In this document: positions 1-64,000 of the stretch, piece by piece
Layout of the letters: every line of letters begins with the position of its first letter
Numbering within the stretch: position 1 is the stretch's first letter
Assembly (NCBI GenBank): GCA_964440955.1
Contig: CAYTTP010000002.1
Location: 18,372 to 82,371, forward strand
Length of the DNA stretch: 64,000 nucleotides
Reading direction: 5' to 3'
Source of the DNA: an uncultured Candidatus Saccharibacteria bacterium
GTDB lineage: Bacteria > Patescibacteriota > Minisyncoccia > Phycocordibacterales > WO2-35-19
The notes under the pieces: generated by a model
The model's database searches: none
The model's input: only the letters and a program-made list of their open reading frames with translations
Told to the model about the DNA's origin: nothing
Position numbers and translations under genes: made by a program

Positions 1-897
1 AAGTTAAAAAATAAAAATATAGAAAATATAAAAGAGGTAATACCCGAACCAGAGGCATCATTTATATCGGGGACATTGTTTGGAGGCAAACAATCACTAG
101 GTCAAGAACTTTTAGATAATTTTAAAAAAGCTGGTCTGGTACATATAATCGTCCTCTCTGGTTACAACTTGACTATCATTGCAACTGCAATCATGGGCTT
201 TACCGAAAGATTTAGTCGACGGTCTCTTGGTATCTGGATATCATTTTTGTCGCTCGTTATTTTTTCAGTAATGGTTGGTTTGGGGGCAACAATATTGCGA
301 GCACTTTTCATGGCTTCGATAGGACTCCTCGCTACCTACTTGGGGAGGCGATACGAAGCTCTTCGCGCCCTTTCGATAGCATTCATTGTTATGGTATTTT
401 GGAATCCAAAGATACTTCTTAGCGACCCATCTTTCCAATTATCATTCATGGCAACTCTCGGTCTGATATTGATTTCGCCAATTATAGAAAATTTTATTTC
501 CAAAAAAATACCAGGATTATACAAACACAAGAACATAAGAGAAATAATTGCATCCACTCTGGCCGTTCAGGTTTTTATACTTCCACTAATTATCAAAATG
601 TCTGGAATGGTTTCGGTCATCTCTTTTATAACCAACATTGTTGTTTTGCCATTCATACCAATAGTAATGTTATTCGGTTTTATAACAAGCTCTCTTGGTT
701 TCATTTCGTATTATTTGTCATGGCCGTTTGGTGTAGTCGCCTATGTCTTTGCAAAGATGATAATAATCATAACCAACGCATCAGCCTCATTGCCCATTTC
801 AATTTTAAAAACAGGATCTATCCCAATATGGGTAGTGATACTTTGGTATACTTCCTATGTATTGATTTATAAATACAAAATTCAGAGAAAAGAGTAG
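1..897 (+). CDS. comEC: ComEC/Rec2-family competence membrane channel protein; partial, reading frame open to window start
   Basis: Polytopic membrane protein with the competence-domain motif HIIVLSGYNLTII. The frame stays open upstream of the TTG at position 76 back to base 1. Confidence 0.65.
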   Translation, partial: KLKNKNIENIKEVIPEPEASFISGTLFGGKQSLGQELLDNFKKAGLVHIIVLSGYNLTIIATAIMGFTERFSRRSLGIWISFLSLVIFSVMVGLGATILRALFMASIGLLATYLGRRYEALRALSIAFIVMVFWNPKILLSDPSFQLSFMATLGLILISPIIENFISKKIPGLYKHKNIREIIASTLAVQVFILPLIIKMSGMVSVISFITNIVVLPFIPIVMLFGFITSSLGFISYYLSWPFGVVAYVFAKMIIIITNASASLPISILKTGSIPIWVVILWYTSYVLIYKYKIQRKE

Positions 898-942
898 GGA
901 ATGACTTTTTCTCATCTCTACTATATTATAACCAACGCCACG

Positions 943-1016
943 CCGCCGTAGCTCAATGGATAGAGCAGCTCCGTCCTAAGGAGAAGATACAAGTTCGATT
1001 CCTGTCGGTGGCACCA
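943..1016 (+). tRNA. tRNA-Arg (anticodon CCT)
   Basis: Manual cloverleaf: acceptor GCCGCCG pairs with CGGTGGC, D-loop AATGGATA, anticodon loop GTCCTAA, T-loop TTCGATT, 3' CCA encoded. Confidence 0.8.
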
Positions 1017-1100
1017 CTTCGCTTTTCACTGCGTTCAAGCTTCGCGGTACGAGCACAAGCCATGACTTTGAAAAATACAGGTACAAATATTTAGGCAACG

Positions 1101-1124
1101 AAAAACCGCTATAAGCGGTTTTTC
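1101..1124. terminator. Bidirectional hairpin terminator (AAAACCGCT-ATA-AGCGGTTTT) between the tRNA and hup
   Basis: Perfect 9-bp palindrome flanked by A and T runs. Confidence 0.55.
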
Positions 1125-1152
1125 GTTAAAATCTTTAGCTGTTTAAAGAGGA

Positions 1153-1434
1153 TTATTTAACAGCGTCTTTCAAAGCCTTAGCAGCACGGAACTTAGGCAC
1201 CTTCATAGCAGGGACATTTACCGAAGCGCCGGTTCGAGGGTTGCGGGCTGTTCTCGCAGCACGAGTCTTGGTAGAGAAGATACCAAGGCCAGCAATAGAT
1301 ACTTCACCACCTTTTTTAAGAGTAGAGACGATTTGATTGATAACAGTTTCCAATACTTCTTCCGCTTGAACCTTTGTACCGCCAAGCTTTTCATGGATTG
1401 CATTTGCTAGATCTGCTTTGTTCATTTTTTTCAA
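1153..1434 (-). CDS. hup: DNA-binding protein HU
   Basis: 93-aa HU/IHF-fold sequence (MNKADL...GGEVSIAGLGIF...RNPRTG). Confidence 0.9.
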   Translation of the reverse strand: MKKMNKADLANAIHEKLGGTKVQAEEVLETVINQIVSTLKKGGEVSIAGLGIFSTKTRAARTARNPRTGASVNVPAMKVPKFRAAKALKDAVK

Positions 1435-1575
1435 AAACTTAAGAACCTTATAATTCTCGACTTGCCTCCAACTTGATCAAACGGACGAGCCACGACGAGT
1501 CGCCAGTTTATCCCTCCCTGCCACAAGTATATATTAAAGGTTTTTTTGAGCAATACCTTTACAATGTGGATAATT

Positions 1576-1923
1576 TTATTGTGTGGTCAAGCTGACAATC
1601 TTACCAAAAGCAGTTGGAGAGTGGTGAGCTACTTCTGAAAGCATCTTGCGATTTAGAGAAACACCCTTCTTTTTGAGTATTCCCATAAAAACACTGTAAG
1701 ATAAACCATTTTTTTCAAGAGCGGCGTTCAAACGAACATTCCACAATCTTCGAAAATCGCCTTTTTTGTCGCGACGATGAGCAAAAGCATAAGCTCCAGC
1801 ATGGGAAATTGCTTCATATGCCTGCCTCTCCTTTTTGGAACGCCCAAAACGATAGCCTTTGACTTGGCTTAATATGTTTCTGCGTGTTTTGAGAGCATTT
1901 ACTCCTTTTTTGACTCGTGCCAT
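1576..1923 (-). CDS. rplT: 50S ribosomal protein L20
   Basis: MARVKKGV...RRDKKGDFRRLW signature; sits in the infC-rpmI-rplT operon. Confidence 0.9.
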   Translation of the reverse strand: MARVKKGVNALKTRRNILSQVKGYRFGRSKKERQAYEAISHAGAYAFAHRRDKKGDFRRLWNVRLNAALEKNGLSYSVFMGILKKKGVSLNRKMLSEVAHHSPTAFGKIVSLTTQ

Positions 1924-1937
1924 TTTTTTAAAATAAA

Positions 1938-2123
1938 TTAGATATTGTTGAGAAACCTACCCCTATCCTTGTTTTTCATTTCGATCAAGACACTGCGGCG
2001 CTTTATAAGCGTCGTATTGGTTTTGTTGCGAGCATTAAAGTGGTTTTGGCCGATCTTTCGAGTCACCAATTTACCATTTTTAGTCACCTTGATCCGTTTT
2101 GCGAAGGATTTGTTTGTTTTCAT
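1938..2123 (-). CDS. rpmI: 50S ribosomal protein L35
   Basis: 61-aa basic protein between infC and rplT. Confidence 0.8.
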   Translation of the reverse strand: MKTNKSFAKRIKVTKNGKLVTRKIGQNHFNARNKTNTTLIKRRSVLIEMKNKDRGRFLNNI

Positions 2124-2172
2124 AAGACTACTATATTTTGCACAACCAGCCTAAAATGTCAACGATTTAGGC

Positions 2173-2685
2173 TTATTTGGCCTTTTCGATCAATACCGTC
2201 AAGCCTTTAGTGCTTTTTTTGGCTGATTCGGCAATACGAAAGTCAGTAGAGATAAGTTTGAAAACCCTATCCATTCGCTCTTTTAGAAAGCTTTCATTCA
2301 TATATTTGGTGCGACCAGGCAAAAATAGGTCAATACGGACACGGTGCCCTTCGGCAAGCCATTCGGAAGCCTTTTTGGCTTTGAGGCTCAAGTCGTGGTC
2401 GCCGGTACCAACCTTTATCTGCAAACTCTTCATTTCGACAGTATGAGCCTTGGCTTTAACGCTTTTTTGTTTTTTGTTTTCAGAGTACAAAAACTTGCCA
2501 TAATCGACAATCTTAGCGATCGGAGGATTGGCATTTGGAGATATTTCAACTAAATCAAGGCCAGCCTTGGCGGCCTCCTCCAGAGCCATACTCGTAGCCA
2601 CTACCCCCATATTTTCACCTTCTGGTCCGATGAGTCTAACTTCGGAAGCCCTGATAAATTTGTTGATTCTATGATTTGTTACCAA
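2173..2685 (-). CDS. infC: Translation initiation factor IF-3
   Basis: IF-3 N- and C-domain motifs (EVRLIGPEGENMGVV; KAHTVEMKSLQIKVGTGDHD). The true start may be a non-ATG codon. Confidence 0.85.
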   Translation of the reverse strand: MVTNHRINKFIRASEVRLIGPEGENMGVVATSMALEEAAKAGLDLVEISPNANPPIAKIVDYGKFLYSENKKQKSVKAKAHTVEMKSLQIKVGTGDHDLSLKAKKASEWLAEGHRVRIDLFLPGRTKYMNESFLKERMDRVFKLISTDFRIAESAKKSTKGLTVLIEKAK

Positions 2686-2736
2686 GAAATTGCAGATTAT
2701 TTTTAATATACGGTGAATTATATCACAAAAAGTATT

Positions 2737-3936
2737 TTAGAATGGGTTTTTGGCCCCACGGATTTCAAAGTGAAGATGAATACCAGTTGCTTTACCGGTC
2801 GAACCCATAAGCGCGATCACATCGCCCTTTTGAACTTTGTCGCCGACCGAAACCTTGTTTTGGTTATTGTGAGCATAAAGAGTTTGGGTGCCATTGTCAT
2901 GTTTTATAACAATATAATTACCATAACCACCATTCCAGCTACCACTACGACTTACTATAACCTCTCCGGAAGCGGCTGCAAAAATAGGGGTATTTAGAGC
3001 GGCTGCCAAGTCAACGCCATTATAACCATGTATACCTTGAGTCCTTTTACCTACAGCAACAGGCCTCATATAATAACTATTTGATTCAATTGAAGCTTCG
3101 ACATAAACACCTGCAGAGGTTTGACTTACCGATGGCGAAGCTTCGCCATCGGGAATAATGATGGTAGTACCGACTGCAAGGGACCCACTCTCAATAAGAT
3201 TGTAGTTTTTTATATCTTCAATATCTGCTTTATACTCCTTAGCTATCGAGGAGAGGGTATCGCCATTTTTAACCGTGTAAGAGATACCGGAAATAGGTAA
3301 GATAACCAGAACTTCTCCCTCCCTTAAGGTATTTGACGATAGGTCATTGCTCCACTTTATGGTATTGACCGTAACTCCAAACATTTCGGCTATTTGAGAG
3401 AGAGTGTCGCCTTTGTGAACAACGTAAGTGCTAATTTGATCGTTTTCAGGTTTGCGCTCGATGATATTTTTTTTGCTGGACACGCCTTTTTCTTCAGCAA
3501 GAAGAGCATTGTCTTCTATTTTTATTTCAGTAGAAATTTTGCTTGGCAGGGAAGCTGCGCTCAAAAGCGCCATACTCTCAAGAGAAGATGTTTTGACAGA
3601 TTCAGCGGCATGTAATGGTCCAAACATACCGTTTATGGTGAGCGAAATCGAACCAGAGAGCGCCCCTATCAGACCAGCTGAAACCGATATTGGCAATAGC
3701 AACACTAACAAAACGAGACCTACTCTTTGGAGTGAGCTCTTTTGCATACCTCGAACCCTGAGTCTGATTTTCCTTAAAAAATAAGGGGGTTTTGACTGAC
3801 CAAAACTGAATAAGGGTAAAATAGCTTTATGGTTAATGGTAATTCCGACTTTCTGCCATTTAATGGCTCTGTAAAGCCATATTTCTGGTGGTCGGTATTT
3901 TTTGGGAACAAGAGTAATTATAACTTTTTGGAGCAC
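2737..3936 (-). CDS. Membrane-anchored peptidoglycan hydrolase: two LysM repeats plus a C-terminal M23 peptidase domain
   Basis: Two LysM motifs (YVVHKGDTLSQIA; YTVKNGDTLSSIA) and an M23 Zn motif (GVDLAA...HLHFEI). Confidence 0.85.
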   Translation of the reverse strand: MLQKVIITLVPKKYRPPEIWLYRAIKWQKVGITINHKAILPLFSFGQSKPPYFLRKIRLRVRGMQKSSLQRVGLVLLVLLLPISVSAGLIGALSGSISLTINGMFGPLHAAESVKTSSLESMALLSAASLPSKISTEIKIEDNALLAEEKGVSSKKNIIERKPENDQISTYVVHKGDTLSQIAEMFGVTVNTIKWSNDLSSNTLREGEVLVILPISGISYTVKNGDTLSSIAKEYKADIEDIKNYNLIESGSLAVGTTIIIPDGEASPSVSQTSAGVYVEASIESNSYYMRPVAVGKRTQGIHGYNGVDLAAALNTPIFAAASGEVIVSRSGSWNGGYGNYIVIKHDNGTQTLYAHNNQNKVSVGDKVQKGDVIALMGSTGKATGIHLHFEIRGAKNPF

Positions 3937-4015
3937 TTTTTCAATCTTGTGGGTGGATTAAAAATAATTCTAATTTAAAGAAACGTTTTCGAATTACTTC
4001 TGATAAGATGTACTT

Positions 4016-5953
4016 ATGCAACACCTAGAGGGGCTAAACGAAGCACAGAGACAGGCAGTCACCAAAACAGAGGGACCGCTTTTGGTGCTAGCTGGAGCAG
4101 GAGCAGGAAAGACCAAAACTATCACTCACCGGATATTGCATCTTATAAAAAATGGGGTGGCACCAGAGGAAATACTTGCCGTCACCTTTACCAACAAAGC
4201 TGCCAGGGAAATGAAGGAGCGTATTGAACACCTGCTACGGTCGGACAATCTAGTTAACCAACCGATCTCAATCACCGGAAGCCCATTTATTTCAACCTTT
4301 CATAGTCTTGGGGTACACATTATCAAAGAGCATTCGGGCCAAATAGGATTAACCAAATATTTTAGTATTTTTGATAGAGGCGACTCCAAAAAAGCAATTA
4401 AAGACGCACTTGAAAAATGGGGTTACAACCCAAAAGAGTTTGAGCCCGGCAAAATACTTGGCATCATATCCAAATATAAGGGAGATGGAGTAGATATAGA
4501 AGAATTTAGCGCCTACGAACATCGTAGCTTTTTCGAAGAAGTTGTTTATAAAGTTTGGCAAACCTACAAAGAAACACTCCAAAAAGAAAATGCCTTAGAC
4601 TTTGATGACCTACTCCTAGTCACGGCAAAAATTTTAAAAGATGAAAAAATTTCAAGTATGTACGCGCGAAGGTGGCGATACATTCACATTGACGAATACC
4701 AAGACACCAATAAGGTGCAGTACGAAATAGCAGAGAGTATTGCAAAACACCATCAAAATATTTGTGTGGTGGGTGACATAGACCAGACTATTTATTCCTG
4801 GCGCGGTGCCAATATTAGAAATATTTTAAATTTTGAGAAAGATTACCGAGATGCGAGAGTAGTGATATTAGAAGAAAATTACCGCTCAACCCAAACCATC
4901 CTCGCGGTCGCAAACCGTATCATCGAAAAAAACAAATTCCGTAAGGAAAAAATATTGGTAACCAAAAATGGAGTAGGCGAAAAAATCGGTGTTTGCGAAG
5001 CGCTCTCAGAAACTCACGAATCTCAATTTGTCGTCCAAAAAATTGAGGGTCTACGTAGTGAAGGGGTGCCTCTCTCGGAGATCGCGGTCTTGTACCGAGC
5101 CAACTTTCAATCGCGCGCTCTTGAAGAGCAGTTTTTGGCAAGCCAAATACCATACCACGTACTTGGTACCAAATTTTTCGAACGCAAGGAGGTAAAAGAT
5201 ATTTTGAGCTATTTGCGGCTCGCCATGAACCCAAAAAGTATCGTAGACTTAAAGAGAGTGATCAACACCCCAGCCCGCGGGATCGGCAAGACAACCCTGC
5301 TCAAGATAGTCGAGGGCAAAGAAGATGCACTGCCCCCAGCTATGAAAATAAAATTAAACAATTTTAATTCTCTGATTTCGCGGATAAGGGAAGTGGCGCA
5401 AAAAGAAACACCGTCACGAACCCTGTTATATATCGCCGAAGAAAGTGGTATCTTGCGAGAGTTTGGAAAATCGGAAGAAGACCAAGAAAGGGTAGAAAAC
5501 ATCAAGGAGTTGGTGGCCCTTTCAAAAAGATATGACCAACTTGCAGAAGGTGAAAGAATTGAAAAATTTATCGAGGAAACATCGCTCCTCTCCGACCAAG
5601 ATAGTGATGAAAAAGGTAAAGATGGAGTACGGCTCATGACCGTCCACGCAAGCAAAGGTCTTGAGTTTGCCTATGTTTTTATAACAGGCCTTGAAGAAGG
5701 ACTTTTCCCTCACAATAAAGACGAGGAACAAAGCAGTGAGGATAGTGAAGAGGAACGCAGGCTTTTTTATGTTGCAATCACTCGCGCCAAAAAGAAACTA
5801 TTTATGACCTACGCCCAAAGCCGAACTATTTTTGGCAGTCAAAATATAAATATCCCCTCTGAATTTTTGCTCGAAATACCCGACGAATACTTGGAAAGAG
5901 AATTCTCCGACTATCGACCGCGCCGAAAATCACTTCTCGATATAGAATTTTAA
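4016..5953 (+). CDS. pcrA: UvrD/PcrA-family ATP-dependent DNA helicase (reduced size, 645 aa)
   Basis: Walker A AGAGAGKTKTITHRI; helicase motifs TFTNKAAREM and VHASKGLEF. Confidence 0.85.
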   Translation: MQHLEGLNEAQRQAVTKTEGPLLVLAGAGAGKTKTITHRILHLIKNGVAPEEILAVTFTNKAAREMKERIEHLLRSDNLVNQPISITGSPFISTFHSLGVHIIKEHSGQIGLTKYFSIFDRGDSKKAIKDALEKWGYNPKEFEPGKILGIISKYKGDGVDIEEFSAYEHRSFFEEVVYKVWQTYKETLQKENALDFDDLLLVTAKILKDEKISSMYARRWRYIHIDEYQDTNKVQYEIAESIAKHHQNICVVGDIDQTIYSWRGANIRNILNFEKDYRDARVVILEENYRSTQTILAVANRIIEKNKFRKEKILVTKNGVGEKIGVCEALSETHESQFVVQKIEGLRSEGVPLSEIAVLYRANFQSRALEEQFLASQIPYHVLGTKFFERKEVKDILSYLRLAMNPKSIVDLKRVINTPARGIGKTTLLKIVEGKEDALPPAMKIKLNNFNSLISRIREVAQKETPSRTLLYIAEESGILREFGKSEEDQERVENIKELVALSKRYDQLAEGERIEKFIEETSLLSDQDSDEKGKDGVRLMTVHASKGLEFAYVFITGLEEGLFPHNKDEEQSSEDSEEERRLFYVAITRAKKKLFMTYAQSRTIFGSQNINIPSEFLLEIPDEYLEREFSDYRPRRKSLLDIEF

Positions 5954-5955
5954 AC

Positions 5956-6768
5956 ATGACAACTAAAAACCAAAAACCAAAAAAGAGTTTGGGACAAAAT
6001 TTTTTGAGAGATCCAAAAATCTTAAAAAAAATAGTAGCAATAGCAAATCTAAATAAAGAAGATGTGGTGCTTGAAGTAGGGCCAGGAGAGGGGCTAATGA
6101 CTCAGATGCTTTTGGATAGAGTGGGCAAGGTGATCGCGGTCGAAAAAGACAGCGATATGGTGTCGTTGTTGAGAGAAAAATTTAAAAATGAAATAATTTC
6201 TGGCCGGCTTGAGGTTGTTGAGGCCGACATCCTTAAATTTAAAATTGAAAATTTAAAATTGAAAATTATTGGAAACATTCCTTACTACATCACTGGCGCT
6301 ATCTTGCGCCATACATTTGAAACCGAGAAATTACCAACCTCGATCACCTTCGTCGTTCAAAAAGAGGTAGCGGAGAGAGTGGTAGCAAAAGACGGCAAAG
6401 AAAGCGTTTTGAGTATTTCGGTCAAAGCTTACGGCACACCGCATTTTGGCGGAGTGATCAAGGCTGGAAGCTTTTTCCCCGCACCAAAAATTGATTCTGC
6501 TATTTTACACATCTCCGACATTTCCAGGAAAAATTTTGAACAATGTTCAGAGGAAAACTTTTTCAAAATTTTGAAATTTGGATTTGCACATAAGAGAAAA
6601 ATTCTTTTAAAAAACCTTTCCGAAAGCTTCAAAATAAAAAGTGACGACTTGAGAAAAATATTTGCCGAATTAAAAATAGACGAAAAAGCGAGGGCAGAGG
6701 AAATTTCGGTCGAATCATGGAAAAAACTTGCCTCTAAAATTTTTTTAAATGGTATAATGATTGAGTGA
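5956..6768 (+). CDS. rsmA: 16S rRNA (adenine1518/1519-N6)-dimethyltransferase
   Basis: KSLGQNFL...EVGPGEGLMT SAM-binding motif, IGNIPYYIT. Confidence 0.85.
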   Translation: MTTKNQKPKKSLGQNFLRDPKILKKIVAIANLNKEDVVLEVGPGEGLMTQMLLDRVGKVIAVEKDSDMVSLLREKFKNEIISGRLEVVEADILKFKIENLKLKIIGNIPYYITGAILRHTFETEKLPTSITFVVQKEVAERVVAKDGKESVLSISVKAYGTPHFGGVIKAGSFFPAPKIDSAILHISDISRKNFEQCSEENFFKILKFGFAHKRKILLKNLSESFKIKSDDLRKIFAELKIDEKARAEEISVESWKKLASKIFLNGIMIE

Positions 6769-7613
6769 ATTTTTTACCGAGTAAAAAAATTTTGAGTTTG
6801 CTTGTCATTATTATCGCGTTTGTCGCTTCGATCATGCTCGCTTTTGGTCGAGGCACCAAACAAGTCATAAACGCGACCACTGCCCTAATACCAGGAGAGA
6901 AGATAGGTTTGCCCGAAAATCCAGGTTGGCAGGAAGACATAGAGCTATTGCAGTATAAAAGCAATTCTTCGACCACCGCTTCCACTTTTGAAGAAGAACC
7001 GACCACTTTAACCGACAGTCTCTCCCAAAGCCTCATTTCAAACTACTTGAGTATGAAGCAAAGTGGCACTTTGGATGCCGACAACGCCACCAACCTTATA
7101 GATCAGAGCCTTGAATATATTGCAAATAGTGCACCAGTTTCTCAAATTTCAAACCTTAATCTTAGCTCTAAAAACGACGTAGCAGCCATGAAGCAATACG
7201 GGGAAGACCTTGGTAAAGTACTCAAATCAAATCGGCCAAAAAACCCAAAAAACGAGCTTGAAATATTGACTGCAATCGCCACCAACAAAGACCAAAGCAA
7301 AATAAAGGAATTGGAGGAGGTAAACATGGTATATAGAAATATCTTGATAGATTTGTCTCTGATAAAAGTCCCCAAGCTGTTCGCTACCTCTCACCTAGAT
7401 ATGATAACCGGACTAAACCAAGTGAGTTCAGCCATTTCGGACATGCAAATCGTGTTAAACGACCCTATTAAGGGGGTGGTTGCCCTTGAAACCTACAAAA
7501 ATGGTTCTTATTTGTTTGCCACTCCACTTCAAGCCACTATCGCGTATCTCAAGAAAAACAATGTCGTTTATGAACAAGGTAGTGGTGGTTATTATCTACT
7601 CCACGGCTTATAA
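6765..7613 (+). CDS. Hypothetical bitopic membrane protein; first gene of the T4SS-like cluster
   Basis: Single N-terminal TM helix followed by a Ser/Thr-rich extracellular region; start overlaps the rsmA stop. Confidence 0.35.
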   Translation: MNFLPSKKILSLLVIIIAFVASIMLAFGRGTKQVINATTALIPGEKIGLPENPGWQEDIELLQYKSNSSTTASTFEEEPTTLTDSLSQSLISNYLSMKQSGTLDADNATNLIDQSLEYIANSAPVSQISNLNLSSKNDVAAMKQYGEDLGKVLKSNRPKNPKNELEILTAIATNKDQSKIKELEEVNMVYRNILIDLSLIKVPKLFATSHLDMITGLNQVSSAISDMQIVLNDPIKGVVALETYKNGSYLFATPLQATIAYLKKNNVVYEQGSGGYYLLHGL

Positions 7614-7623
7614 TTAACTCAAA

Positions 7624-8904
7624 ATGAACTGGATTTATTCAAAAATAGGCGCATCTAAAAAAATAGGAGCGTTCTTGATAGTCTTTAGTATCTTTTCTGG
7701 CATGGTCGCGCCAATATTCCCTCAAAAAGCTGAGGCTCAGTGGTTGGTTTTTGACCAAGCAAATTTCATCGAAAACCAGAGAGGAAATTGGATAAATACA
7801 CTAACATCAGCCAACACTTTGTTTGGAGGTCCGGTGAAGGAGGGTGGTATGGATGCGGTAGCCTGGATACTAGCCAACTTGGTCATAGAACGCATTGCGG
7901 CAAGCACTGTCACCTGGATCAATAGCGGCTTCAAAGGAAGTCCAGCCTTCATCACCGACCCAGGCGCATATTTCAAGGACTTGGGCGACAAAATAGCAGG
8001 GGAGGCGATCATGAGTGGCGACTTTAGGTTTTTGTGCGGTAACTTAAATGCCAAAGTGCGGATCGCTCTTGCCCGCGGCTACATCGGCGAGCGAAATTTT
8101 TCCTGCAAACTCTCGACTGTTGAAGGTAACCTCGAAAACTTCATGAATGATTTTAATCGAGGCGGCTGGGATAAGTTTTTCATATTAAGCCAGGACCAAA
8201 CTCAAAACCCACTTGGTATATATATCCAAGCGGAAGGCGACTTGGCTCGACGAATCGCTGACCAAGTAGGACTCAAAAACCAAGAATTAGCTTGGGGTAA
8301 AGGCTTTTTGTCTTTCAAAAAGTGTGCTTCCTGGTCCGGAGCACCGACCGCCACCGATGATCCAAATTTATATGACGAAAATGGCATACCAACAGCAGGT
8401 AGCCCACAGAGGCAATGTAATAGGGAAGAAATAGTAACCCCGGGCGATGTTATTTCAACACAATTAAACGATGTGCTTGGTATTGGCAACGACAAGCTTG
8501 CAGTAGCTGACGAAATAAACGAAATCGTAAGTGCTCTTTTAAATCAGCTTGTAAGCCAAGTTGTTGGCGGTATTGGTAAAGGCTTGCGTGGTCTTTCACA
8601 ACCAAACTCTTCAAACAATAATAGGGCCTTTATTGATCAATTAGCCAACCGAAACCCTGGCGACACCATTGTTGGCTACTTCTGCCTCGACAAACCAACC
8701 GACCCAGGCTACGACCCAACCGGCCAAACCTGCCAAAATCCTGATACACCAGACACATCTATTATCAACCTTCCTCCTCCATATATACCACCAGTAGACA
8801 CTTCCACCTCAACCAACCCAAGCATAAACCCAATAAGCCCACAGGAATACTGCAACCGAAACCCTAACGACGAAAATTGTCGTAATGACAGGTTGAATAT
8901 GTAA
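7624..8904 (+). CDS. Hypothetical secreted protein with a Pro/Thr-rich C-terminus (T4SS-locus associated)
   Basis: Signal peptide/TM at the N-terminus; C-terminal PPPYIPPVDTSTSTNP low-complexity tail. Confidence 0.35.
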   Translation: MNWIYSKIGASKKIGAFLIVFSIFSGMVAPIFPQKAEAQWLVFDQANFIENQRGNWINTLTSANTLFGGPVKEGGMDAVAWILANLVIERIAASTVTWINSGFKGSPAFITDPGAYFKDLGDKIAGEAIMSGDFRFLCGNLNAKVRIALARGYIGERNFSCKLSTVEGNLENFMNDFNRGGWDKFFILSQDQTQNPLGIYIQAEGDLARRIADQVGLKNQELAWGKGFLSFKKCASWSGAPTATDDPNLYDENGIPTAGSPQRQCNREEIVTPGDVISTQLNDVLGIGNDKLAVADEINEIVSALLNQLVSQVVGGIGKGLRGLSQPNSSNNNRAFIDQLANRNPGDTIVGYFCLDKPTDPGYDPTGQTCQNPDTPDTSIINLPPPYIPPVDTSTSTNPSINPISPQEYCNRNPNDENCRNDRLNM

Positions 8905-8923
8905 TTAAAAATAACAAACCGAC

Positions 8924-9775
8924 ATGAAAATACACTTCCAAAAAATAATTTTCCTAGGACTTCTATCCTTCATGGCTCCATCTTTGGTAAACGCCCAAAG
9001 CGCCGACGTATCAAACTGCCTTGGAGCAGTAGTAAACGGTGTTTGTAATGCAAACATATCCGTTAGTGTTTGTGCAAACGGTTCAACATTTGAGCAGCCC
9101 GACGGCACCATAACCTGCCAAGTACCAATAAACGGTCAGTGGGTAGTAGCCAGTTTCAATGAAAAAGTAGGTACTATAAGGACACCGATCGTAACCTCAA
9201 GCCCCGACTGTGCCGGACCAGTGGTAAACGGTGTTTGTCGAACCGAAATCGCAAATGCCCAAAATAACTGCATCGCAGGCACTATACAAACTGACGCAAG
9301 TGGCAACCGTTCCTGTCAAGTTTTGCTAAATGGCCAATACACAACAACAAACATCTGTACTGGTACCGAGACAACAGGCCCATGTCGAGCGGAGCGCATC
9401 AATCTGCAAGCAGCTCTCGAAGCAGCACGCCAAATGAGCCTTGCAACCGGTAGGCAGTGTCGAGCCGAGTTTAGTTCCTTTCCGACAATCGACATAAATA
9501 CCGGTCTATCAAATGGTTTTTATCAAACTCTCTGTGAGGGCGACTTTGGCTTCAACCCAACCGACTATGCAAATGGTATAGGTCCGGTAAGACCAACCAC
9601 TCCGTCTCAAGGTACTAGACCAACCAACATACCCGAGAGCACCCGTCCGGAAAACACCGGAGGTATGACAACGATAAATGTAGGCGCGAGTACCAACAGC
9701 GCTTATATTTCCGGACTCATGGAAATAATAAACCGCTTTCTCGAAAACGCCCGCCGATTGTATGGGACACGATAG
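8924..9775 (+). CDS. Cysteine-rich secreted protein with an internal tandem duplication
   Basis: Signal peptide; repeated module VVNGVC...C...CQV..NGQ appears twice. Confidence 0.4.
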   Translation: MKIHFQKIIFLGLLSFMAPSLVNAQSADVSNCLGAVVNGVCNANISVSVCANGSTFEQPDGTITCQVPINGQWVVASFNEKVGTIRTPIVTSSPDCAGPVVNGVCRTEIANAQNNCIAGTIQTDASGNRSCQVLLNGQYTTTNICTGTETTGPCRAERINLQAALEAARQMSLATGRQCRAEFSSFPTIDINTGLSNGFYQTLCEGDFGFNPTDYANGIGPVRPTTPSQGTRPTNIPESTRPENTGGMTTINVGASTNSAYISGLMEIINRFLENARRLYGTR

Positions 9776-9788
9776 TGCAAAAAAATGA

Positions 9789-12044
9789 ATGAATAAAAAA
9801 TTATCAACATTATTTTTTGTCGCGATCCTGGCACTGACTTTTGTGCCTAATTTTGCTTTTGCTATAACCGAAGCCGAATGTAAAGCCAAAGGCTCAAACT
9901 ATTTCTTCACGCCAGAACTTAGAATTAGCGAGTCGGAAGTAGTGCCAGCCAACTGTACAGAGAGGACTCAAGAAGTAAGAGATAGGGGGAACCAGGTAAT
10001 GAGTGAAATGCAATCAAACGGCAGCAATCTTTTGGGTGTAATGTTTGAGCCATTGTTCAAAGGCATAGGGCAACTACTCATGACTCTTTCATCACTCGTC
10101 CTCCTTACAGTAGGGAAGCTTTTTGATTTGAGTATTACCTACACGATCATTGATATGGCAAAAAACCTAGGGCCAGACGGTATCGGCAAGGCTATCGAAG
10201 GAGCTTGGGCAACCCTAAGAGATTTGGCCAATATATTTTTTATCTTCATACTTATATATGCCGCCTTTAAGGCAATGTTTGACCTAAATCCAACTAGCAT
10301 AGGTGGCACAGTCAAAAATATAATCATAGTCGCCCTGCTTATAAACTTCAGTCTCTTTTTGTCAAAAGTGGTTATTGATGCTTCCAATGTAGTGGCAATT
10401 GGGTTTTATAAATCAATCAGTGTTCAAGAAACATATAATTTAAATTCGGGAACCATTGACGATGATGGAAATATCCTCCCCCGACCAACTGAAGTGACAG
10501 GTATAACCGGTGGTTATATGAACCTGCTTGGGATGAATGGTTGGTTTTCATCAAAAATCCTTGATACCAATGTCAGAGCCTCTACCGCAATGGCGCTTGG
10601 TGTCATGAGTTCGATATTCATGATTGTGACAGCAGTTGTTTTTGGCATCACCGCTTTTATGTTGATCGCTCGCTACATCATTCTTATATTTTTGCTCGTA
10701 CTCTCTCCGCTTGCTGCTATTTCATATATGATCCCCGGACAAAGCTCGTATTTTGATAAGTGGTGGAAAATGCTTCTAAACCAAGCCCTCTTTGCTCCAG
10801 TTTTCTTTGCTATGACCTGGGTCGTATTTAAAGTGGCCGGACATCCAAAATTTTTGGGCTCACTATCAGACAAAATATCAGGAAAAGTTTTTGTTGAAAC
10901 AATAACAAACGGTGCCGATACTGGGGTCGCTGCCATTGTTTTAAACTTTGTTTTGATCACCGGCTTCTCAGTCGCTGCGCTTATAGTATCAAAGAGTATT
11001 GCCTCAAAGACCGAAGGTTTCAACGCCATCACTGCCGGCGCGGCTGGAGCAGTTTTTGGAGGCAGTGCTCTTGCAATGAGAAATACCGTCGGCAGAGCTT
11101 CGTCACTTGTTAGTGACAAATATAGGGATAGGTTGGAAAAATCCGCCATCGGCAGAAGTACACTTTGGCTTGCCAATAAAGGTAAGGGAGCAAGCTTCGA
11201 TACTCGTGGTATTGACCTAGGTAAAGTACCTGGAGTTGGTGGGTATATCAAAAAAGAAGCTGACATCCTAGGCAAGGCAGGTGGTGCTGGTGGCTTTGCT
11301 AAAGCAGTCAAAACAAAAGCAGAAGCTAAGGAAAAATACGCTAAGGAGGTTTATGGTCAAAGTGAAAATGAAAAAGATGAGATTAAGAAAATCAAAAAAG
11401 ATAAAAATTTGACAGACAAGATAAATCTAGACCGCGAGATTGCAGAAACTAAAACAGCAACCGAAGCAAAAGAAAAGGAAGAGAAGAGAAAGAAATATGC
11501 TGATACAATACTTGGAGAATACAATACTAGATTGGCAGAACTAAATAAAGAGAGAGTAGTTAAACAGAGAGAAGTGAGTGCAGAGAAAGATGAAGACAGA
11601 AAGAAAGTATTAACCACAGAGTTAAGTAATATCTTGGCTAGTATCAACCTTGAAAAAGAGGGGAGAAAAGAAAAGGAGAAGGATATGGAAAATAATGATG
11701 CAACATACAAAGACTTGAAAGAAAAGGCTGATGAAGCTAAAGAGGCCGCCAAAAAAGCAAAGGAACAGAGAAATAAAAAGGAATACGATGATAGTGAATA
11801 TGGCGAGAGATTGAAGGATATAAAGGATAGAGCCAAGAAGCGCCAAGGAATGTATGCAGAAAGATTGAGAAAAATGCCATTTGTTGGTTGGACACAAGGT
11901 AGTGAAGCGGCGGCAAGAAAAGTTGAAGCTCTCACAGAAGAGAAGTCGAAAAGTCAAAAAGCGGCTGACCTTTTAACTGAATTTGCAAAAGATGCCACAC
12001 CTACTCCACCCCCACCGACACCTCCAACCACCCCAACAACATAA
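9789..12044 (+). CDS. TrbL/VirB6-like polytopic membrane protein with a long Lys/Glu-rich coiled-coil tail and a PT-rich C-terminus
   Basis: Signal peptide, then about 6-7 TM helices over some 350 aa, then about 270 aa of KEKE-type low complexity ending PTPPPPTPPTTPTT. It sits next to the VirB4-like gene. Confidence 0.5.
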   Translation: MNKKLSTLFFVAILALTFVPNFAFAITEAECKAKGSNYFFTPELRISESEVVPANCTERTQEVRDRGNQVMSEMQSNGSNLLGVMFEPLFKGIGQLLMTLSSLVLLTVGKLFDLSITYTIIDMAKNLGPDGIGKAIEGAWATLRDLANIFFIFILIYAAFKAMFDLNPTSIGGTVKNIIIVALLINFSLFLSKVVIDASNVVAIGFYKSISVQETYNLNSGTIDDDGNILPRPTEVTGITGGYMNLLGMNGWFSSKILDTNVRASTAMALGVMSSIFMIVTAVVFGITAFMLIARYIILIFLLVLSPLAAISYMIPGQSSYFDKWWKMLLNQALFAPVFFAMTWVVFKVAGHPKFLGSLSDKISGKVFVETITNGADTGVAAIVLNFVLITGFSVAALIVSKSIASKTEGFNAITAGAAGAVFGGSALAMRNTVGRASSLVSDKYRDRLEKSAIGRSTLWLANKGKGASFDTRGIDLGKVPGVGGYIKKEADILGKAGGAGGFAKAVKTKAEAKEKYAKEVYGQSENEKDEIKKIKKDKNLTDKINLDREIAETKTATEAKEKEEKRKKYADTILGEYNTRLAELNKERVVKQREVSAEKDEDRKKVLTTELSNILASINLEKEGRKEKEKDMENNDATYKDLKEKADEAKEAAKKAKEQRNKKEYDDSEYGERLKDIKDRAKKRQGMYAERLRKMPFVGWTQGSEAAARKVEALTEEKSKSQKAADLLTEFAKDATPTPPPPTPPTTPTT

Positions 12045-12047
12045 AAA

Positions 12048-12611
12048 ATGGAAACAAAAGAAATTATAAAAGAAAGACTTGATATATTGGGAGACGAACT
12101 AAGAGAATTCATCTTAAATGAAGGTTGGAGAAGTGATGTTAAAAAAATATGTGAGAGGTATGCTCTTGACGAAGAGCAATCCACTGTGTTTGAGAATGAA
12201 GTATTTTTTTCCTTGCTCTGTATAGAAAAAACAAGCGATATTGAAAAGAATCTAAAAGACTATGGTGGCTTTGAGGAACAGTTGGCGGGGTGGGTTTCAG
12301 AAGAAGCGCAAAAATATATATTCAATAATGTTCAAGAGTATATAAGTGAATTTTGGCAAAGTATGAATGAAATAGCCCAGGAGCAAGAACCTGCAAAAAA
12401 AGAAAGGCAAATAAATACGGGAAATGATTTTGAGCAGTTGATCATAAACCAAGCGCGAGCAATGCAGCCTGCCCGAATCGCCTCGAGCGAAGCCGTAGCG
12501 GGCGGGCCTGCCCGAACAGGCGAAGCGCCACAAAATTTACCTACACAGGATAAACCAAGAGTGATACATAATTATATCGGGCAAGATCCGTATAGGGAGG
12601 CAGTCGAATGA
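12048..12611 (+). CDS. Hypothetical acidic cytoplasmic protein
   Basis: No TM segments; the 3' end contains a local GC-rich stretch (12460-12540) carrying a CCTGCCCGAA direct repeat. Confidence 0.35.
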   Translation: METKEIIKERLDILGDELREFILNEGWRSDVKKICERYALDEEQSTVFENEVFFSLLCIEKTSDIEKNLKDYGGFEEQLAGWVSEEAQKYIFNNVQEYISEFWQSMNEIAQEQEPAKKERQINTGNDFEQLIINQARAMQPARIASSEAVAGGPARTGEAPQNLPTQDKPRVIHNYIGQDPYREAVE

Positions 12612-12637
12612 ATCATGAAGTATGAATTATGAATCAA
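12606..12637. repeat. AT-rich GAATTATGAAT-type repeat, left arm flanking the four-helix-bundle gene
   Basis: GAATGAATCATGAAGTATGAATTATGAATCAAG; it contains the stop codon of the upstream gene and the start codon of the 4HB gene. Confidence 0.6.
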
Positions 12638-13014
12638 GTAGTCAAAAAATAAAATCTTTTACAGATCTCAATAGTTGGAAAGAGGGACATAGGTTAGTGG
12701 TGATGATATATAAAATAACAAAAGGTTTTCCAAAGGAAGAGCTTTTTGGGCTAACAAATCAAATAAGAAGAGCTGCTATTTCTATAACATCAAATATTGC
12801 AGAGGGATTCAGTAGAAGTACTTTTAAGGATAAGTCACATTTCTATTCGATAGCATTAGGCTCGCTAACTGAAACCCAAAACCAACTTATTATTGCCAGA
12901 GATGTCGGGTATTTAGATACTAAAAAATTTCATGAAATAGGATTACAAACAGTTGTAGTTAGTAAACTCTGTAATGGCTTGCTAAAATCTAATAGAACTA
13001 AGCATAATTCATGA
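12622..13014 (+). CDS. Four-helix-bundle protein (23S rRNA intervening-sequence protein family)
   Basis: 130-aa sequence with the characteristic EGF.R...EK..FY.IA.GSL.E..TQL.IA pattern; flanked on both sides by AT-rich inverted repeats. Confidence 0.55.
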   Translation: MNYESSSQKIKSFTDLNSWKEGHRLVVMIYKITKGFPKEELFGLTNQIRRAAISITSNIAEGFSRSTFKDKSHFYSIALGSLTETQNQLIIARDVGYLDTKKFHEIGLQTVVVSKLCNGLLKSNRTKHNS

Positions 13015-13036
13015 TTCTTAATTCATAATTCATTTC
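13003..13036. repeat. AT-rich repeat, right arm, inverted relative to the 12606 arm
   Basis: CATAATTCATGATTCTTAATTCATAATTCATTTC; it contains the 4HB stop codon. Confidence 0.6.
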
Positions 13037-13041
13037 TTTTC

Positions 13042-13455
13042 ATGAGATTCCAAGTCCCACAGTTTATAGACGTCGAAGACAAAATATTTGGGCCACTAAC
13101 CCTTAAGCAGTTTATATATTTGGCTGGCGGAGCAAGCGTACTTCTTGTCACCACTACTATGTTTGGACTTTTCTTTGGCTTACTCCTCGCTTCCCCAGTC
13201 GTCCTCCTTGCTATCGCTCTTGCATTTTATAAAATAAACAACCGACCATTCATCCACGCTCTTGAAGCCGCCTTCATTTACCTCACTAAAGACAAACTCT
13301 ATATTTGGAAAAAAACTGAGGAGCAACGAGTCGAAACAAACAACGAACAAAAATATAAAGGATTGTCAGTACCAAACCTATCAAACAGCAAATTGAAAGA
13401 TATGAACTGGCAACTCGACACAAAGAGGGGAGAAGAATCGAAGACTGGTATATAA
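13042..13455 (+). CDS. PrgI/VirB3-like small membrane protein
   Basis: 137 aa with a conserved N-terminal stretch (FQVPQFIDVEDKIFGPLTLKQFIYL) followed by two adjacent TM helices; this is the PrgI-family architecture. Confidence 0.5.
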   Translation: MRFQVPQFIDVEDKIFGPLTLKQFIYLAGGASVLLVTTTMFGLFFGLLLASPVVLLAIALAFYKINNRPFIHALEAAFIYLTKDKLYIWKKTEEQRVETNNEQKYKGLSVPNLSNSKLKDMNWQLDTKRGEESKTGI

Positions 13456-13465
13456 TAAATAGTAA

Positions 13466-14089
13466 ATGGCTAACAACGCTACTCAAGAATTTGTCCCGAT
13501 AGACGATGTGCGCGACGGCGTCGTTATTTTGAAAGACGGTAGTATTCGCTACGTACTTATGGCTTCGAGCATAAACTTTTCCCTAAAGTCAGCTGACGAA
13601 AGGCAGGCCATCCTCCTTCAGTTTCAAGATTTTTTGAACTCTCTGGATTTTTCAGTTCAAATATTGGTCGAGTCTCGAAAACTTGATATACGGCCCTACA
13701 TAGCTGTTTTGGAAGAGCGATACAAAGCCCAAACCAACGATCTTATGAAAGTTCAGATCGAACAATACATCGAATTCGTCCGAAGCTTCACCGAGTCGTC
13801 AAATATAATGACCAAAAATTTCTTTATCATCGTACCTTACGACTCAGCAATAATATCGACCCAGTCCGGATTTCTCGGTAGTTTGGTCAGCAAAAAGGAC
13901 GCCAAAAAACAACAAGACGATAGCTTTGAAGAAAATCGAAACCAACTCGAACAGCGAGTAAGTGTGGTCGAGCAAGGTTTGTCGAGATGTGGAGTAAGAG
14001 TTGCAAGGCTTGGAACCGATGAAGTGGTAGAATTATTTTACAAAGTATTTAACCCTGGCGAATCAGAAAAACCAATCAAAATTAGTTAG
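13466..14089 (+). CDS. Hypothetical protein resembling the extreme N-terminus of VirB4/TrbE ATPases
   Basis: FVPIDDVRDGVVILKDGSIRYVLMASSINF...ERQAILLQFQDFLNSL resembles the VirB4 N-terminal region. A 100-nt spacer separates it from the ATPase ORF. Confidence 0.35.
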   Translation: MANNATQEFVPIDDVRDGVVILKDGSIRYVLMASSINFSLKSADERQAILLQFQDFLNSLDFSVQILVESRKLDIRPYIAVLEERYKAQTNDLMKVQIEQYIEFVRSFTESSNIMTKNFFIIVPYDSAIISTQSGFLGSLVSKKDAKKQQDDSFEENRNQLEQRVSVVEQGLSRCGVRVARLGTDEVVELFYKVFNPGESEKPIKIS

Positions 14090-14101
14090 AAACTAATTTT
14101 A

Positions 14102-14183
14102 GAATCAAGAATTATGAATCACGAATTATGGTACGAAAAGAAAAATGGGTTGTATGATTCATACTTCATAATTCATAATTCAA
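14102..14183. repeat. AT-rich inverted-repeat pair with nothing between the arms (25-nt spacer), lying between the two VirB4-related ORFs
   Basis: GAATCAAGAATTATGAATCACGAATTATGG ... TGATTCATACTTCATAATTCATAATTCAA. Confidence 0.6.
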
Positions 14184-14192
14184 TTTAAAAAT

Positions 14193-15989
14193 ATGTTTGA
14201 TTTTTTCAAGAAAAAAGAAAACAAAAAATTGACCAATGTCTCGGTTTTACCGACCACTATCACCGAGAGTGCCGAGCTCGAATTGCGCGATATTTTGGCG
14301 CCCTCAGCCCTAAAGGTTAACGCCAAAGAACTAAACTTGGGTGAAAAGTTAGTGCGTAGCTTCTTCGTCATTTCATACCCACGCTTTCTTTCTGAGGATT
14401 GGTTTTCACCGATTATCAATATGGATAAAATGTTCGATGTCTCTATTTTTATTCACCCGCTTGAAACAGCCAAAGTTCTTCGCACTTTCCAAAAAAAAGT
14501 AGCCGAAGTTCAAAGCCAAATCCGTACTCGGGAAGAAAAGGGGTTGGTACGCGACCCAGTACTCGACACTGCCTACCAAGACCTTGAGAACTTGCGTGAC
14601 GACCTCCAACAGGCGCAGGAAAAAATGTTTGAGGTTGGCCTTTATGTCTCTGTTTATGCAACCACAAGCGAAGAACTCGATAAGGTAGAGTCCGAAATAA
14701 AGTCAATGATGGAGTCGAAACTCGTCTACATCAAACCGGCCCTGTTTCAACAAGAACAGGGTTTTCGCAGCATCTTACCGATCGCCAAAGACGACCTATC
14801 GGTTCACTCTAAAATAAATTCGTCACCACTTTCAAGCGTTTTCCCATTCATTTCCTTTGACCTTACCTCCGACAAAGGTATCCTCTACGGAATAAACCGA
14901 CACAATTCGTCTTTAGTTCTTTTTGATCGCTTCTCGCTAGAAAATTACAACTCAGTATGTCTCGCTAAATCAGGGTCAGGAAAGTCTTTTGCCACCAAAC
15001 TTGAAATATTGCGTACTCTCATGTTTGACGCAGAAGTAATAGTTATTGATCCAGAAAATGAATATGAATATATGGCGGAAGCGGTCGGTGGCCGATATTT
15101 CAACATCTCCCTCAACTCTGACCACCATATAAACCCATTTGAATTGCCAATACCAGGTGAAGACGAGTCAAGTGCAGCAGTTTTGAGAAGCCAAATAATA
15201 AACTTGGTTGGGTTGTTTCGTATCATGATGGGTGGGCTCACTCGCGAAGAAGACGCTATCATTGATCAAGCAATAACCGAAACCTATGCCTTGAAAGACA
15301 TCACGGCCGACTCCGATTTTAAAAATATTGAACCCCCTCTTTTATCTGACTTTGAGCTCGTGCTTGGTGGTATGGAAGGAGGAGCATCACTTGCTCAACG
15401 TATTTCAAAATATACCAGAGGTACTTGGGCAAACTTTATAAACAGGCCATCAAACATCGATATCAACAAACAATTCATTGTTTTTTCAATCCGAGACATG
15501 GAGGATGAGTTGAAGCCAGTCGCTATGTATATCGTAACCCACTATATATGGAACGCGATCCGTCGCGAACTCAAAAAACGCCTGCTTGTGATTGATGAGG
15601 CTTGGTGGATGATGAAGTCCGAGGATACCGCTTCGTTTTTGCTTTCACTCGCAAAACGCGGCCGAAAATACTATCTTGGACTCGCCACCATCACCCAAGA
15701 CGTTGACGACTTTTTGAAATCGCCTTATGGTACACCAATCATCAGCAACTCCTCGATCCAAATACTTCTAAAGCAGTCGCCAACTACCATCGACCGGCTT
15801 CAAGAAGTCTTCAACCTCACCGATGAGGAAAAATATTTGTTGCTCGAGTCGGGAGTAGGGGAGGGAATATTTTTTGCCGGACTCAAACATGTGGCGATCA
15901 AAATAATCGCTTCTTACACCGAAAGCCAAATTATCACTTCCGATCCTTCCCAAATACTTGCCATCAAGCAAATGAAAAATAAGTTATAA
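14193..15989 (+). CDS. virB4: VirB4/TraC/TrbE-family type IV secretion ATPase
   Basis: Walker A CLAKSGSGKSFATK; Walker B LLVIDEAWWMM; LGLATITQD motif. Confidence 0.8.
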   Translation: MFDFFKKKENKKLTNVSVLPTTITESAELELRDILAPSALKVNAKELNLGEKLVRSFFVISYPRFLSEDWFSPIINMDKMFDVSIFIHPLETAKVLRTFQKKVAEVQSQIRTREEKGLVRDPVLDTAYQDLENLRDDLQQAQEKMFEVGLYVSVYATTSEELDKVESEIKSMMESKLVYIKPALFQQEQGFRSILPIAKDDLSVHSKINSSPLSSVFPFISFDLTSDKGILYGINRHNSSLVLFDRFSLENYNSVCLAKSGSGKSFATKLEILRTLMFDAEVIVIDPENEYEYMAEAVGGRYFNISLNSDHHINPFELPIPGEDESSAAVLRSQIINLVGLFRIMMGGLTREEDAIIDQAITETYALKDITADSDFKNIEPPLLSDFELVLGGMEGGASLAQRISKYTRGTWANFINRPSNIDINKQFIVFSIRDMEDELKPVAMYIVTHYIWNAIRRELKKRLLVIDEAWWMMKSEDTASFLLSLAKRGRKYYLGLATITQDVDDFLKSPYGTPIISNSSIQILLKQSPTTIDRLQEVFNLTDEEKYLLLESGVGEGIFFAGLKHVAIKIIASYTESQIITSDPSQILAIKQMKNKL

Positions 15990-15996
15990 TTGGGTA

Positions 15997-16998
15997 ATGA
16001 AAAGCTTTTTCAAAACAGCATTTCTACTTGTCGCCACCTTTTCATTTTTGTTTTTTTCTAATCGGGTTTTGGCGATTTCGATAAATCTGCCGTACAGCCT
16101 GAGCAATGAGCTTGGTGTCGAAATAATACCCGAATATCCGCGACCAAACGAGCAAGTTTGGGTAAACCTCACTCTTTATACCGACAACCTAAATTCGGCC
16201 AATATCTCTTGGTATATTGACGACAAGCTCGTCGAATATGGCATCGGTCTTACTTCCTACTCATTCAAAATGGGCGAGGCCGGAGTGGGGAAAAAAGTCA
16301 CCATAAAAGTAGTATTGGCAAATGGCGCCTCTTTTACAAAGGAAATTTCGCTCACTCCATCGAGTGTTGATTTGATATGGGAAGCACTTTCATACACCCC
16401 ACCTTTTTATAAAGGTCGCGCACTTCACCCCGCCCAAGGGATAGTAAAAGTAGTCGCCATGCCTGAGTTTTATAAAGACGGATCGCGAGTTAAGCCCGAG
16501 AACTTGATTTATAATTGGTCAAATGACGTCGAGGCTTATCAAAGCCAATCAGGCTACGGCAAAAATGTTTTGTTGATAAACGGCTCTCTTATTGGCGATA
16601 TTGACTCGATAAACTTACTCGTAACCGACCCAGGCAAAGGGCTCGCCGCTCAAAATTCCATCTCTATCAACCCATCCGATTCAAGCATAGTTTTTTACAA
16701 AAACGATCCTTATTATGGATTCTCATTGGACAAAGCTTTGTTTGGAACATACAACCTAAAAGAAGAGGAAGTGGAGCTTTTCGCCGCACCATATAACATG
16801 AGTCCTGAATCTTCGACAAACCTGGAGTATTCCTGGAGCTTGAATGGAACTCAAATAAATAGTTTGAACGGTTCACGTACCGCCCTTTTCAAAAAAACTG
16901 AAGAGGAAGGTAGCTCGGAGCTTTTATTTAGAGCAACCAACAACAACCGCATCCTACAATTTACTGAGAACAGCCTTGTGATAAGATTTAGTAAATAA
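15997..16998 (+). CDS. Hypothetical secreted beta-rich protein (T4SS-locus associated)
   Basis: Cleavable signal peptide ending RVLAIS, then a 300-aa extracytoplasmic region. Confidence 0.4.
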   Translation: MKSFFKTAFLLVATFSFLFFSNRVLAISINLPYSLSNELGVEIIPEYPRPNEQVWVNLTLYTDNLNSANISWYIDDKLVEYGIGLTSYSFKMGEAGVGKKVTIKVVLANGASFTKEISLTPSSVDLIWEALSYTPPFYKGRALHPAQGIVKVVAMPEFYKDGSRVKPENLIYNWSNDVEAYQSQSGYGKNVLLINGSLIGDIDSINLLVTDPGKGLAAQNSISINPSDSSIVFYKNDPYYGFSLDKALFGTYNLKEEEVELFAAPYNMSPESSTNLEYSWSLNGTQINSLNGSRTALFKKTEEEGSSELLFRATNNNRILQFTENSLVIRFSK

Positions 16999-16999
16999 G

Positions 17000-17929
17000 A
17001 TGAAAAATTTAAAGTATATACTAACGATAATATTTTTTGCTACGATCGTAACAATACCAGCATTACCCTTCTCAATAAGCGCTCAAGAGAGTTATAAATC
17101 AAGGGGGGAATATACCTTACTCGCTCCACTACCTAAAGTGACTGATTGTACCGATGAACAGGTAGCAGCAGGAAATGTTGAATGCAAAACTGATATTAAA
17201 AAATATGTAGAGGGGATGTTCCAACTTTTGCTCGGTCTTGCTTCTGTTTTCACTGTTGGTTCAATAGTGTATGGAGGGTTTGAGTACATAACGACCGACA
17301 ACTTCATGGGTAAGTCCGATGGTATAAAAAGGATCCAAAATTCCCTTTGGGGTTTGGTCCTTGTTATTTGTTCTTGGATCGTCCTCTATACCATAAACCC
17401 ACGACTAATCCAGGATCTTGATTTGAATATAGAACCGGCTGTATTGGAAAAGAGGTTCAATAGTGGATCATTGACACCACCATCAACACCAGGGAGACCA
17501 ATGACAGAAGATGAGTTGGTGGCAAGCGAGGAAGTTAAATTAGAGTTGGAAAGCGCTAATATAACCGTCTATAAAGGACCTTGCGCCCAAGGACAAACTA
17601 CCCTTTGTGTAAACTTAAATGGTCTAAACCAAAACCTGATTGATGGCGCAAAAAGCTTAAAATCAAGCTGTAATTGTAATATAACAATAACCGGAGGAAC
17701 TGAAGCGGGTCACAGTACTGGTTCGTCACATAATACTGGAAATGCTTTGGATATGAGTTTTGAATCTAACTTAGATAAATACATTTCAGATAATAAAACC
17801 GGTGCACCAGAGAGGGTGGTGGTAAGAAATGTTTATATAGGTGATAGATACATGGTCAATGTAAATGGAAAAACAATGACATTCCTAAAAGAATTGAACC
17901 CACCACATTGGCATGTAGAAATGAGATAA
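17000..17929 (+). CDS. VirB2/TrbC pilin-like N-terminal module fused to a C-terminal M15/LAS zinc peptidoglycan peptidase domain
   Basis: Signal peptide plus two hydrophobic helices (pilin-like), then SSHNTGNALD (M15 SxHxxGxAxD motif) and HWH (M15 xWH motif). Confidence 0.5.
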   Translation: MKNLKYILTIIFFATIVTIPALPFSISAQESYKSRGEYTLLAPLPKVTDCTDEQVAAGNVECKTDIKKYVEGMFQLLLGLASVFTVGSIVYGGFEYITTDNFMGKSDGIKRIQNSLWGLVLVICSWIVLYTINPRLIQDLDLNIEPAVLEKRFNSGSLTPPSTPGRPMTEDELVASEEVKLELESANITVYKGPCAQGQTTLCVNLNGLNQNLIDGAKSLKSSCNCNITITGGTEAGHSTGSSHNTGNALDMSFESNLDKYISDNKTGAPERVVVRNVYIGDRYMVNVNGKTMTFLKELNPPHWHVEMR

Positions 17930-17932
17930 AAA

Positions 17933-19177
17933 ATGAAAAAGATTCTTATCATAGGTATGGTGGTGATAATCGGCGTAGCGGTATTTTTGATATATTCGCC
18001 ACTTGCGGACAATGGTGGGGGAGGAGAGAGTAGGGTCGGTTTTTCGATAAGAGACTTTTTGCCATTTGGCAAAAGCGATGACGGAGTTCAACTTACCGAC
18101 CAAAACCAAGACCAAAACACTCCCACAAGTACCAGCACTTCAACAAATATTGGGGTTATACCAAGAATAAGAAAGGTTTCCCAAGAGCCTATAGCTGGAG
18201 CAGTCATCTTTGCCCAAGGGACGACCAGTGTTGTACGTTTTGTAGAAAAAGGTACAGGCAATGTGTATGAAGCTCGTTCTGACTCAAATACTATTGAGCG
18301 GTTAACCAACACCACTATCCCTAAAATAGTACGAGCTTTTTGGTTGCCAAATGGTACGGGATTTTTGGCTCAAACTCTCGCTCCTGAGAGCGAAATAATA
18401 GAAACTCGATTTGTCAAAATAGCCCGAGCTCTCAATATAGGAGCACAAGAATCACTAACCCCTTATAACGCGACTATTTCCAATTTGCCGACCGGTATAG
18501 AAGAACTAAGTATAAGACCCGACAGTGCCAAGATATTTTATTACACCATTTCAAATTTGAACTCCGAGTGGCATATTTCAAACCCTGACGGTACAGCCGA
18601 TACTGTTGTTTATAAACATCCACTTACCGAATGGTTGCCAACCTGGCTTGATAACTCAAATATAAGCCTCCAAAGCAAACCAAGTGGTACGGAAATAGGT
18701 TATGTTTATTCATTTAATACTTCAAATGGAATTTTGAAGAAAAACGGCACTTCGGGAGCAGGCCTCCTTTCTACCCCAAAAAATATAGAAATGGAATTGG
18801 CTTCAACCGGTGGCACATCACCAAGGCTTTTTGCCATAGACAATAAAAATTTAACCTCAAAAAGTTTGGATGTGGCGACCTTGGCGGACAAATGTACTTG
18901 GTCTTCTTCCAAAACCCTAGCCGTATACTGTGCTGTCCCAAAAGAGGTTTTTAGAGCCGTCTACCCTGACGATTGGTACAAAGGATTATTAAACTTCAAT
19001 GATTCAATTTACTACATCACAATTGACCCATTATTTGTTGTTAACACTATTAACCTTTCCCAAACAACAAAAGAAATGATCGATGTGGTCGATATAAAAA
19101 TTAGTCCAACTGACGATCACCTTATTTTCAAAAACAAAGCAGATGGCTATTTATGGCTTTTGAGAATTGCCGAGTAA
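17933..19177 (+). CDS. Hypothetical membrane-anchored extracytoplasmic protein; last gene of the T4SS-like cluster
   Basis: Single N-terminal TM helix, Thr/Ser-rich linker, large beta-rich ectodomain. Confidence 0.35.
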   Translation: MKKILIIGMVVIIGVAVFLIYSPLADNGGGGESRVGFSIRDFLPFGKSDDGVQLTDQNQDQNTPTSTSTSTNIGVIPRIRKVSQEPIAGAVIFAQGTTSVVRFVEKGTGNVYEARSDSNTIERLTNTTIPKIVRAFWLPNGTGFLAQTLAPESEIIETRFVKIARALNIGAQESLTPYNATISNLPTGIEELSIRPDSAKIFYYTISNLNSEWHISNPDGTADTVVYKHPLTEWLPTWLDNSNISLQSKPSGTEIGYVYSFNTSNGILKKNGTSGAGLLSTPKNIEMELASTGGTSPRLFAIDNKNLTSKSLDVATLADKCTWSSSKTLAVYCAVPKEVFRAVYPDDWYKGLLNFNDSIYYITIDPLFVVNTINLSQTTKEMIDVVDIKISPTDDHLIFKNKADGYLWLLRIAE

Positions 19178-19870
19178 TTGCTTTTTGATATACATATCCT
19201 GGACCATGCCGGCAATATTGCTCACTATCCAATAAAGTGCGACTACGGCCGATATTTTCCACGAAACAAAAAATATAACTATTGGCATGGTGTATTTCAT
19301 TTGAGTACCAAGCACTTGGGAAAAATCTTTTGAGTCAACTGGTGTTTTTTGTCCTGAAGATGATTGCTGAACATGCATTTGAAAATATGTACTTATAGCG
19401 GCTATAATTGCAAAAATAACGCTTTTTTGAGAAACATCAATTAAACCAAATAAATACATTGAAACCGATGTTGGTATTTTTATAAAAGAATACAAAATAG
19501 CCGGGTCAATGGTAGGCAAACCAGAGCGATAAAAAATATGATAAAGAGAGTAGATGACTGGTATTTGAATAAAAAGAGTAACTAAACCTGAAAAAGGGTT
19601 TATGTTGTTTATTTTATAAAATTCCATTACTTTGACAGCCTGTTCTTGAGTATCGGGATATTTCTTTTTTATTTCGGCCAATTCTCCTTCTTTTTGTTTC
19701 ATTATAAGCTGAGTAAGGGAAGTTTTTTTTGAAAGAGGGTAGAGAATTATTTTTACCAAAACAGTCAGAATAATGACTGCGATACCAACATCAACAAAAG
19801 GAATATTCAAAAGAAGAATAAGAGCGTTATAAAGGGGGATATACACAATTGTCTTTAAAAAAGAAATCAT
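19151..19870 (-). CDS. yidC: YidC/Oxa1-family membrane protein insertase (short form)
   Basis: Polytopic protein with a conserved YidC core; rnpA-yidC synteny. Confidence 0.8.
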   Translation of the reverse strand: MISFLKTIVYIPLYNALILLLNIPFVDVGIAVIILTVLVKIILYPLSKKTSLTQLIMKQKEGELAEIKKKYPDTQEQAVKVMEFYKINNINPFSGLVTLFIQIPVIYSLYHIFYRSGLPTIDPAILYSFIKIPTSVSMYLFGLIDVSQKSVIFAIIAAISTYFQMHVQQSSSGQKTPVDSKDFSQVLGTQMKYTMPIVIFFVSWKISAVVALYWIVSNIAGMVQDMYIKKQLLGNSQKP

Positions 19871-20199
19871 TTTAAGTTTTGTATTTTTGTAATAATAGCA
19901 TGAACTTCCTTTTTAACCTCATCAATACGCTCAGGTATCTTCCTAAAGGAAAAAACAACCATAACTGGATTATTTAAAGTTTCAATTATTCCCGAAACAG
20001 CGCGGTAGCCAGCCCGGCGCATTTTGTTTCTTAATACTGCCTTTTTTGATATTTTTTTTGATATCGAAAAGCAAATTCGAGAGTGTTTTTCGTTTGATTT
20101 AGAAAAACGAGCAAAAAAAATAGGGGTATTTAAAAATTGATTGGAGTCATAAACAGTCTTGAAGGACTTCTTGGGTATCCTATATTTTTTGCTTATCAT
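19867..20199 (-). CDS. rnpA: Ribonuclease P protein component
   Basis: Basic 110-aa protein placed between rpmH and yidC; FSISKKISKKAVLRNKMRR motif. Confidence 0.75.
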   Translation of the reverse strand: MISKKYRIPKKSFKTVYDSNQFLNTPIFFARFSKSNEKHSRICFSISKKISKKAVLRNKMRRAGYRAVSGIIETLNNPVMVVFSFRKIPERIDEVKKEVHAIITKIQNLK

Positions 20200-20206
20200 A
20201 AAAGCT

Positions 20207-20341
20207 TTATACTGAAAGCTTTTTTCGGCCTTTTTGGCGACGACGTTTCAAGACTTTTTTGCCATTTGCTGATTTGCTTCTCTTTAGAAAACCGTGAGTT
20301 TTTGCTCGCTTTTTCTTTTTTGGTTGATAGGTTGTTGACAT
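20207..20341 (-). CDS. rpmH: 50S ribosomal protein L34
   Basis: Hand translation of the minus strand gives [44 protein letters not shown] (44 aa). It is absent from the ORF track because it falls below the 60-aa cut-off. Confidence 0.8.
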
Positions 20342-20451
20342 GTTTTTATTTTACTTGCCGGTTAAATTTTCAACTAGTTATAAACACATTATAAACACAT
20401 TTAGTTACAAATACAAGTTTCCTAAAAAAGTTTTGAATATATAATACCTCC
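20342..20451. promoter_or_regulatory. oriC-flanking region upstream of dnaA
   Basis: Tandem TTATAAACACA x2 (20378-20399) and a divergent rpmH/dnaA promoter region. Confidence 0.4.
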
Positions 20452-21795
20452 ATGGACACCAAGGAACTATGGAACAACGTTCTTCTTGAAATAGAGACAT
20501 CTGTTTCGAAAGCGAATTTTGCGACATGGTTCAAAGAAACAAAGATCTCTGGTTTTGAAGATGGTACCGTTTATCTTTCGGTCCCAAACACTTTCGTTCA
20601 GGAATGGCTTACAAAAAAATTCCACCCCCTTATTTTAAAGCTACTTAGGCAATCGTCTGAGTCAATACACGCCTTAGAGTATGTAATCAAAGAGGAGAGT
20701 AAACAAAAAAACCAATATATTCCAACAAAAAATACCACTATAGCAAAAGAATTGCCGCTTGCTGAACATTATATAAACAAAGAGGATAACTTAAACCCTC
20801 GTTATACTTTTGAGTCTTTTGTGGTTGGCCCGTTCAACGAACTTGCTTATGCAGCCGCTCAAGCTGTTATAAAAAGCCCAGGCATTGCTTATAATCCATT
20901 TTTCATTTACGGCAGTACCGGACACGGCAAAACACACCTCATTCAAGCCATAGGGAACGCTGTTAAAGCCAAAGATCCGTCAAAAAAAATATTTTATTTC
21001 ACTACTGAAAAATTCACTAGCGACTACACAAATTCAGTTCAAGCCAATAAAGTCGAACAATTTAAGGAGAAATATCGAAAATACGACATGATAATTATGG
21101 ACGATGTTCAATTTCTATCTGGTAAAGAAAAAACCCAAGAGGAATTGTTCCATCTTTTCAATATAATGAAAGATAATAACAAACACGTTGTCTTTTCTTG
21201 CGATAAACACCCAAATTTCGTGACCGGACTCGAGGACAGGCTTAAATCTCGGTTTTCAGCCGGAATGGTTATTGATATTCCAGCCCCAGACCATGAATCA
21301 AGAGTGGCAATAATAAAATCAAAATGTTCTTCTATAAACCTATTTTTATCAGATGATGTTATTGACTATTTGGCTGATTCAATAAAAGGTAATATTCGAG
21401 ACTTAGAGGGGGTAATAAACCTAATAGTCTGCCAAACCGAAACAAAAAATAGAACCTTAAATCTAAACGAAGTAAAAGAATTGGTAAAAAATAGTATTAA
21501 ACAAAAAAAGTTACTTTCCTATAAAGAGGTAATAAAAATAATTTCTGACTTCTATAAAATAGAAGAAGAAACAATATACGAAAAAACTAGAAAAAAAGAG
21601 GTTATAAAACCTAGACAAATAATAATGTATATTCTAAGAGAGGATTTTAGTATTTCTTATCCATCAATAGGGGAGAAGCTTGGTGGTCGCGATCACACCA
21701 CAGTGATACATTCATGTGAAAAAATAAAAAAAGACATGAAAGTTGATATGTTACTCCTAAAAGAGATTCAGGAGATACGTTCAATGATAAGTTGA
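20452..21795 (+). CDS. dnaA: Chromosomal replication initiator DnaA
   Basis: AAA+ motifs GSTGHGKTHL and IIMDDVQFL; C-terminal DNA-binding helix-turn-helix. Confidence 0.95.
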   Translation: MDTKELWNNVLLEIETSVSKANFATWFKETKISGFEDGTVYLSVPNTFVQEWLTKKFHPLILKLLRQSSESIHALEYVIKEESKQKNQYIPTKNTTIAKELPLAEHYINKEDNLNPRYTFESFVVGPFNELAYAAAQAVIKSPGIAYNPFFIYGSTGHGKTHLIQAIGNAVKAKDPSKKIFYFTTEKFTSDYTNSVQANKVEQFKEKYRKYDMIIMDDVQFLSGKEKTQEELFHLFNIMKDNNKHVVFSCDKHPNFVTGLEDRLKSRFSAGMVIDIPAPDHESRVAIIKSKCSSINLFLSDDVIDYLADSIKGNIRDLEGVINLIVCQTETKNRTLNLNEVKELVKNSIKQKKLLSYKEVIKIISDFYKIEEETIYEKTRKKEVIKPRQIIMYILREDFSISYPSIGEKLGGRDHTTVIHSCEKIKKDMKVDMLLLKEIQEIRSMIS

Positions 21796-21997
21796 TAAGT
21801 TGTTGATTGATTGAGGAATAGTAATGGAAAAGTAAATTAAAAAGTTGATAATTTTTAAAAAATAAAAAACTAAAAAATTATTATCAACAAATATCCACAT
21901 GATATTTTTAAAAAAATTCCAAAAAACGTTCAGATATAAGCAGATAAAGTAGAATTCCCCAAATCCACAGATTATATGAACTAAAAAAATAAATTAA
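21796..21997. promoter_or_regulatory. Candidate oriC: DnaA-box cluster plus an AT-rich unwinding element between dnaA and dnaN
   Basis: TTATCAACA (21881), TATCCACA (21892), AAATCCACA (21961), TTGATAAG/TTGATAAT reverse boxes (21792, 21844), A/T-only run at 21851-21880. Confidence 0.6.
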
Positions 21998-23098
21998 ATG
22001 AAAATAAAAACAAACAAACAAAAAATAGAATCCGGGGTACAAAAAGCTTCTCGAGTAGCTAATAAACATCTTACTCTTCCAGTATTATCGTGTGTTTATT
22101 TGGAAGCGTTAGCCTCTGGTAAATTGGTTATAAAATCAACCAATTTAGATGTCGGTATTGAAATAGAGCTTGAAGTTAAAACAGTTGAACAGGGAGTGGC
22201 TGCTGTACCAGCTCAAATATTTTTAAATGTTCTTTCTTCGATAAAAGAAGATGAAATAACAATCGAAACAAAGGATAACAATATACTTATTTCATCAAAT
22301 AAAAACTCAGCAACTATTAAATGTCTTCCTTATGAGGATTTTCCAACAATACCAATATTAGAAAGTTCTAATGTTTTACAAATAAATAGCAGGGATTTAT
22401 TAGCTGGTTTTAAGTCGGTTTGGTATAGTGCCTCTGTTTCAGCTATTAAACCAGAATTAAGTAGTGTCTTTTTATATAAAGATGGTGAAAATTTAGTTTT
22501 TGCTTCTACAGACTCATTTAGGTTGGCAGAAAAAAAGGTTCACAATTCTTCAAATGTTGAAATTCCACAACTTTTAATACCATCAAAAAACGTTTCCGAA
22601 ATAATAAAGCTTTTTGAAGATCTTGGCGATGATATAAATGTTGTTTTTGAAAAAAATCAAATCGCTTTTATCGCTAAAGATATATATTTAGTCTCTAGGT
22701 TGGTTGAAGGAAATTTCCCTGACTATAAACAAATAATACCTAAAAATTTTACTTCAAGTGTTACTGTTTTGAAAAATGACTTTATAAACTCAATAAAAAC
22801 TTCAAATATATTTTCTGACACTCTTCATCAGGTTAAATTATCGGTCGTACCAAACGAAAAAGCTTTGTTTGTTGAATCAAAAAATAATGATGTTGGTGAG
22901 TATAAGGAATCAATCAATGCTTCTATAACTGGAGACGCTTTAGAATTAAATTTTAACAACAAATATATTATTGATTGCATGCAATCAATAGTATCGGATA
23001 GTATCGTTTTAAATTTTGCCGGAATGGGTAAACCTTTATTGATTGAAGGTGTCTCAAAAAATGGGTTTAGCTATATAGTTATGCCAATGAATAGATAA
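21998..23098 (+). CDS. dnaN: DNA polymerase III beta sliding clamp
   Basis: 366 aa with three-domain clamp conservation; directly downstream of dnaA. Confidence 0.9.
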   Translation: MKIKTNKQKIESGVQKASRVANKHLTLPVLSCVYLEALASGKLVIKSTNLDVGIEIELEVKTVEQGVAAVPAQIFLNVLSSIKEDEITIETKDNNILISSNKNSATIKCLPYEDFPTIPILESSNVLQINSRDLLAGFKSVWYSASVSAIKPELSSVFLYKDGENLVFASTDSFRLAEKKVHNSSNVEIPQLLIPSKNVSEIIKLFEDLGDDINVVFEKNQIAFIAKDIYLVSRLVEGNFPDYKQIIPKNFTSSVTVLKNDFINSIKTSNIFSDTLHQVKLSVVPNEKALFVESKNNDVGEYKESINASITGDALELNFNNKYIIDCMQSIVSDSIVLNFAGMGKPLLIEGVSKNGFSYIVMPMNR

Positions 23099-23099
23099 T

Positions 23100-23348
23100 A
23101 TGCTTGATATATCAAACTTTTTTCAGAAGTTTTTAAATCTTGAACTCTCAGTACGAGCCAAGCAAAAAATTATCATTGAAACAATAAAGGAAATTACCAA
23201 TATTGAACTTAAAAATGATCACTTTGAGTTGAAGGAAAATTATTTAAAATTAAAGGTAAATCCGGTTTTTAGAAACGAGATTTTTATGTATAAAGCCCAG
23301 ATTGAAGAATCTCTAAGGTTAAAAAAGATATTTATATCTGTTTTATAG
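23100..23348 (+). CDS. DUF721/DciA-like small protein
   Basis: 82 aa, positioned directly after dnaN; loose match to the DUF721 pattern (LKLKVNPVFRNEIFMYKAQIEESL). Confidence 0.3.
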   Translation: MLDISNFFQKFLNLELSVRAKQKIIIETIKEITNIELKNDHFELKENYLKLKVNPVFRNEIFMYKAQIEESLRLKKIFISVL

Positions 23349-25496
23349 AGAAAAGCTTTGTATATTGGCAAAGTTGTTCAATTCAGCCCATTTTCTTACA
23401 CCATATTCCCAATGGTCAAATTGAGGGTCGTTTTCAGGATTATTAGGAAAGTCTCCTCGAGGGTCGTCTTTGTTTACCCACTCCAATATCGAGTGTACTC
23501 CTCCTACCACCTTATTTCCTTCTCGTTTGCCACCTTGCCAAATACCGGTCAAAACTGGTTTAAGGGTGTTTGGGTCTTCTAAAAGAGGTTTCTCAAAACT
23601 TTCTACTGGCATTTCATTGAGAGCTTGATCCATAAAAGCTCGCCACATCGGTGCAACAATAAAACCTGCTACTCTTTTTTCCATCGAACTATTATCGTTG
23701 TTTCCTACCCAAGCACCCACTGCAATCCTTGGTGTATAACCCATTATCCAAGCATCACGATAGTCATTGGTGGTACCGGTTTTTACTGCAACATCATTTC
23801 GGCCGTCAAAATGAAGTACCGAGCTTTGTCCATAAGCTGGTGCGCGGGCTATGTTATCGGAGAGGATGTCTGAAATTTTAAGCGCCACCTCTTTTGGTAA
23901 AACTTCCGAAGATTTTAATTCATATTTTTCCAAAACCTCTCCATTTTTATCTTTTATTTCTGATACTGAATGAATTTCATGCTTCACTCCACTATTTGCA
24001 AATACTGAGTAGGCACCAGTAAGCTCAAGGGGAGTCACTTCGCCACCTCCAAGCACTAGGGTCAAACCATAGTCACCACTATCTTTAAGTGAATTTATAC
24101 CCATGTCTTGCGCAAGTTCGATAGACTCATGAAGTCCGGCTAGATACAAGGTTTTTACTGATGGTATGTTTAGTGATTGAGCTAAGGCACTACGTAAAGT
24201 GACTGGTCCTCTAAAAATATTGTCGTAGTTTTGTGGCGCATAACAGCCGTTTTCCATGGTGAAATTGTCCCTAGCACAAGAAGTTGAAAATTGAGTTTGA
24301 ACATCGAAGAGCACTGTCTCCGGAGTAAAGCCTTTTTTGAAAGCTTGGGAGTAAACAAACGGCTTGATGGTCGAACCCGGCTGTCTTTTGGCTGTTGTTA
24401 CATTGAAAGCACCATCTATTTCCTTGTCAAAATAGTCGCGCGATCCAACCATGGTAAGTATACCGCCGGTTTTTGGATCAATAGCAACAATCGCTGCATT
24501 TTCAGCATTGAATTTTTGTTGGTTTTCTAGAGCATAGTCGTGAGCTATCCTTTGGGCTTTTTCTTGAAGAGTGTAGTTTAGAGTGGTGGTTACTCGCAAG
24601 CCTCCAGTATTTATTATTTCATCACCATATTTTTCACGGATATAATCAAGAACGTAAAACACAAAATGAGGAGCTTTTATGCCATCATCATTTTTTGGTA
24701 AAAATTCTACATTCTCTTCTTTGGCGCTATTGTACTCAGCTTCATTTATAAGAGAATTTTCTAACATCTCCTTCAATACCAAATTTTTACGATCATTAAG
24801 TTTTTCTTTATTTTTACCGTAGGGTGAATAAAAAGTCGGTGCTTTTGGGATGGCAGCCAAATAAGCCGCTTCAGCTAAAGTCACGTCAGATGATGGTTTG
24901 CCAAAAAATGCTTGGCTCGCTTCCTCAACCCCATAAATAACACCCCCATAAGGTATTTCGTTCAAATACATGGAAAGTATTTCTTCTTTGGTTACCACTT
25001 TTTCAAGTCTTATCGCAAGGACCCACTCTTTTATTTTTCTTGCTGGCCCACCAAAAAGACTTTTATCACCAGTGAGGAGTGAGTTTTTTACTACTTGTTG
25101 GGTGATGGTTGAACCACCCTGACTAAATTCTAGCGATAACAAGTTGGCGAGCACGGCGCGCATAAATGACGAAATTTTTATTCCGTTGTGGGTATAAAAC
25201 GACTTGTCTTCGATAGCAATCGTTGCATTTTGAATATTTTTTGAAATTTCGGATATAGGTACGACACTTCGCCTGACATTGCCTCCAGTGTCATAAAGGA
25301 GGATATTGCCAGTCGAATCGTATACTTTGGTTGATTCGCTTACTCTTCGCTCACGAATCGAGTCGGAAGTGGGGACTTTAAAATTGCTTATCCAAAAAGC
25401 GACAATGGAGCCCACTATTAAAATAAGGGAAGAAATAAGCATGAGGCTTGTTTGAACAAGTTGTTTATGCTTTTTAAAAAATTGTTTTATTTGCAT
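23343..25496 (-). CDS. Class A penicillin-binding protein (transglycosylase plus transpeptidase), PBP1A-like
   Basis: GT51 motifs EDKSFYTHNG and GGSTITQQ; transpeptidase motifs STIKPF, SxN and KTG. Confidence 0.9.
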   Translation of the reverse strand: MQIKQFFKKHKQLVQTSLMLISSLILIVGSIVAFWISNFKVPTSDSIRERRVSESTKVYDSTGNILLYDTGGNVRRSVVPISEISKNIQNATIAIEDKSFYTHNGIKISSFMRAVLANLLSLEFSQGGSTITQQVVKNSLLTGDKSLFGGPARKIKEWVLAIRLEKVVTKEEILSMYLNEIPYGGVIYGVEEASQAFFGKPSSDVTLAEAAYLAAIPKAPTFYSPYGKNKEKLNDRKNLVLKEMLENSLINEAEYNSAKEENVEFLPKNDDGIKAPHFVFYVLDYIREKYGDEIINTGGLRVTTTLNYTLQEKAQRIAHDYALENQQKFNAENAAIVAIDPKTGGILTMVGSRDYFDKEIDGAFNVTTAKRQPGSTIKPFVYSQAFKKGFTPETVLFDVQTQFSTSCARDNFTMENGCYAPQNYDNIFRGPVTLRSALAQSLNIPSVKTLYLAGLHESIELAQDMGINSLKDSGDYGLTLVLGGGEVTPLELTGAYSVFANSGVKHEIHSVSEIKDKNGEVLEKYELKSSEVLPKEVALKISDILSDNIARAPAYGQSSVLHFDGRNDVAVKTGTTNDYRDAWIMGYTPRIAVGAWVGNNDNSSMEKRVAGFIVAPMWRAFMDQALNEMPVESFEKPLLEDPNTLKPVLTGIWQGGKREGNKVVGGVHSILEWVNKDDPRGDFPNNPENDPQFDHWEYGVRKWAELNNFANIQSFSL

Positions 25497-25541
25497 GAGT
25501 CTTATTATGCCAAAAATGGGGAATTATGGTAGAGTTTTGTT

Positions 25542-26723
25542 ATGGAAGACAAAATAGATGAATTATTGAATAGGGGAACAGAAGAAATTTTTGTTAGAGA
25601 GCATCTCAAGGAAGCTTTACTAAGCGGTAAAGAGTTGCGGGTTAAATTTGGGATAGACCCTACTGGTCCAGCAATTCACTTAGGTAGAGCTATTCCTTTA
25701 CGGAAATTAAAAGCTTTTCAAGATTTGGGGCATAAGGCTGTTTTAATAATTGGTGATTTTACTGCTAAAATTGCTGACCCTTCTGATAAACTGGAAAAAA
25801 GGCCAATGCTTACTGATGAAGAAATACAAAAAAATCTTAAAGATTATCTATCTCAAGTTGGTAAAATAATTGATTTGTCTAAAACAGAAATTCACTATAA
25901 TTCGGAGTGGTTAGCAACAATGAGTTACATAGAGTCTGGGAAGCTCCTAGAATGTTTTAGTGTTCAACAGATGATAAAGAGGCGAAATTTTAAAGAAAGA
26001 ATGGAAAGAAATGAGGATGTTTTTGTTGTCGAACTTATTTACCCGGCTCTTCAAGGATATGACAGTTTTAAGGTGTCAGCCGATGTAGAGATTGGTGGTT
26101 TTGATCAGTTGTTTAATTTAAAAGCAGGAAGAACTGTACAAAAAAGATATGGACAGAAAGAACAAGATATAATGACAATGTCTATGTTGGTTGGCACTGA
26201 TGGTAGAAAAATGTCATCATCTTGGGGTAATATAATATCTCTTTTAGATAGTAAAGATGAAATGTTTAGCAAAATAATGACAATCAAGGATGATTTGATT
26301 TTTCAATATTTTACTTTATGCACCGATTTGTCTATGGTAGAAATCGAACGTTTTGAGAATGAGATGAAAAATGGTGAAAATCCAAAAAACATTAAGTTAA
26401 GGTTGGCCAATGAGATAGTCAAAATGTATCACGGAGAAGAAGCAGCTAAAGAAGCGGAGGAGAATTTTGAAAAAACTTTTTCTAAAGGTGAATTTCCAGA
26501 AGATGCTCAAAAAATTGAAGCCGAAAAAGAGGCAAAGCTGTCGGATGTTTTGTTGCGAGAAAAATTGGTAGATTCAAAGTCAGAATATCAACGGTTAGTT
26601 GAAGCTGGAGCTATCACTCAAATACCCGATAAAAAAATAACCGATATTTATGAGCTGGTTGGGGATGGGGAGCGGAAAATAAAAATAGGTAAAAAGACTT
26701 TCTTGATTTTGAAGGGTAAGTAA
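25542..26723 (+). CDS. tyrS: Tyrosyl-tRNA synthetase
   Basis: Class I HIGH-like motif (PTGPAIHLG) and a KMSKS-like motif (KMSSSWGN); C-terminal S4-like domain. Confidence 0.8.
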   Translation: MEDKIDELLNRGTEEIFVREHLKEALLSGKELRVKFGIDPTGPAIHLGRAIPLRKLKAFQDLGHKAVLIIGDFTAKIADPSDKLEKRPMLTDEEIQKNLKDYLSQVGKIIDLSKTEIHYNSEWLATMSYIESGKLLECFSVQQMIKRRNFKERMERNEDVFVVELIYPALQGYDSFKVSADVEIGGFDQLFNLKAGRTVQKRYGQKEQDIMTMSMLVGTDGRKMSSSWGNIISLLDSKDEMFSKIMTIKDDLIFQYFTLCTDLSMVEIERFENEMKNGENPKNIKLRLANEIVKMYHGEEAAKEAEENFEKTFSKGEFPEDAQKIEAEKEAKLSDVLLREKLVDSKSEYQRLVEAGAITQIPDKKITDIYELVGDGERKIKIGKKTFLILKGK

Positions 26724-26740
26724 CCTAAATCATCTAAAAC

Positions 26741-26778
26741 AAAAACCACCACGTCAGACGTGGTGGTTTTTGTTTTAT
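26741..26778. terminator. Bidirectional rho-independent terminator (ACCACCACGTC-AGA-CGTGGTGGT followed by a T-tract)
   Basis: 11-bp perfect stem followed by TTTTTGTTTT. Confidence 0.65.
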
Positions 26779-26784
26779 TACACC

Positions 26785-26970
26785 CTACTCACTATCTCCT
26801 TCTACATCTTCCTCCCCCTCTTCTTCATCATCACTTTCTACTCCTTCTACATCCCCCTCCTCAAGATCATCTTCGGTTTCTGGTAAGTTTATAACCTCTT
26901 TCTCATCGTCTTGCATAGAATATTTATTATATTTTTTAATTCCGTTTGAACGGTGAATACTTTTTAACAT
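26785..26970 (-). CDS. Small highly acidic hypothetical protein
   Basis: 61-aa ORF with a D/E-rich tail; coding status uncertain. Confidence 0.2.
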   Translation of the reverse strand: MLKSIHRSNGIKKYNKYSMQDDEKEVINLPETEDDLEEGDVEGVESDDEEEGEEDVEGDSE

Positions 26971-26994
26971 TCTCGTTTTTAAAATGCAATAACC

Positions 26995-27513
26995 CTACAA
27001 ATTTCTTGTGGATAAAATGGTGGCTGATGATGTAAGAGCTATCGCGATCGCGTCGTATTCATCGTCTATTTTTTTGTCATTTTTGGTTAGGCGCAAAATC
27101 TTTCTGACCATGTCTATCACCTGGTTTTTATCGCTTTTGCCATAGCCAGTGACCGCTAGTTTTACTTGATTTGGGTTGTACTCCCTCACTTCGACTCCAT
27201 ACTCAGCTCCTTTTTGTAGTATCACGCCACGCACTTCGGCGACCATGAGTGCGGTCTTTACATTTTTGCTGAATAAAAGATTCTCGACTGCAAGTATTGC
27301 TGGATTGTATTTTTTAAAGATTCGATCGAGCTTTTTGGCTACTAGATTTAGGCGTTCTGGGTGGGGGATTTTGGCTTCTGTTTCAAAACACTCGGAATGA
27401 ATTAAGTTGTCACCAATATTTGTTTTTTCAATCACCGCAATCCCTAGTCGGCCATAACCGGGGTCGATACCCAATATAAATGAATTATGAATTATGAATT
27501 TTGAATTATGCAT
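26995..27513 (-). CDS. ruvC: Holliday junction resolvase RuvC
   Basis: ILGIDPGYGRLGIAVIE catalytic motif. The first 11 codons are supplied by an AT-rich repeat, so the true start may lie a few codons downstream. Confidence 0.85.
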   Translation of the reverse strand: MHNSKFIIHNSFILGIDPGYGRLGIAVIEKTNIGDNLIHSECFETEAKIPHPERLNLVAKKLDRIFKKYNPAILAVENLLFSKNVKTALMVAEVRGVILQKGAEYGVEVREYNPNQVKLAVTGYGKSDKNQVIDMVRKILRLTKNDKKIDDEYDAIAIALTSSATILSTRNL

Positions 27514-27541
27514 AATTCTTGATTCTCAATTCATTATTCAG
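27478..27541. repeat. AT-rich inverted-repeat pair between yebC and ruvC
   Basis: TGAATTATGAATTATGAATTTTGAATTATG / CATAATTCTTGATTCTCAATTCATTATTCA; it supplies the first codons of ruvC. Confidence 0.6.
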
Positions 27542-28067
27542 CGTTCGTATAGACTTCCTGTACTTCTTCGTTTTCTTCCAACTCTTCGATCAGAGATTGG
27601 AGTTTTTCACCATGGTCTTCGTTTATTTGGATATTCATGTTGGGTGCCCAGCTACCATCAATGTTTTTTGTAAAAGCCCAAGAGGCTGATCCTGGTACGG
27701 CAAGTTCAAAACCGTTTTTAGTTAAAATATGCTTTATTTCCTGGGCTGCCTTGTTTCTATTTTCGGTCAGGGCTTCAATAATGAGGGCGCAACCACCAGG
27801 ACCATACGCTTCGTAGGTTATTTGCTCCATTAAGCCTGCATCACCACCAACTCCTTTTTTTATTGCTCTCTCTATATTGTCGTTTGGTACATTTTCGGCT
27901 CTGGCTTTTTCAATTGCGCTTCTAAGCCCAGGGGAGTTTACATCACCTTTTGCCTTTTTTGATTCAACAGTAATGAAGCGCACCAACTTGGAAAAGATTT
28001 TTGCTTTATAAGCATCGGTCACTGCTTTTTTGTTTTTTATTTTTGACCATTTATTATGTCCAGACAT
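27534..28067 (-). CDS. yebC: YebC/PmpR-family transcriptional regulator lacking the middle domain
   Basis: MSGHNKWSKIK N-terminus; about 65 aa missing compared with the usual roughly 245-aa homologs; EVQEVYTN C-terminus retained. Confidence 0.8.
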   Translation of the reverse strand: MSGHNKWSKIKNKKAVTDAYKAKIFSKLVRFITVESKKAKGDVNSPGLRSAIEKARAENVPNDNIERAIKKGVGGDAGLMEQITYEAYGPGGCALIIEALTENRNKAAQEIKHILTKNGFELAVPGSASWAFTKNIDGSWAPNMNIQINEDHGEKLQSLIEELEENEEVQEVYTNAE

Positions 28068-28072
28068 GTTTT

Positions 28073-29056
28073 TTATTGGTTATCGATACCTATATGTTTG
28101 AAGCCATGCTTGGTTAGTACTCGTCCACGCGGGGTTCGCTCCAAAAATCCGATTTGCAAGAGGTATGGTTCATTAAATTCTTCAATAGTCGCTTCTTCTT
28201 CGGAGAGGGAAGCGGCAATAGTGTTGAGGCCAACCGGTCCGCCTTTAAATTTGTTGGCGATAGTCATTAGGATGTCGCGGTCAGAAGAGTTTAGTCCGAG
28301 CTTGTCTATACCTAAAAGGTCGAAAGCTTCCTCAACCACCCCTTTTGTTATATCACTTTTTTTCATTTGGGCGTAGTCGCGGGCTCTTTTGAGCAGATAG
28401 TTTGCGGTGCGGGGTGTAAAGCGACTCCTTTTTGCAATTGAAGTCACCGCTTCTTCTTCCACTCTTACTCCCAAAAGCTTGGAAGAGCGCTCTACAATGT
28501 CGCTTATTTCATCTTCTGAATAAAACTCGAGCTTGAAAACCCCACCCGAAAATCGTGAGCGAAGTGGAGACGAAATCATTGCGAGCCGAGTGGTCGCTCC
28601 GATTAAAGTAAATGGTGGCAGCTCAAGCTGGATCGTGCGTGCCGATGGTCCTTTGCCAATAATTATATCAAGAGAGCGCGCCTCCATGGCTGGGTAGAGT
28701 ACCTCTTCAATTGATTTGTTTAAGCGGTGGATCTCGTCGATAAAAAGAATATCACCAGGTGATAAGTTGGTGAGGATAGAGGCTAGGTCACCAACCTTTT
28801 CGATTGCCGGACCTGATGTGGAGCGCATTTGACTACCGGTTTCTTTGGCTATGAGGTGAGCAAGGGTGGTTTTGCCAAGTCCGGGTGGACCATAAAATAA
28901 AATATGTTCGGCTGGGTGCGATCGTTCGCGTGCCGCGCCCAAGAGTATTTGTAAATTTTTTTTGATTGTTTTTTGGCCAATATAATCATTCCATTCCGAA
29001 GGTCGGAGAGTTTGGTCCAAAAAATGAATATCTTCCGGGTTTTCATTGTTAACCAT
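28073..29056 (-). CDS. ruvB: Holliday junction branch-migration ATPase RuvB
   Basis: GPPGLGKTTLA Walker A; sensor motifs; ruvC-yebC-ruvB arrangement. Confidence 0.9.
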   Translation of the reverse strand: MVNNENPEDIHFLDQTLRPSEWNDYIGQKTIKKNLQILLGAARERSHPAEHILFYGPPGLGKTTLAHLIAKETGSQMRSTSGPAIEKVGDLASILTNLSPGDILFIDEIHRLNKSIEEVLYPAMEARSLDIIIGKGPSARTIQLELPPFTLIGATTRLAMISSPLRSRFSGGVFKLEFYSEDEISDIVERSSKLLGVRVEEEAVTSIAKRSRFTPRTANYLLKRARDYAQMKKSDITKGVVEEAFDLLGIDKLGLNSSDRDILMTIANKFKGGPVGLNTIAASLSEEEATIEEFNEPYLLQIGFLERTPRGRVLTKHGFKHIGIDNQ

Positions 29057-29095
29057 ATATAGTATAGTAGTTCATGCTGGCCTAAATGGGGAGTA

Positions 29096-29124
29096 TTGAC
29101 ATATTTTTTTAAATATGATATACT
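29096..29124 (+). promoter_or_regulatory. Sigma70-like promoter (TTGACA, 17-nt spacer, TATACT) facing into the ruvB-pilB spacer
   Basis: Consensus -35 hexamer, 17-nt spacer, near-consensus -10 hexamer. Confidence 0.4.
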
Positions 29125-29130
29125 TCGCGA

Positions 29131-29335
29131 GTAACAGTATTTTTACGTTGAAAACATTGGGGATAGAAATCTCTAAGCGTCGGTCGCTTTATGCGGTTTT
29201 GACATTAAATCAAGGAAGTGCCGGTACCATTCTTCACGGGACGGTTCGCTAGCGCTTTCCTCAGAATAATGTTTTGCTTTGGATATAAATATTCAAAGTG
29301 TCGCTTAGAGATTTCTGTCTCCAATTTTTGTTTAT
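29131..29335 (+). ncRNA. Candidate structured small RNA of about 200 nt, function unknown
   Basis: Sits downstream of the promoter. A 20-nt arm GATAGAAATCTCTAAGCGTCG (29162-29182) pairs with TGTCGCTTAGAGATTTCTGTC (29299-29319) to close a roughly 115-nt interior, followed by a TTTTTGTTT tract. No ORF inside. Confidence 0.3.
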
Positions 29336-29397
29336 CCCTCAACCTGTTTTTCATTATTCATAAAAGGGAATCCCAGGCAATTTTTTTTGTGTATAAC

Positions 29398-31074
29398 TTA
29401 TTCAAGATCGATAACTCGGCCAAGTTCGTCAAGGGAAGTGAGACCGCGGCAAACTTTGAGCACACCATCTTGTTGCATATTTAAAAGGTTTTGACTCTCG
29501 GCGGCTTTGTTTATTTCTCGTTCGCTTGGGTTTTGGATAACAGCTTTTTCGATTTGTTCATCAGTGAGTATCGCTTCATAAATACCTGTTCGCCCTTTGA
29601 AACCTGTGAAGTTACACTCCTGACATCCTACCGCTTCGGAAATATTTTTTTCATCGAGACCGTTTAAATAGCTTTTGTCTTTGATGCTATCAAGTGTTTT
29701 GTGGATTATTTGCATTTCGTTTTCTGAGAGTGTGGCCTTTTTTTTGCAAACGCTACAAAGGGTGCGTACAAGCCTTTGGGCCATCGCAATGTTGATTGCC
29801 GAAGTTATCACCTTCGGGTTTACTCCAAGATCAATAAGTCGGGGAAAGGTGCCAGCTGCATTGTTGGTGTGTAAGGTGGAGAATACAAGGTGGCCAGTAA
29901 GTGCAGCATTTACTGCAATTTCTGCCGTTTCGTTGTCGCGGATTTCACCAACCATGATCACGTCAGGGTCCTGGCGTAGAGCACTTCGCAGACCTTCCAA
30001 AAAAGTGTAGCCTTTTTCGTCGTCGGTTTGGGTTTGGACTACCCCCTTTAGGTGGTATTCGATAGGGTTTTCGATGGTTATTATTTTTATTTCTGGTGTG
30101 TGAATTTTTTTGAGGAAGGCGTAGAGGGTGGTGGTTTTACCGCTACCAGTAGGACCGGTGTTTAAGATCATACCATTTGGCTTTTTGAGTTCGTGAGTCA
30201 AGATCTCGAGGAGTTTTTTGTCGATTCCCAAAGCTTCGAGTTCTACACTGATTGCAAGTGGGTTTAAAACACGCAATACCACTGATTCGCCATAACCACC
30301 GGGCAATAATGAGGTACGCACCTCTATCTCGCCGTCGGAAAGGCGAATACTAAAGCGACCGTCTTGAGCCTTGTCTTTTACATTTAATTTAACGTTTGAA
30401 ATTAGTTTGATACGGGAGAGGAGGAGAGTGAAGGTTTCCTTATCTATTTCCAAAATATCATTCAATACTCCATCCAATCGGTAGCGCAAGCGAACTGACT
30501 TTTCTTCTGGTTCGAGGTGGATGTCGGAAGCACCGACTGAAATAGCGCCAGCCAATATTATTTCTAAAATGCGCGAAATACGATAGCTCTTTTTTTGGAT
30601 GAGCACTGTCTCAATTGATTTTTTTATATCATCGGTCGTTTTAACTGTTTTGATCAATTCTTGGATTTCTTCGTTTTCGATATCGAGCGCACCACCTTTG
30701 GTTTCCATTGAATAGGACAAATCCTTATAGCGACCCCAGATTTTTTGGAGGCTTTGATGTGAAGCCATATAGAGAGTAGGAACATAGCCCCTGTCTTTAA
30801 GTGATTCGATGAGTTGGATCGTTTTGCTGTTATTGGGAGAGATGATAGCGAGCGATATTTTTTTGTTTATGATATTGAAAGAAGCTACTTCCGCTTCACG
30901 GGCCTCTTGCTCACGAATAACTCTTAAAGCATCAATGTTAACCGGTGTTACCCCAAGGTCTATATATTGAAGTCCGTATTTTTGGGACATCGCTTTCGCG
31001 AGTCCTTCCTCTTCGGCCTCAGCCAAATCGGAGAGTTTTTGTCTTTGCTTGTCTTCGTCGAAGTGAATTACCAT
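29398..31074 (-). CDS. pilB: Type IV pilus assembly ATPase PilB / GspE family
   Basis: N-terminal GSPII_E_N-like domain; Walker A GPTGSGKTTTL; Asp and His boxes. The start is reassigned to MVIHFDE at 31074; the ORF-track extension to 31161 runs through an intergenic palindrome. Confidence 0.85.
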   Translation of the reverse strand: MVIHFDEDKQRQKLSDLAEAEEEGLAKAMSQKYGLQYIDLGVTPVNIDALRVIREQEAREAEVASFNIINKKISLAIISPNNSKTIQLIESLKDRGYVPTLYMASHQSLQKIWGRYKDLSYSMETKGGALDIENEEIQELIKTVKTTDDIKKSIETVLIQKKSYRISRILEIILAGAISVGASDIHLEPEEKSVRLRYRLDGVLNDILEIDKETFTLLLSRIKLISNVKLNVKDKAQDGRFSIRLSDGEIEVRTSLLPGGYGESVVLRVLNPLAISVELEALGIDKKLLEILTHELKKPNGMILNTGPTGSGKTTTLYAFLKKIHTPEIKIITIENPIEYHLKGVVQTQTDDEKGYTFLEGLRSALRQDPDVIMVGEIRDNETAEIAVNAALTGHLVFSTLHTNNAAGTFPRLIDLGVNPKVITSAINIAMAQRLVRTLCSVCKKKATLSENEMQIIHKTLDSIKDKSYLNGLDEKNISEAVGCQECNFTGFKGRTGIYEAILTDEQIEKAVIQNPSEREINKAAESQNLLNMQQDGVLKVCRGLTSLDELGRVIDLE

Positions 31075-31115
31075 AAAAATATTATAGCATGACCTATTTT
31101 CTCCTATGCAGACCT

Positions 31116-31152
31116 TACCCCCCAGCCCCTCTCCTAGAATTAGGAGAGGGGA
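31116..31152. repeat. GC-palindrome family copy A (ACCCCCCAGCCCCTCTCCTAGAATTAGGAGAGGGGAG)
   Basis: Seen directly; shares a leader with copy D and a 23-nt core with copy B. Confidence 0.6.
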
Positions 31153-31160
31153 GTCAGACA

Positions 31161-31189
31161 TTGCTTTTTTATATAAATAATGTATAATG
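31161..31189 (+). promoter_or_regulatory. Promoter TTGCTT-17-TATAAT upstream of the GC-rich lipoprotein gene
   Basis: Spacing counted base by base; followed by the GGAGG ribosome-binding site at 31202 and the ATG at 31216. Confidence 0.45.
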
Positions 31190-31215
31190 TTTGGTAGAAA
31201 TGGAGGTTTTGTAAA

Positions 31216-31701
31216 ATGAACAATAAGTTGTCACTAGCCATGATGGCTGCCATGATTTTTTTGAGTAGCTGTGCGAATCGCACAACTGCTCCTAAGGCGC
31301 CGTCGACACCAAAAACAGTTGACCATGGGAAGTGGGTGGTGAGCTACCCATACCAAGGCAACAACCTGGTTGTGACGATTTACAACCAGACCGACTTTTT
31401 CCTTAAAGTTTTTGTTGATGGGTTTGAGGTTAACTACACTAACAAAAAAAAGAAGGAATCAAAAGAGATGGCTGTTTCGAAGAGAGGCATTGTTCCTCTT
31501 AGCTTTGCTGGTGGATACCAGACCTCTCGCCCTATCAATATCGGGGTGAAGGTGTACTGTGTGTATCCGGCACCGGCCAACTGTCGCGAGGGGCTCATGG
31601 CCCAGCGAATGTTCTTCGCTCCGCCGCGCTGGTCTGGAGGTTTAAACACCTTCTACCAGCAAAAAGATGCTTGGGAAATCACTTCCGGCATTCTGCGCTA
31701 A
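31216..31701 (+). CDS. Putative lipoprotein; anomalously GC-rich gene
   Basis: Lipobox LSSC; the 3' half is about 55% GC in an otherwise roughly 38% GC context. Confidence 0.5.
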   Translation: MNNKLSLAMMAAMIFLSSCANRTTAPKAPSTPKTVDHGKWVVSYPYQGNNLVVTIYNQTDFFLKVFVDGFEVNYTNKKKKESKEMAVSKRGIVPLSFAGGYQTSRPINIGVKVYCVYPAPANCREGLMAQRMFFAPPRWSGGLNTFYQQKDAWEITSGILR

Positions 31702-31713
31702 CCGCTCTTTTTC

Positions 31714-31740
31714 GGGCTCGGACTCAAGCAGTCCGAGCCC
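31714..31740 (+). terminator. Hairpin terminator GGGCTCGGACTC-AAGC-AGTCCGAGCCC
   Basis: 12-bp perfect stem immediately after the stop codon. Confidence 0.5.
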
Positions 31741-31764
31741 TTCGCTTTGTGGTAGGATGAATAT

Positions 31765-32229
31765 ATGAAAATAGTCTCGAAAAGCGAAAAGGAAACCGCT
31801 CAAATCGCCAAGGATTTTGCTAAAAGTCTTAAATCAAAAGAGTCTGGCGCGACCATTGTCGGGCTTTATGGCGACTTGGGTGCCGGCAAAACCACTTTCA
31901 TGAAGTCAATAGCGAGCGCTCTTGGAGTGGAGGAGACTATCCAAAGCCCTACTTTTGTTATTATAAAAATCTTCAATCCCGCCTCATCGGCGGACAAGTT
32001 GCAACCTGTAATTTTCAGTAAATTAATCCACATTGATGCATATCGCATCGAAGACGAAAAAGAAATGTTGACTCTTGGGTGGGATTCTATTTCAAAAAAC
32101 AAAGAAAATATTATTTTTGTGGAATGGCCAGAGAGAATATCAAAAATAATTGGTGATCATATCAAGATAAATTTTGATCATGGAAAAAGTGAAAATGAAC
32201 GGGTGATTGAAATACAAAATGAAGAGTGA
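31765..32229 (+). CDS. tsaE: tRNA threonylcarbamoyladenosine biosynthesis protein TsaE
   Basis: P-loop GDLGAGKTTF plus the SPTF motif. Confidence 0.8.
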   Translation: MKIVSKSEKETAQIAKDFAKSLKSKESGATIVGLYGDLGAGKTTFMKSIASALGVEETIQSPTFVIIKIFNPASSADKLQPVIFSKLIHIDAYRIEDEKEMLTLGWDSISKNKENIIFVEWPERISKIIGDHIKINFDHGKSENERVIEIQNEE

Positions 32230-34582
32230 TAAAAAACAAAAAAATAAAAAGCTAGTTTTGCTTGACGCGCACGCGATCATTCATCGCGCTTATCATGCTC
32301 TACCTGATTTTGCGACAAGTAAAGGCGAACCAACAGGAGCATTGTATGGTCTTGTACTCATGATACTAAAAATAGTTTCTGAGCTTTCGCCGGACTATAT
32401 TATTGCTTGTTTTGATTTGCCTAAGCCGACCTACCGTCATGAAGTCTATGAGAGTTACAAAGCTGGTCGGGCCAAAACCGATGACGACCTTTCAGTCCAA
32501 CTTGAAAAAGCTCGGGAGGTTTGTGAGGCTTTAAATATCCCTATATATTCACTTGAAGGGTTTGAAGCAGACGATATGCTCGGCACTATTGTAGAGGAGT
32601 CTAAAGACATTGATATTGTTATTGCCTCGGGTGATATGGATACTTTGCAGTTGGTTGCCGATAGGTACAATGGTGGTTCGGTCGCTGTTTATACTTTAAA
32701 AAAAGGTATCAACGAAACAGTGATCTATAACGAAGAGAAGGTTTTGGAAAGGTTTGGTTTTGGTCCGAAGCTTTTGCCTGACTACAAGGGTTTGCGTGGT
32801 GACCCATCGGACAACATTGTTGGTATTGAAGGTATTGGAGAAAAGAGCGCGACCGACTTACTTGTCAACTTTGGCTCAATTGAAAAAATATATGAGTCTT
32901 TGAAGAAGGATGAAAAGAAATTTGAAGAGAAGGGAATTAAAAAAAGAATTATTGAACTTTTGAAAAATGGTGAAGAAGAAGCGCGTTTTAGTAAAATGCT
33001 GGCTACCATTCGTCGTGACGCCCCAATCGATTTTCAACTACCAAAAGAGGAGTGGGCTAAGGGGGTGGATATGAAAAAGGCAGGAGAGATATTTGCCCGC
33101 TACGAGTTTCGTTCGCTTGGTAGTCGGCTTGAATCGGCTCTAAATTCACGGGGGGTTAAGATAGAAAAGGAAAAAGGTGAAGTTCTTTCTCCTGAATTGT
33201 TAGAAGAGACAAAGGTCGCTTTGTGGGTCGTTGATTCAAATATTACCAACCCTAAAGAGGAAGATATTTTAAATTTTGCCAATACCAATTCTTTTGTTGA
33301 AGCAAAAAATTTAATTTTTGAAGAGCTCAAAAAAAGAGAAAGTGAGGATGTGTTTTTGAAGATAGAAAAGCCGATTATACCCATTATCGCCAAAATGGAG
33401 GAGAGGGGGGTTAAGATAGACATTGGTATTTTTGAAAAGCTAAAAAAAGAGTATTCTTTAGAACTTGAAAAAATAGAAACGGAAATATGGCGCCTCGCTG
33501 GCGAGAAATTTAACATTGCTTCTCCAAAACAGCTTGGTGAAATACTTTTTGACAAGCTTGGTCTTTCGGTCAAAAACCAAAAAAAGACCGGTACTGGAGC
33601 AAAATCTACTAAGGAGTCTGAGCTTCAAAAAATGAAGGACTTGCATCCTATTGTACCTTTGATTTTTGAATACCGTGAAATTTCAAAAATAATCGGTACC
33701 TATATCGAGCCAATACCGGCGCTTGTTGGTGCAGATGGACGTTTGCATGCACACTTCATCCAAACTGGTACGACGACCGGTCGCATGGCTTCGCAAAATC
33801 CAAACCTGCAAAATATTCCGATAAGTTCCGAACGGGGACGAGCTTTGCGTGACGCCTTTGTAGCCGAGTCGGGATTTGTTTTTGGTTCTTTTGACTACTC
33901 TCAAATTGAACTTCGCATCGCTGCTTTTTTGTCGGGCGATAAGACGCTAATTGAGATCTTTAAATCAGGAGAGGACGTGCATACGAGTGTGGCCGCTGTC
34001 GTGTTTGGAGTATCACCTGAAGAGGTAACCAAGGAAATGCGCCGCGAGGCAAAAGTCATAAATTTCGGCATTCTCTATGGAATGGGGGTGACGGCTCTCC
34101 AGCAAAATTTGGGTTCTGATCGTGCGACTGCTCAAAATTTTTACAATACTTATTTTGAAAGGTTTCCTGATTTAGCCAAATATTTGGATGACACCAAAGC
34201 GTCGGCTAGTAAGCTTGGTTATACCAAAACTTTTTTTGGTCGTCGCCGTTATTTTGAGGGGATGAAATCAAAAATCCCGTTTATCAAAGCGGCGGCCGAG
34301 CGGATGGCGATAAACGCGCCGATCCAGGGTACTCAAGCAGACGTGATAAAAATAGCGATGAAGCGGATCGATGATTTTTTGGTAGCCGAGAAGCTCGACC
34401 AAAAGGCTTATCTCATTTTGCAAATTCACGATGAGTTGATTTATGAAATCGCCGAAGAGGTGAAAGAAAAGGTGGCGCCAAAAATAATAGAAATAATGGA
34501 GAGCGTGTTGGGCCCAGAAGACACCAAGGGTGTGCCGATTTTGGCTGATTCGGCGTTTGGTAAAAATTGGGGGGAGGTATAA
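32207..34582 (+). CDS. polA: DNA polymerase I (791 aa)
   Basis: N-terminal 5'-3' exonuclease domain (LVLLDAHAIIHRAYHA) and C-terminal polymerase motifs (RRxAKxINFGxxYG, QIHDEL). Confidence 0.9.
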   Translation: MKYKMKSDKKQKNKKLVLLDAHAIIHRAYHALPDFATSKGEPTGALYGLVLMILKIVSELSPDYIIACFDLPKPTYRHEVYESYKAGRAKTDDDLSVQLEKAREVCEALNIPIYSLEGFEADDMLGTIVEESKDIDIVIASGDMDTLQLVADRYNGGSVAVYTLKKGINETVIYNEEKVLERFGFGPKLLPDYKGLRGDPSDNIVGIEGIGEKSATDLLVNFGSIEKIYESLKKDEKKFEEKGIKKRIIELLKNGEEEARFSKMLATIRRDAPIDFQLPKEEWAKGVDMKKAGEIFARYEFRSLGSRLESALNSRGVKIEKEKGEVLSPELLEETKVALWVVDSNITNPKEEDILNFANTNSFVEAKNLIFEELKKRESEDVFLKIEKPIIPIIAKMEERGVKIDIGIFEKLKKEYSLELEKIETEIWRLAGEKFNIASPKQLGEILFDKLGLSVKNQKKTGTGAKSTKESELQKMKDLHPIVPLIFEYREISKIIGTYIEPIPALVGADGRLHAHFIQTGTTTGRMASQNPNLQNIPISSERGRALRDAFVAESGFVFGSFDYSQIELRIAAFLSGDKTLIEIFKSGEDVHTSVAAVVFGVSPEEVTKEMRREAKVINFGILYGMGVTALQQNLGSDRATAQNFYNTYFERFPDLAKYLDDTKASASKLGYTKTFFGRRRYFEGMKSKIPFIKAAAERMAINAPIQGTQADVIKIAMKRIDDFLVAEKLDQKAYLILQIHDELIYEIAEEVKEKVAPKIIEIMESVLGPEDTKGVPILADSAFGKNWGEV

Positions 34583-34595
34583 TACCTCACCCCAT
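34568..34595. repeat. GC-palindrome family copy F (GGGGAGGTATAATACCTCACCCC), overlapping the polA stop codon
   Basis: Seen directly. Confidence 0.45.
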
Positions 34596-34616
34596 ACGGC
34601 TGGTATACTTATCATT

Positions 34617-35075
34617 ATGGAGCAGAGCTTATTCAAGGAATACATAGGAGTGTTTGAGGAAAAGCCGGAGGAGAAAAAAGAGAAGGCGGTTCGAGTTTTT
34701 GGCTACAGCCCTTTTGCTCTCCAGGATGCGATTGGAGCTAAGGATGTGAAGCAAATGTGGCTCGAGTACCGAAGGCTTCGACTGGAAGACATTGAAGCAG
34801 AGGAAATAATTCACAACATTATATCCAAGCTTCGTGACTTGCTTTCAATAATGAATGGCGCTACCAAAGAAGACCTCTCTATCAAAAACGATTTCCCGTT
34901 CAACAAATCAAAACGTGACCTTAAAAATTGGAAAAGAGAGGAGCTTCAAGCAATGTATACCAAGTTTGTCTTTGCTTACCATCATTCCCGTATGGGGCGC
35001 AACGCAAATAATTTTGATTTGGCTATAGGTGACCCACTCGACCTCGCAATCGAGAAAATAATATTGAATGGATAA
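34617..35075 (+). CDS. Hypothetical protein
   Basis: Start reassigned to MEQSLFKEY (ATG at 34617), downstream of the polA stop. Confidence 0.35.
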   Translation: MEQSLFKEYIGVFEEKPEEKKEKAVRVFGYSPFALQDAIGAKDVKQMWLEYRRLRLEDIEAEEIIHNIISKLRDLLSIMNGATKEDLSIKNDFPFNKSKRDLKNWKREELQAMYTKFVFAYHHSRMGRNANNFDLAIGDPLDLAIEKIILNG

Positions 35076-35098
35076 ATCTAAAGCAGTTTAGATTTTTT
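35074..35098. terminator. Hairpin terminator AAATCTAAA-GCAGT-TTAGATTT plus T-tract, copy 1
   Basis: Perfect 9-bp stem with a T run. Confidence 0.5.
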
Positions 35099-35206
35099 AA
35101 CTATTTCTGTGGTCACGGATAATTTTTTCGCCGTCGCTCAAAAATTTCCTCGACCCCGACTCGCCCGTTTTTGCCGCTGCAAAAACACGGCTCCGTCTCG
35201 CACAGC

Positions 35207-35233
35207 TAAAAAATCTAAAGCAGTTTAGATTTT
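35207..35233. terminator. Identical hairpin terminator, copy 2, directly 3' of tRNA-Lys
   Basis: Exact 25-nt duplicate of the 35074 hairpin. Confidence 0.5.
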
Positions 35234-35243
35234 TCTTAACGCT

Positions 35244-35317
35244 GTGCGCCCGGTAGGAATCGAACCTACGACCATCTCCTTAAAAGGGAGCTGCTCTACC
35301 GACTGAGCTACGGGCGC
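35244..35317 (-). tRNA. tRNA-Lys (anticodon TTT)
   Basis: Manual cloverleaf: acceptor GCGCCCG/CGGGCGC, anticodon loop CTTTTAA, T-loop TTCGATT; CCA not encoded. Confidence 0.85.
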
Positions 35318-35379
35318 AACGAAGACATTGCAAAATATAACTTAAAAAAAACTAAAAATCAATATATTTTGTAGTGCGG

Positions 35380-35784
35380 TTATAGAGGCAGATCAAAAGC
35401 AAATGCTCCGGCGCCGGTGAGGAGAAGGGAGAGGCTCATTATAAACATAAGTAAGTAAAAGGCGATGTCGCGTCGGAGCAAAGAGCTTTCTTTGTACTCA
35501 ATAAAAGCTTCGGTGAAAGTGAAAGCAAGAAGGATGAGGGCGGCGATTTGGGTATAAAAACCGAAGAATAACATCCCACCGGTCACTATTTGCAAAATTG
35601 CAATCACGCTTATTATTTTTTTAGGGAAGGGGGCCTTTACTATTTTTAAAATATTAAGCCATTCTTTTTTTTCAGACTTGAGTGAAGCAAACCCTAATTC
35701 TATAGTGATCAAACCCAAAATCACTCGCAATAAAAACGGGGCGAAGAAACTGTAGGTGAGTAGGTCTGGAAAAGGATTTAACAT
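35380..35784 (-). CDS. DoxX-family membrane protein
   Basis: 134 aa, four TM helices, DoxX-like N-terminal motif. Confidence 0.55.
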   Translation of the reverse strand: MLNPFPDLLTYSFFAPFLLRVILGLITIELGFASLKSEKKEWLNILKIVKAPFPKKIISVIAILQIVTGGMLFFGFYTQIAALILLAFTFTEAFIEYKESSLLRRDIAFYLLMFIMSLSLLLTGAGAFAFDLPL

Positions 35785-35802
35785 AAAGGTAGTATACCAA
35801 GT

Positions 35803-36267
35803 ATGGAAAAAGTTGTCATACTGAACAATATTCGAAGCAACGAAAATGTCGGTTCTATTTTTCGCACTTCTGATGCGGCCGGCGTTTCAAAAATAATTTT
35901 GACCGGTTATACTCCTGCACCCCTCGATCGTTTTGGCCGAAAAAATAAAGCGCTATCAAAATCAGCGCTTGGGGCAGAGGAGTTTGTAGGGTGGGAGAGC
36001 GTTGCTTCCTTGCAAGAAGCGGTTGAAAAATTAAAAATCGAAGGTTTTAAAATTATTGGAGTAGAACAAAGTGAAGGAGCGATTGATTATAAAAATTATA
36101 AACCTGATTCTGTTAATGAAAAAATAGCTTTTGTTTTTGGCAACGAGGTGACGGGTTTAAGTGAAGAGGATTTGGCTTTATGTGACGAGGTGGTGGAAAT
36201 AAAAATGAAGGGCAAAAAGGAGTCTCTCAATGTCGCCGTCTGCGCGGGGATTATTTTGTTTAATTAA
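35803..36267 (+). CDS. SpoU/TrmH-family RNA 2'-O-methyltransferase
   Basis: SPOUT motifs NVGSIFRTSDAAG, FVFGNE and NVAVCAGIIL. Confidence 0.8.
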   Translation: MEKVVILNNIRSNENVGSIFRTSDAAGVSKIILTGYTPAPLDRFGRKNKALSKSALGAEEFVGWESVASLQEAVEKLKIEGFKIIGVEQSEGAIDYKNYKPDSVNEKIAFVFGNEVTGLSEEDLALCDEVVEIKMKGKKESLNVAVCAGIILFN

Positions 36268-36268
36268 G

Positions 36269-36320
36269 ACCTCACCCCACCTCGCTATACTAGGCACTCT
36301 CCTAGAATTAGGAGAGGGGG
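36269..36320. repeat. GC-palindrome family copy B (CCTCACCCCACC...CTCTCCTAGAATTAGGAGAGGGGG)
   Basis: 23-nt core identical to copy A. Confidence 0.6.
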
Positions 36321-36407
36321 ACCGCACAAAAACAAATAAGAAAAAGGGTTTTTAAGAAAAATACTTGCTTTTTTATATATAATATGATCCCATTTTGGGA
36401 GAGTCCC

Positions 36408-37118
36408 ATGGGGACTGATCTTAGAAAGGACTGTAAAAACGGTATGACCGAACAACAGATGCCGAAGTTTATGGGTGTTCTGGTTGAACACCAAAGAGCC
36501 TTCTTCTCCGACTTTGGGGATGAGGATGCTCAATGGGTAATTCAAAACACCAAGGCTGCAATCGCAGTCTTCGCTCAAGCAGTAAAGAGTCGTGGCGTGA
36601 AGGCGATCGGAGAAATTAAGAACGTTCTCGCAAATCTTAAGAAAATCACGATCAACCCGACGCTCGAAAAGCGCACGGCCGACTGCTTCACCAACACCGA
36701 GCGGTACTACCATCGCGACTCCAATCTGAACACTCTCCTGCCGGAAATCCAACCGGCACAGGAGGCGGTGGAGGTTGCGGTCAATAAGTTGCTGGAGAAC
36801 TCTCGGTTTGTCGGAATGGTGCAGAGCTTGCTCGGCACCACCGACACCGGCACGACAGTTCTCTCCCGCGAAATCATCGCTCGCAAGTACATCTTCTTCC
36901 TTCCGCAGATTGAGCAATTGATCGATCGGCAGGAGTCAGGTGAAAATGTCGGTTTACGAGTAGATGGCTGGGGAAACTTCTTCCTTGTGTTGAACAAGAA
37001 GGGTGGCGTCTCGGTCGTTTGCGTGTGCCGGCGTGGCGGGCGGTGGAGCGTGGGTGTTTACGACCTCGGCAACGTCTACGTTTGGGGTGCCGGGCGCCAC
37101 TTCTTTTCCTGCAACTAG
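36408..37118 (+). CDS. Hypothetical protein encoded in a GC-rich island (about 55-58% GC)
   Basis: Ribosome-binding site GGGAGAG 7 nt before the ATG at 36408; TATAAT at 36378. It competes with an antisense 210-aa ORF (36285..36917, minus strand), so the strand call is tentative. Confidence 0.35.
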   Translation: MGTDLRKDCKNGMTEQQMPKFMGVLVEHQRAFFSDFGDEDAQWVIQNTKAAIAVFAQAVKSRGVKAIGEIKNVLANLKKITINPTLEKRTADCFTNTERYYHRDSNLNTLLPEIQPAQEAVEVAVNKLLENSRFVGMVQSLLGTTDTGTTVLSREIIARKYIFFLPQIEQLIDRQESGENVGLRVDGWGNFFLVLNKKGGVSVVCVCRRGGRWSVGVYDLGNVYVWGAGRHFFSCN

Positions 37119-37234
37119 CCACTATGTATCTTTGATCCTTTGTCCCTGTCCCGATCTACGAAGTTTGTAGGTCGGGACATTTTGTTTATAATACTTTCTG
37201 AATACGCTGGCATCTTGGGTAATTCTGTCTTTTT

Positions 37235-38167
37235 TCACCACTCCATACTATCAACTACTAAACCATTGTTGTCATACAAGGTTAGCTTTTCATTGCGGTC
37301 GCGCCAGAGGGGCCCAAATTTGTTGAGATAAATATAATATTGGTTGCCTGGAAAGTCGGTATCACTAAAATGATTGGCCACACAGGCTTTGTAGGTTGCT
37401 TGGACTTCCATATACGCTTTGCATGACGACGGTGTGCTGTCCGGCAAGTCGCGTAAATAACTATTTTTTACTGTGGTACATCGAGGAATACGCTCAAGCA
37501 GCTCAAGACAATCGTCATTGCGCTCGTTTATGCTGGAGAAGGTAGGCAAGTCGGTGTCGGTGACGAGCGGGCACTGTGTCGGTAGGGTTGGCCAAAATTC
37601 AGCGTTTTCTTCAAAGTAGCCGGTGCACTTGTTGGTACGGAAGGAAATACCAATTGGCGAAAAGCCTTTGATAATGTAGGCACTGTCTTGATATTGAAGT
37701 ACTACGTCTTGATAGGTTTTGCTGAAAGGGAAGGGAAGTAGGGAGGCGCCACCTATGACTACTGTATTACCAGTTTTTTCGCTTCGTAAGTACCAACCGG
37801 TGATTTTGATAGTCTGGTTTTTTTGGAGGTAGGTTGAGAGGCGAATATATTCATGTCCCGGGTCGCTATTGTTTAAATTGTTGACCATACTCATTGTCAC
37901 AAGGTCATTGTAGGGGGAGGTATTGCTACTCGAATTATTTTTAGCGATGTTTTGCTCTAGTTTTTTTATTTGCTGCTCAACTTCTTTGATGTTTTCAGCG
38001 GCAGTTTTGTTTGGGGTGTATCCAAGCGATGATTGGTCATATTGATTTGGCGACCCTATTGATGAGTTGCTCTCATTTTTGATCGCATTTTGCTTGTATG
38101 GGCCATAAGCAAGACCTAAAAGTACAAAGAGGACTAAAAGTATAACGATTGGTTCTTTGTCTTTCAT
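37235..38167 (-). CDS. Hypothetical secreted or membrane-anchored protein
   Basis: N-terminal TM helix, coiled-coil segment, Cys-containing C-terminal domain. Confidence 0.4.
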   Translation of the reverse strand: MKDKEPIVILLVLFVLLGLAYGPYKQNAIKNESNSSIGSPNQYDQSSLGYTPNKTAAENIKEVEQQIKKLEQNIAKNNSSSNTSPYNDLVTMSMVNNLNNSDPGHEYIRLSTYLQKNQTIKITGWYLRSEKTGNTVVIGGASLLPFPFSKTYQDVVLQYQDSAYIIKGFSPIGISFRTNKCTGYFEENAEFWPTLPTQCPLVTDTDLPTFSSINERNDDCLELLERIPRCTTVKNSYLRDLPDSTPSSCKAYMEVQATYKACVANHFSDTDFPGNQYYIYLNKFGPLWRDRNEKLTLYDNNGLVVDSMEW

Positions 38168-38171
38168 TTTT

Positions 38172-39035
38172 TTATTTAAACATTTTTTGGTGTACTGGAC
38201 AGTAGTGGGAGCTTCTGCCTCGCACCATCACGCGTTCTATTATACCAGGACAGCCTGGATGAACACACTTTTTTGACCGCTTGCTATAGACTTTATGGAA
38301 ATTTTGGAAACCACCTTTTTCGCCAAAGGCGTTTCGATAGTCTGACTTTGAGTCGCCGCCATGTTTGATCGAAAAATTCAATATCTTTCTCATTATTTTC
38401 CACATCTCAAAATACTTTTCTTTTGGTATTTTGGAGGCGTTTGAAAGTGGGTGAACACCAGTCTCAAAAAGTATCTCATCGGAGTAAATGTTGCCGATAC
38501 CAGCTACCGCGGTTTGGTCGAGGAGGGCTGACTTTATCGGCATACTATTTTTGTTTTTTAAAATCTCAAAGAAATTGGAAGCGGTAAATGAATCGTGAAG
38601 TGGCTCCGGCCCAAGTCGAAGAAGTGACTCGTGGCTATCGAGTTTTGTAGTTTCTACAACAGCTACTGAACCAAACTTTCTAAGGTCGGAAAAAAGTAGA
38701 TAGTGGCCGTTTGAAAGAGAGAAGTAGAGGTGGAGGTATTTTTCGTTTCTATCTTTTTTATACATCAAACAACCGGTCATTTTCATATGTACCAGTATGG
38801 TGTAGTCACCGCTTAGATGGATCAAAATATTTTTGCCTCGGCGTTCGACGTTTTTGATTTTCTTGCTGATAACTATTTTTTTGAAATCCTCAAAATATTT
38901 TTTGTTTTTTATCGTTTGTCTCGATTTGTGGGTGGTGCCGACATGAAAATCAGACCAAATATCGATAATTTTTTTATTTTTTATAACAGTGTTTAGTCCA
39001 GTCACTGTAGTATGTACTTCGGGAAGTTCTGGCAT
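38172..39035 (-). CDS. mutM: Formamidopyrimidine-DNA glycosylase (Fpg/Nei family)
   Basis: MPELPEV N-terminus with catalytic Pro2; C-terminal zinc finger CxxC...CxxC. Confidence 0.85.
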   Translation of the reverse strand: MPELPEVHTTVTGLNTVIKNKKIIDIWSDFHVGTTHKSRQTIKNKKYFEDFKKIVISKKIKNVERRGKNILIHLSGDYTILVHMKMTGCLMYKKDRNEKYLHLYFSLSNGHYLLFSDLRKFGSVAVVETTKLDSHESLLRLGPEPLHDSFTASNFFEILKNKNSMPIKSALLDQTAVAGIGNIYSDEILFETGVHPLSNASKIPKEKYFEMWKIMRKILNFSIKHGGDSKSDYRNAFGEKGGFQNFHKVYSKRSKKCVHPGCPGIIERVMVRGRSSHYCPVHQKMFK

Positions 39036-39037
39036 GG

Positions 39038-39116
39038 GATTGAATTATGAAGTATGAAGTATGAATTAAGAATTATGCATCGGAAACCATAATTCATCAT
39101 TCTTTATTCATGATTC
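39038..39116. repeat. AT-rich inverted-repeat pair between murE and mutM
   Basis: GATTGAATTATGAAGTATGAAGTATGAATTAAGAATTATGCAT / CCATAATTCATCATTCTTTATTCATGATTC; it supplies the last codons of murE. Confidence 0.6.
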
Positions 39117-40416
39117 TTTTGATTTCTTCGCGTACCACCGTTGCATCGTCCCACTCTTGTTTGGTACCGTTTGGACCCATGATGTATGGGTCGGTGCCTT
39201 TGCCAGTGATCAAAACGGCTAAACCTTTTTGATCACTGGCACCTTGCTCGTCCGACAAAGCTTTAGCGACGTCGGAAGCGCGGAGTGTTACCGCCTTTTT
39301 AAGCGCATGTCTTATAGCCTCTCTGCGATCGAGGATGACTTCAACTGGTTTTTTGACAATTACCTCGCGCATTTCCTCGATTATCTTTTCAGGATCTTCG
39401 TCGTACGGGTCTTCATTGGTTAAAATTATGTAATCGCAATGTTCTTCAGCAACTCGAGCCATGGCCGGTCTTTTCCAAGTGTCGCGCCCTCCACCAGTAT
39501 TGCCAAGGACACATATTTTTTTGTAAGTGCCGTAAGCGGAGTAAATAGCGTCGAGGGACTCGCGAGTATGGGCGTAGTCAACCACCACTTCAAAGTCTTG
39601 ACCTTCCTGAATCTTTTCCATTCGACCTCGTACGAGGGTGATATTTTCCAAACCTTTTTTGATGTCTTGATCGGTTATGCCGAAGTGTCGAGCACAAGCT
39701 ACGGCTCCGGCAATGTTTTGAATATTGAATGAACCATGAAGAGGGGTGTGAATGACGGTTTTGTCGAGCTGAAAGGATGAGCCTTGAGGGGAGCTTTTGA
39801 CATCAAGTAGGTCGCTTGCGGAGTAGGGTATTTTGTATTTTATATCAAGCGATAAAAACTTTTCCGACTCAATATCGTCTTTGTTTGCGATTATTGCTCT
39901 CTTTGGTTTTGTACTCTTTTCGAGTGTTTTTGCTATCGCCAGTTTGGCGGCAACATATTTTTCATAAGAGCCGTGCGACTCTATGTGTTCTGGGGAGAGG
40001 TTGGTGAATATAAGAGCATCGAGTTCGATAAACTTGTGGCGGTATTGTCGAGCACCTTCGGAGCTCATCTCAATTATGGCCGTGTCGCAGCCTTCACGTA
40101 TGGCGTTATATAGGAATTTTTGCACAAAAAATCTTCCCGGCATGGTCATTTTATAAAGATTGCGCTTTGAATTTTCGCCGATAGAAAATTGAACAGTACT
40201 TGAGGAAGCGACTTTGTACCCTCCTGCCTTAAAGAGGGTAGCTGTCACTTCGGTAACTGTTGTTTTGCCTTTAGTGCCAGTCACTCCTATTACTCGTATC
40301 TTTTTTGATGGGAAGCCATAAATGACTGCACCGAGAAATGCAAGTGAGTAATGATAGATTGGCTGACCAAGCTTGAAGAGTGGGTGAGGTATTATTTTTT
40401 TTAAAAAATCTAACAT
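39097..40416 (-). CDS. murE: Mur ligase, MurE-like (UDP-MurNAc-L-Ala-D-Glu to diamino acid ligase), lacking an N-terminal domain
   Basis: GVTGTKGKTTV P-loop, DYAHT motif, NTGGGRDTWKR motif. Confidence 0.7.
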   Translation of the reverse strand: MLDFLKKIIPHPLFKLGQPIYHYSLAFLGAVIYGFPSKKIRVIGVTGTKGKTTVTEVTATLFKAGGYKVASSSTVQFSIGENSKRNLYKMTMPGRFFVQKFLYNAIREGCDTAIIEMSSEGARQYRHKFIELDALIFTNLSPEHIESHGSYEKYVAAKLAIAKTLEKSTKPKRAIIANKDDIESEKFLSLDIKYKIPYSASDLLDVKSSPQGSSFQLDKTVIHTPLHGSFNIQNIAGAVACARHFGITDQDIKKGLENITLVRGRMEKIQEGQDFEVVVDYAHTRESLDAIYSAYGTYKKICVLGNTGGGRDTWKRPAMARVAEEHCDYIILTNEDPYDEDPEKIIEEMREVIVKKPVEVILDRREAIRHALKKAVTLRASDVAKALSDEQGASDQKGLAVLITGKGTDPYIMGPNGTKQEWDDATVVREEIKRIMNKE

Positions 40417-40417
40417 G

Positions 40418-40984
40418 TTAGTTTGATATTTGTTTTAATGCGTACTTGATCCTTTCGTTTGTTCCTTCTATCTCTTTTGGTAATTGTTTTATTGTCTCTT
40501 GTATATCACGTTCTCGATAGCCGAGCGATTTTAATGCTTCAAAAACATCAATGTCTGTTGTTGTTCCGTCTTTTTGGGAGCCTCTTGATACGAGTTTGCC
40601 GTTTAGCTCGATAACTATTTTTTCGGCGGTTTTTTTGCCGATCCCTGAAATAGTAGTGAGTGCTGAAGTGTCGCCGGTGGCTACTGCCTGTTCGATTGCT
40701 TGGACTCCTGCCACTCCCAATATTGCTAGTCCTGATTTTGGTCCGACACCAGAGACAGAGAGCAGGAGCTCAAATATTTTTAACTCTTGCTCGTTTTCAA
40801 AACCATACAGATCGATCGAGTTTTCCCGTACTGCCGTATGCGTCCAAAAATTAGCTTCACTGCCGATTTTAAGATTTTGGCTGGCTTGGATAGTTATATT
40901 GATAACAAAGCCTATACCTCCGCATTTAACGATGGTTTTGGAAGGCAAAATTTCAAATATTGTTCCTGAAATATGACCAAACAT
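40418..40984 (-). CDS. ruvA: Holliday junction branch-migration protein RuvA
   Basis: N-terminal OB domain (MFGHISGTI...VKCGGIGF), HhH motifs GVGPK and GIGKKTA. Confidence 0.85.
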   Translation of the reverse strand: MFGHISGTIFEILPSKTIVKCGGIGFVINITIQASQNLKIGSEANFWTHTAVRENSIDLYGFENEQELKIFELLLSVSGVGPKSGLAILGVAGVQAIEQAVATGDTSALTTISGIGKKTAEKIVIELNGKLVSRGSQKDGTTTDIDVFEALKSLGYRERDIQETIKQLPKEIEGTNERIKYALKQISN

Positions 40985-41124
40985 ATTAGTAAGTATATAG
41001 CATTAGTCAGCTAGTTAAAATTTGCATTATTTTCAATATGATGGTAATCTTAGCTAATTCAATTTTCAGTGTTTAATTTCCACCTCTTCGGTGGATAAAC
41101 TTAATATTAAATTTTAAATCCGGT

Positions 41125-41388
41125 ATGCCAATAACATCATCAGCCAAAAAAGCTCTCCGCTCATCCAAACGTAAGCGAGTTTTCAACTTGAAAAGGAAGG
41201 ACGAAATGAACTTGGTGTCAAAAGAATATAAAAAACTTCTTGTAAGTGGTAAAGAGGCAGAAGCTGCTAAAATGCTTCCAAAGCTTCAGCAAGCGATCGA
41301 CAAAGCAGCTAAACGGGGGATTATCAAAAAGAATACTGCTTCTCGCAAGAAGTCGAGGTTCTCAAAAAAACTTCCTTCGAAGAAATAA
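41125..41388 (+). CDS. rpsT: 30S ribosomal protein S20
   Basis: MPITSSAKKALRSSKRKR N-terminus; 87-aa basic helical protein. Confidence 0.85.
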   Translation: MPITSSAKKALRSSKRKRVFNLKRKDEMNLVSKEYKKLLVSGKEAEAAKMLPKLQQAIDKAAKRGIIKKNTASRKKSRFSKKLPSKK

Positions 41389-41394
41389 TCAAAA

Positions 41395-41425
41395 CAAAAA
41401 ATCCCTCTCGGGATTTTTTGTTTGT
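41395..41425 (+). terminator. Rho-independent terminator of rpsT (AAATCCC-TCTC-GGGATTTTTTG)
   Basis: 7-bp GC-containing stem plus a T6 tract. Confidence 0.7.
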
Positions 41426-41443
41426 AGATAAATATATTTATGA

Positions 41444-41472
41444 AAATCGGGTCGCCTTCTGGCGACCCGATT
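41444..41472 (-). terminator. Rho-independent terminator of the minus-strand histidine phosphatase gene
   Basis: ATCGGGTCGCC-TTCT-GGCGACCCGAT stem with a T-run on the minus strand. Confidence 0.65.
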
Positions 41473-41473
41473 G

Positions 41474-42103
41474 CTAATGGTTGTGCTGTTCCTGACGGAA
41501 GAGATGTCTTTCCTCAAGTGTTGTTCCTTTGGCTAGGCGAAGGAGTTCGCCGTTGCCGAAGTGGAAAATATTCAGCACTTCTCTCCACCTAATGTTGTAA
41601 TAGGCGCCGTATAGAGCCTTGCCCATGTCCCCGTGGGTTACAAGCAAGATCTTGTGGTTCGGCCCTTGGTGTAGGTGTTCGAGGAGTTGGATGACCCGTC
41701 GCGCTCTTTCCCAGAGTTGAAAGAATGTTTCTACCCCAGGACCAGATAGGAAATACGTGATCGTGCCGGTCTTGATGGTGTATGGTGCGCAAAGCTTCTC
41801 GATCTCACTGACTTTTTCCCCGGCCATGTACCCAAAGTCACGCTCGATGAGCGAGTGTAGGATTATCGGATCTCCGTTGTTTACACCCAACCAATCGCAG
41901 ATTGTGCTTGTGGTCGAGCGTGCTCTGACTAGTGGCGAAGTGTACACTGCATCAAACTGAATTCCAGCATCCTCGATCTTTTGAGCGAGCCTTTCAGCTT
42001 GTTGCTCACCAAGATCGGTCAGATCCTCATCGCGATGGCCGTTTAGAATACCTTCTTCGTTGTCCTTGTCTTGTCCGTGTCGGACTACGTAGATTTCTAA
42101 CAA
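41474..42103 (-). CDS. Histidine phosphatase (phosphoglycerate mutase superfamily); comparatively GC-rich gene
   Basis: RHG motif (VVRHGQDKDN), SPLVRARST, and a late conserved histidine in VTHG. Confidence 0.75.
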   Translation of the reverse strand: MLEIYVVRHGQDKDNEEGILNGHRDEDLTDLGEQQAERLAQKIEDAGIQFDAVYTSPLVRARSTTSTICDWLGVNNGDPIILHSLIERDFGYMAGEKVSEIEKLCAPYTIKTGTITYFLSGPGVETFFQLWERARRVIQLLEHLHQGPNHKILLVTHGDMGKALYGAYYNIRWREVLNIFHFGNGELLRLAKGTTLEERHLFRQEQHNH

Positions 42104-42202
42104 TTTGTACCGTTCCTTTCTGCCGAAAAGATATACTAAAAATCTTTTTTGGTCAAAAGTAGCAAAAACATAGTTATTTTGTTATTGTCTTTATGTAAAC
42201 AA

Positions 42203-42274
42203 GCTCCCGTCGTTCAATGGATAGGACGTATCCTTGCGGAGGATATGATGTAGGTTCGATTCCTGCCGGGAGCA
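42203..42274 (+). tRNA. tRNA-Arg; my anticodon-loop parse gives GCG
   Basis: Acceptor GCTCCCG/CGGGAGC; its D-loop and T-arm closely match the two other Arg tRNAs in the window; anticodon loop TTGCGGA. Confidence 0.65.
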
Positions 42275-42503
42275 CAAAAGTACGAAATAATTTTGTGCTC
42301 TCGGGCAAGCAAACTGCTTTGCTTGCGAACAGGAATCGAACGGCGGAATATGTTTTTTGTAGCAACAAAAAACTATGAGCCGGTGCCCAGACAAATTTTG
42401 CGTGGTTAGCAAAATTTAGTCGAGGGAGATACTTCTACCGGGAGCACCACGAGATTTAGTATAATTTTATTTTGGAAAAAATTACTAAACAATATAAATA
42501 ATT

Positions 42504-42833
42504 ATGGAAGAATTAAATAGCCCCGAAAGTTTTGAAGGTTTTAAAAATAGGGTTGCAGAAATTTTTAAAAAAGAAGGACTTTCTGATAGCTTGAAGTCTG
42601 AAATAGAAAGTTGGTTGGCATCAGCATACGAAAGGTATGACAGAGAGGGTAGTTCTGCAGAAGAAAGGATTTTAATTATGTTGCAAATGGCACAAATATA
42701 TGGAGCTACAGAGCAATACGATAACTCTTGGGATACTTTAGAATCCGCTTGGGATTATGCAAGTGGTGAGCAAAATGCTGAATTAGTTGAAAAAGTTGAA
42801 GATATGATGGACTCAATACACATCAGAAAGTGA
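42504..42833 (+). CDS. Hypothetical small acidic protein
   Basis: 109-aa ORF with a ribosome-binding site; no recognisable motif. Confidence 0.3.
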   Translation: MEELNSPESFEGFKNRVAEIFKKEGLSDSLKSEIESWLASAYERYDREGSSAEERILIMLQMAQIYGATEQYDNSWDTLESAWDYASGEQNAELVEKVEDMMDSIHIRK

Positions 42834-42871
42834 TGATTTTTTGGTAAAAATAAACTGACTTTTTTCCTAAC

Positions 42872-43345
42872 CTACCGAGAAATGAGTTTATCAAACCATT
42901 CGTGGATGATGGATTCGCGCAAATAACCTTCTTCCAAAAATTGAAGCATGGTCTCGCGCAGGTCATCAAGGTTGACTTCTTCGTTTATATGAACAATAAC
43001 GAGAGGCAAAAAAGTGTTTTTTGGGTTTAGTAGGATGCGTGAGCCATGAATATGGTCATCTTCGATCCAAAAATATTGGTAGGAGCTCCATGGGTAGAGG
43101 TATTTGTCGAGCACTATCCCTGCTTGAGTGACGCGGACCTCGATGGTTCGTGTTTCTTTGTATGAAAGAATAGAAAGGGTGATACCACCAACGATGACAA
43201 GTATTCCGAACAAAAAGTTGCCGAAATAAAACGAGAGTACTGCGATCGCAAGAGCGATAATGCCAAGCGCCCAATACCAGTCCTTACTCTTTTTTTCAAA
43301 ATGATGTTCGGGTGAGGTCCACTCGATCAAGGTTTCTTCTCGCAT
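42872..43345 (-). CDS. Hypothetical membrane protein (two TM helices plus a cytoplasmic domain)
   Basis: Hydrophobic hairpin WALGIIALAIAVLSFYFGNFLFGILVIVGG. Confidence 0.4.
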   Translation of the reverse strand: MREETLIEWTSPEHHFEKKSKDWYWALGIIALAIAVLSFYFGNFLFGILVIVGGITLSILSYKETRTIEVRVTQAGIVLDKYLYPWSSYQYFWIEDDHIHGSRILLNPKNTFLPLVIVHINEEVNLDDLRETMLQFLEEGYLRESIIHEWFDKLISR

Positions 43346-43450
43346 GAAATAATTTTATCACAGTAAATAAATAAAGTAATTCAAAAACGTCTCTTCGAAA
43401 AGGTCCTCGAGTAAGGTCCCCAGACCATTTTCTTATAGATTTTTTTTGAA

Positions 43451-43813
43451 TTACTTTACAAGAGTGCCTGGAAGTACTGCGTTGTCTAATTTCAAAAGTG
43501 AAAAGAAATTGTCTCCCGAAACCGCCATGATCATACCTTGGCTTTCGAGACCCATCATTTGTCTTGGTTCGAGGTTTGTTACAAAAGCGCAAGTTGTACC
43601 AACCAATTCTTCAGGGTTTATGTGTTTGGCGATGCCAGAGAGTATTTGTCTTGGTTGTCTTCCTTCGACCGTCGAAGCGTCAGCGAAGGCGGTGCCAAAA
43701 TCAACCACAAGCTTTAGTAACTTGTCAGAACCTTCTATTTTTTCTGCGCTCAAAATCTTGCCGGCGCGGATTTCTACTTTTTTAAAATCATCTATTGAAA
43801 TTGTGTTTTCCAT
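43451..43813 (-). CDS. tRNA-binding domain protein (CsaA / Myf / EMAP-II-like OB fold)
   Basis: FKKVEIRAGKIL...VVDFG...ILSGI motif resembles the MetRS C-terminal tRNA-binding domain. Confidence 0.65.
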   Translation of the reverse strand: MENTISIDDFKKVEIRAGKILSAEKIEGSDKLLKLVVDFGTAFADASTVEGRQPRQILSGIAKHINPEELVGTTCAFVTNLEPRQMMGLESQGMIMAVSGDNFFSLLKLDNAVLPGTLVK

Positions 43814-43815
43814 AT

Positions 43816-44181
43816 TTATTTTCCTGTGGTTAATTCTTCTCCTTCATAAATGTCTTTGGTCGCTATCCAGCAAATTTCGGTGTCACCTGGCAAAACTTGA
43901 GTATTGTCTATGTTTGGTTTTTTGGAACTGTTTATAAATCTTGAATTGTCGATTGAACAAATATAGGAGTTGGTACGAGGGGAGATGTACCCGCCGTCTC
44001 GAACCATTTCCCTCTGAACTTCCGGAAAGCTCTCGACCTGCTTTGGGTCGAAAAACATATCAAATCGCGGGTCAAACCGCCACACCACCGTTTTGGCCGG
44101 TATGTATTGCATAGCTAACAACCCAACACCAGTCAGCTTGTTTCTCCTGCTGTATCTTACTTTTGTTTTGACTAGTAGCAT
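43816..44181 (-). CDS. Minimal SET-domain-like protein (putative lysine methyltransferase), about 121 aa
   Basis: GVGLLA (GxG motif), RFINSSKKPN (compare RFINHS..PN) and a GEELT C-terminal motif; resembles 119-aa viral/bacterial mini-SET proteins. Confidence 0.4.
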   Translation of the reverse strand: MLLVKTKVRYSRRNKLTGVGLLAMQYIPAKTVVWRFDPRFDMFFDPKQVESFPEVQREMVRDGGYISPRTNSYICSIDNSRFINSSKKPNIDNTQVLPGDTEICWIATKDIYEGEELTTGK

Positions 44182-44187
44182 GATAAA

Positions 44188-45249
44188 TTATTGCGCTTTT
44201 TTTATATTTACAACATTGGCTCTATTGAAAACCTGACTGTCCATATATGTATAATAGTAAATATCGATTTCTACAAATACCTTATCTAAATTTTTAAATC
44301 CCAATTTTTTAATATTCTCTGTATTTTCTATTCCAAACCAAACCATTCTGCTATCACTACTAAGATAGGGTAATTGTTTTAGAGAATCATTAGTTAAATA
44401 CCGTATTGAGTATTCTGGTCCAAACCCTTCTTCCTTTAGGTCCCTGATGTATAAGGTTCCCGTTAGTTTGGCTGTTCCTTTAAATTCTATTCCTACCTTT
44501 GCTTCAGAAATTGGGTAATAAATTTTGTCTACTACCATAGCTCCAACTTTTTGACCTATCTCGATATTTTCATGACTAAAGATATTTGGAGTTAATCCTA
44601 GTGATTCTGTAGCGTCATGTTGGATGTTTATATAAAGACCCCCATTTACTGCATCTCTCGTACCAATACTCAAAATTAAAGAATTATTATCTTTTTGATA
44701 AAGAAAATCTTGGTAAAAACCAGGCTCTCTAGGTTTTGCTGTCAATATCCAATTATTATCAGCTAACCAATTTTTGATTAGGGTAACAACGTTGCTATGT
44801 TCTCTGCGGGCAATTTCTACATCATTTTTATATTCAAGGTCTTCAGAATTAAATGATTTGCTGAATAGCATTACAATATCGTTTGGTTTTGGCAGTCTTT
44901 CTGTTTCTATGGTTTGTATAAATTTCCAACCGCTATAACTCCCATCAAACTTCCATTGAATCAGTTTTTCGATTTCAGATATGTCGCTATTTATTTTATC
45001 AAAATTATTAAGGGTCAATTCAATTTCTTTTTCGTTCACGGTCGATTTCATAAAGTCACCATCTTTCTTGGGGTAGGATGGCATAAGATGATCTAATATC
45101 TTGTCACCAAAAAAAAGAATGATTCCTGTGATGGTCAAAATAACTCCAATCAAAATTATCAATTTTTTTGATTTTTTAGGAGGTTGGGGTTGTAGAGTGG
45201 CTTCACCGAACTGTGTGGTTTTAATATTTAGGAGATTATTGTCGTCCAT
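44188..45249 (-). CDS. Hypothetical membrane-anchored protein
   Basis: N-terminal TM helix followed by a 300-aa domain. Confidence 0.4.
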   Translation of the reverse strand: MDDNNLLNIKTTQFGEATLQPQPPKKSKKLIILIGVILTITGIILFFGDKILDHLMPSYPKKDGDFMKSTVNEKEIELTLNNFDKINSDISEIEKLIQWKFDGSYSGWKFIQTIETERLPKPNDIVMLFSKSFNSEDLEYKNDVEIARREHSNVVTLIKNWLADNNWILTAKPREPGFYQDFLYQKDNNSLILSIGTRDAVNGGLYINIQHDATESLGLTPNIFSHENIEIGQKVGAMVVDKIYYPISEAKVGIEFKGTAKLTGTLYIRDLKEEGFGPEYSIRYLTNDSLKQLPYLSSDSRMVWFGIENTENIKKLGFKNLDKVFVEIDIYYYTYMDSQVFNRANVVNIKKAQ

Positions 45250-45366
45250 TTATTTTGATTAGAGTTGGCTATAAATAATAAGTTTACTATACAATAAAAA
45301 AACTTTTGTGAAAATCAGATTTATGTTGTAGTATCTTCTTACAGAGATCGTGATTGAAAACAACGC

Positions 45367-45454
45367 GGAGGAGTGGCTCGAGAGGTTTAAGGCACTGGTC
45401 TTGAAAACCGGCATACTCGAAAGGGTATCGTGAGTTCGAATCTCACCTCCTCCG
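45367..45454 (+). tRNA. tRNA-Ser (anticodon TGA)
   Basis: Acceptor GGAGGAG/CTCCTCC, anticodon loop CTTGAAA, long variable arm, T-loop TTCGAAT; promoter TTGTGA-17-TAGTAT upstream. Confidence 0.85.
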
Positions 45455-45531
45455 CAGTGTTTTCAATCGAACCTTATCTCATTAGCTAAGCGAAATAAAA
45501 TAAATAAATCCAACAAAAGATTTTTAAAATA

Positions 45532-45789
45532 ATGACCAAAAGCAAAATTAGTAGCGGAGCGGTGCATAAATTGCCAGCAGATTTTAAAAAGGTCATGGCT
45601 TCTTCGATGAAGGCGAAAGCAACCTGGGAAGATATAACAGGGCTTGCGCGCAATGAGTGGATTTGTTGGGTTGAGTCAGCCAAGAAAATGGAAACGAGGA
45701 ATCATCGAATCGAGCGAACTGTCGAAGACCTTTCAAAAGGCAAACGCTGCCCTTGCTGTTGGGCCGGCTGTCCGCACCGATTTACTTAA
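45532..45789 (+). CDS. YdeI/OmdA-family protein with a C-terminal Cys cluster
   Basis: VHKLPADFKK...WEDITGLARNEWICWVESAKKMETRNHRIERTVEDL matches the OmdA-domain pattern. Confidence 0.45.
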   Translation: MTKSKISSGAVHKLPADFKKVMASSMKAKATWEDITGLARNEWICWVESAKKMETRNHRIERTVEDLSKGKRCPCCWAGCPHRFT

Positions 45790-45827
45790 ACCTTTCAATA
45801 AGTGGCTATGTGTGATATAATAGCAAT

Positions 45828-46049
45828 ATGAAAACTATCATTCAGTTTACGATCGAAAAAGGGGAAAAGTACTACATTGCCCACGCAAATGATTTTCCTA
45901 TTTTTACTCAAGCAGAAACTCTTGATGAATTGGTAAAAAATATCAAAGAAGCAACCGGACTTCATTTTTCAGATGAAGATCTTGAAGAAAACGGATTGAA
46001 AGCAAACCCATCCTTACTTGTAAACTTTGAGATTCCTCAATATGCCTAA
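45828..46049 (+). CDS. hicB: HicB-family antitoxin
   Basis: 73 aa; sits 5' of and translationally coupled to hicA (ATGCCTAA overlap). Confidence 0.55.
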   Translation: MKTIIQFTIEKGEKYYIAHANDFPIFTQAETLDELVKNIKEATGLHFSDEDLEENGLKANPSLLVNFEIPQYA

Positions 46050-46281
46050 ATTAAGAGTTTTGGGCGGGAAAGATCTGCTTAAAATTTTCTCCAACTTTGG
46101 TTTTGAAGAAATAGAACAGCATGGCAGTCATGTCAAAATGAGGCGGTTTGTTGCTGAAGAAAAGCAAACATTGACTGTCCCTATGCACAAAGAAATTGAT
46201 AAAGGATTGCTTAAACAAATATTTAACCAGGCTTCACGATACGTATCTGAAGAAGAACTAAGGCCATTTTTTTATATTTAA
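46042..46281 (+). CDS. hicA: HicA-family mRNA interferase toxin
   Basis: MPKLRVLGGKDLLKIF...QHGSHVKMRR...LTVPMHKEIDKGLLKQI. Confidence 0.7.
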   Translation: MPKLRVLGGKDLLKIFSNFGFEEIEQHGSHVKMRRFVAEEKQTLTVPMHKEIDKGLLKQIFNQASRYVSEEELRPFFYI

Positions 46282-46293
46282 TTTTGGTCAATC

Positions 46294-46674
46294 ATGCGAC
46301 ATATTGGAATCGATTTTGGTAAAAAGCGGGTTGGGGTGGCTACCTCGGACGAAGAAGGGAAGTTTGCTTTTGCACACTCGGTTTTGCCAAACGACGACAA
46401 ACTCTTGGGAAATTTGAGAAAAATAATTGAGTCGGAAAATATCGAAAAAATAGTATTGGGCGAATCAAAAAATTTGGATGGCAAACCAAACTCGCTCATG
46501 CAGGAAATAGAAATTTTCAAAAAACAATTGGAGGGAAGTTTTGATTTGCCGGTAATTTATGAACCAGAATTTTGGACATCAGAGCAGGCCAAAAGAGTGA
46601 CAGGGGAAAACCAAATGCACGATGCTTCAGCCGCTGCCTTGATACTGCAGTCGTATTTAGATAGGTCAAACTGA
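46294..46674 (+). CDS. ruvX: RuvX/YqgF-family Holliday-junction-resolvase-like nuclease
   Basis: MRHIGIDFGKKRVGVATSD motif. Confidence 0.8.
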   Translation: MRHIGIDFGKKRVGVATSDEEGKFAFAHSVLPNDDKLLGNLRKIIESENIEKIVLGESKNLDGKPNSLMQEIEIFKKQLEGSFDLPVIYEPEFWTSEQAKRVTGENQMHDASAAALILQSYLDRSN

Positions 46675-46697
46675 CTTACCAATTCAATTTTTTGGTT

Positions 46698-46769
46698 GTG
46701 CCTTCGGCAGGAATCGAACCTACATCAACGCCTTAGAAGAGCGCTGCTCTATCCATTGAGCTACGAAGG
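46698..46769 (-). tRNA. tRNA-Arg (anticodon TCT)
   Basis: Acceptor GCCTTCG/CGAAGGC, anticodon loop CTTCTAA, T-loop TTCGATT. Confidence 0.85.
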
Positions 46770-46771
46770 CT

Positions 46772-46847
46772 GTGGTGCGCGGTGAGGGACTTGAACCCCC
46801 GACCTTGTCAGTGTAAATGACCTGCTCTACCAACTGAGCTAACCGCG
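46772..46847 (-). tRNA. tRNA-Val (anticodon TAC)
   Basis: Acceptor GCGCGGT/ACCGCGC, anticodon loop TTTACAC, T-loop TTCAAGT, CCA encoded. Confidence 0.75.
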
Positions 46848-46961
46848 CGCAAAATTTTAAAGAATAAAATGATTATAAAATTTTAGCGTCAAGCCGAAGC
46901 TTTAGCGTAGGCTGACCGCGATAATATACCATAAATATTCAATATGTGTAATATTTAATAC

Positions 46962-47687
46962 ATGAATCTAAAAATTCTATATGAAGACGAACATATAGTC
47001 GCGCTCGACAAGCCGTCAGGGCTTTTGGTGCATACTGATGGTAGGAGCAAAGAATTAACCTTGGTTGATTGGGTACTTCAAAATTATCCGGAAGCGGCAG
47101 ATGTAGGCGAGGAGGAGTACATACAAAATGGGGAGAAGGTGATGCGTCCAGGGATCGTACACCGTCTTGATAGGGAGACAAGTGGGGTGGTTGTGATCGC
47201 AAAGACGAAAGAGGCTCACGCATTTTTGAAAAAACAATTTCAAGATCGGACAGTGAAAAAAGTGTATCACGCTTTTGTTTGGGGAAGCTTTCCAAAAATC
47301 GCGCCTGGAGCTTTGCAAGTTATCAACAAACCGATTGGTCGAAGCGCTTCCGACTTTCGCAAATGGTCGGCCGAGTTTGGCGCGAAGGGGGACCTACGAG
47401 AAGCCGTTACCCACTACTCTGTAATTGCTCAAAATAAGGAGTATGCTTACCTCTCTGTTTCTCCCCAGACAGGACGTACTCATCAAATCAGGGTGCACTT
47501 GAAATCGATCAGTCATCCGGTCGTGGGGGATAGTGTCTATGGTCCAAAAAAAGAAAATGCTCTGGGTCTATCAAGGCTCGCCCTCCACGCGCGCTCGATC
47601 GAGCTTAAGTCTCTTTCTGGCGTCTCTCTTCATATCGAATCCGCTCTGCCCGAAGAATTTGAAAAGGCTAAGAGTCTACTAGGTTGA
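46962..47687 (+). CDS. RluA-family pseudouridine synthase
   Basis: HRLDRETSGVVVIAKT catalytic motif. Confidence 0.8.
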   Translation: MNLKILYEDEHIVALDKPSGLLVHTDGRSKELTLVDWVLQNYPEAADVGEEEYIQNGEKVMRPGIVHRLDRETSGVVVIAKTKEAHAFLKKQFQDRTVKKVYHAFVWGSFPKIAPGALQVINKPIGRSASDFRKWSAEFGAKGDLREAVTHYSVIAQNKEYAYLSVSPQTGRTHQIRVHLKSISHPVVGDSVYGPKKENALGLSRLALHARSIELKSLSGVSLHIESALPEEFEKAKSLLG

Positions 47688-47737
47688 AGTTGGTTAAAGA
47701 TTAGAAAAAATAAGCAAAAACTGTTATATTCTCTCTT

Positions 47738-50700
47738 ATGAAAGAAGAGGAAAAAAACATAGCGGCCAAGGAAGAAGAAGTCCTGAAATTTTGGAAGGAG
47801 AATAAAATCTTTGAAAAATCACTCACCAAATCCTCTCCCAAGGGTAACTTCGTTTTTTATGAAGGTCCACCGACCGCTAACGCGAAACCTGCTCTTCACC
47901 ACCTTGAAGCTCGGGCCTTTAAAGACGTGATCCCTCGCTATAAAACTATGAGAGGGTTCCATGTTCCCAGAAAAGGTGGTTGGGATACGCATGGCCTTCC
48001 GGTAGAACTTCAAATAGAAAAGAAGCTTGGTCTTACTTCAAAAAAAGACATAGAGCAATATGGTGTTGAAGCTTTCAATCGCGCCTGCAAAGAGAGCGTT
48101 TTTGAATATATAGGTGAATGGGAAAAATTTACTGATCGCATTGCATATTGGGTTGATAAAAAAAATGCTTACTACACCTTCAACTCTTCTTTTATGGAGA
48201 CCGAATGGAATATTATAAAAAAAGTGTATGAAGACGATCTTCTCTACAAAGATTATCGGGTGGTGCCGTGGTGTACTCGCTGTGGGACAGCGCTCTCCTC
48301 TCATGAATTGGCTCAAGGCTACGAAGATGTAAAAGATCTTTCTGTTTATGTGAAATTTAAGGTTAAACAAGGTCAGAAGATAAAAGATTCTGTTGTTGAA
48401 GACAATACATATATATTGGCATGGACGACAACCCCATGGACTCTTCCGGGTAATGTCGGATTAGCAGTGGGGGAGGAGATTGAATATTTAAAATTAAAAA
48501 TTACCAACCAAGGAGGCGGAATTGGAAATTCTTCAGAAATCTTAATAATTGCCAAGGAGAGGGTGTCAGTAATAACTGCAGAGTATTCTGTCCTCGATGA
48601 AATAAAAGGAAAAGACTTGATTGGTCTTGAATATGAGCCACTTTACCCGTATTTGAAAGACAAGTTTGAAAGTAAAGATCCAGAAAGTTTTGAAAGAGCT
48701 TATAAGGTGTACGGGGCGGATTTTGTAACTACTACCGATGGTACAGGTATTGTTCATACTGCCGTTATGTATGGTCAGGAAGATTTTGAACTTGGCACAA
48801 AGGTGGGGCTTCCAAAATTTCATCTTGTTTCTGACGATGGCAAGTTTGTTAGCGATACTGGTTTTTTGGAAGGCAGGTTTGTCAAAGAAAAAGACGAAAA
48901 CGGAAAGCCTACACTCGCAGTTGATATCATTGATGATTTAAAGAAAAGAAACCTGTTTCTCAATCAAGAAAATATAAAACATACTTACCCTCACTGTTGG
49001 AGGTGTAAGACTCCTCTTATATATTACGCGCGCGACTCTTGGTATATTCGTATGTCAAAGCTTCGCGATGAACTCCAAAAAGAAAATGAAAAAATAAACT
49101 GGGTACCCTCTCATATTCGTGCCGGCCGTTTTGGGGAATGGCTTCGGGAAGTGAAAGATTGGGCAATTTCTCGTGAAAGATATTGGGGTACGCCATTGCC
49201 AGTGTGGCTATCAAAAAATGGAGAAATGAAAGTAATTGGAAGTGTCGAGGAACTAAAAAAATACACTAAAAAATCTGGCAATCAATATTTCGTCATGCGT
49301 CACGGCGAAGCGAGAAACAATGCACTTAACATACCAGACAGGGAGGGTGACCCTGAAAATCATTTGACCGAAAAGGGGGAGAAAGAAGTTTTGGAAACCT
49401 GTGATGATTTGAAGACTAAAAAGATAGACCTAATCATCACCTCGCCGTTTTTGAGGACGAGAGAGACAGTGGCGATCATAAAGAGAGAGCTCGGCCTTAA
49501 GGAAGAAAATATAGTTGAAGATACGAGAATATTTGAAATACAGCCAAACGAAAGTTATTTGGAGGTACGAAAGCGGATGGGCGAATTTATTTTTGATATC
49601 GAGTCAAGATACCAAAACAAAAATATTTTGATTGTAAGTCATGGTTTGCCAATCTGGTCGCTTTTGGAAGTGGTAAATATGCGGAAGGTTGATGATGGTG
49701 ACACTCCTTACGATTTGAAAACAGGCGAAGTGAAAGGATTTTCGTTTTCTCTATTTCCAAAAAATGAAAAATACGAGCTTGATTTGCATAAGCCATATAT
49801 TGATGAAATTGAACTTTTTGACGAGGGGGGCGAAAAGCTAACTCGCACAAAGGAGGTGATGGATGTTTGGTTTGACTCTGGTGCCATGCCTTTTGCTCAA
49901 GATGGTTTAACTCTACAAGATAAAGTCTTGTATCCAGCCGACTATATTTCTGAAGCGATCGATCAGACTCGTGGTTGGTTTTATACTCTCCATGCGATTG
50001 GAGTATTGATGGGGCGAGGACACGCTTATAAAAACGTTGTCTGCTTAGGGCATATTCTTGATGCAGAGGGTAAAAAAATGTCCAAGTCGGTCGGTAATAT
50101 CATAGATCCAGTTGTCGCGATAAACACGTATGGCGCTGACGCTTTGCGTATGTGGATGTATACAGTCAACCAACCGGGGGATTCAAAAAACTTTGACCCG
50201 AAAACGGTTGATGAACTGATAAAAAAGATTTTCAATCCTATTGAAAATGTCATTTCTTTTTATGAAATGTACGCTGACTCTTCTATACAACCCCATGATC
50301 GAAGCAGTGATTTGTTAGACAAATGGATAATAGCAGTCTTCAAAAAAATGTCCGCTCAGGGTACCGAATATTTGGATAACTTTAAAATTTTTGAAGCAGC
50401 GAGATTGGTGCGCGACTTTGTCAATGATTTTTCTACATGGTACATACGTCGTTCGAGAGAAAGGTTTAAATCAGAAGATTTGACTGATAAAAACAACGCG
50501 CTTAGCACTACCGCTTTTGTTTTGCGCGAATTGTCGAAATATATGGCGCCATTCATGCCGTTTTTTGCTGAGAGTATTTATTTGAAATTCAGAGCAAATG
50601 AAGAGCCGGAGAGTGTGCATTTGACCGGATGGCCTTTTGAAGATGATGGAATATTGAAAAATATTTTCGATTCGTTCAAGCATGAAAAAAATATCATTGA

Positions 50701-51193
50701 AGACATGGAAGAAGTGCGACGCATAGTGTCGCTCGCTCTTGAAAAGCGTATGGCTGCAAATATAAAAGTAAGGCAACCGTTGACTAAATTAAAAATAAAA
50801 AATTCAAGATTGAATAATTCGGACCCAGCTTTTTTGGATTTGATCAAGGATGAAATAAATATCAAAGAAGTTGTTTTTGATGAAAGTATTGCCGAAGATG
50901 TAGAGCTTGACCAAACCATCACTCCGGAGTTGAAAAAGGAGGGGGAGGTGCGGGAGATTATCAGGATGATACAAGACTTGCGTAAAGAAAATGAACTAAC
51001 ACCTGACCAAAAAATAACTCTAAGGGTCGAAGCAGGAAAAGAAAAAATAGAGCTGTTTAGAGAGTTTGAAAGCACAATTTCCAAACCAACCAACATTTCG
51101 CATTTTGAGTTTATTGATAGAGAAGGTGGGGCAGATGTCGCAAGGGAAGTTGATTTGGATAGACTGGTTTTGTCCATAATTCATACTTCTTAA
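47738..51193 (+). CDS. ileS: Isoleucyl-tRNA synthetase carrying an in-frame inserted histidine-phosphatase (PGAM-family) domain
   Basis: HIGH-like motif (PPTANAKPALHH), KMSKS, and WCTRCGT zinc motif. Between GTPLPVW (about aa 484) and VWFDSG (about aa 714) lies a roughly 150-aa module with RHG (FVMRHGEARNN), SPFLRTRET and IVSHG motifs. Confidence 0.9.
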   Translation: MKEEEKNIAAKEEEVLKFWKENKIFEKSLTKSSPKGNFVFYEGPPTANAKPALHHLEARAFKDVIPRYKTMRGFHVPRKGGWDTHGLPVELQIEKKLGLTSKKDIEQYGVEAFNRACKESVFEYIGEWEKFTDRIAYWVDKKNAYYTFNSSFMETEWNIIKKVYEDDLLYKDYRVVPWCTRCGTALSSHELAQGYEDVKDLSVYVKFKVKQGQKIKDSVVEDNTYILAWTTTPWTLPGNVGLAVGEEIEYLKLKITNQGGGIGNSSEILIIAKERVSVITAEYSVLDEIKGKDLIGLEYEPLYPYLKDKFESKDPESFERAYKVYGADFVTTTDGTGIVHTAVMYGQEDFELGTKVGLPKFHLVSDDGKFVSDTGFLEGRFVKEKDENGKPTLAVDIIDDLKKRNLFLNQENIKHTYPHCWRCKTPLIYYARDSWYIRMSKLRDELQKENEKINWVPSHIRAGRFGEWLREVKDWAISRERYWGTPLPVWLSKNGEMKVIGSVEELKKYTKKSGNQYFVMRHGEARNNALNIPDREGDPENHLTEKGEKEVLETCDDLKTKKIDLIITSPFLRTRETVAIIKRELGLKEENIVEDTRIFEIQPNESYLEVRKRMGEFIFDIESRYQNKNILIVSHGLPIWSLLEVVNMRKVDDGDTPYDLKTGEVKGFSFSLFPKNEKYELDLHKPYIDEIELFDEGGEKLTRTKEVMDVWFDSGAMPFAQDGLTLQDKVLYPADYISEAIDQTRGWFYTLHAIGVLMGRGHAYKNVVCLGHILDAEGKKMSKSVGNIIDPVVAINTYGADALRMWMYTVNQPGDSKNFDPKTVDELIKKIFNPIENVISFYEMYADSSIQPHDRSSDLLDKWIIAVFKKMSAQGTEYLDNFKIFEAARLVRDFVNDFSTWYIRRSRERFKSEDLTDKNNALSTTAFVLRELSKYMAPFMPFFAESIYLKFRANEEPESVHLTGWPFEDDGILKNIFDSFKHEKNIIEDMEEVRRIVSLALEKRMAANIKVRQPLTKLKIKNSRLNNSDPAFLDLIKDEINIKEVVFDESIAEDVELDQTITPELKKEGEVREIIRMIQDLRKENELTPDQKITLRVEAGKEKIELFREFESTISKPTNISHFEFIDREGGADVAREVDLDRLVLSIIHTS

Positions 51194-51205
51194 TTCATAA
51201 TTCAG
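51174..51205. repeat. AT-rich repeat, single arm, at the ileS stop
   Basis: CCATAATTCATACTTCTTAATTCATAATTCAG; it encodes the ileS C-terminus IIHTS followed by the stop. Confidence 0.5.
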
Positions 51206-51211
51206 TTTGCA

Positions 51212-51796
51212 ATGTACGCCAAACATCATACGCGTGGAATAATTTTATCTAGTAAGGCCGACGGTGATTATGATCGAGTGGCGTATATTTTTACCCAAGA
51301 TTTTGGTTTGCTTAGAGCAAAAGCTCAGGGTGTGAGGAGACTTGGTTCAAAAATCGCTTCCGGGGTCCAGGATTTTTCGCATGGTGAATATTCTCTAGTG
51401 CATGGTAAATCCGGTTGGCGGCTTGTGAGTGCCAGGGCTGAAGGCAATATTTTTGAAGATCTAAGAGGCGAGAAGGCGAAACTTGAAGTAGTCGCCAAGC
51501 TATTTCTATTGATCAAAAAAATGATGGGCGAGGAGGAGCCGAATAATGAACTTTTTTTGGTTGTGATCAATTTTATCGGTATGGTGCGAAGTGTAGACCT
51601 TTATACCTTACCTGGTCTTGAATGCTTGGTAATACTTAAGGTGCTCTATCATCTAGGTTATATGAATAATGATCCTGAGTTTTCGCTTCCACTTGCTTCG
51701 GTTGTGATAAGTGAAGAGGAGGTAAAGAGGGTTTTGCCAAAACGATCTTTTCTTATCTCTGTTATAAACGATGCTCTGCGAGCAAGTCACCTTTAA
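51212..51796 (+). CDS. recO: DNA repair protein RecO (short form)
   Basis: N-terminal OB-fold pattern (GIILSSKADGDYDRVAYIFTQDFGLLRAKAQG). Confidence 0.6.
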   Translation: MYAKHHTRGIILSSKADGDYDRVAYIFTQDFGLLRAKAQGVRRLGSKIASGVQDFSHGEYSLVHGKSGWRLVSARAEGNIFEDLRGEKAKLEVVAKLFLLIKKMMGEEEPNNELFLVVINFIGMVRSVDLYTLPGLECLVILKVLYHLGYMNNDPEFSLPLASVVISEEEVKRVLPKRSFLISVINDALRASHL

Positions 51797-51813
51797 TGTG
51801 GTATTATTAAAAT

Positions 51814-53742
51814 ATGGATGAAGAAAAGAGGGAAAAGCTCGACGCGGTCGAGAGGTCGCTCTATTCGAGGATCGATCGAAAAACAGAACCAGGTCAAAGG
51901 ACCAAATTCTCTGAGAGAGAAGTAGGTGTTGAGACCGAAGATAATGGTTGGCAAAGCGATCAAAAAAACCGCTTTGATGAACTCGCCTCCAAAGCTGCCC
52001 ATATGGCACAAAGCAAACATAGTATAGTCAAAAAAATATTTATCGCTTCAATCGTGTTTTTTGTTTTGTCGGTCGGCGTGGCTTCATTTATCTTTCTCGA
52101 TGGGGTCAATTTTGTCTCTTCTAAAAAGGTAGAAGTGGCTGTCGAGGGACCGCTCTCTATCGCTGGCGGCCAGGAAACCTCATTTGATGTTCGTGTTTCA
52201 AATAACAACACCACCGACCTTGAGTCGGCCTCACTACTTGTTGAGTATCCTGAAGGTACGCGCTCAGCTACTGACATGACAAAGCCCTTAGAGCGAGAGC
52301 GCTTCACTTTGCCAAATATTGGGAGAGGTGAGGAGTATGTCGAACGTATGAAAGCGGTATTTTTTGGTTCGAAGGACAAAGCTCAAGAGATAAAGATAAC
52401 CCTCGAGTATCGAGTCGAAAATTCAAGCGCTCTATTTTATAAAGATGTGACTCATGAATTTTCGATAAGCTCATCGCCGGTCATTGTTACTCCAACTTAT
52501 CCGAAGGAGGTTAATTCTAACCAAAGCATGTCGTTCAATATAGAGGTGGCTTCCAATTCGAAGGAACCAATCTCCAATTTTTTGGTGAACGTCGAGTATC
52601 CTTTTGGTTTTGTTTTTAGCGAATCCAACCCAAAAGCAACTTCCGGAAATGGTATTTGGCAATTTGCGACTTTGAAAGCGGGGGAGAAAAAAACAATCCG
52701 CATTGTGGGTACTATGGTCGCTCAAGACAATGAAGAAAGAGCTTTTCGTATTACTGCCGGTACTGCCGACCAAAACGATCCACGCAAGATAGCGGTCCCG
52801 ATAGCGATGCTAACCGAGTCGATAACAGTAAGTAGACCATTTGTTAATTTGGACTTTTTAGTCGAAGGCAAAGATCAAGATTATGCTGCTTCCTCTAATG
52901 GTCAAATAGAGTCGGAGGTTCGACTTACCAATAATCTTTCAACTCGTCTTTTCAATACCAAAGTAGAAGTTTCTTTTAGTGGTGCAGCTTTTGACAACCT
53001 TGCCGTTAGTCCTTCACAGAGTGGGTTTTTTCAATCTTTTAACAATACTATCGTCTGGGACAAGAGAGCGCTCCCCGATCTTGGTGATTTGGGACCTGGA
53101 GAATCCGAAGAGCTTTCCTTCAGGCTTTCGCCGCTTGATTATTCAAAAATACCGGTAGGTGTTGCTGCTTCGATTTCGATGACAGCTAAAGTGACAGGGG
53201 AGAGAGTGCTCGACTCTGGTTCGAGCGAGGTGGTGACTGCAATCGAAACTAGAAAAATAGTTTTGGGTAGCAATGTGAACTTCTCTTCGAAAACAGTTCG
53301 ATCCCAAGGCTCGATCGAAAATGAAGGTTTGGTGCCACCTCGAGTCAATAAGCCGACTGACTATACGATTGCTTGGACGGTCAGAAATTCGATCAATCAA
53401 ATAAGCAATATTGAAGTTCGTGCCAAATTGCCTCCATATGTAAGCTACACCGGAGTCAAAAACCCTTCCGGTGAAGTGTTAAGTTTTGATCCAAACTCTC
53501 ACGAAGTAGTGTGGAGTGGTGGGTCACTGTTGCCACAAGGCTCGAAGACTGTTTACTTCCAACTACGCTTCGTTCCAAGCACAAGCCAAATCGGTTCGGC
53601 TCCCGTACTTATATATGAGTCAAACTTGAGCGCAATCGACAAAGTGACCGGCGCGAAGCTAAATATTATGGCCGGCGCCCAAACCACTAACTTTTCCGGC
53701 GATCCTTCTTTTAAGGACAGGGATGATAGGGTGGTGGAGTAG
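51814..53742 (+). CDS. Large hypothetical membrane-anchored extracytoplasmic protein
   Basis: N-terminal TM helix (IFIASIVFFVLSVGVASFIFL) followed by a 560-aa beta-rich region. Confidence 0.4.
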   Translation: MDEEKREKLDAVERSLYSRIDRKTEPGQRTKFSEREVGVETEDNGWQSDQKNRFDELASKAAHMAQSKHSIVKKIFIASIVFFVLSVGVASFIFLDGVNFVSSKKVEVAVEGPLSIAGGQETSFDVRVSNNNTTDLESASLLVEYPEGTRSATDMTKPLERERFTLPNIGRGEEYVERMKAVFFGSKDKAQEIKITLEYRVENSSALFYKDVTHEFSISSSPVIVTPTYPKEVNSNQSMSFNIEVASNSKEPISNFLVNVEYPFGFVFSESNPKATSGNGIWQFATLKAGEKKTIRIVGTMVAQDNEERAFRITAGTADQNDPRKIAVPIAMLTESITVSRPFVNLDFLVEGKDQDYAASSNGQIESEVRLTNNLSTRLFNTKVEVSFSGAAFDNLAVSPSQSGFFQSFNNTIVWDKRALPDLGDLGPGESEELSFRLSPLDYSKIPVGVAASISMTAKVTGERVLDSGSSEVVTAIETRKIVLGSNVNFSSKTVRSQGSIENEGLVPPRVNKPTDYTIAWTVRNSINQISNIEVRAKLPPYVSYTGVKNPSGEVLSFDPNSHEVVWSGGSLLPQGSKTVYFQLRFVPSTSQIGSAPVLIYESNLSAIDKVTGAKLNIMAGAQTTNFSGDPSFKDRDDRVVE

Positions 53743-53778
53743 ATTGTAGATAATAGATGTTAGTGGTAGAAATAAGGA

Positions 53779-55086
53779 ATGGAAAAAGACAATAAAATGG
53801 AAAAGATTGTTTCGCTTGCCAAAAGGCGAGGATTTGTATTTCAAGGAAGTGAGATATATGGTGGTTTGGCAGGTACTTGGGATTATGGCCCATACGGTGC
53901 GGAGTTGGCTCACAACATAAAAGAATTATGGTGGAGGCATTTTGTGACTGATCGGGAGGATGTTTTTGGTATATCTACTCCAACTATTATGCCCGAAGGA
54001 GTATGGAGATCATCAGGACACCTCTCTGGTTTTACTGACCCTATGGTTGAATGCAAAAAATGTCATCATCGATTTAGAGCCGATCATTTGAAAGATAAAA
54101 ACAAATGTCCTGATTGTGGTGGAGAACTCGGTGAAGAGAAAGCTTTCAATTTAATGTTTCCGCTTAGTATGGGTAGTAGTGCTGACAGTGTTGCTTATCT
54201 TCGAGGCGAGGTGGCGCCTGGTATGTTTGTTAATTTTAAAAATATTTTGGATACTATCCATCCTAATTTACCTTTTGGCCTTGCTCAAATAGGCAGGGCT
54301 TATCGCAATGAAATAGCACCGAGAGATTTTCTTTTTAGGGTTCGTGAATTTGATTTGATGGAGATTGAGTTTTTTCTTCGCGAGAAAGATTGGGAAAAAT
54401 ATTTTGAGATGTGGCGGGAAGAAATGTGGAAATGGATAGAAAAAGTCGGTATAAACAAAGATCTTGTCCACGAACTTGAGGTTGCTAAGGAAGACCGGGC
54501 TCATTACTCAAAAAGAACTATTGATTTTGAATTTGATTTTCCTTTTGGCAGGAAAGAATTGTACGGTCTTGCTTATCGGACTGATTATGACTTAAAGGCT
54601 CATAGCGATGGTTCGGGCGTTGACCTATCTTATTATGACGAAGAAACAAAAGAGAGATTTGTCCCGCATGTTGTTGAGCCGTCGATGGGTCATGGCAGGA
54701 CACTGCTTGCAGTGCTTGCCTCTGCCTATACCGAAGATGAAATGAATGGGGAAGTGAGGACATATTTAAAACTTAAACCAAGTATTGCACCGGTGAAAGT
54801 AGCGGTATTTCCTCTTCTTAAGAACAAGCCAGAGTTGGTGACAAAGGCGAGAGAGGTATTTATGACACTCAAAAAGGAATTTGGCGCGATCGAATTTGAT
54901 GATAACGGTAATATTGGCAAGCGGTACAGGAGGCAAGACGAAATTGGTACGCCATTTTGTGTGACAGTCGATTTTGAGACGATTGAAAAAAATGAAGGAG
55001 TTACGGTTCGCGACCGTGACAGTGGTAGCCAGGAGAGAATAAAAGAGGAGGATTTGGTCGCTTACATAAAAAATAAAATACAATAA
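53779..55086 (+). CDS. glyQS: Glycyl-tRNA synthetase (alpha2 type, GlyQS)
   Basis: Class II motifs; RGFVFQGSEIYGG N-terminal signature; zinc-binding CxxC...CxxC. Confidence 0.85.
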   Translation: MEKDNKMEKIVSLAKRRGFVFQGSEIYGGLAGTWDYGPYGAELAHNIKELWWRHFVTDREDVFGISTPTIMPEGVWRSSGHLSGFTDPMVECKKCHHRFRADHLKDKNKCPDCGGELGEEKAFNLMFPLSMGSSADSVAYLRGEVAPGMFVNFKNILDTIHPNLPFGLAQIGRAYRNEIAPRDFLFRVREFDLMEIEFFLREKDWEKYFEMWREEMWKWIEKVGINKDLVHELEVAKEDRAHYSKRTIDFEFDFPFGRKELYGLAYRTDYDLKAHSDGSGVDLSYYDEETKERFVPHVVEPSMGHGRTLLAVLASAYTEDEMNGEVRTYLKLKPSIAPVKVAVFPLLKNKPELVTKAREVFMTLKKEFGAIEFDDNGNIGKRYRRQDEIGTPFCVTVDFETIEKNEGVTVRDRDSGSQERIKEEDLVAYIKNKIQ

Positions 55087-55156
55087 GAAAGGTTTGTTGA
55101 GTTTTCCTCGTCTTTGCTCTGGTGCTTGTCGAATAATATCTTATACTTATTTGCAT

Positions 55157-56245
55157 ATGGCCGCACCTTCAGAAAAAATTTTGTCCATAAGCGCCGTAAG
55201 CGTTTTCAAGGCGGTGCTTGTGGTTTTGGGTTTTGCCTTATTCTATTACTTGCGTGACGTGGCACTTGTTGTGCTTCTTGCCATTATTATTGCCTCTTCG
55301 GTTGAGCCAGGCACAAAATGGTTTTTGCGCCGAAGAGTACCAAGATTGCTTGCTGTACTGCTCATTTATTCTGTTGCTGTCATTGTACTTGTTGGTATGT
55401 TTTACTTCCTTCTCTTGCCACTTCTAAACCAGTCGGCCTCGTTTCTTTCGACCTTACCAAGCTACCTCGGTGAGCTTCAAGTTTGGAATCCACTGCAAGA
55501 CAGTAGTTTCCTAGGTTCGGGTAGTTCGGTGGTTGAAGGCTTTTCTAAAAACTTCTCACTAGTGCAGGTGGTGAATGAAATCAATGGTTATGTGGCTGGA
55601 CTTTCAAACGGTTTCTTCTCGACGGCAAGTCAGGTGTTTGGAGGTATTTTGAGTTTTATATTGGTTGTCGTTCTTTCCTTTTATCTATCGGTGGAAAATG
55701 ATGGGGTGGGGAGCTTTTTGCGCATTGTGACTCCAGCCAAAAATGAAAAATATATTCTCGATCTTTGGCGACGTTCTCAGCACAAAATTGGTCTCTGGAT
55801 GCAAGGGCAAGTAGTGCTTGCGATTTTGGTTGCTGTTTTGGTATTTTTGGGCCTCACTCTTTTGCAGGTTGAAAATGCCCTTCTCCTTGCGGTGCTTGCT
55901 GGACTTTTTGAAATCATTCCTCTTTTTGGTCCGATCCTTGCCGCTATCCCGGCGGTCACACTTGCTCTTATAAGTAATGGAATGACGAGTGCTCTTTTGG
56001 TGATTGGACTTTATGTCATCATTCAGCAGTTTGAAAATCAACTTATCTATCCACTCGTGGTGCGAAAAATAGTTGGTGTGCCACCACTCGTTTCTATTCT
56101 TGCACTTATTATTGGTGGCAAGCTTGCCGGATTTGTTGGGCTACTTGTTTCAGTGCCTCTCACCACTATGCTTATGGAATTTTTGAATGATATCGCTAAA
56201 GACAAGATGATCGCGAGTGAAAAACTATCAAAAATTGGCGATTGA
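55157..56245 (+). CDS. AI-2E family transporter (UPF0118 / PerM-like)
   Basis: Eight TM helices plus LFEIIPLFGPILAAIP; start reassigned to the ATG at 55157. Confidence 0.7.
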   Translation: MAAPSEKILSISAVSVFKAVLVVLGFALFYYLRDVALVVLLAIIIASSVEPGTKWFLRRRVPRLLAVLLIYSVAVIVLVGMFYFLLLPLLNQSASFLSTLPSYLGELQVWNPLQDSSFLGSGSSVVEGFSKNFSLVQVVNEINGYVAGLSNGFFSTASQVFGGILSFILVVVLSFYLSVENDGVGSFLRIVTPAKNEKYILDLWRRSQHKIGLWMQGQVVLAILVAVLVFLGLTLLQVENALLLAVLAGLFEIIPLFGPILAAIPAVTLALISNGMTSALLVIGLYVIIQQFENQLIYPLVVRKIVGVPPLVSILALIIGGKLAGFVGLLVSVPLTTMLMEFLNDIAKDKMIASEKLSKIGD

Positions 56246-56287
56246 GGCTAGACTCATCACTTTTCCAAAATCTGCTATAATCGCTCT

Positions 56288-57736
56288 ATGAAAGATAAGA
56301 CTTTTTATATTACAACGACTATTCCTTATGTGAATGCCGATCCGCACATGGGTTTTGCTCTCGAGCTTGTGCAGTCGGACGCAATCGCTCGGTATCACCG
56401 ACTCAAAGGTGAGGAGGTGTTTTTTAATACCGGTACTGACGAGCATGGACAAAAAATTTGGGAAGCAAGCCAAAAAGAAGGGCAGGAGGTACAGGCTTAT
56501 GTCGACCGTTATGCAGCCAATTATTTTAACCTGACCAAAACCCTCAATCTTTCTAATGATAATTTTATTCGTACTACCGACGAGGCTCATATAAAAGCAG
56601 CCCAAGAAATGTGGCGCATTTGCGAAGCGAAGGGGGATATATATAAAAAGAAGTATAGGGGGTTGTATTGTGTCGGGTGTGAAAAATTTCTAATCGAGCG
56701 CGATTTGGTAGATGGAAAGTGTATTTTGCACCCAACCAAGGAGCCAGAAGTGGTGGAGGAAGAAAATTACTTTTTCAAACTGACCAACTACCGAGACCAA
56801 CTTCTTGACTACCTTTCAAACGAAAACTCTATTGCTCCAGATTGGCGTCGTAAGGAGGCAATTGAATATGTGAAAGAGGGTATGGAAGATTTCTCGATTT
56901 CTCGAAGTAAAGAAAGATTTTCGTGGGGAGTGCCGGTACCGTGTGATGAGAGTCAGGTGATGTATGTGTGGTTTGACGCGCTTGTAAATTATATTTCAAC
57001 TCTTGGGTGGCCACACGAGAAAGAAAAATTTGAAAAATTTTGGCAAGGCGGTTTTCACATGCAAACCGCTGGCAAAGATATGGTCAAGTTTCAGTCAGTG
57101 ATGTGGCAGGGGATGCTCCTCTCGGCCGGGCTTACACCAACAAGCACAGTGGTTTATCACGGGTTCATCACGGCCGAAGGTGGGGTCCGTATGTCGAAGT
57201 CATTGGGCAATGGGGTAAATCCGGTTGACATAGCCAGTGAATATGGAACCGATGCTTTACGTTACTTTTTATTGCGCGAAGTCTCAGTTTTTGAAGACAG
57301 TCCATTTACAATTGAGAGGTTTAAAGAAGCGTATAACGCCCATTTGGCTAATGGGTTGGGAAATTTGGTTTCGAGAGTTATGACTATGGCGGTTAAAAAT
57401 AATATAAAAATAAGAGAGTCAGATTCTGATCTGTTTAATTTTTTCAAACCTGGCTATATATCAGAATTTGTTGAAAAATTTGAGATAAATAAAGCAATGG
57501 ATTTGATTTGGGGAAAAATTGGCAAGGCAGATTCATTTATACAAACCAAGGAACCTTTTAAGAAGATAAAGAGTGACAAAGAATCTGCAACAAAAGATAT
57601 ACAGGAATTGCTCTGCGAATTAGCGGAAATATCAGTTTGTCTTAGGCCGTTTTTGCCACAAACTGCTAAAAAAATTGAAACATTAGTGAGAGAAAATAAA
57701 ATGTCAGAAGTTTCTCTATTTCCAAGAAAAGATTGA
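56288..57736 (+). CDS. metG: Methionyl-tRNA synthetase
   Basis: P.VNADPHMG (HIGH-like), KMSKS (RMSKSLGN), zinc knuckle CVGCEKF...CILHP. Confidence 0.9.
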   Translation: MKDKTFYITTTIPYVNADPHMGFALELVQSDAIARYHRLKGEEVFFNTGTDEHGQKIWEASQKEGQEVQAYVDRYAANYFNLTKTLNLSNDNFIRTTDEAHIKAAQEMWRICEAKGDIYKKKYRGLYCVGCEKFLIERDLVDGKCILHPTKEPEVVEEENYFFKLTNYRDQLLDYLSNENSIAPDWRRKEAIEYVKEGMEDFSISRSKERFSWGVPVPCDESQVMYVWFDALVNYISTLGWPHEKEKFEKFWQGGFHMQTAGKDMVKFQSVMWQGMLLSAGLTPTSTVVYHGFITAEGGVRMSKSLGNGVNPVDIASEYGTDALRYFLLREVSVFEDSPFTIERFKEAYNAHLANGLGNLVSRVMTMAVKNNIKIRESDSDLFNFFKPGYISEFVEKFEINKAMDLIWGKIGKADSFIQTKEPFKKIKSDKESATKDIQELLCELAEISVCLRPFLPQTAKKIETLVRENKMSEVSLFPRKD

Positions 57737-57770
57737 CCCCACCCCAACCCTCCCCTTGGTCAGGGGAGGT
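57736..57770. repeat. GC-palindrome family copy C (CCCCACCCCAACCCTCCCCTTGGTCAGGGGAGG)
   Basis: Seen directly; lies in the metG-tatD spacer. Confidence 0.5.
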
Positions 57771-57783
57771 AAGAAAAAATTAT

Positions 57784-58605
57784 ATGAAATACATCGATAT
57801 ACATTGCCACTTGGATTTTCCTGACTATGGCGAACAGTTAGTGGATGTTTTGGCGAGGATGAAAGAGGGTGAGGTCGGGGCGATTACTATTGGCACCGAC
57901 CTTGAAAGTTCAAGACGTGCAGTAAAGATCGCGGAAGAAAATGAAAATATTTGGGCCTGTATTGGAGTGCATCCGGTAGATATCACCCCCCAGCCCCCTC
58001 TTATAATAAGAGGGGGAGAGCGAAGCGAGGGGGTGATATTAGAATTGGAAGAACTCATTAAAAGCGAAAAGGTGGTAGCGATAGGTGAATGCGGACTCGA
58101 TTATTTTAGATTACCAAAAGAGGAAGATAAGATAAAAGAGGAAAAAGAGAGACAAGAAAAATTATTTCATCAACAAATAGAATTTGCTTTGAAGCATGAT
58201 AAGCCACTTATGCTTCATTGTCGAACGGCATACAAAGAAGTTTTGGACATTTTGGAAGAATATAAGAAAGGCGAAGGAGGAGAAAAATTGAGAGGTAACT
58301 GTCACTTTTTTGCTGGTACAGTAGAAGAGGCAAAAAGATTTGTCGGCTTAGGCTTTACTTGTTCATTCACGGGTGTGATTACCTTCACTCATGATTATGA
58401 CGAAGTAATAAAAAGTTTGCCACTCGATTCGATCATGTCGGAGACTGATGCGCCGTTTGTGGCCCCTGTACCACATCGAGGTAAGCGCAATGAACCAACC
58501 TTTGTTATAGAGGTGGTCAAAAAACTCGCTCAAATAAGAGGTTTGAAGGAGGAGGAGGTGGCTCAAATTTTGCTCCAAAACGCCAAACGAATTTTTGCTT
58601 TTTAA
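57784..58605 (+). CDS. tatD: TatD-family metal-dependent hydrolase/DNase with a 20-codon repeat-derived insertion
   Basis: IDIHCHLDF N-terminal motif, GECGLDY, and D near the C-terminus. Start set to MKYIDIH because the ORF-track extension crosses an intergenic palindrome. The in-frame insert is at 57980-58040. Confidence 0.75.
   Translation: MKYIDIHCHLDFPDYGEQLVDVLARMKEGEVGAITIGTDLESSRRAVKIAEENENIWACIGVHPVDITPQPPLIIRGGERSEGVILELEELIKSEKVVAIGECGLDYFRLPKEEDKIKEEKERQEKLFHQQIEFALKHDKPLMLHCRTAYKEVLDILEEYKKGEGGEKLRGNCHFFAGTVEEAKRFVGLGFTCSFTGVITFTHDYDEVIKSLPLDSIMSETDAPFVAPVPHRGKRNEPTFVIEVVKKLAQIRGLKEEEVAQILLQNAKRIFAF
57980..58040. repeat. GC-palindrome family copy D, 60 nt with terminal inverted repeats GATATCACCCCC / GGGGGTGATAT, inserted in-frame in tatD
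   Basis: Nested palindromes; the length is a multiple of 3; it encodes DITPQPPLIIRGGERSEGVI. Confidence 0.6.
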
Positions 58606-58728
58606 TAATACTTATGGTATCTTGCTGGTACTGATCTCGAGGCGTATCTTATTATAATAACGTCTCTATCCTGAGTTTTTACCCTGAATATATAGAAGGG
58701 TATCGAAGGACCCGGTCAGTTAAAAATA

Positions 58729-59211
58729 ATGGAAGAAACAAAAAATGATAGTGGTGATCTCCAGATTTATGAAATCGGATATCACATTTTGCCAAGTGTC
58801 GCTGAGGGCGATGTTGCGGCTGAAGTCTCCAAGATAAACTCTGTTATAAAGGAGAAGGGTGGGGCAATGATAAGCGAAGAATTTCCAGAACTCCGATCGC
58901 TCGCTTATGACATTACAAAAAAAATAGATACGAGAAATTTTAATTTCAGTAAAGCCTACTTCGGATGGGTTAAGTTTGAAATTGACAGAAGCGTGATAGG
59001 TGAAATAAAAGACTCTCTTGAAAAACAGCCAAATATTTTGAGGTTTATTGTAGTGAAGACGGTTCGTGAAAATACAATCTATACTCCTAAATCATCTGAA
59101 AGAAAATCCGAAAAGGAGGATGTAGTTGATACAAAAGAAGCTCGTCCTCAAGCTTCCGAAGAGGAGATGGATAAAAGTATCGATGAGCTTGTAGTCGGTG
59201 AATCATTATAA
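58729..59211 (+). CDS. rpsF: 30S ribosomal protein S6 with an acidic C-terminal extension
   Basis: YEIGYHILP...LAYDI pattern; rpsF-ssb-rpsR synteny. Confidence 0.7.
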   Translation: MEETKNDSGDLQIYEIGYHILPSVAEGDVAAEVSKINSVIKEKGGAMISEEFPELRSLAYDITKKIDTRNFNFSKAYFGWVKFEIDRSVIGEIKDSLEKQPNILRFIVVKTVRENTIYTPKSSERKSEKEDVVDTKEARPQASEEEMDKSIDELVVGESL

Positions 59212-59235
59212 GGTTTTAGAACTAACTATATCCTC

Positions 59236-59694
59236 ATGTATATCAACAGAGCGATCATTTACGGCAACTTGACCAAAGATCCGGAATTGAAAGCACTCCC
59301 TTCGGGAGCTGCAGTTTGCGAGTTTAGTGTTGCGACCAATCGTGTATGGAAAGATAAAAATGGTGCGAAGCAGGAGTCGGTTGATTATCACAATGTTGTC
59401 GTATTTGGCAAGCAAGCTGAACTTATAAAACAGTACATGAGGAAGGGTAGCCCTATTTACATCGAGGGTCGTATCCAAACCAGAAGTTGGGAGGCACAAG
59501 ATGGTACCAAGCGTTATCGAACGGAAATAATAGTCGATAACTTCCAGTTTGGGCCGAAACCAGGTGGTCAGGCAGCTACGACTACTGGTTCTTATGAGTC
59601 AAAAGATGATTCAAAAGTTACTCCGGCTAAAGATGAAGTTCCTGCTATCCAATATCCGGAAGAGGAAATAAATGCAGAGGATATACCGTTCTAA
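59236..59694 (+). CDS. ssb: Single-stranded DNA-binding protein
   Basis: OB-fold signature; acidic tail ending DIPF. Confidence 0.9.
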   Translation: MYINRAIIYGNLTKDPELKALPSGAAVCEFSVATNRVWKDKNGAKQESVDYHNVVVFGKQAELIKQYMRKGSPIYIEGRIQTRSWEAQDGTKRYRTEIIVDNFQFGPKPGGQAATTTGSYESKDDSKVTPAKDEVPAIQYPEEEINAEDIPF

Positions 59695-59752
59695 GACCTC
59701 ACCCCCAATTAAAAAAATAACTCCCCTAACCCCTCTTATATTAAGAGGGGGA
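59695..59752. repeat. GC-palindrome family copy E (CCTCACCCCC...CCCCTAACCCCTCTTATATTAAGAGGGGG)
   Basis: Its stem and loop are near-identical to those of copy D. Confidence 0.55.
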
Positions 59753-59768
59753 TCGGGCAAAAAATAAA

Positions 59769-59975
59769 ATGAAAAAACAAACATGTTACTTTAAACAAAA
59801 TGGCATCAAGTATGTCGACTATAAGGATGTTGAGCTTTTGAAGAAGTTCGTCAATCCTCACGCTCGCATTATGGGCAAAAGGCGTACTGGTGTCTCGACT
59901 GAATATCAAAAGAAACTTGCCGAAGCAATAAAACGCGCTCGCTTCATGGCCCTCATGCCATACTTGAGTCGGTAA
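59769..59975 (+). CDS. rpsR: 30S ribosomal protein S18
   Basis: C-terminal motif RRTGVS...KKLAEAIKRARFMALMPY. Confidence 0.85.
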   Translation: MKKQTCYFKQNGIKYVDYKDVELLKKFVNPHARIMGKRRTGVSTEYQKKLAEAIKRARFMALMPYLSR

Positions 59976-60012
59976 AGGTAGGCCTATAATTCCTGCGCTC
60001 GATACGAAAAAA

Positions 60013-60052
60013 CCTTCCTAAAATTCGGCCTAAGCCAAATTTTAGGAAGGTC
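60013..60052. terminator. Long hairpin terminator (ACCTTCCTAAAATT...AATTTTAGGAAGGT followed by a T-tract) between rpsR and efp
   Basis: 14-bp perfect stem, 12-nt loop, followed by CTTTTCTT. Confidence 0.65.
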
Positions 60053-60123
60053 TTTTCTTGTCCTCGGCCTAGTGGGCCTGCGGAATCTCGCTTAGGAAAT
60101 TTTAACTACTGGCTCTGCAGATT

Positions 60124-60684
60124 TTATACTCGTTCGCTGTACTGCCCATCGACTGTATTGATGCGAATTGTGTCGCCTTCGTTTATGAAAAGGGGAGTGT
60201 TGACCATAGTGCCAGTTTCAACCTTTACTTGTTTGCTACCACCTTGAGCGGTGTTGCCCTTGGTCGAAGGGGGAGCCTCGATAACTTTGAGGTCGACCTT
60301 GATCGGCATTTTGACGCCGATGATTTCATCTTCAAAAATCATTGCTTTGGCTACCGCATCTTTTTTCAAAAATTTTGCCCCGTTACCGATTTGCTCTTCA
60401 GATAGGGAAAAGCGCTTTGACGGCTGACCAACTTCATGGAACCAATATTCTCCTTTTGTTTGGTAAATAAATTGGATCTCTTTGTTTTCAAGCTCTGCCT
60501 CCTCGGCCTTATCGGAGACATGGAAGGAATATTCGGTCATGCGGCCAGTGATGAGGTTTCTAAGTTTGGTCGCGTTTACTGGCTTGCGTTGTTGCTTGCG
60601 AAAAACGTGTGCGTCCAAAACTTCCCACGGCTCTCCTTCGTGAATAATAAACTTTCCGACTGTGATTTCGTTGTATTCAAGCAT
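60124..60684 (-). CDS. efp: Elongation factor P
   Basis: Three-domain EF-P conservation across 186 aa. Confidence 0.9.
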   Translation of the reverse strand: MLEYNEITVGKFIIHEGEPWEVLDAHVFRKQQRKPVNATKLRNLITGRMTEYSFHVSDKAEEAELENKEIQFIYQTKGEYWFHEVGQPSKRFSLSEEQIGNGAKFLKKDAVAKAMIFEDEIIGVKMPIKVDLKVIEAPPSTKGNTAQGGSKQVKVETGTMVNTPLFINEGDTIRINTVDGQYSERV

Positions 60685-60719
60685 TGCCGAAACAGTCTAT
60701 CACGAACCTTTGGACGAGT

Positions 60720-61802
60720 CTATTCTTCTGGAGCTTCCTCGCTTTCTTCGACTTCACCTGGTTTAACAGGGATGATTGAACCACTATTTTTTTGTAGGCC
60801 TTCGCGAATTTGTTTCAATATTTCGTCAGTGATTTTTTTGTTTGTCTTGTCTTTCAAAAATTGGCGAGTGGCATCATAACCACGACCGAGGGGAGTATCA
60901 TTGTATTTGTATGAAGAACCTGATTTTTGAATGATACCCATTTTTTCACCAAGAGCGATGATTTCACCTTCGCGAGAAATGCCCTCGTTATACATGAGGT
61001 CAAACTCGGTTTGTTTGAATGGGGCAGCGACTTTGTTTTTGACTACCTTGACCCTGATGCGTCCACCCATTATTTCTTCACCTTTTTTGATTTGAGCGAT
61101 GCGACGAATGTCGATACGGACTGAAGTATAAAATTTGAGCGCTTTGCCTCCCGGAGTCGTTTCTGGATTGCCAAACATAACTCCAATTTGCATACGGATT
61201 TGGTTGATGAAAATAACGACTGTCTTTGATTTGGCGACGATAGCCGTCAGTTTGCGGAGCGCTTGTGACATAAGGCGCGCCTGCTTGCCAACATGATGTG
61301 CTCCCATGTCACCTTCGATCTCGTCTTTGGGGGTGAGGGCGGCGACTGAGTCAATGACTATAACATCAAGTTTGCCACTCCGTACGAGTGAGTCGACTAT
61401 TTCGAGTGCTTGTTCACCGTTGTCTGGTTGGGAAATTAAAAGCTCGTTGAGCTTTACTCCGAGTCGGCCCGCATACTCCGGGTCCATGGCATGTTCGGCG
61501 TCGATAAAAGCACAGATACCACCTTTCTTTTGAGCTTCAGCGACTACATGGAGGGAAAGGGTAGTCTTACCAGAAGATTCTGGACCAAAAATTTCGATGA
61601 TCCGGCCACGGGGCATACCGCCTACTCCGAGGGCCATATCAAGTCCCAAAGAGCCAGTTGGTATAGCATCTACATCAACTTTTGGCTTGTCGCCTAATTT
61701 CATAATCGAATCATCACCGAACTTAGTTTTTATTTCTTTCAGAGTGTCTTCGATCCTTGAATCAGTACCCTTAGCTTCTTTTGCAGTTTTTTCTTTTTTC
61801 AC
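60720..61802 (-). CDS. recA: Recombinase RecA
   Basis: [10 protein letters not shown] Walker A; L1 and L2 loop motifs. Confidence 0.95.
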
Positions 61803-61803
61803 T

Positions 61804-62184
61804 TTAGTTTTCTGTTGTCTTGTAATATATGTTCAACAATTTCTTTTCTTCGGCCCCAAACCGATCCTTAGCCCTAACTATAATTATATTAGACCCCTCT
61901 CCAAGGAGCAATTTTTCTTCAAAAAAGCCCCGAGTGTCTATATATATTGGGCGCTCGTTTATGCTTATATAGGTGCTATTTTTAACCATTCCTTTTATGA
62001 GAAGGGTAGAGGTGGCTATTTCTGTAATGTTTGGGGTGGGGAGCAGTATTTCTATCGATGGCCCCATTATCAAATTGCGGGCATTCCATAAGCCGTAGCA
62101 TATGAGCAAAATGACCGACATTACGATCATAAATCGTTTGACATTTCGGCCACTTTCACAAGTATCTAGTCTAAGCTGGTTCAT
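61804..62184 (-). CDS. Hypothetical small membrane-anchored protein
   Basis: N-terminal TM helix; 126 aa. Confidence 0.3.
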
Positions 62185-64000
62185 CTTCGTTTAAAGCTTC
62201 CGAATATCCGCCTTCCGGTTTGATAAGCACTTCACGTGGCTTGGCGCCTTCGCCAGGGCCGATCACTTGTTTTTCTTCTAATATATCCATGAGTCTAGCA
62301 GCGCGGGCATAGCCGATGCGAAGCTTTCTTTGGAGGAAGGAAGTGGAGGCTTTGCCTGTCGCGATCACGGTCTCTCTCGCTTCTTCGTACATGTCGTCAT
62401 CAACATCGCTATCGTCATTGTCGCCTAGAGTTGACTCAAAGATTGAATTTTTTGTCTTCTCTTCGCTCATGTTTATCTCGCCTGGTGGTTCGTCCTCAAC
62501 GCTACGAGCTAAGTATTCGGAAACTTTTTTGACCTCGCTCTCCGAAATGTATGGACACTGAAGCCTGATAGGTTTGCTCATTTCGCCGGATATATATAGC
62601 ATGTCGCCGGCACCGAGGAGTTTTTCTGCTCCAGCAGAGTCAATAATGGTGCGGGAGTCAAACTGGGAAGCTACTTGGAGAGCAATACGGGAAGGGATGT
62701 TTGCTTTAATAAGACCAGTAATGACGTTGACCGAAGGACGTTGGGTCGAGAGGATGAGGTGAATACCGACAGCTCGGCTCATTTGAGCGAGTCGCACAAT
62801 CGCTGCTTCAAGCTCGCGAGGATAGCTTTGCATGATATCAGCAAGTTCATCTATTATTATTACGATATAAGGCATAATTTCTGGTGCTTCACCCTGCTTC
62901 TCTTTTTTATATTTTTCCAAAGCTGGCGCCAAAATGTTTTTGTGGTATGACTCGATATCGCGGACTTTGTTTTTTTCGAGTAAGTCATATCGTCGGTCCA
63001 TTTCCTTGGCTGCCCACTTGAGTGCCATGATCGCTTTTTTTGGCTCGGTAATGACAGGGGTGAGTAAGTGTCCTATTTTGTTGTATAAGGTGAGCTCGAC
63101 TCTTTTTGGATCGATCATGATGAGTTTTAGGTTTTCGGGAGAGTTGCGGAAGAGGAGTGAGTTTATAATGACGTGGATAGTCACTGACTTACCGCTCCCG
63201 GTTGCTCCAGCGATAAGGAGATGGGGCATTTTGCCTAAGTTGGCAAAGATCGAGGCTCCAGTGATGCTCTTACCAAGACCAACCATAAGAGCTTTTTCGG
63301 ATTCGCGATATTCGTCTTGGCTCAAAAGAGTGCCGAGCCCAACCATTGTTTTTGTGGTGTTTGGTATTTCAATACCAACCAATGACTTGCCGGGGATCGG
63401 TGCTTCAATGCGTACTGGGTGTGCGGCAAGTGCAAGCTCGAGGTTGTTTTGAAGGCCAAGTATTTTTGAAAGCTTTACTCCCTCTGCTGGCTTCAAGGCA
63501 TAACGAGTAACAGAAGGGCCTATCGATATTTCGTCCATCTCGACGATAATGCCAAAGTTTTGCAAAGTGCGCTTTATGATATTTGCGTTTGCTTTGATGT
63601 CGCCTACTTCTGGTTTGCCTTTGTCGCGCTCAAGAAGAGAGAGTGGGGGAGGGGTGAAGGGTTTCCATGAAATATTGTTTTTTTGAATACCGAGTACACC
63701 GTCGTCATCGTTATTTGATGGTTTTTTGGGAGTCGAAGGCACTACAATTTTAGGTGTTAGTGTTTCTTGGGTTGGATTTTTCAAAATCTCTTGATCTGTT
63801 TTGATTGTAAGAGCAGCTTCTTCGCTCCCCATCTCTTCGTTTGGTTTTCTTATTCGGAGAAAAACAAGGATCGAGTTTATATTGACTGGGGTATCAAACA
63901 TGACCATGCAAGCGATCACCATAAGTGCCATCAAAATGATGGCCGTTGCGTATATGTCAAAAAGAGAGACAAGGGGTTTATAAAGGAAGTTACCTACCAT
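62171..64000 (-). CDS. ftsK: DNA translocase FtsK/SpoIIIE (C-terminal 609 aa; the N-terminus lies beyond the window end)
   Basis: Walker A GATGSGKSV; C-terminal gamma winged-helix domain; N-terminal TM helices. Confidence 0.9.
   Translation of the reverse strand: MVGNFLYKPLVSLFDIYATAIILMALMVIACMVMFDTPVNINSILVFLRIRKPNEEMGSEEAALTIKTDQEILKNPTQETLTPKIVVPSTPKKPSNNDDDGVLGIQKNNISWKPFTPPPLSLLERDKGKPEVGDIKANANIIKRTLQNFGIIVEMDEISIGPSVTRYALKPAEGVKLSKILGLQNNLELALAAHPVRIEAPIPGKSLVGIEIPNTTKTMVGLGTLLSQDEYRESEKALMVGLGKSITGASIFANLGKMPHLLIAGATGSGKSVTIHVIINSLLFRNSPENLKLIMIDPKRVELTLYNKIGHLLTPVITEPKKAIMALKWAAKEMDRRYDLLEKNKVRDIESYHKNILAPALEKYKKEKQGEAPEIMPYIVIIIDELADIMQSYPRELEAAIVRLAQMSRAVGIHLILSTQRPSVNVITGLIKANIPSRIALQVASQFDSRTIIDSAGAEKLLGAGDMLYISGEMSKPIRLQCPYISESEVKKVSEYLARSVEDEPPGEINMSEEKTKNSIFESTLGDNDDSDVDDDMYEEARETVIATGKASTSFLQRKLRIGYARAARLMDILEEKQVIGPGEGAKPREVLIKPEGGYSEALNEDEPA

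What the first reader, a model, noticed from the sequence alone, without database searches (positions are those of the whole stretch)
49190..49880. Isoleucyl-tRNA synthetase carries a complete histidine-phosphatase (PGAM-family) domain inserted in-frame within the catalytic core
Between the conserved IleRS segments RYWGTPLPVW...VIGSVEEL and DLHKPYIDEI...DVWFDSG, a span that is normally about 60-70 aa, there are about 215 aa. The extra roughly 150 aa carry the full signature set of the histidine phosphatase superfamily. These are RHG (YFVMRHGEARNN), the SP..R..T stretch (ITSPFLRTRETV) and the distal catalytic His (ILIVSHGLPIW).

The insertion is cleanly in-frame and has no intein hallmarks. A standalone histidine phosphatase gene also exists at 41474-42103, but it is only moderately similar. 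A phosphatase domain grafted into an aminoacyl-tRNA synthetase would be a novel architecture. It might act on a nucleotide or tRNA-end phosphate, or be a moonlighting or regulatory module.
Basis: partly seen in the sequence, partly recalled or inferred. Interest (0 to 1): 0.7.

Follow-up and report, generated by a model that had tools for sequence, protein, structure and literature searches.

The report
Phosphatase domain nested inside isoleucyl-tRNA synthetase
The isoleucyl-tRNA synthetase of this candidate-phyla-radiation bacterium carries an intact histidine-phosphatase domain in a surface loop. The same arrangement occurs in at least 80 related species and recurs in valyl-tRNA synthetases, yet I found no paper that describes it, and its substrate is unknown.

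Summary
The 1151-aa ileS ORF (47738-51193, +) contains a His_Phos_1 domain (Pfam E=1e-21). It replaces a roughly 7-residue loop of the CP3 subdomain, at aa 511-680 (core 513-671).

The domain folds confidently (pLDDT 93.6). Its closest solved relatives are PhoE and PspA. The catalytic set R521, H522, R573, E600 and H635 is kept.

It is not an artefact and not private to this genome:
- All 120 closest full-length IleRS clusters carry it.
- All 80 best GTDB species loci (Parcubacteria/Paceibacteria lineages) carry it with intact motifs.

The window copy is a minority short form that lacks the roughly 35-aa cap.

- ValRS of Gracilibacteria/Peregrinibacteria carry 1-4 copies, mostly at the homologous CP3 site.
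- Some IleRS carry copies at two or three sites.
- Single cases of ArgRS and TsaC fusions exist.
- Among the 150 closest relatives of the domain, every long protein is a tRNA-pathway, adenylate-forming enzyme.

Seven literature searches found no description. The substrate is unknown. My best guess is a tethered phosphomonoesterase acting at the synthetase, on a tRNA 3'-end phosphate or a nucleotide product. I rate it a new variant of a known kind, with interest about 0.7.

The parts
47738..51193 (+). ileS: type-2 isoleucyl-tRNA synthetase, 1151 aa, with a nested phosphatase domain
   Evidence: Continuous ORF. TIGR00392 scores 859 bits against a 621-bit cut-off. Pfam finds tRNA-synt_1, Anticodon_1 and DUF5915. 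Matches PDB 8C8W and 1ILE at E about 1e-213.
47891..47902 (+). Class I signature motif in the non-canonical form ALHH (aa 52-55), a variant of A/GXHH
   Evidence: Motif position. Family counts are GIHH, ALHH and V[LF]HT. A/GXHH is described in IleRS2 as conferring mupirocin hyper-resistance (PMC10485003).
47738..49267 (+). N-terminal Rossmann half, CP core, CP1 editing domain (WTTTPWT at aa 229, GTGIVH at aa 335), CP2, the DWAISRERYWG linker (aa 474-484) and the first part of CP3
   Evidence: Domain nomenclature from PMC7191050 and PMC7955072.
49268..49777 (+). Inserted His_Phos_1 (branch 1 histidine phosphatase) domain, aa 511-680 (core 513-671). It is the cap-less short form.
   Evidence: Pfam E=1e-21. 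Boundaries from the PDB alignment and alignment A3. AF2 pLDDT is 93.6 and pTM 0.90. Foldseek finds PhoE 1H2E (TMq 0.76, rmsd 1.8 A) and PspA 4IJ5/6.
49298..49303 (+). R521-H522 of the RHG motif, the predicted phosphate-binding Arg and nucleophilic His
   Evidence: Invariant in 120/120 sequences and 28/28. Aligns to the RHG of PhoE.
49454..49456 (+). R573, the second phosphate-binding Arg (SPFLRTRET)
   Evidence: Invariant.
49535..49537 (+). E600, the predicted general acid (R-I-F-E). It aligns to the 'derlrEi' Glu of PhoE.
   Evidence: Invariant in A3. Alignment to 1EBB.
49640..49642 (+). H635, the distal catalytic His (VSHG)
   Evidence: Invariant.
49778..51193 (+). Rest of CP3 (ELDLHKPYIDE...), second Rossmann half with DVWFDSG (aa 709) and KMSKS (aa 780-784, window 50075-50089), anticodon-binding domain and type-2 C-terminal domains

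Best explanation
**Shown**
- This is the cell's housekeeping type-2 IleRS.
- A small PhoE/PspA-like histidine-phosphatase domain has been nested in the variable CP3 subdomain, replacing a short loop. In most relatives the ancestral zinc knuckle is gone as well.
- The module has been inherited vertically through a large Patescibacteria (Parcubacteria/Paceibacteria) clade.
- It keeps all five catalytic residues and folds as an independent alpha/beta domain joined by conserved linkers.

**Inferred**
- It is an active phosphomonoesterase that works while tethered to the synthetase, on a phosphate-bearing species linked to aminoacylation.
- My preferred substrate is a blocked tRNA acceptor end, that is a 2'/3'-terminal or cyclic-derived phosphate that must be removed before CCA repair and charging.
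- The second candidate is a nucleotide or pyrophosphate product of the adenylation reaction.

**How sure**
- Real, conserved and catalytically competent domain: about 0.9.
- Substrate linked to aminoacylation or tRNA: about 0.45.
- Substrate specifically a tRNA-end phosphate: about 0.25.
For: **Architecture and fold**
-.

**Purifying selection**
- R521, H522, R573 and H635 are invariant in 120/120 sequences, and E600 in 28/28.
- This holds although the insert averages only 41% pairwise identity, against 71-73% for the catalytic halves.

**Retention**
- All 120 nearest full-length clusters carry the domain.
- All 80 best GTDB species loci carry it with intact motifs.

**Functional coupling to synthetases**
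- 72 of 121 ValRS related to P0241 (Gracilibacteria/Peregrinibacteria) carry 1-4 copies. Of those domains, 74 of 88 lie in the homologous WGHxIP..DTWFSS (CP3) segment.
- Some IleRS carry copies at 2-3 different sites.
- One ArgRS C-terminal fusion and one TsaC/YrdC fusion exist.
- Of the 150 best representatives, 86 have IleRS/ValRS flanks, one is the ArgRS fusion and one the TsaC fusion. Every protein of 300 aa or more is one of these; no other host protein was seen.

**Position**
- CP3 starts right after the DWxxSRxRYWG linker, which lines the tRNA-CCA/reveromycin pocket (PMC7955072).

**Open active site**
- The cap-less short form resembles SixA, which acts on a macromolecule.
Against: - No enzymatic data exist.
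- The nearest characterised relatives (PhoE, PspA, CobC, GpgP, RosC) act on small molecules.
- To my knowledge, no histidine-phosphatase-superfamily enzyme is known to act on RNA ends or on PPi.
- Inserted domains are on average slightly acidic (net charge -3), which is not what a general RNA binder looks like.
- Copy number and insertion site vary. This argues against a precise geometric coupling to the active site.
- The ArgRS and TsaC fusions are single observations. The TsaC fusion was not found again.
Confidence: 0.4

Rival explanations
1. Hitch-hiking metabolic enzyme. The domain is an ordinary small-molecule phosphatase (PhoE/PspA/GpmB-like, for example a phosphoserine or sugar-phosphate phosphatase). 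In these streamlined genomes it has been fused into a large, constitutively expressed, insertion-tolerant protein. It has no mechanistic link to aminoacylation.
For: - The closest solved and curated relatives are all small-molecule phosphatases.
- Stand-alone paralogues of the same subfamily exist in CPR genomes. P0243 lies between secY and adk, and another copy is in this window.
- The insert evolves faster than the synthetase.
- Variable site and copy number suggest no strict geometry.
- Other unrelated domains are also found in these synthetases: GNAT, HD, an IS200-like domain, DUF559 and HU.
Against: - Every protein of 300 aa or more among the 150 nearest relatives is a class I aaRS or TsaC. 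Random hitch-hiking would give varied hosts.
- The domain was inserted independently at the homologous CP3 loop of IleRS and ValRS.
- Tandem arrays of up to four intact copies are hard to explain by co-expression alone.
- The linker motifs are conserved: KKSGNKYF upstream and FxPLPHNENYELD downstream.
Confidence: 0.25
2. Product clearance. The domain hydrolyses a product of the adenylation or transfer reaction, either PPi or AMP. This pulls amino-acid activation forward or feeds nucleotide salvage.
For: All four partner enzymes (IleRS, ValRS, ArgRS, TsaC) catalyse ATP -> acyl-AMP + PPi and later release AMP. The TsaC reaction itself does not use tRNA as a substrate. One IleRS relative (P0180) also carries a C-terminal HD domain weakly similar to YfbR/HDDC2-type nucleotidases.
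Against: - I know of no branch-1 histidine phosphatase that acts as a pyrophosphatase.
- PPi and AMP diffuse freely, so tethering gives little advantage.
- The benefit would apply to all 20 synthetases, yet the MetRS and the class II aaRS in this window have no insert.
- The TsaC fusion is a singleton.
Confidence: 0.15
3. Structural or regulatory pseudo-phosphatase. The domain replaces the lost CP3 zinc knuckle as a scaffold, or binds a phosphorylated metabolite or a phosphate on tRNA without turnover. It would tune IleRS rather than catalyse anything.
For: The four zinc-ligand cysteines of CP3 are lost in 111/120 insert-bearing IleRS. The Arg and His residues would also be conserved if they served only to bind phosphate. 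The linkers are modelled confidently, which suggests a rigid attachment.
Against: - The general-acid Glu, which binding does not need, is invariant in 28/28 sequences of alignment A3, and the matching column of the 120-sequence alignment A2 holds Glu in at least 90%.
- The nucleophilic His is never replaced in the 120 IleRS clusters of alignment A2 or the 80 GTDB species loci.
- Extra copies in tandem arrays are also intact.
- Six relatives keep both the zinc knuckle and the insert.
Confidence: 0.1
4. Selfish or mobile insertion. The domain spreads by inserting into permissive loops of essential genes, where imprecise deletion is lethal. This would resemble non-splicing intein-like passengers.
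For: Insertions recur at several sites and in several synthetases. Arrays are multi-copy. Some relatives also carry IS200-like or DUF559 endonuclease-like insertions in the same proteins. Weak A-rich direct repeats flank the insert in the window.
Against: - There is no nuclease, Hint or recombinase activity in the domain.
- Composition is the same as the rest of the gene.
- The catalytic residues are under strict conservation.
- The pattern is vertical, with conserved junctions across at least 80 species.
- The flanking repeats are short, imperfect and of the kind expected by chance.
Confidence: 0.05

Closest known systems
Bacterial type-2 IleRS (Priestia megaterium IleRS2, PDB 8C8U-8C9D; Thermus thermophilus IleRS, PDB 1ILE)
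   Same: Same enzyme family and domain order: Rossmann halves, CP core, CP1 editing domain, CP2, CP3, anticodon-binding domain and type-2 C-terminal domains. E is about 1e-213. The non-canonical A/GXHH signature motif is also described for IleRS2 (PMC10485003).
   Different: Those enzymes have a roughly 7-residue loop where this protein has a 160-170-aa phosphatase domain. T. thermophilus has a zinc knuckle in CP3 that is lost here.
PhoE (Geobacillus stearothermophilus broad-specificity phosphatase, PDB 1EBB/1H2E) and PspA (Hydrogenobacter phosphoserine phosphatase, PDB 4IJ5)
   Same: Best sequence-profile and structural matches to the insert: 3.6e-18, TMq 0.76 and rmsd 1.8 A. The R-H-R-E-H catalytic set is the same.
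   Different: Those are free-standing proteins of about 205 aa with a cap subdomain. The window copy is embedded and cap-less. Identity is about 20%, and the NCBIfam equivalog cut-offs are far from met.
SixA (phosphohistidine phosphatase, PDB 1UJB)
   Same: A minimal histidine phosphatase of about 160 aa without a cap. Similar in size and openness to the short form here.
   Different: TIGR00249 scores 45 bits against a cut-off of 74.5, so it is not a member. Most relatives of the insert (the long form) do have a cap.
NCBIfam NF040702 'ileS_w_GNAT' (IleRS containing an N-acetyltransferase domain)
   Same: A curated precedent for an IleRS with an additional enzyme domain. One relative (P0314) carries both a His_Phos_1 and a GNAT domain.
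   Different: The accessory domain is different. The window protein scores 310 bits against a cut-off of 1999 and has no GNAT domain.
Bifunctional RNase H/acid phosphatase (Rv2228c type, NCBIfam NF005567)
   Same: Precedent for a branch-1 histidine-phosphatase domain fused to a nucleic-acid enzyme. Weak hit of 46 bits.
   Different: That fusion is terminal, not nested. The partner is different, and the score is far below the 326-bit cut-off.
HD-domain phosphatase of the E. coli CCA-adding enzyme (recalled from memory, not tested here)
   Same: A phosphohydrolase tethered to a tRNA 3'-end enzyme and proposed to repair 2',3'-cyclic or phosphorylated tRNA ends. This is the functional analogy behind my preferred mechanism.
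   Different: Unrelated fold and chemistry (metal-dependent HD against phosphohistidine intermediate), and a different host enzyme. This is a lead only.

Membership tests
Isoleucyl-tRNA synthetase, type 2 (IleRS2) | Whole-protein match to the ileS equivalog model above the curated cut-off | tested here: met
   TIGR00392 scores 859.2 bits against a 621.4-bit cut-off.
Isoleucyl-tRNA synthetase, type 2 (IleRS2) | Class I signature motifs HIGH (or the IleRS2-specific A/GXHH variant) and KMSKS | tested here: met
   ALHH at aa 52-55 and KMSKS at aa 780-784. The A/GXHH variant is documented in PMC10485003.
Isoleucyl-tRNA synthetase, type 2 (IleRS2) | CP1 editing domain with the Thr-rich WTTTPWT peptide and the GTGxVH...D motif | tested here: met
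   WTTTPWT at aa 229 and GTGIVH at aa 335, followed by MYGQED.
Isoleucyl-tRNA synthetase, type 2 (IleRS2) | Type-2 C-terminal organisation (no C-terminal zinc-binding domain; ARD2/ARD3 = DUF5915 region) | tested here: met
   Pfam Anticodon_1 at aa 861-1016 and DUF5915 at aa 1055-1129. Best PDB hits are IleRS2 structures.
Isoleucyl-tRNA synthetase, type 2 (IleRS2) | Aminoacylation of tRNA-Ile and editing of Val | not testable with these tools
   Needs enzymology.
Histidine phosphatase superfamily, branch 1 (Pfam PF00300) | Sequence match above the gathering threshold | tested here: met
   74.8 bits (80.9 for the segment alone) against a 21.7-bit cut-off.
Histidine phosphatase superfamily, branch 1 (Pfam PF00300) | Catalytic set: RHG Arg + nucleophilic His, second Arg, general-acid Glu, distal His | tested here: met
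   R521, H522, R573, E600 and H635 are invariant across relatives. They align to the PhoE residues.
Histidine phosphatase superfamily, branch 1 (Pfam PF00300) | Alpha/beta fold with a central mixed sheet | tested here: met
   AF2 pLDDT is 93.6. Foldseek gives probability 1.00 to PspA, PhoE, GpgP, SixA and dPGMs.
Histidine phosphatase superfamily, branch 1 (Pfam PF00300) | Phosphatase or mutase activity through a phosphohistidine intermediate | not testable with these tools
   Needs biochemistry.
Cofactor-dependent phosphoglycerate mutase (dPGM) | Equivalog-level match, size of about 230-250 aa with substrate-binding insert and C-terminal tail | tested here: not met
   The best dPGM model (NF038349) scores 61 bits against a 225-bit cut-off. 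The domain is 160-170 aa without a cap.
Phosphoserine phosphatase PspA / PhoE-like broad-specificity phosphatases | Equivalog-level match and a cap subdomain shaping the substrate pocket | tested here: not met
   NF045917 scores 49 bits against a 350-bit cut-off. The cap is deleted in the window copy, although it is present in the long form of relatives.
SixA phosphohistidine phosphatase | Match above the TIGR00249 cut-off | tested here: not met
   45.2 bits against a 74.5-bit cut-off.
Intein | Hint fold, N-terminal Cys/Ser, C-terminal His-Asn followed by Cys/Ser/Thr | tested here: not met
   No Hint or intein Pfam hit. The fold is a histidine phosphatase. The downstream 'PHN' of relatives is followed by Glu and belongs to IleRS CP3.
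ileS_w_GNAT (NCBIfam NF040702) | IleRS with an N-acetyltransferase domain, score above cut-off | tested here: not met
   309.6 bits against a 1999-bit cut-off. No GNAT Pfam hit.

The most novel reading that the evidence does not exclude
Candidate-phyla-radiation bacteria have repeatedly wired a dedicated phosphatase module into class Ia synthetases. IleRS carries it in Paceibacteria and ValRS in Gracilibacteria/Peregrinibacteria, with occasional ArgRS and TsaC fusions. The reason would be that it performs a so far unrecognised step of tRNA charging. Examples would be removing a terminal 2'/3'-phosphate from damaged or processed tRNA at the synthetase itself, or reversing an inhibitory phosphorylation. 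That would amount to a new built-in repair or quality-control activity of aminoacyl-tRNA synthetases.
Probability: 0.3. Interest if true: 0.85.

Novelty: new variant of a known kind. Interest (0 to 1): 0.7.

Why it matters
- Aminoacyl-tRNA synthetases are among the best-studied enzymes, and their accessory domains usually signal added functions such as editing, tRNA binding or signalling.
- A catalytically intact phosphatase nested in IleRS is conserved across at least 80 uncultivated species and was acquired independently by ValRS at the homologous loop. That pattern points to a selective advantage that current models of tRNA charging do not account for.
- If the substrate is tRNA-linked, this would be a new repair or quality-control step. 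If it is a nucleotide or PPi, it would show how minimal episymbiotic cells drive or couple amino-acid activation.
- The case is directly testable with one recombinant protein and a His-to-Ala mutant.
- It also flags CP3 as a hot spot that tolerates whole-domain insertions, which is useful for synthetase engineering.
- Separately, the ALHH motif predicts intrinsic mupirocin hyper-resistance in this clade.

Tried and rejected
- **Assembly chimera:** rejected. The identical protein is on 3 contigs in NCBI and Logan. All 120 nearest clusters and all 80 best GTDB species loci share the architecture.
- **Intein:** rejected.
- **Recent duplication of the neighbouring stand-alone gene 41474-42103(-):** rejected. 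Identity is 31% over 72 aa.
- **Apparent stand-alone closest relative P0023:** it is a frameshift fragment of a broken ileS on a long-read contig. Short hits on long contigs are therefore not evidence for free-standing copies. P0243 is a true stand-alone gene.
- **Alignment-based scan of genome contigs:** failed for lack of a conserved 7-10-column stretch. The single-protein scan worked.
- **Metagenome scan for further TsaC-phosphatase fusions:** found only phosphatase-domain matches. That fusion remains a singleton.
- **afdb50 fold library:** unavailable.
- **Model coordinates:** The distance and orientation of the phosphatase pocket relative to the synthetic site, editing site and tRNA could not be measured.
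- **Flanking direct repeats (49212/49758 and 49148/49727):** short, imperfect and A-rich. I treat them as chance.
- **Net charge as a proxy for RNA binding:** inconclusive to negative.
- **NJ tree of domains:** star-like. It supports several independent recruitments but no resolved history.
- **Literature:** seven searches and two targeted paper reads found no description.
Full report
**1. The observation**

The + strand ORF 47738-51193 is uninterrupted and encodes 1151 aa. It is an isoleucyl-tRNA synthetase.
- NCBIfam ileS TIGR00392 scores 859 bits against a 621-bit cut-off. The match is split in two around aa 519.
- Pfam finds tRNA-synt_1, Anticodon_1 and the type-2 C-terminal DUF5915.
- Between the two tRNA-synt_1 stretches Pfam finds His_Phos_1 (PF00300) at E=9.6e-21.
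- The quoted motifs are there: RHG at aa 521, SPFLRTRET at aa 569 and VSHG at aa 633.
- Base composition across the insert does not differ from the rest of the gene.

**2. Exact boundaries and location**

Alignment to solved IleRS2 structures pairs query aa 510 with residue 478 of P. megaterium IleRS2 (8C8W) and residue 481 of T. thermophilus IleRS (1ILE). Query aa 681 pairs with residues 486 and 488 respectively. About 170 aa (window 49268-49777) therefore replace a roughly 7-residue loop.

The family alignment narrows the foreign part to aa 513-671. The downstream FxPLPHNENYELDLHK belongs to IleRS itself.

Yeast IleRS residue ~492 aligns to query aa 510. CP3 spans residues 459-526 in yeast, so the site lies in the CP3 subdomain. 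CP3 begins immediately after the ARDWNVSRNRYWG linker that lines the tRNA-CCA/reveromycin pocket (PMC7955072). CP3 has three different topologies in solved IleRSs, so it is structurally variable (PMC7191050). Brkic et al. call the same region CP2.

In T. thermophilus two Cys pairs forming a zinc knuckle flank the site. All four Cys are lost in 111 of 120 insert-bearing relatives, including the window protein. Six relatives keep them.

**3. The domain**

A model of aa 506-685, built with 28 sequences, has pLDDT 93.6 and pTM 0.90.
- Foldseek against the PDB returns only branch-1 histidine phosphatases. The best are PspA 4IJ5/6 and PhoE 1H2E (TMq 0.76, rmsd 1.8 A). GpgP, RosC, dPGMs and SixA follow.
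- A sequence profile finds PhoE at 3.6e-18, then PspA and CobC.
- No NCBIfam equivalog reaches its cut-off: dPGM 61 of 225 bits, PspA 49 of 350 and SixA 45 of 74.5. The domain therefore belongs to the superfamily but to no characterised subfamily.
- In the full-length model (pLDDT 88, pTM 0.81) the insert and its linkers are confident.
- R521, H522, R573 and H635 are invariant in 120/120 full-length relatives. With the general-acid E600 they are invariant in 28/28.
- The insert averages only 41% pairwise identity, against 71-73% for the catalytic halves. This indicates selection on catalysis, not only on the fold.

The window copy is a short form, as are 20 of the 120 sequences. About 35 aa forming the cap between 'EIQ' and 'PNES' are deleted.

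**4. The synthetase part looks functional**
- KMSKS and the editing motifs WTTTPWT and GTGIVH...D are present.
- The class I signature is ALHH. This is the A/GXHH variant described for IleRS2 as compatible with catalysis and as conferring mupirocin hyper-resistance (PMC10485003).
- Relatives carry GIHH, ALHH or V[LF]HT.

**5. Distribution**
- A search with the junction region found dozens of Patescibacteria fragments with the PF00133+PF00300 architecture.
- A full-length search found the identical protein in NCBI and Logan on 3 contigs.
- All 119 other best clusters (54-64% identity, 1064-1304 aa) carry PF00300. Source names include Zambryskibacteria, Parcubacteria, Minisyncoccia and Paceibacterota.
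- In GTDB species representatives, the 80 best loci all cover the whole query. They come from Parcubacteria, Nomura-, Zambryski- and Taylorbacteria, Minisyncoccia and Paceibacterota. All carry the domain with RH[GAST], SxxxR and the distal His. Nine are short form.

This rules out a chimeric assembly and shows vertical inheritance with retention.

The local gene order ileS-recO-surface protein-class II aaRS is conserved in a relative. The stand-alone phosphatase at 41474-42103 (minus strand) is only 31% identical over 72 aa.

**6. The pattern is wider than the finding**

A profile-free scan of 1.84 billion representatives with the insert gave 2033 hits. I classified the best 150.

| Class | Count |
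|---|---|
| IleRS- or ValRS-flanked | 86 |
| ArgRS with a C-terminal copy (P0357) | 1 |
| TsaC/YrdC (t6A pathway) with a C-terminal copy (P0259) | 1 |
| Short proteins without synthetase flanks (stand-alone genes or fragments) | 62 |

No other host protein was seen.

Some IleRS carry copies at two or three different sites (P0296, P0376). P0314 adds a GNAT and an IS200-like domain, and P0180 adds a C-terminal HD domain.

A search with the ValRS P0241 showed that 72 of 121 related ValRS carry one to four intact copies. Their source names are Gracilibacteria and Peregrinibacteria, and several sit on contigs of 0.7-1.4 Mb. Of 88 domains, 74 lie between WGHxIP and DTWFSS, the segment homologous to IleRS CP3.

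Further points on these cases:
- Domains within one ValRS array cluster together in a star-like tree, apart from the IleRS inserts. This suggests independent recruitment plus local duplication.
- The ArgRS fusion sits directly upstream of recO, where ileS sits in the window.
- The ArgRS and TsaC cases are single observations. The TsaC fusion was not found again.
- P0243 is a real stand-alone relative, lying between secY and adk.
- P0023 is only a frameshift fragment of ileS.

**7. Mechanism**

*Shown:*
- An independently folding, catalytically complete phosphatase is rigidly nested in CP3 of a functional IleRS and is retained across a large clade.
- The same subfamily associates repeatedly and almost exclusively with adenylate-forming enzymes of tRNA metabolism.

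*Inferred:* it is active and acts on something connected with aminoacylation.

I rank the candidates as follows.
- **(a) A blocked tRNA acceptor end.**
  - For: CP3 starts next to the CCA pocket in both IleRS and ValRS. The cap-less form has an open, SixA-like site. There is an analogy, recalled from memory, to the HD phosphatase of the CCA-adding enzyme.
  - Against: the domains are slightly acidic, and no RNA-end phosphatase is known in this superfamily.
- **(b) An unrelated small-molecule phosphatase hitch-hiking on an insertion-tolerant essential protein.**
  - For: the nearest relatives act on small molecules, the insert evolves fast, and geometry is variable.
  - Against: the exclusive choice of synthetase hosts, the homologous site in two enzymes, and tandem arrays.
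- **(c) Clearance of PPi or AMP.**
  - For: all partners make acyl-AMP + PPi.
  - Against: there is no precedent for the chemistry, and the MetRS and the class II aaRS in this window lack the insert.
- **(d) Structural or sensor pseudo-enzyme.**
  - Against: the invariant general-acid Glu and nucleophilic His.
- **(e) Selfish insertion.**
  - Against: there is no mobility machinery, and the flanking repeats look like chance.

**8. Comparison with what is known, and novelty**

The host is an ordinary IleRS2 and the guest is an ordinary superfamily member. The combination is what is new.
- Seven full-text searches found nothing.
- Targeted reading of the IleRS2 papers found no mention. One of them is a 2026 preprint that annotated domain architectures of 96,219 IleRS sequences.
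- NCBIfam has a curated 'ileS_w_GNAT' exception model but nothing for this architecture.
- The sequences have been public since the 2015 groundwater genomes, so the architecture is unreported rather than unseen.

I rate it a new variant of a known kind.

**9. Limits**
- There is no enzymology.
The orientation of the phosphatase pocket relative to the tRNA is therefore unknown.
- Whole-genome presence or absence of ppa, the cca HD domain, serB and a second ileS could not be examined.
- The counts come from capped lists: the best 120, 150 or 80 entries.

Noticed in passing
window 47891-47902 (aa 52-55 of IleRS): The class I HIGH signature reads ALHH, an A/GXHH variant reported to give IleRS2 mupirocin hyper-resistance (PMC10485003). 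Relatives carry GIHH, ALHH and also V[LF]HT, which has only one His and which I did not see mentioned in the passages of that paper returned by my term search.
   Followed up: partly
window 41474-42103 (-): A stand-alone 209-aa His_Phos_1 gene lies next to tRNA-Arg(GCG) at 42203-42275. It is only 31% identical to the insert over 72 aa. In a rough tree it groups nearer the ValRS-embedded domains.
   Followed up: partly
window 49190-49240 and 49800-49860 (CP3 flanks of the insert): The four zinc-ligand cysteines that flank this site in T. thermophilus IleRS are absent here and in 111/120 insert-bearing relatives. Six relatives keep 2+2 Cys together with the insert.
   Followed up: yes
P0241, P0380 and other ValRS: ValRS of Gracilibacteria/Peregrinibacteria carry 1-4 tandem, catalytically intact His_Phos_1 domains, mostly at the site homologous to IleRS CP3. 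Some also carry DUF559 (PF04480) or HU (PF00216) domains.
   Followed up: partly
P0314, P0296, P0376, P0180: Other IleRS carry several insertions. P0314 has an IS200-like Y1 transposase domain in the editing domain, plus His_Phos_1 and GNAT. P0296 has three His_Phos_1 copies at three sites, and P0376 has two at two sites. P0180 has a C-terminal HD domain weakly similar to HDDC2/YfbR-type nucleotidases.
   Followed up: partly
L086/L087 4001-6070: An ArgRS with a C-terminal His_Phos_1 domain sits directly upstream of recO, followed by a surface protein and a class II aaRS. That is the slot ileS occupies in the window. In L001, argS lies upstream of ileS. This suggests a rearrangement that kept the phosphatase domain but not the IleRS body.
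   Followed up: no
L085 977-2140: A TsaC/YrdC (threonylcarbamoyl-AMP synthase) is fused to a His_Phos_1 domain through an 'ESGNKYF' linker, like the 'KKSGNKYF' of IleRS. It is seen on a single 3.7-kb contig and was not found again.
   Followed up: partly
L001 937-5848: In a relative, ileS is broken into four ORFs on a long-read contig. An IS605 OrfB-like gene and a lone cas1 lie between argS and ileS. This could be assembly frameshifts or a pseudogene.
   Followed up: no
window 49212-49225 / 49758-49771 and 49148-49172 / 49727-49751: Two short, imperfect direct repeats bracket the insert (14 nt at 86% and 25 nt at 72%). They are A-rich and probably due to chance.
   Followed up: partly
window 56288-57736 (+) and 53779-55086 (+): A compact 482-aa MetRS and a 435-aa class II aaRS lie in the same neighbourhood and have no inserted domains. 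The phosphatase is therefore not a general feature of this genome's synthetases.
   Followed up: yes
window 9789-12044 (+), 44188-45249 (-), 37235-38167 (-), 36384-37118 (+): Several sizeable ORFs (751, 353, 310 and 244 aa) have no Pfam match at the thresholds used, 1e-5 for the 751-aa ORF and 1e-4 for the others.
   Followed up: no

Follow-up and report, generated by a model that had tools for sequence, protein, structure and literature searches.

BoxC/PIT/TM repeats have been known since the 1990s and are present in hundreds of genomes; to our knowledge, they have yet to be given a function, a mechanism of mobility, or a partner gene. Each comprises a pyrimidine arm, a loop, a purine arm, a short spacer (often TTA), and a G-rich mirror repeat of the GGGTGAGGG type, all of which recur in the elements described here. 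The Escherichia coli members (TMECO) are reported to be intergenic in every case, to have no association with phages or mobile elements, and to lack a partner gene (PMC4666352), and Holder et al. observed no transposase near TMs. TM DNA forms a stable triplex in vitro, with none detectable in vivo, and PIT/TM elements have no promoter or terminator activity (PMC4666352).

Rickettsia palindromic elements (RPEs; Ogata et al. 2000/2002, via PMC10969869) are in-frame palindromic repeats in unrelated housekeeping genes of a reduced genome, inserted where the fold tolerates them and without a known transposase, as in the present family. However, RPEs are ~100–150 bp long, confined to Rickettsia, and unrelated in sequence to our elements, which are 35–60 nt, G/C-rich, shared with phages and very different phyla, and conserved at synonymous sites. 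Yeast mitochondrial GC clusters and “byp” elements (PMC8811140, PMC4478555) are likewise short GC-rich palindromes of an AT-rich genome, with in-frame inserts in a protein gene (var1), rapidly changing loops, units that merge and are shuffled, and copies that undergo gene conversion; they also have TAG or AG terminal repeats, for which the TAG flanks of the tatD copy are only weak evidence. They differ in being organellar, in having other sequences, in that some are bypassed, and in that no associated endonuclease gene of the DUF559 family has been described.

REP/BIME repeats with RAYT, and MITEs, share with our family short, dispersed, imperfect palindromes at gene boundaries and solo copies that far outnumber ORF-bearing ones. 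In contrast to these, we found no RAYT or IS transposase (in 2.26 Mb of loci searched with an IS200 TnpA, a weak test, and among Pfam-annotated neighbours) and no demonstrable target-site duplication, and the associated ORF encodes a PD-(D/E)XK Vsr-like nuclease. A further parallel is offered by homing endonucleases of the Vsr-like (EDxHD) type, I-Bth0305I among them, and by free-standing homing endonuclease genes (PMC3239194, PMC2677866, PMC3424549): they belong to the nuclease clade of DUF559, and the DUF559 genes below are also small, selfish-looking ORFs that recur at one conserved junction (metG|tatD) across divergent genomes, where the junction may be empty, contain an element without an ORF, or contain the ORF. 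The DUF559 cassettes lack an intron or intein context, however, and homing endonuclease genes are not known to be flanked by palindromic or triplex units; the cleavage activity and target of DUF559 are inferred only. We found nothing on palindromic elements of CPR/Patescibacteria in the literature searched.

Palindromic elements in the 64-kb window

The window, which is the whole 64-kb stretch of DNA analysed and comes from a member of the Paceibacteria with a tiny genome, contains a complete element (copy D) inside tatD and five relatives, as follows.

57784..58605, forward strand: tatD host gene, intact, 273 aa (ATG at 57784, stop codon at 58603-58605)
57980..58039, forward strand: copy D, a complete nested palindromic element of 60 nt, in frame in tatD
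57980..57991, forward strand: left outer arm or C-rich third strand of copy D, ATATCACCCCCC, pairing with 58029-58039
57994..58016, forward strand: inner hairpin of copy D, CCCCCTCTTA-TAA-TAAGAGGGGG, with a perfect 10-bp stem and a 3-nt loop
58017..58028, forward strand: spacer of copy D, AGAGCGAAGCGA, with the mini-hairpin GC-GAA-GC
58029..58039, forward strand: right outer arm or G-rich third strand of copy D, GGGGGTGATAT
31112..31151, forward strand: copy A, ACCTTACCCCCCAG plus the hairpin CCCCTCTCCTA-GAAT-TAGGAGAGGGG, 11-bp stem
34568..34594, no strand: copy B, abutted termini GGGGGGAGGTA-TAA-TACCTCACCCC
36269..36320, forward strand: copy C, the leader ACCTCACCCC plus the hairpin CTCTCCTA-GAAT-TAGGAGAG(GGGG)
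57736..57769, forward strand: copy E, ACCCCACCCCAA plus the hairpin CCTCCCCT-TGGTC-AGGGGAGG
59696..59751, forward strand: copy F, ACCTCACCCCC .. AACTCCCC TAA CCCCTCTTA-TAT-TAAGAGGGG(G)

Copy D reads ATATCACCCCCC AG CCCCCTCTTATAATAAGAGGGGG AGAGCGAAGCGA GGGGGTGATAT; its first base is the second base of codon 66, and it encodes approximately D66-I85 of TatD (..ITPQPPLIIRGGERSEGV..). The outer arms (57980-57990 and 58029-58039) are complementary at 11/11 positions, and the left arm is a mirror repeat of the hairpin's pyrimidine arm with nine consecutive triad-compatible positions. Canonical relatives have TAAC[TG]CCCCC in place of this arm: full elements always begin with TAAC and finish with GTTA, bear the terminal inverted repeats TAAC[TG]CCCCC..GGGGG[CA]GTTA, and form an outer stem with a conserved 1x1 mismatch. 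The spacer is homologous to a covarying 3-bp, GAA-loop hairpin of full elements elsewhere (variants GCC/GGC, GGC/GCC, and GCG/CGC).

The relatives lie at gene boundaries. Copy A is located between divergent genes, upstream of a gene for a T2SSE/PilB-type ATPase; copy B forms the end of polA, including its final codons (..W-G-E-V) and TAA stop; copy C lies 1 nt past the stop codon of a SpoU-methylase gene; copy E takes up the spacer between metG and tatD, immediately behind the stop codon of metG; and copy F, in the ssb-rpsR spacer, lies 1 nt past the ssb stop codon, a spacer that lacks an element in the related loci L161-L165. The hairpins of copies A and C are identical, and copy F has the stem subtype of copy D.

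An earlier note, made from the sequence alone, had proposed a GC-rich palindromic family of six copies with one 60-nt copy in frame in tatD, and had described outer inverted repeats around an inner palindrome in that copy. These claims held: copy D occupies 57980-58039 of an intact gene with the arms and stem given above, and all five relatives were found where the note placed them. The claim that all six share a leader and hairpin failed for copy B, in which two termini are abutted, G-arm first. RNA folding, suggested as a check, gave −36.4 kcal/mol (z = −5.5) for copy D and −17.2 kcal/mol (z = −3.45) for copy B.

The hairpins and leader of the window copies occur far above chance. Four perfect pyrimidine/purine hairpin loci were found, corresponding by our counting method to eight nested matches, versus 0.07 per Markov-shuffled window (maximum 2); the pattern CCCYCTY..RAGRGGG has four matches versus 0.05 expected; and ACCTCACCCC occurs three times exactly and 12 times with no more than one mismatch, versus 1.8 expected, with 0/100 shuffles reaching 12. 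At gathering thresholds, Rfam matched only tRNAs in the window, in three element-rich loci, and in four viral loci. Three other identities were considered and rejected: the hairpins are not followed by a T-run and none was called by a terminator scan; the G-arm lies 13–17 nt from start codons, too far for a good Shine-Dalgarno mimic; and the ends resemble the RYYYAAC/GTTRRRY of integron attC sites only loosely, with mixed orientation and some copies inside ORFs.

The architecture of the family is that of BoxC/PIT/TM repeats, a hairpin plus a mirror-repeat third strand (PMC4666352), although the triplex itself is inferred from sequence. A hairpin whose arms are polypyrimidine on one side and polypurine on the other (stem 6–15, loop 1–6) is present in copies A, C, D, E, and F, with stems of 8–11 bp and loops of 3–5 nt. 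The requirement for a third block, mirror-symmetric to the purine arm, forming G.G-C, A.A-T, or T.A-T triads across a short spacer, is also met: copy D has two runs of nine consecutive compatible triads (spacers 3 and 12), and copies E and F have eight each (the latter with spacer TTA), runs of 8–9 as in published TMECO, which gave nine when scored the same way. Copy C has seven with a spacer of 21, too long for the strict definition, and copy A only five. The expected relation to the GGGTGAGGG / GGGAGAGGG consensus is present, as the leader ACCTCACCCC is the reverse complement of GGGGTGAGGT, that is, of the TM third strand, and the hairpins of copies A and C include GGAGAGGGG. Palindromic paired configurations and presence/absence variation between relatives are likewise shared. 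Unlike TMECO, the window family is translated inside proteins, occurs in Mu-like phage contigs, and flanks DUF559 genes; its stems are AT-richer in the middle (CTCTTA/TAAGAG), and full elements add a closing outer stem and the mini-hairpin. The intergenic trait is not met, with copy D inside tatD and copy B overlapping the end of polA, but we regard “always intergenic” as a descriptive trait of one species rather than a definition of the TM family.

The TatD surface loop as a site of landing or exchange

The tatD reading frame is kept because copy D is 60 nt long and contains no stop codon. The product matches Pfam PF01026 over its full length (E = 2.5e-76), and the catalytic and other columns are invariant in the orthologue alignment. 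Copy D lies in the beta3-alpha3 surface loop, and the ribosome reads through it to yield a peptide that is predicted to be disordered; the AF2 model has a mean pLDDT of 88.6 and falls below 50 only for residues 67-82. The segment GVHP..GECGLD spans 46 aa here versus 35 aa in insert-free orthologues, 35 aa being the canonical loop across Paceibacteria. Thus the frame preservation claimed in the earlier note held, but its gain of 20 residues did not, the net gain being 11 aa; either copy D replaced native loop codons or native codons were lost afterwards. All inserts at this loop keep the frame and lack stop codons, and in-ORF copies of the family are nearly all in one hairpin frame that can never contain a stop (PPLxxRGG).

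Copy D is flanked by TAG on both sides. A TAG target-site duplication was considered, but site restoration leaves a loop 10 aa too short, and TA or TAA duplications are inseparable from the palindromic termini of the elements. Separately, the TAAC at the TatD site is supplied by native GAT-AAC codons. A set of 21 loci failing the motif pattern was considered as frameshifted or interrupted tatD alleles; these proved to have variant motifs and canonical loops.

Among ~110 TatD orthologues, the loop may be free of any insert, hold the insert seen here, or hold another family member, which can face either way: 18 carry PPLxxRGG, seven PSLxxREG, 18 the reverse-orientation xPSPxQGEGWGEV, ~26 have no insert (e.g., L164 and L168), and the remainder carry other palindromes in either orientation. 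The differing positions and orientations were confirmed on DNA. The 18 PPLxxRGG(ERSEGV) orthologues, at 60–73% identity, have the insert at the same position, whereas the equally close orthologues P0008 (72%) and P0013 (69%) lack it. The earlier note had held that the same residues in orthologues would refute an insertion; this was triggered only in part (18 of ~110) and, given the insert-free and otherwise occupied loops, does not refute it. The insertion is old and shared, or turned over by recombination, and is not private to this genome. A neighbor-joining tree of 110 masked TatD proteins is star-like with insert types interspersed, but as it rests on a 250-aa protein at 60–70% identity it is poorly resolved and was not relied on alone; recurrent insertion cannot be fully separated from a single insertion plus recombination and loss.

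The nucleotides of the element, mainly the 10-bp stem, are held constant while nearby synonymous sites are saturated. Across eight diverged tatD genes the stem is identical and its loop varies; of 39 fourfold-degenerate columns only four are invariant, each of them within the stem (1/C(39,4), ~1e-5 by our arithmetic), while the third base of the adjacent Gly78 varies. Pairwise third-position identity is 0.47 across tatD versus 0.76–0.91 over residues 68-85. Conservation is therefore at the nucleotide rather than the protein level. In-situ covariation is absent, as the stem never varies among type-I TatD copies, and it is possible that stem conservation equally reflects a cellular function of the DNA or RNA structure.

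Turnover is apparent in syntenic metG-tatD-rpsF-ssb-rpsR loci, where empty and filled orthologous sites are seen. The TatD proteins of L172 and L173 are 92% identical, yet the loop and the upstream spacer contain different subfamily members, and identity between the two loci is mosaic. Most of the comparison data are MAGs and short contigs, and elements were aligned manually with per-sequence folding, automatic alignment of the variable right half being poor.

Members of the family are also found in spacers at gene boundaries and in loops of other proteins. Of 92 perfect hairpins in related loci, 32 fall within long ORFs, including FtsK and a hot spot in a MetRS loop; both orientations are found at the same MetRS loop, as they are at the same TatD loop. 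An identical element and peptide are present in Mu-like portal, protease, and GemA proteins, and near-identical DNA occurs in the spacer downstream of rpsR in L162 and in phage genes. The earlier suggestion of RPE-like in-frame tolerance held, because in-frame carriage recurs in other housekeeping and phage proteins and insert-free orthologues exist. The elements satisfy the RPE behaviour (an in-frame palindrome at structurally tolerant sites) but not RPE homology, size, or genus, being found in Paceibacteria and phage contigs at 35–60 nt with no Rfam or other match; they are RPE-like in behaviour and not RPE members. The view that this was notable in an unrelated, reduced genome requires amendment, as the BoxC/PIT/TM architecture and the Mu-like phage copies indicate that it is no isolated curiosity.

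DUF559 endonuclease genes beside family units

DUF559 is the sole gene class recurring beside family units; in relatives with an ORF, the ORF encodes a DUF559 endonuclease (Vsr-like, PD-(D/E)XK) and is placed between or inside units. DUF559 falls in one group with Vsr and I-Bth0305I, a homing endonuclease (PMC3424549), and a Caulobacter DUF559 protein acts as a DNA-damaging nuclease (PMC12907096). In 2.26 Mb of Paceibacterial loci, all DUF559 ORFs (10/10) are flanked by family units; seven of the ten have a perfect hairpin within 200 nt (versus ~0.03 expected per ORF), six lie exactly between metG and tatD, and one is enclosed by the two halves of a perfect palindrome of 26 nt. Of 120 DUF559 homologues, at least 24 have a sequence that runs into an element peptide. 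Family units accompany 26/31 DUF559 loci on viral contigs, 21 of them with inverted units on both sides. In E. coli, ycjD and TMECO no. 9 are 165 nt apart and belong to a single presence/absence segment; ycjD is found in 3378/5426 genomes, 38% of complete genomes being naturally without it, and homology breaks ~35 nt before the TM.

The metG|tatD junction resembles a homing-type site, with the endonuclease ORF at the same position in divergent genomes and empty alleles present. It is empty in L164, L167, L169, and L171; contains a solo element in the window, L161, L162, L165, L172, and L173; and contains a DUF559 cassette in L168, L024, L037, L069, L106, and L023. As both geometries are seen (ORF between units and ORF inside units), it remains unresolved whether the ORF invaded existing palindromes or the solos derive from ORF cassettes. 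No DUF559 gene is present in the 64-kb window or in any of the 25 viral contigs bearing the exact hairpin, and for this reason the partner is assumed to act in trans. That DUF559 cleaves the empty site or palindrome and so drives gene conversion is inferred without cleavage data; support is indirect only, from the L172/L173 mosaic tract and parallel subtype replacement.

Competing explanations and implications

The reading we prefer, as more likely than not, is that copy D is an ORF-less mobile or gene-converting element which TatD tolerates and which is translated as part of it; a partnership with DUF559 is an inference and has not been demonstrated. Copy D belongs to a superfamily of small (~35–60 nt), G/C-rich nested palindromes whose unit is a polypyrimidine/polypurine hairpin flanked by C-rich and G-rich mirror-repeat arms that also pair with each other. 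Solo elements would either derive from DUF559 cassettes as non-autonomous forms or serve as their targets. Breaks that the endonuclease makes in or close to a palindrome would be repaired with another copy or another genome as template, causing elements to spread, exchange, and become homogenised by homing-like gene conversion, and selection would leave only in-frame, stop-free copies in permissive loops. A target-site duplication or transposition footprint has not been established, as the palindromic ends are confounding and the TatD insertion is old.

The alternative that survives best, and remains possible, is that the elements are cis-acting functional sequences under selection and are not currently mobile, serving as a DNA structure or protein-binding site or as an mRNA hairpin that stabilises or processes the metG-tatD-rpsF-ssb-rpsR transcript, with the TatD copy persisting as a useful structure. 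In its favour are the synonymous-site invariance of the stem and the high third-position identity over the whole element, the covarying mini-hairpin, the stable TM triplex in vitro (PMC4666352), and the five oriented window copies, which share the polarity of the surrounding genes and sit at gene boundaries. Against it, the same TatD and MetRS loops host both orientations, close relatives differ in element presence, absence, and type, unrelated phage proteins hold the same element, no Rfam family matches, and PIT/TM elements show neither promoter or terminator activity nor a stable triplex in vivo (PMC4666352).

It is unlikely that these are REP/MITE-type repeats moved by a tyrosine HUH transposase of the RAYT or IS200/IS605 kind, or by some other conventional transposase, with DUF559 a passenger or adjacent inserter. 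The REP-like size and “conserved head plus hairpin” layout would fit, the TAAC/GTTA ends and 1x1 outer-stem mismatch recall the strand-specific hairpin recognition of IS200/IS605 ends, and the native GAT-AAC codons would provide the TAAC. However, a search of 2.26 Mb of loci with an IS200 TnpA query gave nothing below E = 1 and no IS200/RAYT-like ORF (weak evidence), no called gene of L161-L173 has a transposase Pfam match, Holder et al. saw none near TMs, and only DUF559 recurs beside units. That the 20 residues are an ancestral TatD loop with an incidental palindrome is very unlikely and already contradicted: PPLxxRGG(ERSEGV) is common to 18 orthologues at the same position, but the equally close P0008 and P0013 lack it, the canonical loop is 35 aa, synonymous sites are conserved, near-identical DNA occurs in spacers and phage genes, and the segment is modelled as disordered. 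Equally improbable is ribosomal bypassing of an untranslated insert, as for Magnusiomyces mitochondrial “byp” clusters (PMC8811140), which GC-rich hairpin inserts in an AT-rich genome do resemble, or the T4 gene 60 gap, given that every TatD-loop insert is in frame and stop-free and that the near-universal stop-proof PPLxxRGG frame is predicted by read-through and needless under bypassing.

Returning to the mobile-element reading, a bolder version, which we offer tentatively as less likely than not, is that BoxC/PIT/TM repeats across bacteria and phages have their missing partner, acting in trans, in the DUF559 (YcjD-type, Vsr-like) endonucleases, which would recognise or cut the units, with the breaks driving their spread, exchange, and homogenisation by gene conversion. 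If so, in-frame peptide inserts would be seeded in housekeeping proteins of small AT-rich genomes, and the same activity would explain the reported genomic instability around E. coli TMs.

What this locus adds is the presence of the BoxC/PIT/TM family in Patescibacteria and Mu-like phages, its in-frame carriage in essential proteins with the same TatD and MetRS surface loops hit repeatedly, the protection of element nucleotides far beyond the needs of the protein, and the recurrent flanking of units by DUF559, an uncharacterised endonuclease family, in genomes from 31% to 73% GC, including ycjD of E. coli. For annotation, the elements account for many of the strange “PSPxxGEG / PPLxxRGG” peptides in proteins from MAGs and for differences in the length of such proteins. 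The DUF559 association makes the question of TM mobility testable at the bench and would also give DUF559 a biological role.

Palindromic copies in the window and their identity

Copy D, the 60-nt member of the GC-rich palindromic family carried inside tatD, contains an inner hairpin (57994-58016), its 10-bp stem free of mismatches and its loop 3 nt long, enclosed by outer arms that are complementary at 11/11 positions, and its single-strand fold is -36.4 kcal/mol (z = -5.5 against dinucleotide shuffles). The true start of the host ORF is ATG 57784, and its 273-aa product gives an end-to-end Pfam TatD_DNase match (E = 2.5e-76). Because copy D is 60 nt long and lacks a stop codon, the tatD frame runs on through it. 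The AlphaFold2 model of TatD (mean pLDDT 88.6) falls below 50 only at residues 67-82, in the loop between strand 3 and the next helix, and thus predicts that the insert is a disordered surface loop tolerated by the protein. The in-frame, read-through copy is shown, while disorder of the loop rests on the model. The earlier note had also listed five further copies, all of which were found.

Members of the palindromic family in the window
Copy A, 31112-31151: spacer of a divergent gene pair, upstream of a T2SSE ATPase gene
Copy B, 34568-34594: provides ..WGEV plus the TAA stop of polA
Copy C, 36269-36320: follows the SpoU methylase gene stop after 1 nt
Copy D, 57980-58039, plus strand: inside tatD; reads ATATCACCCCCC-AG-CCCCCTCTTATAATAAGAGGGGG-AGAGCGAAGCGA-GGGGGTGATAT
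Copy E, 57736-57769: fills the metG-tatD spacer
Copy F, 59696-59751: ssb-rpsR spacer, 1 nt from the ssb stop

The identity of the genes around the copies was checked with Pfam. The polA reading frame (32207-34582) terminates within copy B (..NWGEV-TAA), which probably supplies the last residues of the protein as well as its stop codon; the DNA_pol_A match extends to the profile end despite copy B. The hairpins of copies A and C are identical, and copies D and F have the CCCCTCTTA/TAAGAGGGG stem in common. The family greatly exceeds chance: perfect Y/R hairpins occur at 4 loci (8 nested matches as the method counts them) versus 0.07 expected per shuffled window (maximum 2), ACCTCACCCC with at most one mismatch occurs 12 times versus 1.8 expected, and the CCCYCTY..RAGRGGG pattern 4 times versus 0.05.

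By architecture, the family belongs to the BoxC/PIT/TM "intrastrand triplex" repeats (Holder et al. 2015, PMC4666352). Descriptions of BoxC go back to the 1990s, and the layout of these repeats is CCCTCTCCC, loop, GGGAGAGGG, TTA, GGGTGAGGG (PMC4666352). This placement rests on two observations: the BoxC/PIT/TM third strand, when reverse-complemented, gives the window leader ACCTCACCCC, and triads can be counted as in a published E. coli member (TMECO). In a count of consecutive third-strand positions whose base could join the antiparallel purine arm in G.G-C, A.A-T or T.A-T triads, copy D scores 9 on each side, copies E and F 8 each (in F with the TTA spacer first), copy C 7, and copy A 5, compared with 9 for TMECO. 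E. coli TMs are always intergenic and are linked to local genomic variability, and their triplex forms in vitro but is undetectable in vivo (PMC4666352). Relative to published BoxC/PIT/TM repeats, the window family adds in-frame carriage like that of Rickettsia palindromic elements and occurrence in phages and Patescibacteria.

Several other features of the window were recorded. Within tatD, GAGGGTGAGGT at 57866-57875 (minus-strand ACCTCACCCT) nearly matches the terminus motif; it lies at the conserved KEGEVGA codons and is most likely native coding sequence rather than a family element. The tatD-rpsF spacer (58606-58728) holds a hairpin-rich block, ..GGTA..GAGGC..TTATAATAAC..GCCTCT.CCCTGAG..AAGGG.., whose sequence and layout are kept across syntenic relatives; it is likely an S6-operon leader, and Rfam gave no call at gathering threshold. 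A 29-nt inverted repeat (86% complementary) at 60001-60062, between convergent rpsR and efp, is probably a bidirectional terminator. A second family, unrelated to the GC-rich palindromes, consists of an AT-rich repeat (TGAATTATGAATTAT) together with long, imperfect inverted repeats related to it, at 27481-27540, 39041-39076, and 14074-14202. There is also a weak 88-nt tRNA call (45.8 bits) between the arms of a 22-nt inverted repeat (45352-45373 / 45447-45468), as well as three perfect palindromes outside the GC-rich family at 26735-26777, 3129-3152, and 41445-41472 (listed as a 21-nt arm pair, CCGATGGCGAAGCTTCGCCATCGG, and AATCGGGTCGCCTTCTGGCGACCCGATT).

Recurrent use of protein loops and spacers in relatives

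The nearest TatD proteins, from Paceibacteria/Patescibacteria MAGs, are 60–73% identical to that of the window. The segment from GxHP to GECGLD is 46 aa here and 33–35 aa in most Paceibacteria, so the net gain is 11 aa and not the 20 added residues claimed in the earlier note. Among about 110 orthologues, about 26 have no insert in this loop, 18 carry PPLxxRGG(ERSEGV), the type found in the window, 7 carry PSLxxREG, 18 carry xPSPxQGEGWGEV, and the remainder carry other palindrome-encoded peptides.

Comparison of DNA from relatives (L-numbered loci) syntenic for metG-tatD-rpsF-ssb-rpsR shows that the family is dispersed and polymorphic. The TatD loop is uninterrupted in L164 and L168, and the copy D element, with an identical stem and a hairpin loop of TAA, ATT, CTT, ATG, or AAT, is present in TatD of L161, L162, L165, L167, L169, L170, L171, and L173. 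Other TatD genes carry family members in reversed orientation (L166, L093), a member a few codons downstream of the usual site (L085), two hairpins (L082), or an unrelated 12-bp palindrome (L001). No frame-breaking insert was found at the TatD loop in the 170 loci examined. The metG-tatD spacer holds a copy in the window, L161, L162, L165, L172, and L173 and is empty, with abutting genes, in L164, L167, L169, and L171; in the ssb-rpsR spacer, only the window and L167 have one. Downstream of rpsR, L162 carries ATATCACCCCCAGCCCCCTCTTACCCTTAAGAGGGGG, nearly the left two-thirds of copy D. Tiny GC-rich palindromic inserts of other kinds, such as TCCGCCAGCCGGCGGA, occur at further TatD positions in relatives, encoding SASRRT/SASWRT (L166 and TatD protein P0015) or PPRFGETSSH (P0012, P0085).

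The family uses the same protein loops recurrently. MetRS provides a second in-frame hot spot, at YISTLGW[..]FEKFW, where different family members occur in six loci (L106, L107, L166, L170, L171, L131); the window MetRS (56288-57736) has no insert and an uninterrupted loop (PHEKEKFEKFW). FtsK of L037 and L065 has paired inserts at orthologous positions, and TsaD and a reverse-transcriptase-like ORF provide one in-frame case each. Across 2.26 Mb of Paceibacterial loci, perfect hairpins cluster in a few genomes (L037, L065, L024, L069, L077), and 32/92 lie in frame within long ORFs. Of the hairpin frames read from the sequence, PPLxxRGG never contains a stop, the second is conditionally open, and the third always contains TAA; nearly all in-ORF copies use the never-stop frame, the preference predicted by read-through translation with selection.

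An IMG/VR scan for CCCCCTCTTANNNTAAGAGGGGG returned 33 copies on 25 contigs (GC 43–62%). The canonical full element (47–60 nt) comprises TAAC[TG]CCCCC, N2-4, the hairpin, sometimes a GAA-looped mini-hairpin of 3 bp, and GGGGG[CA]GTTA; the mini-hairpin covaries (GCC/GGC, GGC/GCC, GCG/CGC) and the outer stem conserves a 1x1 mismatch (T.C or G.A). The L171 TatD copy has exactly canonical TAAC/GTTA-type ends, with TAAC provided by native GAT-AAC codons. Several viral copies are in frame within Mu-type portal, protease/ChaB, and GemA proteins, each encoding the same peptide, N[AS]PQPPL[NK]LRGGEGGV.

The tatD element is conserved at the nucleotide level. When eight type-I TatD genes are aligned by codon, 39 columns retain one fourfold-degenerate codon family throughout; the third base is invariant in only four, all within the stem (P71, P72, L73, G77), and is variable in the G78 codon adjoining the stem from outside. 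By our own arithmetic, random placement of the four would have a chance of 1/C(39,4), ~1e-5. Mean third-position pairwise identity is 0.47 over the whole of tatD and 0.76–0.91 over exactly residues 68-85, dropping again on each side. Such conservation is unlike the decay of a neutral relic; DNA/RNA selection, homogenisation from other copies, and recent exchange are each possible.

Exchange does occur. The TatD proteins of L172 and L173 are 92% identical, and the element is CCCTCTCTT/AAGAGAGGG with GGGTGAGTTA as its end in one gene and CCCCCTCTTA/TAAGAGGGGG in the other; their metG-tatD spacer copies differ by the same subtypes. This parallel subtype replacement lies in a mosaic tract, with nucleotide identity of 73–90% over the spacer and first third of tatD and 95–100% on either side, as expected for an imported tract.

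Association with DUF559 ORFs

Family units are tightly associated, physically, with ORFs of the Vsr-like endonuclease family DUF559 (PF04480). With tblastn and HMM searches, we identified 10 distinct DUF559 ORFs in Paceibacterial loci; the window has none. Family units flank all 10; for 7 of them a perfect hairpin lies no more than 200 nt away (expectation about 0.03 per ORF), and 6 lie precisely between metG and tatD, the site of copy E. A split palindrome carries the ORF at its apex in L168 and in L106, where the inverted repeat is 26 nt long and perfect (TACCCCCACCTGACCTCCCCCTACAT). The ORF also occurs between two inner hairpins within outer ends in L037 (ATCACCACCCC..GGGGTGGTGAT) and L106 (ACCTCACCCC..GGGGTGAGGT), and between two complete direct copies in L037 and L024. 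Without its ORF, such a cassette would be laid out like copy D: left end, one hairpin, right spacer, and right end.

A database search recovered 1624 DUF559 homologues, mostly from Patescibacteria, and among the top 120, 24 or more continue into element-encoded peptides (e.g., FSPPCGGGV..GRGGDL, TTPNPLLEKEGS, TPSLVKEGAGGGN). In an independent set from viral contigs, most of ~70% GC, hairpin units of the form CCTCCCCC..GGGGGAGG, which include a GGCCC-GAA-GGGCC mini-hairpin, occur at 26 of 31 DUF559 loci and are inverted and on both sides at 21 of the 26. Just upstream of the viral cassettes L199-L226 (~70% GC) lies TTGAGAACAAATGAAGAAC, a GAAC-N7-GAAC motif resembling the alphaproteobacterial SOS box; LexA control is possible by analogy.

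In E. coli K-12, 165 nt separate the DUF559 gene ycjD (1351407-1351760) from TMECO no. 9 (1351204-1351239). Among 5426 complete genomes, 3378 have ycjD; in those without it, K-12 homology ends ~35 nt short of the TM, which is itself missing from the site. In the fabI-sapF region (L230/L231), ycjD and TMECO no. 9 lie at the margin of a larger segment that varies; in strains lacking both, fabI is instead followed by a TetR/RND efflux cluster. DUF559 matches PDB 3hrl (E = 4e-17) and is classed alongside Vsr and the homing endonuclease I-Bth0305I (PMC3424549); a DUF559 protein triggers the SOS response in methylase-deficient Caulobacter (PMC12907096). Neither ycjD nor DUF559 is mentioned in Holder et al. 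2015 (PMC4666352).

Proposed mechanism and alternatives

We infer, as the most likely reading, that solo units are non-autonomous partners or targets of DUF559 cassettes. Nuclease-made breaks, repaired from other copies or from the DNA of other cells, would move and homogenise units, and purifying selection on the host protein would leave only in-frame, stop-free copies in tolerant loops.

The main alternative, that the family is a selected cis-element, is unlikely; the third-base conservation remains compatible with it, and E. coli TMs have neither promoter nor terminator activity (PMC4666352). Mobilisation by a conventional Y1 or other transposase is less likely still; E. coli TMs show no association with transposons, phages, or plasmids, and a mobility gene is absent nearby (PMC4666352). 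That the 20 residues are an ancestral TatD loop is practically ruled out, with uninterrupted loops in relatives, as is translational bypass of the insert, with the open frame and the frame preference of in-ORF copies.

The original observation, a palindromic family with one member in frame in tatD, is thus real, and its interpretation was right in substance. The BoxC/PIT/TM family itself is already known; in the literature searched, we found no report of protein-coding hot-spot behaviour, occurrence in Patescibacteria or Mu-like phages, synonymous-site conservation, or DUF559 association for repeats of this type. The association with DUF559 would make the origin of BoxC/PIT/TM-type repeats directly testable.
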